Below, piece by piece: positions 1-20,596 of a stretch of DNA of 20,596 nt (within the stretch, counting starts at the first letter, position 1; every line of letters starts with the position of its first letter). Origin of the DNA: Nitrosopumilales archaeon (GTDB taxonomy: Archaea; Thermoproteota; Nitrososphaeria; Nitrososphaerales; Nitrososphaeraceae); the NCBI GenBank assembly GCA_044507735.1, contig JBIQJB010000032.1, positions 1-20,596 of the forward strand, written 5' to 3'. Made by a program: the position numbers and the translations under genes. The notes beneath the pieces were generated by a model. It ran no database searches and was not told where the DNA came from. It saw nothing but the letters and a program-made list of their open reading frames with translations.

Positions 1-43
1 CATCATGAAAGGATTAAAAACTACTCTTGTGTCCCATCTTTTA

Positions 44-181
44 TTGAGAGAGCAAGATCAGCGGTCCGTGGAATGCCCACGCTGTGGGTTTGAAATGAAG
101 TATATGACCGCATGCCACATGATCTGTACAAACTGTGGCGGTCACATGGACTGCAGCGAAAAAGGTCTGACTTGGGGCTAG
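44..181 (+). CDS. Small (45 aa) CPxCG-type zinc-finger protein, not in the ORF track
   Basis: Manual translation from TTG44: MREQDQRSVECPRCGFEMKYMTACHMICTNCGGHMDCSEKGLTWG*. It has CPxCG and CxxCG knuckles and a DCS tail like small archaeal Zn-finger micro-proteins. A TATA-like ATTAAAAA at 13-20 lies about 25 nt upstream. Confidence 0.75.
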   Translation: MREQDQRSVECPRCGFEMKYMTACHMICTNCGGHMDCSEKGLTWG

Positions 182-360
182 AAAGGGCTCTTATCCCAGT
201 TCATCTGAAAGTTGTCGGCGATGTCTACTGCTTTGCCCTTCATTATCTCGATATAGTCATCGTAGGTAGTGGAGAAGCCGCAGTGGCTGCATTTCACCTC
301 CGACATCTCGTCGTTTACCACTGCCTTTTTGCCACACTCTGGGCACTTTGCTTCGAGCAC
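178..360 (-). CDS. Small (60 aa) zinc-ribbon protein (real part of track ORF 178..801)
   Basis: From GTG360: MLEAKCPECGKKAVVNDEMSEVKCSHCGFSTTYDDYIEIMKGKAVDIADNFQMNWDKSPF, with CPECG...CSHCG. The longer upstream extension is antisense to the phosphatase. TATA-like element at 383-390. Confidence 0.8.
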   Translation of the reverse strand: MLEAKCPECGKKAVVNDEMSEVKCSHCGFSTTYDDYIEIMKGKAVDIADNFQMNWDKSPF

Positions 361-382
361 GCAATGGTTACACAGCGCATTG

Positions 383-390
383 TTAATAAA
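383..390. promoter_or_regulatory. Candidate shared TATA box for the divergent zinc-ribbon and phosphatase genes
   Basis: TTAATAAA (TTTATTAA on the minus strand) is centred in a 54-bp gap, about 23-25 nt from both start codons (360 on - and 415 on +). This fits leaderless transcripts. Confidence 0.55.
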
Positions 391-414
391 TTGTATCTGC
401 AGTAGAGCTGTCAA

Positions 415-927
415 TTGACAAAGATTGGCGACGCCTACAGGCGACTCCATGGCATGGTGACTGCCAGGCCCACTAACTTTAGCTGGGTAATAGACGGCAA
501 GCTGGCAGGCTGTGGACTTCCCGTTAGCGAGAGCGAGTTCAGGTGGCTGGCCGAACAGGGTATCAAATCCGTAGTCACTGTAAGAGAGGTATCGCTCCCA
601 TCCGACTGGTTTGAGGGGAGCGATATCGACTACCTCCATCTGGAAGTCGAGGACTTTGGCGCACCAAACATAGAAGATCTGATACAGGCAGTAGACTTTA
701 TCGAGCAGCAGATAAAGAGTGGAAGGCCGGTGATGGTGCACTGCGCAGCGGGCAAGGGCAGGACTGGAACAGTTCTTGCGGCCTACCTTGTAAAAAACCA
801 CAATATGACCGCAGAGCAGGCCATTGAAAAGGTGCGGAGCATGAGGCCAGGCTCTGTCCAGTCAGTCACTCAGGAGACTGCGGTGTCTATGTTTGAAAAA
901 TACCTAAAGAGCAGCAGTCGAGAGTAG
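415..927 (+). CDS. Dual-specificity / protein-tyrosine phosphatase family protein
   Basis: CX5R active-site loop VMVHCAAGKGRTG, upstream general-acid region (VEDFGAP) and C-terminal R-PGSVQ-x-x-Q motif. Confidence 0.92.
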   Translation: MTKIGDAYRRLHGMVTARPTNFSWVIDGKLAGCGLPVSESEFRWLAEQGIKSVVTVREVSLPSDWFEGSDIDYLHLEVEDFGAPNIEDLIQAVDFIEQQIKSGRPVMVHCAAGKGRTGTVLAAYLVKNHNMTAEQAIEKVRSMRPGSVQSVTQETAVSMFEKYLKSSSRE

Positions 928-937
928 TGGAAGATGC

Positions 938-1213
938 TTATTCAGGAATTGAGTCGATTTCCATCTTGCCACCTGGCGCTTTGATAGGCAGCTTGTGGTC
1001 TTTGAATACAAGCGTAATTTCATTACTTCCCTCTTCAACACTCTGCAGCTCTTGACCTTTTACGTTGTTGCATGTAGCAAGATCAACCGAGAGTTCTCCG
1101 GACCTGATCTTTATGAACAGATACCTGTTGTCCTTGAAGATTAGCGTGAGCTCGTCTTTGCTCTTTTCAAAGTCAAGTAGCTCCTGACCCTTTATGCCGT
1201 CAAACTTGGCCAT
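938..1213 (-). CDS. Small hypothetical protein built from two tandem ~45-aa repeats
   Basis: ATG start with an AT-rich upstream region. Internal repeat IKGQELLDFEKSKDELTLIFKD versus VKGQELQSVEEGSNEITLVFKD. Confidence 0.75.
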   Translation of the reverse strand: MAKFDGIKGQELLDFEKSKDELTLIFKDNRYLFIKIRSGELSVDLATCNNVKGQELQSVEEGSNEITLVFKDHKLPIKAPGGKMEIDSIPE

Positions 1214-1249
1214 TTCAGTAGTATAATGAAAAATCAGATCTATTTAGAG

Positions 1250-1585
1250 TTAGTCAACGATTTCTTGGTCTAGGCTTTCCAAACAGAGCGACAAGAGTTC
1301 ATTACTCCTTTTCATTATCCAGCTTGGGAACTGCTCGAAAGTAAAGACGTATTGCTGCTGAAAGTTTGGAGGGATAAAGCCACCGTGGGTGATTACCTGC
1401 ACCACAACGTACTGCTCGTTAACTGTGGCAATCTCTTCTTCCGCAGAAGAATCGATTTCCTCGATAGTATGCCTGTAGAGCACAACTGGCCTGCCAGTCC
1501 TGCTGGCCATGATGGATGCTTTGCGCAATCGGTCTCTCAGTCTGCTCAGAACCCAGCTATCGAGCGTCACTTGTTCGTTGGTCAA
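1250..1585 (-). CDS. Hypothetical protein (111 aa)
   Basis: Protein-like composition, TTG start, TATA-like ATAAATA about 25 nt upstream (minus strand near 1609-1615), and it fills the gap between neighbours. Confidence 0.7.
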   Translation of the reverse strand: MTNEQVTLDSWVLSRLRDRLRKASIMASRTGRPVVLYRHTIEEIDSSAEEEIATVNEQYVVVQVITHGGFIPPNFQQQYVFTFEQFPSWIMKRSNELLSLCLESLDQEIVD

Positions 1586-1772
1586 TCAGCGTATCCTCAT
1601 GAAATATCTATTTATGGTAATATGCCAAGAATTATTGACCCAAAAAACAATTCCTCTTACTTGTGCAGTAGGTTCTAACAATCTCGCCCCCTGCTCCCCT
1701 ATGTATCCAGACAATAAGAAAGTTGAATATTACATTATAGCAGAAAAATTGCGCGCCAAGTGGTGAAAAAAA

Positions 1773-4700
1773 TTATTCCACGGATATCCGGAATTCCCGG
1801 CCATCGATCTCGACAACCTTGTACTGAATGTCAGGTTGCGGCTCTTTCGAGAGCACGACATTTCTCACACGTACGAGAAAAGCCATTTCATCCTTCATAG
1901 CATTCAGTTTTGCTATTTCTTCATCATCAAGTCCAGCTATGTGGAGGCTGTCAAGGGTATCCGTTGGATTGTACTGCTTTTCTTTGCGCAGTTGCTGGGA
2001 GTTTCTTGCCAAATCTTTCATCAATCCCCTTATTATCAGGGAAGCATCGCGGGAGGTCGAGATGAATACCACTAGGTTTCCTCGTTCAGACGACGAATAT
2101 CCTTCTGTGGCCTTGTACGCAATATCGACATCGGATGGCGTCAGGTCTACTGTCTTGCCATCATAGGCAAGAGAAAAAGCACCGGACCTGAGCGAATTGA
2201 GAAGTGCCAATTTGTCGGTTTTCTCAAAAGCTTCTGCGACCTTGCCAATGTCTGCCTTAACCCGGGGAGCAACATTCTTTCTCACCAGGGTAACTGCAAC
2301 AGAGATCGGCATCTTGCTCTCAAGCAGCTTTGCTACTTTTTCCAGCTGGGAGTCGGTGGAAATTTCCACCAGCGTATACTGGCCGGCGTTGAGCTGGCCT
2401 TTGAGTGATTCAGAGACGCCTTCGATTTCAAGCGACTTTACGCTTGGGCCGCAGATCAAGACCTCACTTATCGGCCAACGTCTCTTGAGCCCCGCGAGGT
2501 TCCTCGCTGCATTAGCAAGCGACACGACCTCCTTTATCATGTCAAACGCTGATTCGACCTTCTCGTCGACCAGCTTTTCGTTACGCTGCGGCCAGTCTTC
2601 AAGCAACACACTCCTTTTCTTCCCAAAGCACGTCAGGTAAAGGTAGTCAGTAATGAAAGGAGAGAGTGGGTGCAGCATGATGTCAATTTGCATGAGCACA
2701 TGGCCGATAACCGCATACACGGCAAGGCGCCTGTCCAAGTTCTCGGCGCTGTCGTCCCAGATGATGTTCCTTGTGAGCGGGATATAGGTCTGGCTCAGAT
2801 GGTTGATTATGAATTCATCTATCGCCCTAGCGCCTTCGTGGAATCGGCAGCGCGCAAACGAATCCGTAACCTGTTTTATCAACCCTTGCATCTTGGACAG
2901 CAGCCAGACCTCGGTCGGTCCAAACAAATTCTTGCTCGCGACCCATTCCAGTGTGTGCTTGTTCTGGTCGAACTTGTCAAATTCACTGTTTTGCTTAAAG
3001 TAAACATGGAGGTGGTGGAGAGTACTCAATATCTGGTACGGTCTTGTCTTCATCTCGTCAAGGCTAAAGTTCAGCGACTCAATGGGTGATGATTTCCACA
3101 TGAAATACAGTCTAACAAGGTCTACAGGGTTGTCCGACAGGAGCTTGCGCGCTTCCATCACATTGCCAAGGCTCTTGCTCATCTTGTTGCCCTTTTCGTC
3201 AAGCACGTGCCCCTGGAACAGAAAAGACCGGAAAGGCGCTATGCCTGCCTGATTCATGATAACATTTTCTATCAGCAGCGTATATGCCCACCCCCTTGTC
3301 TGGTCAATCCCCTCTGTCAGAAAGGTCGCAGGTATCAGGTCGCTGTATTCTTCGTCCGTGAGCGATGCAAAGGGTGCGGCCCCGCTGTTGTGCCAAGTGT
3401 CCAGGACAAAGGGTTCTCGCTGCATTGTGGCGCCGCACTTGTCACAGTTAATCTTGATCCTATCGATCCAAGGCCGATGCAGCTCAAAGTCCGGCCCGTC
3501 AGGGAGTTCGATCGCCTTTTTCACTATCTCGGCCCTTGAGAAGAGCGCATCCTTGTGGCCGCACTTACCGCATGACCACACAGGAAGCGGTGTGCCCCAG
3601 ACCCTTTCTCGGGATATGCACCAGGGGTGCTGTTCCCGGATAATTTCCACGAACCTATTTTTTGGTGGCTCAAAAAAGTACTCGACGTTCTGTGCGGCTT
3701 GCAAGGGTTTGTCACCCAGTTTTTCGATGATGTAAAAATATTCGCGCCGGGCGAGCCATACGACTTTGTGATGAGAACGCCAGCACGTAGGGTACTGGTG
3801 CTTTATTTTTCCCAGCTTGACAGAAGCCCCGGCTTCTTTCATTGCTTGTGTCACCTTCATGTCCGCGTCCCTCACGAATAGACCTTTGAACGCGCCAGCC
3901 TTTTCAGTGAAAATTACTCTATCGTCTATCGGAATGAAGATAGGTACGTTCCTCCTTGCTGCGACTTCAAAGTCCTCTTCCCCGTTTGCCGGTGAGAGGT
4001 GCACGAGGCCGCTGCCAGTTGCAGTATCAACAAAATCCTCCGCTACAACAAAATGGATTGAGCCGGTTTGTGCTAGCTCTGCAAGCCCAGGTATCAAGTG
4101 CAGAAGCGGGTGAACATAGTGCTTGCCGTCAAGCTCGAGGCCTTTGACAGTCTTTTCGACTACATAGTCTTCGACTCGCAGCTCTTTCATCAGTTCAGGC
4201 ATCCTGTCTGCTCCGACTATCCACCGCTCACCACTGTCGCTATTGTTGATGCGTACATAGTTGTAGTCAGCTTTTGGGTTTGCACCCACCATTTCGTCAG
4301 TAACTACCGTAAAGGGCATCGTGGTCCACACAATCAAATACGCATCTTCGTCAGCCAGTTTGACCTTATAGTAGAACGACGGGTCCTCGACAGTTTCATA
4401 CCCCTGATTGACCTCGGCATTTGAAAGAGAAGTCTGACACGAAGGGCAGTAGGCTACCACTCTGAACCATTCCCTCAGCACTCCACTCTCCCAAGCCTTC
4501 TTCAGATACTGCCACTCGCGCTCGATATATGAATCGCGGAATGTCCAGTACGCTTTTTCATAGTTGAATGACATGCCAAGCAGTTTGTCTGCAGCTATCC
4601 ATTTTTCGTTGTACGAGTGGATTATCCTCTTGCAGGTTTCGACAATTTTTTCAATTCCAACTTTTCCTACGTTTTCGGCCTTGCTACCTGTCAATCCAAG

Positions 4701-4991
4701 TTCCTTTTCTGCCTGCAATTCCACAGGAAGTCCCTGTGTGTCCCAGCCTGCGCGGAAGATGACTTTCTTTTTCCGCAGCGTATTGAAGCGGTACCACAAA
4801 TCCTTGATTATCCTGCCACGTAGATGGCCGGCGTGGGGCTCACCGTTCATGGTAGGAGGACCCTCGATGTAGCCCATCAGCTCCTTGCCGGCAAGCTCGT
4901 TTTCGAGATACGCCCTCAGATCCAGTTTATCGAGATAACTGCGAACCTCGTTTTCGATCGCCTTGGCGTCGAACTTGGTGTCAAATTCCAT
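1773..4991 (-). CDS. ileS: Isoleucine--tRNA ligase (archaeal/eukaryotic type)
   Basis: 1072 aa class Ia synthetase: EGPPTMNGEPHAGH (HIGH), GWDTQGLPVE, WTTMPFT and GSGLVHLSP editing domain, WCISRER-WG, EGIDQTRGW, KMSKS. Confidence 0.96.
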   Translation of the reverse strand: MEFDTKFDAKAIENEVRSYLDKLDLRAYLENELAGKELMGYIEGPPTMNGEPHAGHLRGRIIKDLWYRFNTLRKKKVIFRAGWDTQGLPVELQAEKELGLTGSKAENVGKVGIEKIVETCKRIIHSYNEKWIAADKLLGMSFNYEKAYWTFRDSYIEREWQYLKKAWESGVLREWFRVVAYCPSCQTSLSNAEVNQGYETVEDPSFYYKVKLADEDAYLIVWTTMPFTVVTDEMVGANPKADYNYVRINNSDSGERWIVGADRMPELMKELRVEDYVVEKTVKGLELDGKHYVHPLLHLIPGLAELAQTGSIHFVVAEDFVDTATGSGLVHLSPANGEEDFEVAARRNVPIFIPIDDRVIFTEKAGAFKGLFVRDADMKVTQAMKEAGASVKLGKIKHQYPTCWRSHHKVVWLARREYFYIIEKLGDKPLQAAQNVEYFFEPPKNRFVEIIREQHPWCISRERVWGTPLPVWSCGKCGHKDALFSRAEIVKKAIELPDGPDFELHRPWIDRIKINCDKCGATMQREPFVLDTWHNSGAAPFASLTDEEYSDLIPATFLTEGIDQTRGWAYTLLIENVIMNQAGIAPFRSFLFQGHVLDEKGNKMSKSLGNVMEARKLLSDNPVDLVRLYFMWKSSPIESLNFSLDEMKTRPYQILSTLHHLHVYFKQNSEFDKFDQNKHTLEWVASKNLFGPTEVWLLSKMQGLIKQVTDSFARCRFHEGARAIDEFIINHLSQTYIPLTRNIIWDDSAENLDRRLAVYAVIGHVLMQIDIMLHPLSPFITDYLYLTCFGKKRSVLLEDWPQRNEKLVDEKVESAFDMIKEVVSLANAARNLAGLKRRWPISEVLICGPSVKSLEIEGVSESLKGQLNAGQYTLVEISTDSQLEKVAKLLESKMPISVAVTLVRKNVAPRVKADIGKVAEAFEKTDKLALLNSLRSGAFSLAYDGKTVDLTPSDVDIAYKATEGYSSSERGNLVVFISTSRDASLIIRGLMKDLARNSQQLRKEKQYNPTDTLDSLHIAGLDDEEIAKLNAMKDEMAFLVRVRNVVLSKEPQPDIQYKVVEIDGREFRISVE

Positions 4992-5085
4992 CTATGCGAA
5001 TGTCGATAGCGTGGCCTGTGTTTATATTTTTGGTCAACTTTCAAAAACACACAGTATATGAATCCAACAATCAGTTACTTTTCCA

Positions 5086-5469
5086 TTGACAAACTATCAG
5101 GACATGTGCAATGAGGTCCTCCGATTGGACAGATCCATTCGATACGTCGGCCTTGCAGACCATCTTGGCAGCTTGGTTGCCACATCGTATAGGCCCGGCC
5201 TCGTTCCTCTTGCAACCAAGGAAGAAACAGAAGAGTATACAAGGCAAGCGATCCAGCGGATGGGGGCCGTCCAGGGCGGAACCAAAGTAGGAAGGCTGGA
5301 ATACATTGTCGGCAGGTTTTCAAACCTTGTCAGGGCAACGATCCCAGTAGTCTCTTCGAGGCAAGACAAGTTCTACTTGATGCTGTCCATCGATTTTGGC
5401 TCTGACCCGATCAAGATGATTGAAAACAAGGTTCTCCCTCAAATTGAAAAGAGCAAGAAATGGCTCTGA
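5086..5469 (+). CDS. Thaumarchaeal small alpha/beta protein (DUF6659-like, possibly roadblock/profilin-like fold)
   Basis: Pattern C-x-x-VL-x-LD-x-SIRYVG-x-x-D-x-x-G...R-x-GL-x-PL...G-x-L-x-Y resembles, from recall, an expanded Nitrososphaerota family. TATA-like GTATATG near 5054-5060. Confidence 0.7.
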   Translation: MTNYQDMCNEVLRLDRSIRYVGLADHLGSLVATSYRPGLVPLATKEETEEYTRQAIQRMGAVQGGTKVGRLEYIVGRFSNLVRATIPVVSSRQDKFYLMLSIDFGSDPIKMIENKVLPQIEKSKKWL

Positions 5470-5524
5470 TTAGACTTGTCAATAGGATTATATTTTCAAA
5501 TGTAGGCCGATCATCCTGAACAAT

Positions 5525-6058
5525 TTGGCAATTGTACACGATCTCAAGGCAGGCAAAAACCCACCAGAAGAGATCAATGTGGTGATCGAGATCCCAAAAG
5601 GTAGCAACATCAAGTATGAAATAGACAAGGAAACTGGAGCACTTTTCGTTGACCGCAAGCTGTTCACCGCAATGTTTTACCCATGCAATTATGGCTTTGT
5701 GCCACAAACAAAGGAGAATGATGGTGATCCTGTAGATGTGCTAGTTCTTGGCAACGATGCAGTCATTCCCACGTCGGTAATCCGAGCAACACCGGTCGGG
5801 GTGCTTCTCACGGCAGACGAGGAAGGCGAAGACGCAAAGATAGTTGCTGTTCCGGTGGCAAAGATTGACCCGACATTTGCAAACGTCAAGGACATCAATG
5901 ACGTGCCAGAGCATCTACGCGATCAGATAAAGCACTTCTTCGAGCACTACAAAGAGTTGGAAAAGGGCAAGTACGTCAAAGTAACCGGCTGGGCCAACAA
6001 GGATCAAGCCACTAAAAAGATTTCAGAAGCGATGGAAAGATACAGCAAAGAAGGATAA
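5525..6058 (+). CDS. ppa: Inorganic pyrophosphatase (family I)
   Basis: EIPKGSNIKYE, DR-L, YPCNYGFVPQT, DGDPVDVLV signature, HFFEHYKELE. Confidence 0.97.
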   Translation: MAIVHDLKAGKNPPEEINVVIEIPKGSNIKYEIDKETGALFVDRKLFTAMFYPCNYGFVPQTKENDGDPVDVLVLGNDAVIPTSVIRATPVGVLLTADEEGEDAKIVAVPVAKIDPTFANVKDINDVPEHLRDQIKHFFEHYKELEKGKYVKVTGWANKDQATKKISEAMERYSKEG

Positions 6059-6081
6059 AAAGTGTGGAGAGAGAAAAGGGA

Positions 6082-7326
6082 CTAGAGCGCCTTGAACTGG
6101 TCGCTCCAGCGCATGTAGGCCCTTATCATATCAATGCTGACTGAAGGCTTGCGTATCTTCAGTATCTCCTTAAAGTCAAGCATGTTGATCGCTCGGGGAT
6201 TCGCGCCTGCTTCCATCGCCTTGCCGCTCTCAAACAGCTCATTCACCACGCGCAGTTGGACTGACTGGCAGATGTCCTTGATGTCACTTGCGCTGTAGCC
6301 CTCGCTCACCTTTGCAAGCTCTTCAACCCGCAGAGTTCCCTCAACGTTCAGCGGCGCAGTGTACTGAGAGAAAAGGTTGATCCTTGATGCAGTGTCCGGC
6401 AGCGTGACGTAAATACGCTTCTGGAACCTGCGCAAAAATCCTGCTTCGAGACTCCAGGGTTTGTTGGTAGCACCGATGACATATAGCTGTGAATCCTTGC
6501 TCTTGCCGTTGATGCCGTCCATTTCAGTCAGGAACTGGTTCTTGACGCGCACTTCGCCCCCGACTTCACTATTGCGCGTGCCAAGCAATGAGTCAATTTC
6601 ATCTATGAACAGCAGCACCGGCACGCCCTCGCTTTCGTTCAGGCTACGTGCCATCTTGAACAACTTAGAGATGTTCTTTTCAGCTTCGCCGAGCCACTTG
6701 CTCATCATCGATGCTGCATCGACATTGACAAAATAGCCGTCGATTTCCGCTGCAGCGGCAGCTGCAAGCAAGGTCTTGCCACATCCTGGTGGGCCATACA
6801 GAAGTATGCCGCGTGGCCAGCCAAGCGGAAACAGGTCTGCCCTCTTCATGGGATAAACAATAGACTCGCGGATCGCCCTCTTGGCGTCTTCAAGTCCGAT
6901 TACCTCGTTCCAGCTCACCCGTGGCTTTTCCTTCATGACAAGATCGTCAAAGTCGGCCTTGAGTGTCTCTACGCTGCTGGCTGACTTGCCGCTTCCACTG
7001 CCACCAGTCTGTGCAGCAGGCTTTGCGTGCCCATTCGATGGTTCGCGCCTTGAATTGTCAATGTTGGTTGGCACCGGCCTTTCGTCCTCTTCAAGACCGT
7101 GTGACATCTGAAGTGCTTTGATTCTGTTCTGGTAGGCATTTGCTCTTTCCATATAGACCTTGTTTAGCTTATAGTCTGGGTAGATCTGGACCAGCTTTAC
7201 CAGCGCCTCTATCGCGCGCTGGTACGACTGAATCGCCATCCCTCGTGACCCTTGAGAATCAAGCCGTATTGCTTCGGCTGCATACTTGCTAGCGCTATTT
7301 TCCAGTTCCTGTGGTGCAAGACTCAT
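6082..7326 (-). CDS. cdvC: Vps4-like AAA+ ATPase CdvC with N-terminal MIT domain
   Basis: N-terminal MIT helices (A..YAAEAIRLD..G...AIQSYQRAIEAL...Y..RIKAL), Walker A GPPGCGKT, pore loop SKWLGEAEK, Walker B FIDEID, GATNKPWSL, LRRFQKRIYVTLPD. Probable start is ATG7326 (MSLAPQELE). Adjacent to ESCRT-III-like genes. Confidence 0.93.
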   Translation of the reverse strand: MSLAPQELENSASKYAAEAIRLDSQGSRGMAIQSYQRAIEALVKLVQIYPDYKLNKVYMERANAYQNRIKALQMSHGLEEDERPVPTNIDNSRREPSNGHAKPAAQTGGSGSGKSASSVETLKADFDDLVMKEKPRVSWNEVIGLEDAKRAIRESIVYPMKRADLFPLGWPRGILLYGPPGCGKTLLAAAAAAEIDGYFVNVDAASMMSKWLGEAEKNISKLFKMARSLNESEGVPVLLFIDEIDSLLGTRNSEVGGEVRVKNQFLTEMDGINGKSKDSQLYVIGATNKPWSLEAGFLRRFQKRIYVTLPDTASRINLFSQYTAPLNVEGTLRVEELAKVSEGYSASDIKDICQSVQLRVVNELFESGKAMEAGANPRAINMLDFKEILKIRKPSVSIDMIRAYMRWSDQFKAL

Positions 7327-7417
7327 GATACAGTTCAAGCCAGAATTGGCTCGGGATTTGAATTACTTGGGTGTAAATCTATCTTGCCTAGCTAACAAAA
7401 TTATTTGAACCTCCACA

Positions 7418-7960
7418 TCATACAGGTACTGGCGAGGGCTCCTCTTCTTCCTCCTCGCTTTTCGCGCCATTCATCATCTCATCAGCAACCAGCGCAGACG
7501 CCTTGCCTGCTCTGACGGCCGCCGTCACTTCTGCAAAGATTGCAGGATCCATCTCTCGCCCGATCTCTGATGCAAGCCCTGTCGAAACCTTGGCAAGGGC
7601 GTCGTGCATCTCTTCCAGCGCAGCTTCGGCCGCCGGCATCATTTGCTCAAGATCCCCCCTTATGTCGCTGACTGACGAAGCAGCGCTATCCATTATCATG
7701 ACAAACTCTTCCAAAAAGCGCGCTGATTCAATCTTTTGAGATATCTCATGGAGGATCATTTCACCGTTCTTCACTAGTTCAAGCACTCTTGTCAGCTCCT
7801 GGCAGTCCCCTCTCCCCTGATTTTGGCTGAGCGCATAGCTTATTCGAGACTCAAGCCTTGTGCGAAGCATGCTCATCGCGTAGGCATTGCGCTGCAAGTT
7901 TGAAAGCGCAGCGTTCGCTCTCTCCTTTAGGGAACCGCTTTTCTTGAACAATAATACCAA
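7418..7960 (-). CDS. Divergent ESCRT-III/Snf7 (CdvB-like) helical protein
   Basis: Basic N-terminus and acidic C-terminus. It aligns by eye with the upstream Snf7-like ORF (GSLKERANAA versus GPLKPRLDAV; EFVMIMDSAASSVSDIR versus DLVIVLSPAMSVVKNLR). It sits between that gene and cdvC. Start uncertain (TTG7960 chosen; track gives 8014). Confidence 0.65.
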   Translation of the reverse strand: MVLLFKKSGSLKERANAALSNLQRNAYAMSMLRTRLESRISYALSQNQGRGDCQELTRVLELVKNGEMILHEISQKIESARFLEEFVMIMDSAASSVSDIRGDLEQMMPAAEAALEEMHDALAKVSTGLASEIGREMDPAIFAEVTAAVRAGKASALVADEMMNGAKSEEEEEEPSPVPV

Positions 7961-8064
7961 GGCGCGCGTATGGAAAAAATGAGCAAAAACAAGACAGTCA
8001 AAAGTTGTTGGCAATTACCACCATAGTGGCTAGCTTGCCTAGCAGGTCCCAGCCAAAGACCATG

Positions 8065-8703
8065 CTAGGCAAGTTTCTGGGGTATTTCCGGCAGGTCCGG
8101 GATGCCGGGGAATTCTTCTTTCATCTTTTGCTCCACCGCAAGCGATGCCTCTTCGATGAGGCGCACTGCTTCTTCGTTTGCCGTCTCAAAGTTTATAGTG
8201 TAACCTCCCACTTGGCCCGCGTCAACGAGTATGCCGCTCAATAGCTCCGAAATTATCCCAAGTTCGATCTCCATCTCAGCCACATGCGGGGTCAGCAATG
8301 ACCGCAGATTCTTGACTACAGACATGGCAGGACTCAGCACAATAACTAGGTCGCCAAAGTCTGATGCCGAAGACAGCCTTGCAATCAGCTTTTCGAGCGC
8401 CACCTTCGACAGGAACACCACCCGAGACACCTGCCTCGCCCTCGCGAGCTCCGACGAGAGGACAGTAGAAAACTGGACGTTATTTTCCTTAATTGAATCC
8501 ACCAGCTTGCGGAACACTTCCTCGTCCTTTGACTTGAGCGATGTATGCAGTTCCTCAAGCCTTGCGATCTGGACTTGGATCTTTTTTTGCACCGCGTCCA
8601 GTCGGGGCTTTAGTGGCCCACCCGGTCTTGGTGGCGAAACGCCCTGAACATCATCATTAGCACTTAGTATTGACTCAGACTTGACCCACCTTGAATTCAT
8701 CAT
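8065..8703 (-). CDS. cdvB: ESCRT-III/Snf7 family protein (CdvB paralog)
   Basis: PLKPRL...IQVQIARLE...D...F.KLV, ELA..R, ALE....RL....DFGD....LSPAMSVVK, L..ISELLSGILVDAG, NEEA..LIEEAS..VEQKMKEEFP are typical of archaeal Snf7/CdvB. Probable start is ATG8703 or ATG8700. Which CdvB paralog it is cannot be determined. Confidence 0.85.
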   Translation of the reverse strand: MMNSRWVKSESILSANDDVQGVSPPRPGGPLKPRLDAVQKKIQVQIARLEELHTSLKSKDEEVFRKLVDSIKENNVQFSTVLSSELARARQVSRVVFLSKVALEKLIARLSSASDFGDLVIVLSPAMSVVKNLRSLLTPHVAEMEIELGIISELLSGILVDAGQVGGYTINFETANEEAVRLIEEASLAVEQKMKEEFPGIPDLPEIPQKLA

Positions 8704-8865
8704 ATGACGGTTCTGCATAAAGCATTTGAAATAATACTTGTCGTGTGCCGGAACATTTTGTAACCATGGTAACAGGGATGAGCGGTAACAGCTCGACATT
8801 TTTTTGAACTTGGGCGCAATCTATTTGACCAATCCTTTTACCTTCATTTTCTATTTTGGAAAGCC

Positions 8866-10050
8866 GTGCCTACAGGTTCCAATAATAATAGCAGTAGCAG
8901 CGACCTTCCAGGCAGCTTGGAAGAGTTCGGACTTTCAAAGTACGAAGCAAGGGCCTACCTCACAATGATAGGCAAGGGATCGCTTGCTGCTAGCGAGATA
9001 GCGTATTATGCCAACCTCCCTCGGACAAAGATCTACCAGACCATAAAAAAGCTGGAGAAAAAAAGACTAGCCGTTATTTCCAGACAAAAACCACTCATTT
9101 GCAGCGCAATCCCACCGGAGGAGGCCTTTTCCGAGATCGTGAGCCTACACGAGCGCAGGGTAAAGAACATGAGGAAGATTGTTGAGCAGCTTCAAAAGAT
9201 AAATGATGAGGGTCAGCGTCCCAAAGGGTCCGAGGAGCGCCGCTACTTCATATTGGATGCTAACTCGGCTCTGGAGAAGATTGGCAATCTGATAGCAAAT
9301 TCCAGATCATCGATAATTGCCGCACTTGATCAATGGGGCCTGAGGCTGATATCGCAGTGCAGGCCGTCACTTGTCAAGGCTGTAACTTCAGGAGTACACG
9401 CCCGCTTTATACTCGATTCACATTGCATAGGCAGCGAGAGCATCTATCAACTGCCAGAAGGAATTGAACTTAGGACAGCAAAAGTGACTTCCAACATCAT
9501 AATAGTGGATTCATCCCACATGGTTTCTGTTGATAGTAGCAATGGCAGGGCCGCGCTCTTTTCTTCTACTGACTCGTTTGGAGCCCTCCAGTCAAAAAGC
9601 TTGGAGGAGACATGGAGCAAGGCAAACGAGATGAAATATCTACTCGATACGGAGCCGGCAATTGCTGCAAAAGCAGTAGAGCTTGCTAGGATAGTGGAGA
9701 ACGGTCTTCCCGTCCGCATGCTCGAATATGCCGTGGGCAGAGGGGCAGACATGTCTGCGGAATTAGTGCAGGAGATTGATGAAAAGTATGGCATAAAGAT
9801 GTCAGATATGAGCGCGTCGGAGGTTATGGACCTTGTCGACTCGGCTCTAAAGATAAGCTGTCTTGGAGGGCTAAAACACGACAGGAGTAACAACATCCTG
9901 AGCGTCCAGTCAAAGGTGGGCAGCAAGCATGCGCTCCCGTGGGCGCTGGTGCTCGGATCATATTTCAAACGCGCAGGTAAAGAGCCCCGACTCATACAAC
10001 AGGACAAGAGCCCTCAGCTAGTGCACCTCAGGCTCGCTAGACCGGTTTGA
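8866..10050 (+). CDS. TrmB family transcriptional regulator
   Basis: N-terminal wHTH LEEFGLSKYEARAYL...ASEIA...LPRTKIYQTIKKLEKK.L, then coiled coil and a PLD-like effector domain (IIIVDS). Confidence 0.88.
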   Translation: MPTGSNNNSSSSDLPGSLEEFGLSKYEARAYLTMIGKGSLAASEIAYYANLPRTKIYQTIKKLEKKRLAVISRQKPLICSAIPPEEAFSEIVSLHERRVKNMRKIVEQLQKINDEGQRPKGSEERRYFILDANSALEKIGNLIANSRSSIIAALDQWGLRLISQCRPSLVKAVTSGVHARFILDSHCIGSESIYQLPEGIELRTAKVTSNIIIVDSSHMVSVDSSNGRAALFSSTDSFGALQSKSLEETWSKANEMKYLLDTEPAIAAKAVELARIVENGLPVRMLEYAVGRGADMSAELVQEIDEKYGIKMSDMSASEVMDLVDSALKISCLGGLKHDRSNNILSVQSKVGSKHALPWALVLGSYFKRAGKEPRLIQQDKSPQLVHLRLARPV

Positions 10051-10082
10051 CATAAATACCGAGTATGCACTTATGACAAATA

Positions 10083-10616
10083 GTGCGCGCAATTTCCATA
10101 ATCGCTATTGTTGCAGTCGCCGTTGCAGCGATTATTGGTGGCGCTCTCTTGTTTGTCACTCCTGTCACCGTGGCAACCGAGCCTTCAAATGATCAACAAG
10201 AAATCATTGCAGGCGGCGCCAACCGCACTCTCAGCGGATACAGACAGGTCAATGTCACGCTAAACAACGTTACGATTCTGGCAGACATTGCAGAAACTGG
10301 CGAGCAGGTGAATAAGGGGCTGTCTGTAAGGGATACTCTTGACGAACACGAGGGCATGATCTTTGTGTTCAAGACTCCATACCCACACTCGTTCTGGATG
10401 AAGAACATGAAGTTCCCCATTGACATTATTTGGATAAACGAATATCACGAGGTGGTTCATGTGGAGCACAGCTTGGAGCCCTGCACAAATGATTTCTTCT
10501 GTCCATCATATAGGCCCGAGAGAAACTCACTTTACGTTCTTGAAACTGTGGCCGGTTTTGCACAAAAATACAACGTGACTGAGAACGACTATGTCTACTT
10601 CCAGCTTGAAGAATAG
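10083..10616 (+). CDS. DUF192 domain protein with N-terminal membrane anchor or signal peptide
   Basis: GLS.R..L....GMIFVF......FWMKNMKFPIDIIWI...C....CPSY.P.....YVLE..AG is the DUF192 pattern. Hydrophobic N-terminus. Confidence 0.9.
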   Translation: MRAISIIAIVAVAVAAIIGGALLFVTPVTVATEPSNDQQEIIAGGANRTLSGYRQVNVTLNNVTILADIAETGEQVNKGLSVRDTLDEHEGMIFVFKTPYPHSFWMKNMKFPIDIIWINEYHEVVHVEHSLEPCTNDFFCPSYRPERNSLYVLETVAGFAQKYNVTENDYVYFQLEE

Positions 10617-10864
10617 CTAGCAACAGGAGGCTCAAGCCCTTGAAAAACAAGTCCAAGACAGCCGGGAGAGCAAGGCCGAAGCCCCTACAGCAGACCAAGA
10701 AATCTTGTCGATGATAATTTTTTCGCACCATTCTTCACTCCACGCACATACGCCACAAGTGTCAAAGGCGCACCAGTGGTTTGAAGGCAATCGCATCCCT
10801 AGATCTGCGCAGAGAATAGTCATCGCTGCCCGGATGAATCGCCGCAGACTATGGTACAATACAT

Positions 10865-11707
10865 CTATTGAAGGGCCTCTTCCTCATCGGTTTCTGCACT
10901 ATCGGGCTCCGATTCAACCCTGCTAACATCCTGTTGTAGCTTTTGCACCTTTCTTGCGAACACAAGATAAGTAGTATGTCCTATCATCCTCATCGACGGT
11001 CGAGTCATTCCTTCCCTCGCCTCGATGTTGCGGATCATAAGCTCGACACAATCGATGTCGGCATAACCGGCGCGCTTTAATTCGGTAGCCGTCTTTTCAA
11101 CCTGGTTCATGGTCGGGCAGATGGCAGCGAACGCGCCGCTACCTTTGAGCGCGTCGTGTACTTGGTCCACGACGGTCCAAGGGTCTCCGAGATCGACTAT
11201 GGCAACATCCGCTTCACGGATTTCAACCCCCTGGTGCGGGTCATGCTGGTGCAGGGTGACGTACTGCGACATGCCGGCCTTCTCCAAGTTGCGCTTGGCG
11301 ATCTCCATGAACTCTGGGTTGACGTCGAAACTGTAAATGTGTCCATCTGGTTTAACAATGCTTGCCATAAATGTGGCCAGCGCACCGCTCCCTGTGCCCA
11401 CCTCGAGAACCTTCGACCCGTTCTTGAGGCCGGTCCGAGCAGCGATATAACCCAAGTCTTTTGGATACACAATTTGCGTCTTGCGTTCAGACTTCATGAT
11501 AAAGTCATGAATCGTAGGCTCGATGAGAAAAATCAGTTTTCCCTCGGTCGTCCTGACGGCCGATCCGTATTCCATGCCGATGGTAGCTGAAATGTCAATT
11601 ATGCCAAGATGGGTGTGGAGTTTCTTGTCTCGCGTCACCTTGGCAAGCCACTTTTTGCGTGGCGTATGGAAAAGCATCACATATGATCCTTCTTCTATTC
11701 TGACCAA
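10865..11707 (-). CDS. trmI: tRNA (adenine-N1)-methyltransferase TrmI (GCD14 family)
   Basis: HTHLG, R.TQIVYPKD, SAM motif VLEVGTGSG, DLGDPW, CPTMNQV, TRP..RMIGHTTYLVFARK. Probable start is TTG11707 (track start 11788 adds a non-homologous segment). Confidence 0.93.
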   Translation of the reverse strand: MVRIEEGSYVMLFHTPRKKWLAKVTRDKKLHTHLGIIDISATIGMEYGSAVRTTEGKLIFLIEPTIHDFIMKSERKTQIVYPKDLGYIAARTGLKNGSKVLEVGTGSGALATFMASIVKPDGHIYSFDVNPEFMEIAKRNLEKAGMSQYVTLHQHDPHQGVEIREADVAIVDLGDPWTVVDQVHDALKGSGAFAAICPTMNQVEKTATELKRAGYADIDCVELMIRNIEAREGMTRPSMRMIGHTTYLVFARKVQKLQQDVSRVESEPDSAETDEEEALQ

Positions 11708-11823
11708 GATACGATACAGATAGCTAGCCAAACAAAGGGGATAAAAATCAATCCAAAAGAAGAGGAATATTCCAGTTCCTACTGACACAAGAATTAACTA
11801 TTGCAGAATAATGCTCACCTGTC

Positions 11824-12045
11824 ATGTCCTGTAGGGGGCTGTGTAGAAAGCATCCAAACTACACGAAGATGAAAAAGATCGATTATTCCAAGGGTATGAA
11901 GGTGTGCATCACCTGCGACAGGGCAATATTCATAGGCCTTGAAGATTATCAGTGCCCCTGCTGCAACAAAAACCTGCGTACAAGGCCGCAGTATTACGGC
12001 GAAAACAGCAAAGCAGCAAAAGAGTCTATGCTGCGAAGGCATTGA
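11824..12045 (+). CDS. Small Cys-rich basic putative zinc-binding protein
   Basis: MSCRGLCRKH...Y..G.K.CITCD...CPCCNKNLRTRP. From recall this Cys pattern recurs in thaumarchaeal small proteins. ATG start with an AT-rich element about 25 nt upstream. Confidence 0.78.
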   Translation: MSCRGLCRKHPNYTKMKKIDYSKGMKVCITCDRAIFIGLEDYQCPCCNKNLRTRPQYYGENSKAAKESMLRRH

Positions 12046-12069
12046 TGATATCCCACTGTTACTGTTATT

Positions 12070-13971
12070 TTACATCCGGTCAAGTGCGGTTATTCCAAGC
12101 ACGCCGAGCGCGTTTTTCAGTGCAATTCCAAATGCCTTCACCAGCGCAAGTCTAGCCGTCTTTGTTTCAGCATCTGGCTCCTTTAGCACTGGCACTTTCT
12201 CGTAAAAAATGTTGAACGTCGTCGCAAGATCGTACGAGTACCGCGCAAGTGACTTGGGCGAGAGCGACCGGGCCGAATCCTCGACTACAAGATCCAGCTT
12301 GGCTATTTGTTTTATCAGCATAATTTCAGATTCATTCATCAACCTATCAAAGGCAAAGCCACTCCCGGAAATGTCCTGACCAGACTTTTCCAGTATACGC
12401 TGCGACCGTGCATAGGCATATTGAAGATACGGACCGGTGTCGCCCTCAAGGCTCAGAGATTCCTTGATGTCAAACGTGATTATCTTGTCAAGGTCCTGCT
12501 TGATCAAATTGTACCGGATTGCTGAAATTGCGATCTCCTCTGCTATGGCATGTAATCTGTCTTCTGCAAACTCGGGGTTGCGGGTCTTGACTTCTTCGTA
12601 CGCCTTGGCGTGCAAGATATCAAGTACATAATCGGCATTTACATAGATGCCTTTTCTGCCCGACATATGCATGAATTGCCTGTCGCCAATATCGATCCCA
12701 AACGTCTTGGCCGTTTCTGAGCTGAGAGTTACTGCCTCATATCCGAGGTGTAAGTACTGCTTATTTTCAGATCCAATCTTTGAGAGCACCTGCGATATTA
12801 TCCTCTGAAGTCGGGCCTGCCTTGAATCGATTATTGTTATCACCCTTTCTCCTCCGTTGAATCCTTTCTTATCCCCGCGTTCCCCTTCTAGTGAAGTGGC
12901 ATAAAGAGTCGATCCGTCCCACTGGCTGCTGACAAATTCCACATAGGAGAAAGGATCGTCCACAAGACCAAGCTTCCACGCGGCGTATGGAATATCCTTT
13001 GCAATGTAAGTGGCAGTTCCGTCGCTTCTCACCAGCACCTTGTCCTCCTCGTCTTTTGCCTCTATGACCCAGCAGCCCTTGTTCTTACCCTCTTCTGCAA
13101 AATGCGTGATCCCATTCTCCTTTAGTAGATCAAATGCCTTGCTCCACAGTTTTGAAACCACAATGTGTGACTCGAAATTCAGCAAGTCATAGCGAGCCTT
13201 CATGCGCCAGCAAGTTTTCAGCTGCTCGTTTAGCACGCGCTGGGTAATACGGGCGGCGAAATGCGCAATTTCTGATTTTCCCTCTTCTATTTCTTTGAGC
13301 ACTAGCTTACGTTTTTCGGCGAGCTGAGCGTCTTTTTCATACAATTCGTTTATCTTGACATATACCTCGTCTCCGCAATAGTGATCAAACTTTTTGCCAT
13401 CCGGTGGTTCGACTGCAAATCCTGCAAATTTAAAGCCGACCACAATGTCTGCAACCTGGAGGCCAGAATCGTCGACGTAATTGAGCACAGTTGTTTGATG
13501 GTTGGTCGCCTTCATGATTCGGTAAAGGGTATCTCCGAGTATCACATTGCGCATGTGTCCGACATGTAGCGCCTTGTTTGGGTTGACGCTTGTGTGTTCG
13601 ATGACAATGTGCCTGCCCTGGCCAGAATCTGGGTACCCATAGTTTTCAGGGTTATCGAGGACCTGTTTAAGCGTAGCCGGCGAGAACCGCGAGTAATCTG
13701 CCTTGAAGTTGATGTGGCCGCCCGCGGGCTCGACAGCTAGAACATGCGTGCCACCGGTGTGCGCCCTTGCCAGATCTGCAAGATCGGCAGCGATCTTTTG
13801 TGGTGCTTTTCTTGCATGCTTTGCCAGAAGGAATGCAGCATTGCATGAGAGGTCTCCGAATTCTTTTTGCGGAGGCTCCGACACGTCAAACTGTACAGAA
13901 GGGTAACCAGCATCGCGGATGGCCAGCTCAACCAGCTTTCTCACCTCGTTCTGAAGTAGTCTAAACGTCAT
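12070..13971 (-). CDS. argS: Arginine--tRNA ligase
   Basis: FGDLS.N, GHINF, IEHTSVNPNKALHVGHMRN (HIGH), RSDGTATYIAKD, MSGRKG, GDTGPYLQYAYAR, C-terminal RM. Confidence 0.96.
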   Translation of the reverse strand: MTFRLLQNEVRKLVELAIRDAGYPSVQFDVSEPPQKEFGDLSCNAAFLLAKHARKAPQKIAADLADLARAHTGGTHVLAVEPAGGHINFKADYSRFSPATLKQVLDNPENYGYPDSGQGRHIVIEHTSVNPNKALHVGHMRNVILGDTLYRIMKATNHQTTVLNYVDDSGLQVADIVVGFKFAGFAVEPPDGKKFDHYCGDEVYVKINELYEKDAQLAEKRKLVLKEIEEGKSEIAHFAARITQRVLNEQLKTCWRMKARYDLLNFESHIVVSKLWSKAFDLLKENGITHFAEEGKNKGCWVIEAKDEEDKVLVRSDGTATYIAKDIPYAAWKLGLVDDPFSYVEFVSSQWDGSTLYATSLEGERGDKKGFNGGERVITIIDSRQARLQRIISQVLSKIGSENKQYLHLGYEAVTLSSETAKTFGIDIGDRQFMHMSGRKGIYVNADYVLDILHAKAYEEVKTRNPEFAEDRLHAIAEEIAISAIRYNLIKQDLDKIITFDIKESLSLEGDTGPYLQYAYARSQRILEKSGQDISGSGFAFDRLMNESEIMLIKQIAKLDLVVEDSARSLSPKSLARYSYDLATTFNIFYEKVPVLKEPDAETKTARLALVKAFGIALKNALGVLGITALDRM

Positions 13972-14675
13972 TTTGATGGCGTCACTCCCAGAAAATTAAA
14001 TGCGATGTGATCAATGGCTTCTGCAAGCCCCGCGCCCGCCCTTCCCGCTACTACATGAGATGCGCTTTTCTTTACACTTTCCTCTGCATGACCCAGCGCA
14101 ATGCTGTAGCCAGAGATGTCAAACATTGGCACGTCAGTTTCGCTGTCCCCTATGGCTACAGCATCCTCCGGATCCACTTTGAGCATCTTTAGTGCCTCTT
14201 TCAACCCCAGCGCCTTGTCGACACCCTTCTCGTTTATGTGAAAAGCATACTTGCTATCTGACAGGTAGAGGGACAACCCATGCTCGTCTAAAATCTTTTG
14301 CCCCTCCTGCAGGTCAAACGTCCTGAGCATGACGACCTCAGTCATCCTCGGAAACACCGGTTTTATCTGGATGCCATCAATGCTCTTTTTCAATATTTCA
14401 TAGCCTTCCATGCACCTCTCCTTGCTTGCCAGCAGTTTATGTTCTTGTGGAGCAACTGTTATTGCGCCACCGTTCTCGCCGACCGCTATTCTGGTGGTAC
14501 CCCCAAAGACTGCAAGGACGTATGCTTCGATTGACGATCTGCCAGTCACATAAATTACATTATAGCCCAGCTTCTCAAGATAGCGTAATTTTGAAAGCGC
14601 GCCCAGATGTATCATCCCTCCACCGTTTTCCGTAAGAGTGCCGTCGATGTCTATCGCAAAGACCTTGATTGCCAA
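13968..14675 (-). CDS. HAD-superfamily (Cof/IIB) phosphoglycolate phosphatase, archaeal type
   Basis: DIDGTLT motif I, VTGR motif II, ENGG, GVDK, AIGDSETDVPMF motif IV. ATGA overlap with the argS start suggests translational coupling. Confidence 0.9.
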   Translation of the reverse strand: MAIKVFAIDIDGTLTENGGGMIHLGALSKLRYLEKLGYNVIYVTGRSSIEAYVLAVFGGTTRIAVGENGGAITVAPQEHKLLASKERCMEGYEILKKSIDGIQIKPVFPRMTEVVMLRTFDLQEGQKILDEHGLSLYLSDSKYAFHINEKGVDKALGLKEALKMLKVDPEDAVAIGDSETDVPMFDISGYSIALGHAEESVKKSASHVVAGRAGAGLAEAIDHIAFNFLGVTPSK

Positions 14676-15046
14676 GCGTTGGAATACTGCTGAATCTGAA
14701 CATTATAAGTTTGACTACCCCGCTGCCAAGCAGTAGATCAAGATTCTTCTGTCATCTAGTAGGGCGTCAAAACTCCTCTTCACATCCGAATGTACGTACA
14801 AATGCGTGCATGCAGCTAATCATGCCGGTTCAAGCAAAACAGTTGCCATGAAAGGATGGAAGTTAATAAGTAGGTTCGGTTCTAAGTTTTTCGACTCCCA
14901 TAGTTGTGCATCTCTGGCGCTTGTGGTATGCATATAGACAATAGAAAGAGAGGCCAGATCATTACAAATAACAGCTCTGAAAAAATTCAGGGCTTCATCC
15001 TGTGACTGCAAACTTTGCGGGCTCTCCTGCCAGAATCCTGTACGGT

Positions 15047-15526
15047 CTAGACCATGTCCATCGCGACCGAGCTTTTCAGTAAGTCGCGAAAGTCGATGAT
15101 GTCCCGTGAAGTAATCATCATCGCAGATGCTGCTGTAACAGCAGGTGTCGCCATTTGTGCCACTTCCAACGCAGGTGCGGCAGGGATGGCGCTTCCAGGT
15201 GGCTTCGTCTTACCCGCTCCCCTTATCCTCCTGTCAGTCAACGACTTTTGGCGCCTAACATCTATCTTGATCTTGAAGCCATACTGTCCATGATTACTCC
15301 ATTTGTCAACCTCGACAATATCGCCACTGCCAACCAGCCTGTCACCTTCTGGCGTGACGACTGTAAAGTCGGTCCTGTCGCCGCGCCTAATGGTTGAGAC
15401 CTTTTCATAGAAATGATGCCAGTCAAGCGGGTTTGTGATTAGCGCTTGGACTGTTAACAAGTCCCCGACTGAGATTTCCTTGATGTAGCTTGACAAGATT
15501 TCAATGTTGCATAACTTTGCATACAC
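15047..15526 (-). CDS. Hypothetical protein (159 aa)
   Basis: Long ORF in otherwise gene-poor DNA, GTG start, TATA-like TTATTTA about 25 nt upstream (minus strand near 15551-15558). Beta-rich N-terminal part and a Pro/Ala-rich linker. Confidence 0.65.
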   Translation of the reverse strand: MYAKLCNIEILSSYIKEISVGDLLTVQALITNPLDWHHFYEKVSTIRRGDRTDFTVVTPEGDRLVGSGDIVEVDKWSNHGQYGFKIKIDVRRQKSLTDRRIRGAGKTKPPGSAIPAAPALEVAQMATPAVTAASAMMITSRDIIDFRDLLKSSVAMDMV

Positions 15527-16233
15527 AGTAATCTAAGGGCAGCCCTAGAATAAATAACTTCTGGAAATAGGTGTTATAATTTGCAATAAGCTTGTACTAT
15601 TTCTCTAACGTTATGGATAATACAATCGTTATGTTATTTTTGTATAATATTTTGTCATTCATCAGAACTTGGATGCCGGCGGCTCTTATTAGTTGCCTTT
15701 GAGTTGATTTGCAGATGCTCGCTTTCTGGGCCACAAGACACACGTTTCAAATCCTCGTCCGAGACCTATTGGCGTGCTTTGTCCTTGCATTTCCGTATTC
15801 AGTGCTCTGATCGGTATGGTTCTTTGCCATTACATCATCAGGAAAAACTGTTTGGACAAGATTTCATAGGAAAACTCCAAAAACCACGATGTGATGGGAT
15901 GATGACATGCCGGGCGTTTGTCACACCAGCAGACATTGTTGTGGGGTTTGAGATGACTTTCTTTCTTCAGTATTCTTGGTTCCTGCGATAATCAAGTCAG
16001 ACAATGGTTTTATCGAGCGTCAATCTAGATGATTTTTCAGATAATCAGGCTTTTCTGTTGGGATCGTGGAGATATCCAGTTTTCAGTTCAAGATATTTGA
16101 ATAGTTTGAGCTGAAATTACTAACAGCAGACCCATCGCTAGTTCAATCGCATTTTCTCCAGCCTCACCACTGAACTATTTGGAGCATCTTGTAAATAATC
16201 AGTTATCGAGTTGCGCCTGAAGATGATCTACCT

Positions 16234-17118
16234 TTGATTGGGAAATCTACGACTACGACTGCTGCTGCCATGGTGGCAGCAGCCCTTCTCTCAGGAGCCT
16301 CTGTCGTTCCGATGACTGCTTTTGCACTAACGGTAATCGGGACAGACCGTGCAGACACTTTGAAAGGCACAGACAATTCAGACACGATCTATGGTAAGGC
16401 AGGTGCTGACAAGATTCACGGATACAGGGGCAACGACATTTTATACGGCGGGCGTGGAGATGACAAGATCTGGGGAGGAAGTGGTAACGACAACATCTAT
16501 GCATGGCACGGTAACAACTATGTGAGCGGCGGAGAGGGTTCTGACACCATCTACGCGACGGGAGACCCTGAAGCTAACGACAAGGACTACAATGAGCTGA
16601 AAGGCTTTGGGGGCGATGACAAATTCATTGTAAGACATTCAGGCGCCACAATCCATGGAGGCACGGGAAATGACAACGTTACCGCAATAGCTGATGCCGG
16701 CTTTGGAGGGTTCATCATCTACATGGGTCCCGGAGATGACTATGCAAGTGCTGTTGACAACCAAGCGGACATATTTGGAGGGGACGGCAATGACAGGCTC
16801 ATCGCAACTGGGGAAGCCGTCCATGAGGTATTTGGCGAAGGCGGCGACGACTGGATACACATCAGCACCGATGTTGGAAGCGTTGCTAAGGGTGGCGATG
16901 GAGACGACTATATCCTCAGCACGTTCGAAGGCACGCTGTATGGAGAAGAAGGAGACGACATACTCGAATCAAGAAGCCCGAAAGCATACAATATCATGAT
17001 TGGAGGGCCGGGCGCTGACGAGTTCAGATGCTATGGCGGATATGATTCGGTAGAGGATTTTGATGAAGATGAAGGCGATACAATATTGGGCACCTGTGAA
17101 TCAATAAATGGGGAATGA
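16234..17118 (+). CDS. Secreted RTX/hemolysin-type calcium-binding repeat protein
   Basis: Signal-peptide-like N-terminus (AAAMVAAALLSGASVVPMTAFA) followed by many GGxGxDxUx nonapeptides (GTDRADTLK, GKAGADKIH, GYRGNDILY, GGRGDDKIW, GGSGNDNIY, GGEGSDTIY, GGDGNDRLI, GGPGADEFR). Confidence 0.88.
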   Translation: MIGKSTTTTAAAMVAAALLSGASVVPMTAFALTVIGTDRADTLKGTDNSDTIYGKAGADKIHGYRGNDILYGGRGDDKIWGGSGNDNIYAWHGNNYVSGGEGSDTIYATGDPEANDKDYNELKGFGGDDKFIVRHSGATIHGGTGNDNVTAIADAGFGGFIIYMGPGDDYASAVDNQADIFGGDGNDRLIATGEAVHEVFGEGGDDWIHISTDVGSVAKGGDGDDYILSTFEGTLYGEEGDDILESRSPKAYNIMIGGPGADEFRCYGGYDSVEDFDEDEGDTILGTCESINGE

Positions 17119-17844
17119 ATAGACCTATGGGAGACTCGCCTGACTACGAAAAAATCCGAGTTCAAGCCCATGTGCTTCCACAGTGGAGGAGATAGCGAGG
17201 CAGCTGCAACAGCAGCAACAGGCATTTTGGATACTTCCACGCATGCCATACTAGCAAAAGGGTAGCTGCAAACGGCTCCCCTCCTCCTGTGAATGTCCTG
17301 AGCAGTATAACAAACAGGAGAGGAGGAGCAGCAGTAGCAGGCATTTGGCTATGCCTCTAATGCTCAGGTGGGAGAAGTACCATTGATGGCATCAGAAACC
17401 TTGAGCCCTTTAGGATTGAGAGGACATCACTAGGACACCTTTGGATTTGAAAGGGACGGAAGAAGGAGCAGCCAACCTCTGCATAGCAGGTATTGGCAAC
17501 TCAATCACTGAGAAAAATTAGATTACCAATATCCAACCTAACCCCACACTCTCCCAGTCCGAGCCGCGGCTTCTGCAAGAGACAGCATCATATTTACAAG
17601 AGGTGGCATAGCTTCATGCCTGCTATCCTTTTCTTCAGAGTCTTGGCTTGGGCTTCAGCGTTAGTCATTAGACACCTGGAACTGCCGGGGGATTACCATT
17701 CCACAATGGCACATCTTTTCAAGGTGTCTCCAAGTATCATATTTTGCCTTGTCGCTTGATTCGGAAAATCGTTATTTCTGAAGGTTGTCAGCACCAGACA
17801 AGGATGTCAAGCGGTCTTCTCACCACAATTCGACTAATTTGAAG

Positions 17845-18027
17845 CTATTCGACTTCCACACTTTCAACCCTGCGTCTCGCGATTTTTGTCTTTTGAAGTG
17901 TCGCGGCTATTGCCTGGAACAGCCTAAATAGGAACGCAATAATTTTCTTCTTGAACGATTCCTTATCCTGTTCCAATCGGTACTTGCGGTATCTCCTGGC
18001 CGCTACCGAAGAGTAATCTGATTGCAC
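17845..18027 (-). CDS. Small basic hypothetical protein (60 aa)
   Basis: GTG start about 22 nt from a strong TATA at 18049-18057. Arg/Lys-rich with an amphipathic segment. No recognised family. Confidence 0.4.
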   Translation of the reverse strand: MQSDYSSVAARRYRKYRLEQDKESFKKKIIAFLFRLFQAIAATLQKTKIARRRVESVEVE

Positions 18028-18048
18028 CGTTCTTTCCTTCGTCCAGCA

Positions 18049-18057
18049 TTTTTATAT
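18049..18057. promoter_or_regulatory. Candidate bidirectional TATA box
   Basis: TTTTTATAT (ATATAAAAA on the minus strand) lies between divergent starts at 18027(-) and 18085(+). Confidence 0.5.
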
Positions 18058-18084
18058 TCATTGTGTAACTGGCTTCTAATAACC

Positions 18085-18252
18085 ATGGATAATCGAAAGT
18101 TAATGCCTTGTGGATGCGTTATGGAATGGGAAGAAGGGATGTTCAAGATATCACTGTGCCTAGCACACGGGCTTCAATACCAGCAAAAAGAAGTAATAGA
18201 TTACACGCAAAAAATGGAGAGTAACGGGCGTGTCAACGGTCCCTATGGCTAG
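18085..18252 (+). CDS. Small hypothetical protein (55 aa) with CGC...CxxH putative metal-binding motif
   Basis: From ATG18085: MDNRKLMPCGCVMEWEEGMFKISLCLAHGLQYQQKEVIDYTQKMESNGRVNGPYG. TATA about 27 nt upstream. Confidence 0.5.
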   Translation: MDNRKLMPCGCVMEWEEGMFKISLCLAHGLQYQQKEVIDYTQKMESNGRVNGPYG

Positions 18253-18426
18253 AGATCATTATGGCTCTTGCTCCCATATCAAGAATGTGCCCAGTGATTC
18301 TAAAGCTATTGTTCTTCTGATAACCATAGCAATGTTGTGATCCTGTTCAAAGAGATTGCTTTGCCAGTCACTACGAAGGCTATTACCATCCATTGACCCT
18401 TATCGCTTGCTTTCATCCGGGGTTCC

Positions 18427-18435
18427 TTCATATAG
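18427..18435 (+). promoter_or_regulatory. Putative TATA box of the tRNA gene
   Basis: TTCATATAG lies about 24-32 nt upstream of the mature tRNA 5' end. Confidence 0.45.
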
Positions 18436-18458
18436 CGCCTCGCGCGTCAATGTAATCG

Positions 18459-18567
18459 GGGCCCGTCGCCCAGTCAGGATAGGGTGCTGTTCATCGCCTT
18501 TTGATAATAAGAGATGAGCACATGCCTCCGGAGCCAGTTGTCGTGGGATCGAAGCCCACCGGGCCCG
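18459..18567 (+). tRNA. tRNA-Arg (anticodon CCG) with a 34-nt intron at position 29/30 (18490-18523)
   Basis: Acceptor GGGCCCG/CGGGCCC plus G73. D arm GCCC-AGTCAGGATA-GGGT. After splicing, anticodon arm CTGGC-CTCCGGA-GCCAG. T arm GTGGG-ATCGAAG-CCCAC. Full CCA is not encoded (CCT follows), then a T-run. Confidence 0.93.
18481..18527 (+). other. Bulge-helix-bulge splicing motif of the tRNA intron
   Basis: AGG-GTGC-TGT-TCATC...GATGA-GCAC-ATG-CCT: 4-bp central helix GTGC/GCAC, 3-nt bulges TGT and ATG, flanking helices AGG/CCT and TCATC/GATGA. Cutting after the second bulge base restores the anticodon stem exactly. Confidence 0.9.
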
Positions 18568-18754
18568 CCTTTTCCAAATATCGAGTCCGCGCCTTAAAGG
18601 CGTAGAAAACACGGAATTACCGGAGGGAATTCAGGGAACCAACAGCAATTGTCGCAAACACAGCAGGAAGAGAAGAAGCAAGGACCTTCTTTCAGACGAC
18701 GACGTAAGAAGGTGGTACGAAAACCTGTGCCGCAGCAGCAAGCTCAACGCCGAC

Positions 18755-20035
18755 GTGTATTTGAGGAGGCTAAGATTGTTCTGTGAGCAAAGAAAAACAA
18801 CCCCAAAGCGGCTTGTCACCATCGGCACTGCCAACGCAAAGCAGGTCGAGGACATGCTGCATGACCACGTACAGCAGCTTGAAACACAAGGGTATGCGCC
18901 ATCGTATATCAAGGGTGTCCTGAAGGCAGTCAAGTCATGGCTTTCGTACAACTACATTGACCTGAAGCGAAAAATCAGGGTGGCAAACGCAGACATGGCA
19001 GTCACCTTGCAGGACGAAAGGGTACCAACACGGGAAGAGCTGAAGGGTATACTCAACCATGCTTCGATAAGAGCGAGGGCAAGCGCAGGTTTGATCGCAT
19101 TTGCCGGGCTGAGGCCGCAGGTGCTGGGAAACGCTTCTGCAAATGATGGACTGACCATCGGAGACATTCCTGACCTAAAGATAGTCGACGATGACAACGG
19201 CGGCAAGAAGGCCGTATTTCAGACAGTGCCGGCAATGGTCGTTGTAAGAGCGTCACTTAGCAAGGCAAGGCACCGGTACTTTACATTCCTGACAAGTGAG
19301 GGGTGTGAATATCTGGCTGCGTATCTTAACAAACGCATTACTGCGGGAGAGGTTCTCAATGAAAGCTCTGCTGTCATAACCCTGAGCCAAGGATACTTGA
19401 TGAAGGGAAGAAACAAGGATGTCAGCAAGAAGTTTGTCACCACACCTGCAATCACGAAGGAGGTCCGCGAAGCTATGCTGCCGGTAATCAAGGCTAGGCC
19501 GTATGTTCTGAGGGCGTACTTTGACACCCAGCTGCTTTTGGCAGAGAGCCAGAGCAAGATTGCTCATGCATACAGACAGTTCTTCATGGGGCACAAGGGA
19601 GACATCGAGGCTAGGTACACCACGAACAAGGGAAGGCTGCCTGATGAATTGCTGACGGACATGAGGAGAGCCTTCAGAGAGTCAGAACCGTTCTTGAGCA
19701 CGGCTACAGCGGAGGTTCAGGAACAAGACAGAAAACAGCTGCTGCTTGAAATGTGGCGTGAGCAGGCCAAGCTTTACGGCATCGACCCTATGAAGATAAA
19801 GATAGAGAAGCAGAGAGAAGACAAGCCTCTTGGCATCGAAGATGAAATGCTTGCGATAAAAGACGCGATTGCAAAGACAAGGGAACTGGATGAAGAGGAA
19901 GGAAAGTACGAGAGCAGGATCTTGGCAGACGAAGAAGAGCTTGTCTCCTGTGTCCGGGATGGATGGGACATAGTAAAAGAGCTGAGGAGCGGCAAGGTTC
20001 TTGTCAGGAGGAAGGCTTGTCAATTAACAACCTGA
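18755..20035 (+). CDS. Tyrosine recombinase/integrase (true N-terminus lies upstream of the first canonical start)
   Basis: Catalytic set visible: R (FAGLRPQVLG), K (SKARHRY), YxxR (RPYVLRAYF), H (FFMGHKG), Y (IEARYTTNK). Directly downstream of a tRNA 3' end. The frame is open from 18518. Confidence 0.9.
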   Translation: MYLRRLRLFCEQRKTTPKRLVTIGTANAKQVEDMLHDHVQQLETQGYAPSYIKGVLKAVKSWLSYNYIDLKRKIRVANADMAVTLQDERVPTREELKGILNHASIRARASAGLIAFAGLRPQVLGNASANDGLTIGDIPDLKIVDDDNGGKKAVFQTVPAMVVVRASLSKARHRYFTFLTSEGCEYLAAYLNKRITAGEVLNESSAVITLSQGYLMKGRNKDVSKKFVTTPAITKEVREAMLPVIKARPYVLRAYFDTQLLLAESQSKIAHAYRQFFMGHKGDIEARYTTNKGRLPDELLTDMRRAFRESEPFLSTATAEVQEQDRKQLLLEMWREQAKLYGIDPMKIKIEKQREDKPLGIEDEMLAIKDAIAKTRELDEEEGKYESRILADEEELVSCVRDGWDIVKELRSGKVLVRRKACQLTT

Positions 20036-20360
20036 GCAGCATCTCTACAGCCTTTTCCTTCTTTTTGTACGCATCTTCAGATATAGCTGATAAAAGTGTG
20101 TTTACCAGTTCAAGATAAGGCTCGATAGCGCTGCTTACAACGACATCGACAAATTCATGCTGCAGTGTCTGTAGCGCCTCGTCGACATCTGATGAATAGA
20201 CGAATATGGTATTGCCAACAACTTCACCTTCCTTCTTTGAATCTGCTTTAGGAGCCCCTATGACCTTAAAGTCGGTCTTTATTCCCGTTCTGGCCTTTAG
20301 CCTTTCCAGCTCTTCTTCGAGGATGAGTGAGAAGCCGTTTTGTTCAAGTCTCGGATTCAT
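20004..20360 (-). CDS. Hypothetical protein with degenerate HExxD (zincin-like) motif, convergent with the integrase
   Basis: EELERLK..TG....FKV...P......GEV.GNTIFVY...V.EALQTLQHEFVD. Probable start is ATG20360. 32-nt 3' overlap with the integrase. Confidence 0.72.
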   Translation of the reverse strand: MNPRLEQNGFSLILEEELERLKARTGIKTDFKVIGAPKADSKKEGEVVGNTIFVYSSDVDEALQTLQHEFVDVVVSSAIEPYLELVNTLLSAISEDAYKKKEKAVEMLLRLLIDKPSS

Positions 20361-20596
20361 TGCCAAATGAGAAGTCAAATGCATAAAAGCCGTGAAACCG
20401 GCTGAAATTTGGTGCCTGGGAGCATGGTTTTCGCCTTAAATATTTTGGACATGTGTAGTACAGTGCCAGGAAAGACAGATGCCCTGACGTTTGTTTCAAA
20501 TGCTGGGTTCGGTTCTAGTAAATAAAAGTTTTGATGCGCGGGGGGCGCTGTTAACTTAGCCTCCATCCCTAGCCAGAAATAATGTGAACCGCATCC

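Follow-up and report, generated by a model that had tools for sequence, protein, structure and literature searches.

A start-less Xer-like integrase gene beside tRNA-Arg(CCG) in a Nitrososphaera-like archaeon, probably split by integration of a cryptic element

Why does the integrase gene of this contig have no start codon, and where would its start lie? The window analysed here is the whole contig, 20,596 nucleotides of genome G000. The host appears from the names of the homologues to be a Nitrososphaera-like archaeon. In the list of open reading frames, the integrase frame on the forward strand is free of stops from 18518 to the stop codon at 20033-20035, and a TGA (18515-18517) stands just before it. 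Its first ATG, GTG or TTG is GTG18755, the start of the reading frame that a gene caller would report, and therefore 79 sense codons precede it, exactly as the original prediction had stated and with the peptide that it quoted. Among the stop-to-stop frames of at least 400 codons in this genome, the lead without a start has a median of 6 codons and reaches at least 79 codons in only 7 of 470 frames. We conclude with good confidence that the window holds attL and the C-terminal part (IntC) of a tyrosine integrase gene which carries attP in its codons 19-22 and was split by integration; the gene would have no start codon because integration into tRNA-Arg separated it from its promoter, its ATG and its 22 initial codons. 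The features used in the argument are as follows.

18459-18489 (exon 1), 18490-18523 (34-nt intron in the anticodon stem) and 18524-18567 (exon 2), forward strand: tRNA-Arg(CCG), called by ARAGORN once the intron is taken out.
18518-18556, forward strand: open frame within the tRNA, ahead of the att core; incidental, outside the integrase gene and replaced in the rebuilt attP.
18556-18568 (13 nt), forward strand: attL copy of the att core, CCACCGGGCCCGC, holding codons 19-22 (CAC CGG GCC CGC) of the full integrase.
18569-18643, forward strand: linker, the 25 codons past the core; frame open, peptide unconstrained.
18573-18589, forward strand: right arm of an imperfect inverted repeat with its partner at C46:427-443 (17-nt inverted match, one mismatch).
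18644-18685, forward strand: basic stretch, coding and upstream of the first canonical start; dN/dS 0.127.
18686-18754, forward strand: conserved N-terminal segment LLSDDDVRRWYENLCRSSKLNAD, coding and upstream of the first canonical start; dN/dS 0.056.
18755-20035, forward strand: rest of IntC with the core-binding and catalytic domains (Xer/Cre-like) and a conserved C-terminal domain, from the reading frame list and the AlphaFold2 model.
20004-20384, reverse strand: small convergent reading frame of 126 aa inside the element, its DNA conserved with the G097A and G061 elements to about 20449.

In the raw window sequence, no tRNA was found by ARAGORN (with or without introns) or by Rfam. When 18490-18523 were removed by script, ARAGORN called a tRNA-Arg(CCG), and therefore the tRNA gene is placed at 18459-18567, its anticodon stem interrupted by a non-canonical intron. 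Its acceptor and T arms fold, and the same tRNA gene with a different intron is found upstream of the integrase in L066/G061 and in G097A. With this tRNA, it could be confirmed that the open frame runs through the whole of exon 2 and that TGA18515 lies within the intron. tRNA-Arg(CCG) is the attB target, and the element now provides its 3' end. The part of the frame at 18518-18556 differs in sequence in relatives integrated in the other tRNA-Arg gene, and its place is taken by the IntN arm in the rebuilt attP; the contribution of the tRNA to the integrase gene is only the four codons CAC CGG GCC CGC.

The missing 5' part was located on a different contig of the same genome, since the window, itself a complete contig, stops 0.56 kb past the integrase gene. 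A second exact copy of the core lies at C46:455-467. There, TATATAA (372-378) is followed by 23 nt, an ATG at 402, 18 codons and CAC CGG GCC CGC (456-467), and beyond the core the frame meets a stop after four further codons. The ATG thus opens 22 codons (MSEINRLDSDSISGESGNHRAR), and the core is read in the same frame as in the integrase at attL. When the two parts were joined in silico, a gene of 510 codons (22 + 488) was obtained. This in-frame ATG and the upstream TATA box agree with the original prediction, that start codon and promoter may be found at the opposite end of the element, and both att copies and their common frame are observed directly. The expected repeat of the tRNA 3' half (28 nt) was not borne out, and the att core comprises only 13 nt; attL and attR are identical over 13 nt in G000 and over 15 nt in G061. 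The search for attR with the tRNA 3' half, carried out with the 29-nt stretch 18540-18568, had a single match, the terminal 29 nt of contig C3, which we rejected as attR since they are the 3' half of a second tRNA-Arg (TCT type), as confirmed by Rfam. The start of the reverse complement of C22 resembles the native flank of this C3 tRNA. The full 29-mer had no second copy on G061:C9, and the further copies in G061 and G062 were on other contigs; it took a short-word blast to detect attR. On C46, the flank beyond the core is syntenic with the flank beyond attR in G097, and the contig opens with two CRISPR-like repeats (C46:1-97) beside attR. The pair of inverted repeat arms also occurs in G061:C9 and is conserved in alignments A1 and A2; it would flank the core in attP and may have a binding function.

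These parts can be assembled into the following course of events. Recombination between a cryptic integrated element and the 3' end of tRNA-Arg(CCG) would have taken place in the 13-nt core. The promoter and IntN, which consists of the ATG and the other codons up to the 22nd, would have been left at attR (C46:372-467), and the remaining 488 codons would adjoin the tRNA with neither promoter nor start codon. In the excised circle, both parts would rejoin in frame to the 510-codon gene, whose mRNA would have little or no leader. The TATA box is probably the promoter of the integrase gene; IntC would then be silent while integrated, and excision would restore its expression in the manner of a recombination switch.

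The same arrangement recurs in relatives. In eight of nine attR copies, the ATG stands exactly 18 codons ahead of the core with no stop or indel (G000, G061, G062, G029, two copies in G097, G003 and L031), and the ninth, in G031, is degenerate. All six attL copies have an open frame from the core to the conserved domain. In the lineage of L036/P0014 (57% identity), the frame likewise continues through the tRNA in the same phase, with no ATG close to LL. In the attR alignment, homology ends right past the core, and the interval between TATA and ATG is variable while the ATG and the DNA downstream are conserved. Elements that are complete, having IntC next to the tRNA and a directly oriented IntN at the opposite end, were found in the closed genome of G097 (two), in G061:C9 and in L031, a single metagenome contig; the core pair flanks 15.9 kb in G061:C9, 20.3 and 5.4 kb in G097 and 7.0 kb in L031. 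The IntN/attR DNA is present in only 8 of 72 genomes of the genus, and in two of its carriers, G029 and G003, no IntC was found with the integrase query. None of the conclusions depends on G009, an unpublished genome. Since the attL and attR copies are related, the shared frame comes close to a single observation, and the open frame over IntN and linker could partly reflect inheritance. The element in G000 is spread over contigs, and a blastn comparison with G097A matched only the integrase, the small reading frame at 20004-20384 and about 240 nt before attR.

The protein itself is a tyrosine recombinase with a two-domain Xer/Cre-like fold according to the AlphaFold2 model (pLDDT 82.6). Foldseek returned XerA 5hxy on top (E 1e-6, probability 1.00), and VIA-align gave Z 17.7 for XerA 4a8e (256 aligned, rmsd 11.7), Z 16.0 for IntI 2a3v (275 aligned, rmsd 5.9) and Z 15.5 for Cre. 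For SSV1 3vcf_A, of which only the catalytic domain is solved, Z was 11.4 (153 aligned, rmsd 3.7), no better than the 12.1 of the lambda Int core 1ae9. Alignment A4 (112 sequences) shows no variation at R182, H342 and Y350 and at least 90% conservation at H333 and R336; we take these residues to be the catalytic Arg, His-x-x-Arg, His and Tyr of the tyrosine recombinase motif. Pfam PF00589 matched one of 16 family members (E 6e-4), and PF16795 matched neither the window protein (E<=0.1) nor any of the 16 members (E<=1). The window protein gave just a sub-threshold hit to DUF3467 in Pfam, and a sequence profile search of the PDB with the integrase returned nothing meaningful. The original comparison with the SSV1/pTN3 type stands for the split architecture and falls for the family: PF16795 gives no match, and by sequence the integrase is outside the SSV1/pTN3 family.

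Alignments of homologues begin at about LLSDDDV (18686), in agreement with the conserved N-terminus that had originally been proposed, and the 37 codons ahead of GTG18755 are under purifying selection (dN/dS 0.06-0.13), as is the rest of the gene (0.06-0.07; six copies, 81-89% identical). All indels in 18644-18754 are multiples of three. GTG18755 is thus too late to be the start, as had been suspected, on the evidence of both the homologue N-termini and these 37 codons. In the linker, dN/dS among the six attL copies is 0.76 (pS 0.22; differences by codon position 80/50/73), and its DNA is more conserved than the synonymous sites in the rest of the gene. No purifying selection on the IntN peptide was found, only about 1/11 of the differences among the attR copies being synonymous by our own count on the alignment, and the linker is predicted to be disordered (pLDDT <50 for residues 1-32 of the AlphaFold2 model). 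IntN and the next 25 codons seem to be merely an open, disordered leader over the att arms, and therefore the split would remove expression signals and not a protein domain.

The main alternative is that the gene is intact in place and starts at an unconventional codon between the tRNA and 18686, such as the near-cognate ATT18629, or at GTG18755, and that the ATG and TATA box at attR serve something else or form an attP arm which is in frame by chance. In its favour, the family is mostly unsplit: of 40 family loci with an aligned N-terminus, 37 start at a canonical codon no more than 25 codons from the conserved LLxDxDVRRW, the exceptions being the window, L066 and L008, and 17 loci had an in-frame stop within 25 codons; the intact sister genes are 45-63% identical. 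GGAGGG lies just ahead of ATT18629, and neither the linker nor IntN is constrained as a peptide. An uninterrupted gene was also not found when window 18557-18790 was compared with longer proteins (40 candidates scored, 8 matches), as none of the 8 matches covers the linker plus IntN. However, the candidate starts are not conserved: in four close copies (window, L066, L065 and L031) the codon at 18629 reads ATT, ATA, ATA and AAG and the one preceding EG reads CCG, GCG, GCG and GTG, and GTG18755 is GTA in L066, L065 and L031. A start at GTG18755 would further lose the 37 constrained codons, and the in-frame ATG at attR keeps its distance, with no intervening stop, in eight of nine copies. We consider a start in place in the window unlikely. 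In some close relatives it is possible: G062 and both G097 copies have TTG at the second Leu, L031 has GTG, and P0001, P0006 and P0007 have ATG. The IntC of such elements may be translated without excision. Gene callers assign six different false starts to these integrases.

It is less likely still that an integrase gene which was formerly intact is now decaying in a fixed element, with its start lost by mutation and its frame open only because decay is recent, for although the G097B copy is frameshifted, the attR of G031 is degenerate, G029 and G003 have attR with no detected IntC and the G000 element could not be followed across contigs, the whole gene has a dN/dS of 0.06-0.07, the start-less state is common to L066 from another genome, the empty attB in run X4 points to recent gain or loss, and the start codon is present exactly where the split gene requires it.

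In run X4, a 47-nt contig consists of window 18539-18568 plus the C46 flank, which is the empty attB, with a depth of 11.2 versus 28.2 on the integrase side; therefore the element is polymorphic in the X4 sample. The contigs of runs X1 and X2 cross the site with no branch toward the C46 flank. No attP junction was present among the Logan contigs of four runs, which drop rare forms, and the first 21 nt of IntN had no match in a viral contig collection. In X1 and X4, a loose end starting with ACTTTTTAG is absent from the G000 assembly.

Split integrases of this layout are known as suicidal integrases. In the available part of a 2021 review (PMC8371274), attP lies inside the integrase gene, integration at a tRNA 3' end places int(C) and int(N) in direct orientation at opposite ends, with int(C) by the tRNA, and the gene is intact only in the free form; the integrases of SSV, pTN3 and pT26-2 have the domain PF16795 (Phage_integr_3) and share 40-50 bp with the tRNA. 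The same part treats self-disrupting integrases as the single-origin speciality of one Pfam family, and its conclusions tie them to hyperthermophilic archaea and regard their origin and survival as a paradox. The present integrase resembles the SSV1/pTN3/pT26-2 group (She type I) in having attP within the gene and IntN and IntC in direct orientation and the same frame at opposite ends. Unlike that group as described there, it has no match to PF16795, an att core of 13 nt instead of 40-50 bp, an IntN of only 22 unconstrained codons, and a Nitrososphaera-like host which is not a hyperthermophile. With XerA and the classical tRNA-targeting integrases (She type II, pNOB8-like) it shares the two-domain Xer/Cre-like fold and a family of mostly intact genes beside tRNAs. 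It differs from them in that the frame of the window clade is extended upstream across attP, and therefore start and promoter are on the other side of the crossover.

Elements of this type have already been described among the cryptic integrated elements of Nitrososphaera viennensis. In the available part of Krupovic et al. 2019 (PMC6563490), NitVie-E1 and NitVie-E4 have the same att core (given in the table as CCACCGGGCCCGCT and CCGGGCCCGCTT) and sizes of 20.3 and 5.4 kb, like both G097 elements. NitVie-E1 targets tRNA-Arg(TCT), the same kind of tRNA as here. NitVie-E4 includes type I-B cas genes, VirB6 and a CRISPR array, to which the CRISPR-like repeats beside attR on C46 may be compared; its integrase is listed as XerD/XerC family (arCOG01245) and not described there as split, and its target is listed as tRNA-Phe(GAA), whereas that of the window is Arg(CCG) after intron removal. 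Only NitEve-E3 of Ca. Nitrososphaera evergladensis is there called SSV1-like and split; like the present case, it is a split integrase of an element integrated in the same genus. It differs from the present case in its description as SSV1-like with a 46-nt att in tRNA-Glu. In our literature search, based on partial texts, no paper was found that calls the present integrase family split.

We also propose, tentatively and at somewhat short of an even chance, that the suicidal layout arose a second time, independently of SSV/pTN3, in an Xer-like family of ammonia-oxidising soil archaea, the other members of which are intact, by upstream extension of the frame across attP. By such an extension, nothing would be severed but the promoter, the start codon ATG and a disordered leader that is dispensable. 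The second Leu of LLxDDD is CTT or CTG in some copies and TTG or ATG in others, and single codon changes at this site would toggle between a locked-in element and production of the integrase in place.

If true, this would be an intermediate still alive today, and of use for the old puzzle of the origin and persistence of suicidal integrases. The family in which the layout is found here is a different one, Xer-like, from relatives of Nitrososphaera, and it has intact sister genes. The layout could be seen as tying integrase expression to the excised state, and the published annotation, as far as its available part goes, lists one of these integrases as XerC/D with its gene intact. CRISPR arrays occur in some elements of this type, and therefore the control of their mobility matters for how defence systems spread among ammonia oxidisers. 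A comparison across the whole family could give the steps by which the suicidal layout originated.

In the window, the integrase frame on the forward strand is open from 18518 to a stop at 20033-20035, with an upstream TGA at 18515-18517, and GTG18755 is its earliest ATG, GTG or TTG. The 79 codons without a start that the original prediction had counted before GTG18755 were borne out when the frame boundaries were read in the window. The window is the entire contig C25 of an assembly (G000) in which 470 stop-to-stop frames reach 400 codons; their start-less lead had a median of 6 codons and was 79 or longer in 7. The six further frames with at least 79 codons before the first ATG, GTG or TTG lie on contigs C9, C10, C17, C33, C43 and C44. 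A search with the integrase gave 2352 matches at E<=1e-3 (7999 candidates scored), which place it in a large thaumarchaeal family; outside the window's clade, most members start at an ATG 5-10 residues before LLxDxDVRRW. In the 40 family loci with an aligned N-terminus, a canonical start was found within 25 codons of this motif in 37 (ATG in 23 of these) and an in-frame stop within 25 codons in 17, and only the window, L066 and L008 showed no start. In the close clade (81-93% identity, named Nitrososphaera sp.), the gene-caller starts disagree (MKDDDV, LQDEDV, VRRW, MRRW, VYLRRL, VEG..., MLHDHV).

Neither ARAGORN, with the intron search on and off, nor Rfam reported a tRNA in the window. Acceptor stem, D arm and T arm can be recognized by eye at 18459-18567, and ARAGORN calls tRNA-Arg(CCG) once 18490-18523 is cut out by script.

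tRNA-Arg genes of G000
18459-18567, + strand: tRNA-Arg(CCG), called by ARAGORN after intron removal
18490-18523: intron of tRNA-Arg(CCG), 34 nt, non-canonical, interrupting the anticodon stem and containing TGA18515
C3:163352-163441: second tRNA-Arg, TCT type with intron, same 29-nt 3' half, contig end

The CCG-type intron varies in sequence and length among genomes (alignment A1), and the homologous target is named tRNA-Phe(GAA) in a published table (PMC6563490). Close relatives carry either the window's tRNA or a second type known to Rfam (42.8 bits), the 29-nt 3' half GTCGTGGG...CCCGC is common to both, and both are used as integration targets by the relatives' elements. The search suggested in the original prediction, using the tRNA 3' half as a probe for the far-end att copy (attR) and run with the 29-nt stretch, found no attR, because this 3' half also belongs to the second tRNA, at the extreme end of contig C3. 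The 13-nt core stands at the start of contig C22 (reverse complement), the flank after it resembles the one that follows attR in the metagenome contig L031, and the ends of C3 and C22 look like an unoccupied second chromosomal target (attB) split by the assembler.

On the relative's contig G061:C9, which extends 40 kb beyond int, short-word BLAST showed that 15 nt of the tRNA end recur as a direct repeat 15.9 kb downstream. This repeat is preceded by TATATAA, an ATG and 18 codons running into CAC CGG GCC CGC, and the frame across it is the frame of int at the tRNA-side copy (attL). The homologous stretch of G000, comprising attR and the promoter-side first 22 codons (IntN), was located on contig C46.

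IntN/attR stretch of G000
C46:372-378: TATATAA
C46:402: ATG of IntN
C46, from the ATG up to 467: MSEINRLDSDSISGESGNHRAR
C46:455-467: att core CCACCGGGCCCGC, identical to window 18556-18568
C46, after four codons past the core: stop

Joined at the core, the parts give 22 + 488 = 510 codons. An imperfect inverted repeat surrounds the core (C46:427-443 vs window 18573-18589; 17 nt, 1 mismatch), and the C46 sequence beyond the core is syntenic with the post-attR flank in the closed genome G097.

The IntN/attR stretch is present in 8 of the 72 genomes of the genus. In 8 of 9 attR copies (G000, G061, G062, G029, both of G097, G003 and the end of L031), an ATG lies exactly 18 codons before the core without stops or indels, and the G031 copy is degenerate. 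Since the att copies are related, this common frame comes close to one observation. The 17-20 nt from TATA to ATG are variable, the ATG and the next 63 nt are conserved, and attR homology stops straight after the core. By our own count in alignment A2, the IntN copies carry about 11 differences, only one of them synonymous, and the IntN peptide itself is not under selection. Where a complete element lies on a single sequence, the integrase part (IntC) is next to the tRNA and IntN occupies the opposite end, both on one strand.

Complete elements and further IntN/attR stretches
G097, closed genome: complete elements of 20.3 kb and 5.4 kb, the smaller with a frameshifted IntC
G061:C9: complete element, 15.9 kb
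L031, metagenome contig: complete element, 7.0 kb
G029:C5:10799-10907: IntN/attR stretch, intact-looking (TATA, ATG, in frame)
G003:C18:21912-22013: IntN/attR stretch, intact-looking (TATA, ATG, in frame)

A query with the window protein detected no IntC in G029 or G003, and chromosomal sequence comes after the TCT-type tRNA in both. Their IntN stretches could be remnants standing alone, reflect gaps in the assembly or belong to a different partner. In L036 and P0014 (57-58% identical), another lineage of the family, the same frame also passes through the tRNA T arm (RGRGF[KE]SHP...) with no ATG near LL, and the contig stops within int; this may be a second split lineage.

Six attL copies (window, L066 (= G061:C9), L065 (= G062:C30), L031 and two of G097) were compared codon-wise.

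Selection along the integrase frame
18569-18643: segment directly after the tRNA, 25 codons, dN/dS 0.76
18644-18685: basic stretch preceding the conserved N-terminal segment, 14 codons, dN/dS 0.127
18686-18754: segment before GTG18755, 23 codons, dN/dS 0.056
Remainder of the integrase gene: dN/dS 0.06-0.07

Every indel among these copies is a multiple of three. Judging from the selection pattern and the in-frame indels, translation must start upstream of ~18644, in a part of the window that offers no canonical start codon. In 18569-18643, pS is 0.22 vs about 0.5 elsewhere in the gene, and differences by codon position are 80/50/73; judged from these values, this segment is conserved at the DNA level, not as peptide. 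Its residues are disordered in the AlphaFold2 model.

Some relatives have possible in-place starts, namely TTG at the second Leu of LL (G062, both G097 copies), GTG 13 codons upstream (L031) and ATG (P0001, P0006, P0007). A search for an uninterrupted gene among longer proteins with window 18557-18790 as query (40 candidates scored) found none; the best of the 8 matches covers 69%, and none reaches the linker and IntN. The IntN DNA word had 0 matches in viral_contigs, and no junction of an excised circle (attP) was found among Logan contigs of four sequencing runs. In run X4, a 47-nt contig (depth 11.2) fuses window 18539-18568 with TACCTCTATATCTGACG, the C46 flank; the contig that runs into int has a depth of 28.2, and the tRNA 5' side one of 34.7. 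By its sequence the 47-nt contig is an empty attB, assigned to the CCG-type tRNA by T18539, which sets that gene apart from the second tRNA, and it is a sign of recent mobility. X4 may be a source sample. In runs X1 and X2, contigs cross the site with no branch to the C46 flank. Other contigs link the shared tRNA 3' half to a flank outside the G000 assembly (ACTTTTTAG..., at window 18569, X1 and X4) or to one like the L031 attR flank (TCTTGATATCTCTC..., at 18572-18573, X7); this core appears to serve other strains or sites in these samples as well. In G003:C37 (L113), TAAATGTATAAC...GCTCAAATGATGACCTG comes immediately after the TCT-type tRNA. The homologue of this flank is the post-attR sequence at the CCG-type tRNA in G097 (after 2177246) and G000 (C46:468-573), possibly as a result of a chromosomal rearrangement involving the two tRNA-Arg att cores.

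C46 opens (1-97, L089) with a 30-nt CRISPR-like repeat that occurs twice, separated by a 37-nt spacer, on the element side of attR and some 300 nt away from it. Contig C12 starts with 65 copies of this repeat (55-4314; <=4 mismatches allowed), then a transposase-like fragment. In the G097A element an array immediately precedes attR, and given arrays beside attR in both genomes, the array seems to travel with the element. Homology to related elements (compared with G097A ~2281-2985) ends at ~20449 and the window contig at 20596; G097A has an IS/transposase after int, with copies on G000 C38, C17, C1 and C18, and a repeat beyond int probably broke the G000 assembly. On the chromosomal side of the tRNA, a 294-aa ORF (16234-17118, +) is rich in GGxGxD-like repeats (GTDNSDTIYGKAGADKIHGYRGNDILYGGRGDD...) resembling calcium-binding RTX-type repeats.

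The AlphaFold2 model of the integrase (pLDDT 82.6; residues 1-32 predicted disordered, pLDDT <50) matched archaeal XerA (Foldseek E 1e-6; VIA-align 4a8e Z 17.7, 256 aligned, rmsd 11.7), the integron integrase (Z 16.0) and Cre (Z 15.5). The SSV1 catalytic domain, aligned over 153 residues, reached Z 11.4, a value similar to that of the lambda core (Z 12.1). As stated in a 2021 review (PMC8371274), suicidal integrases have a single origin and att sites of 40-50 bp, and PF16795 is the domain assigned to the SSV, pTN3-like and pT26-2-like ones. PF16795 matched neither the window protein nor any of 16 family members in Pfam, and PF00589 matched 1 of the 16. The window's integrase is like the suicidal integrases in architecture but differs in family, att length and host range. 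Among the elements tabulated by Krupovic et al. 2019 (PMC6563490) are NitVie-E1, 5.4 kb long with att CCGGGCCCGCTT in tRNA-Arg TCT, and NitVie-E4, which measures 20.3 kb, has att CCACCGGGCCCGCT, is assigned the target tRNA-Phe GAA and carries CRISPR-Cas; the E4 integrase appears there under the XerD/XerC family. In the sections retrieved, NitEve-E3 alone is termed SSV1-like and split, and the literature retrieved held no description of the window's integrase family as split. Most likely, the window's integrase represents int(C), one part of a gene that splits itself. The integrase would be expressed only from the excised circle, and the in-place starts in some relatives may act as a bypass.
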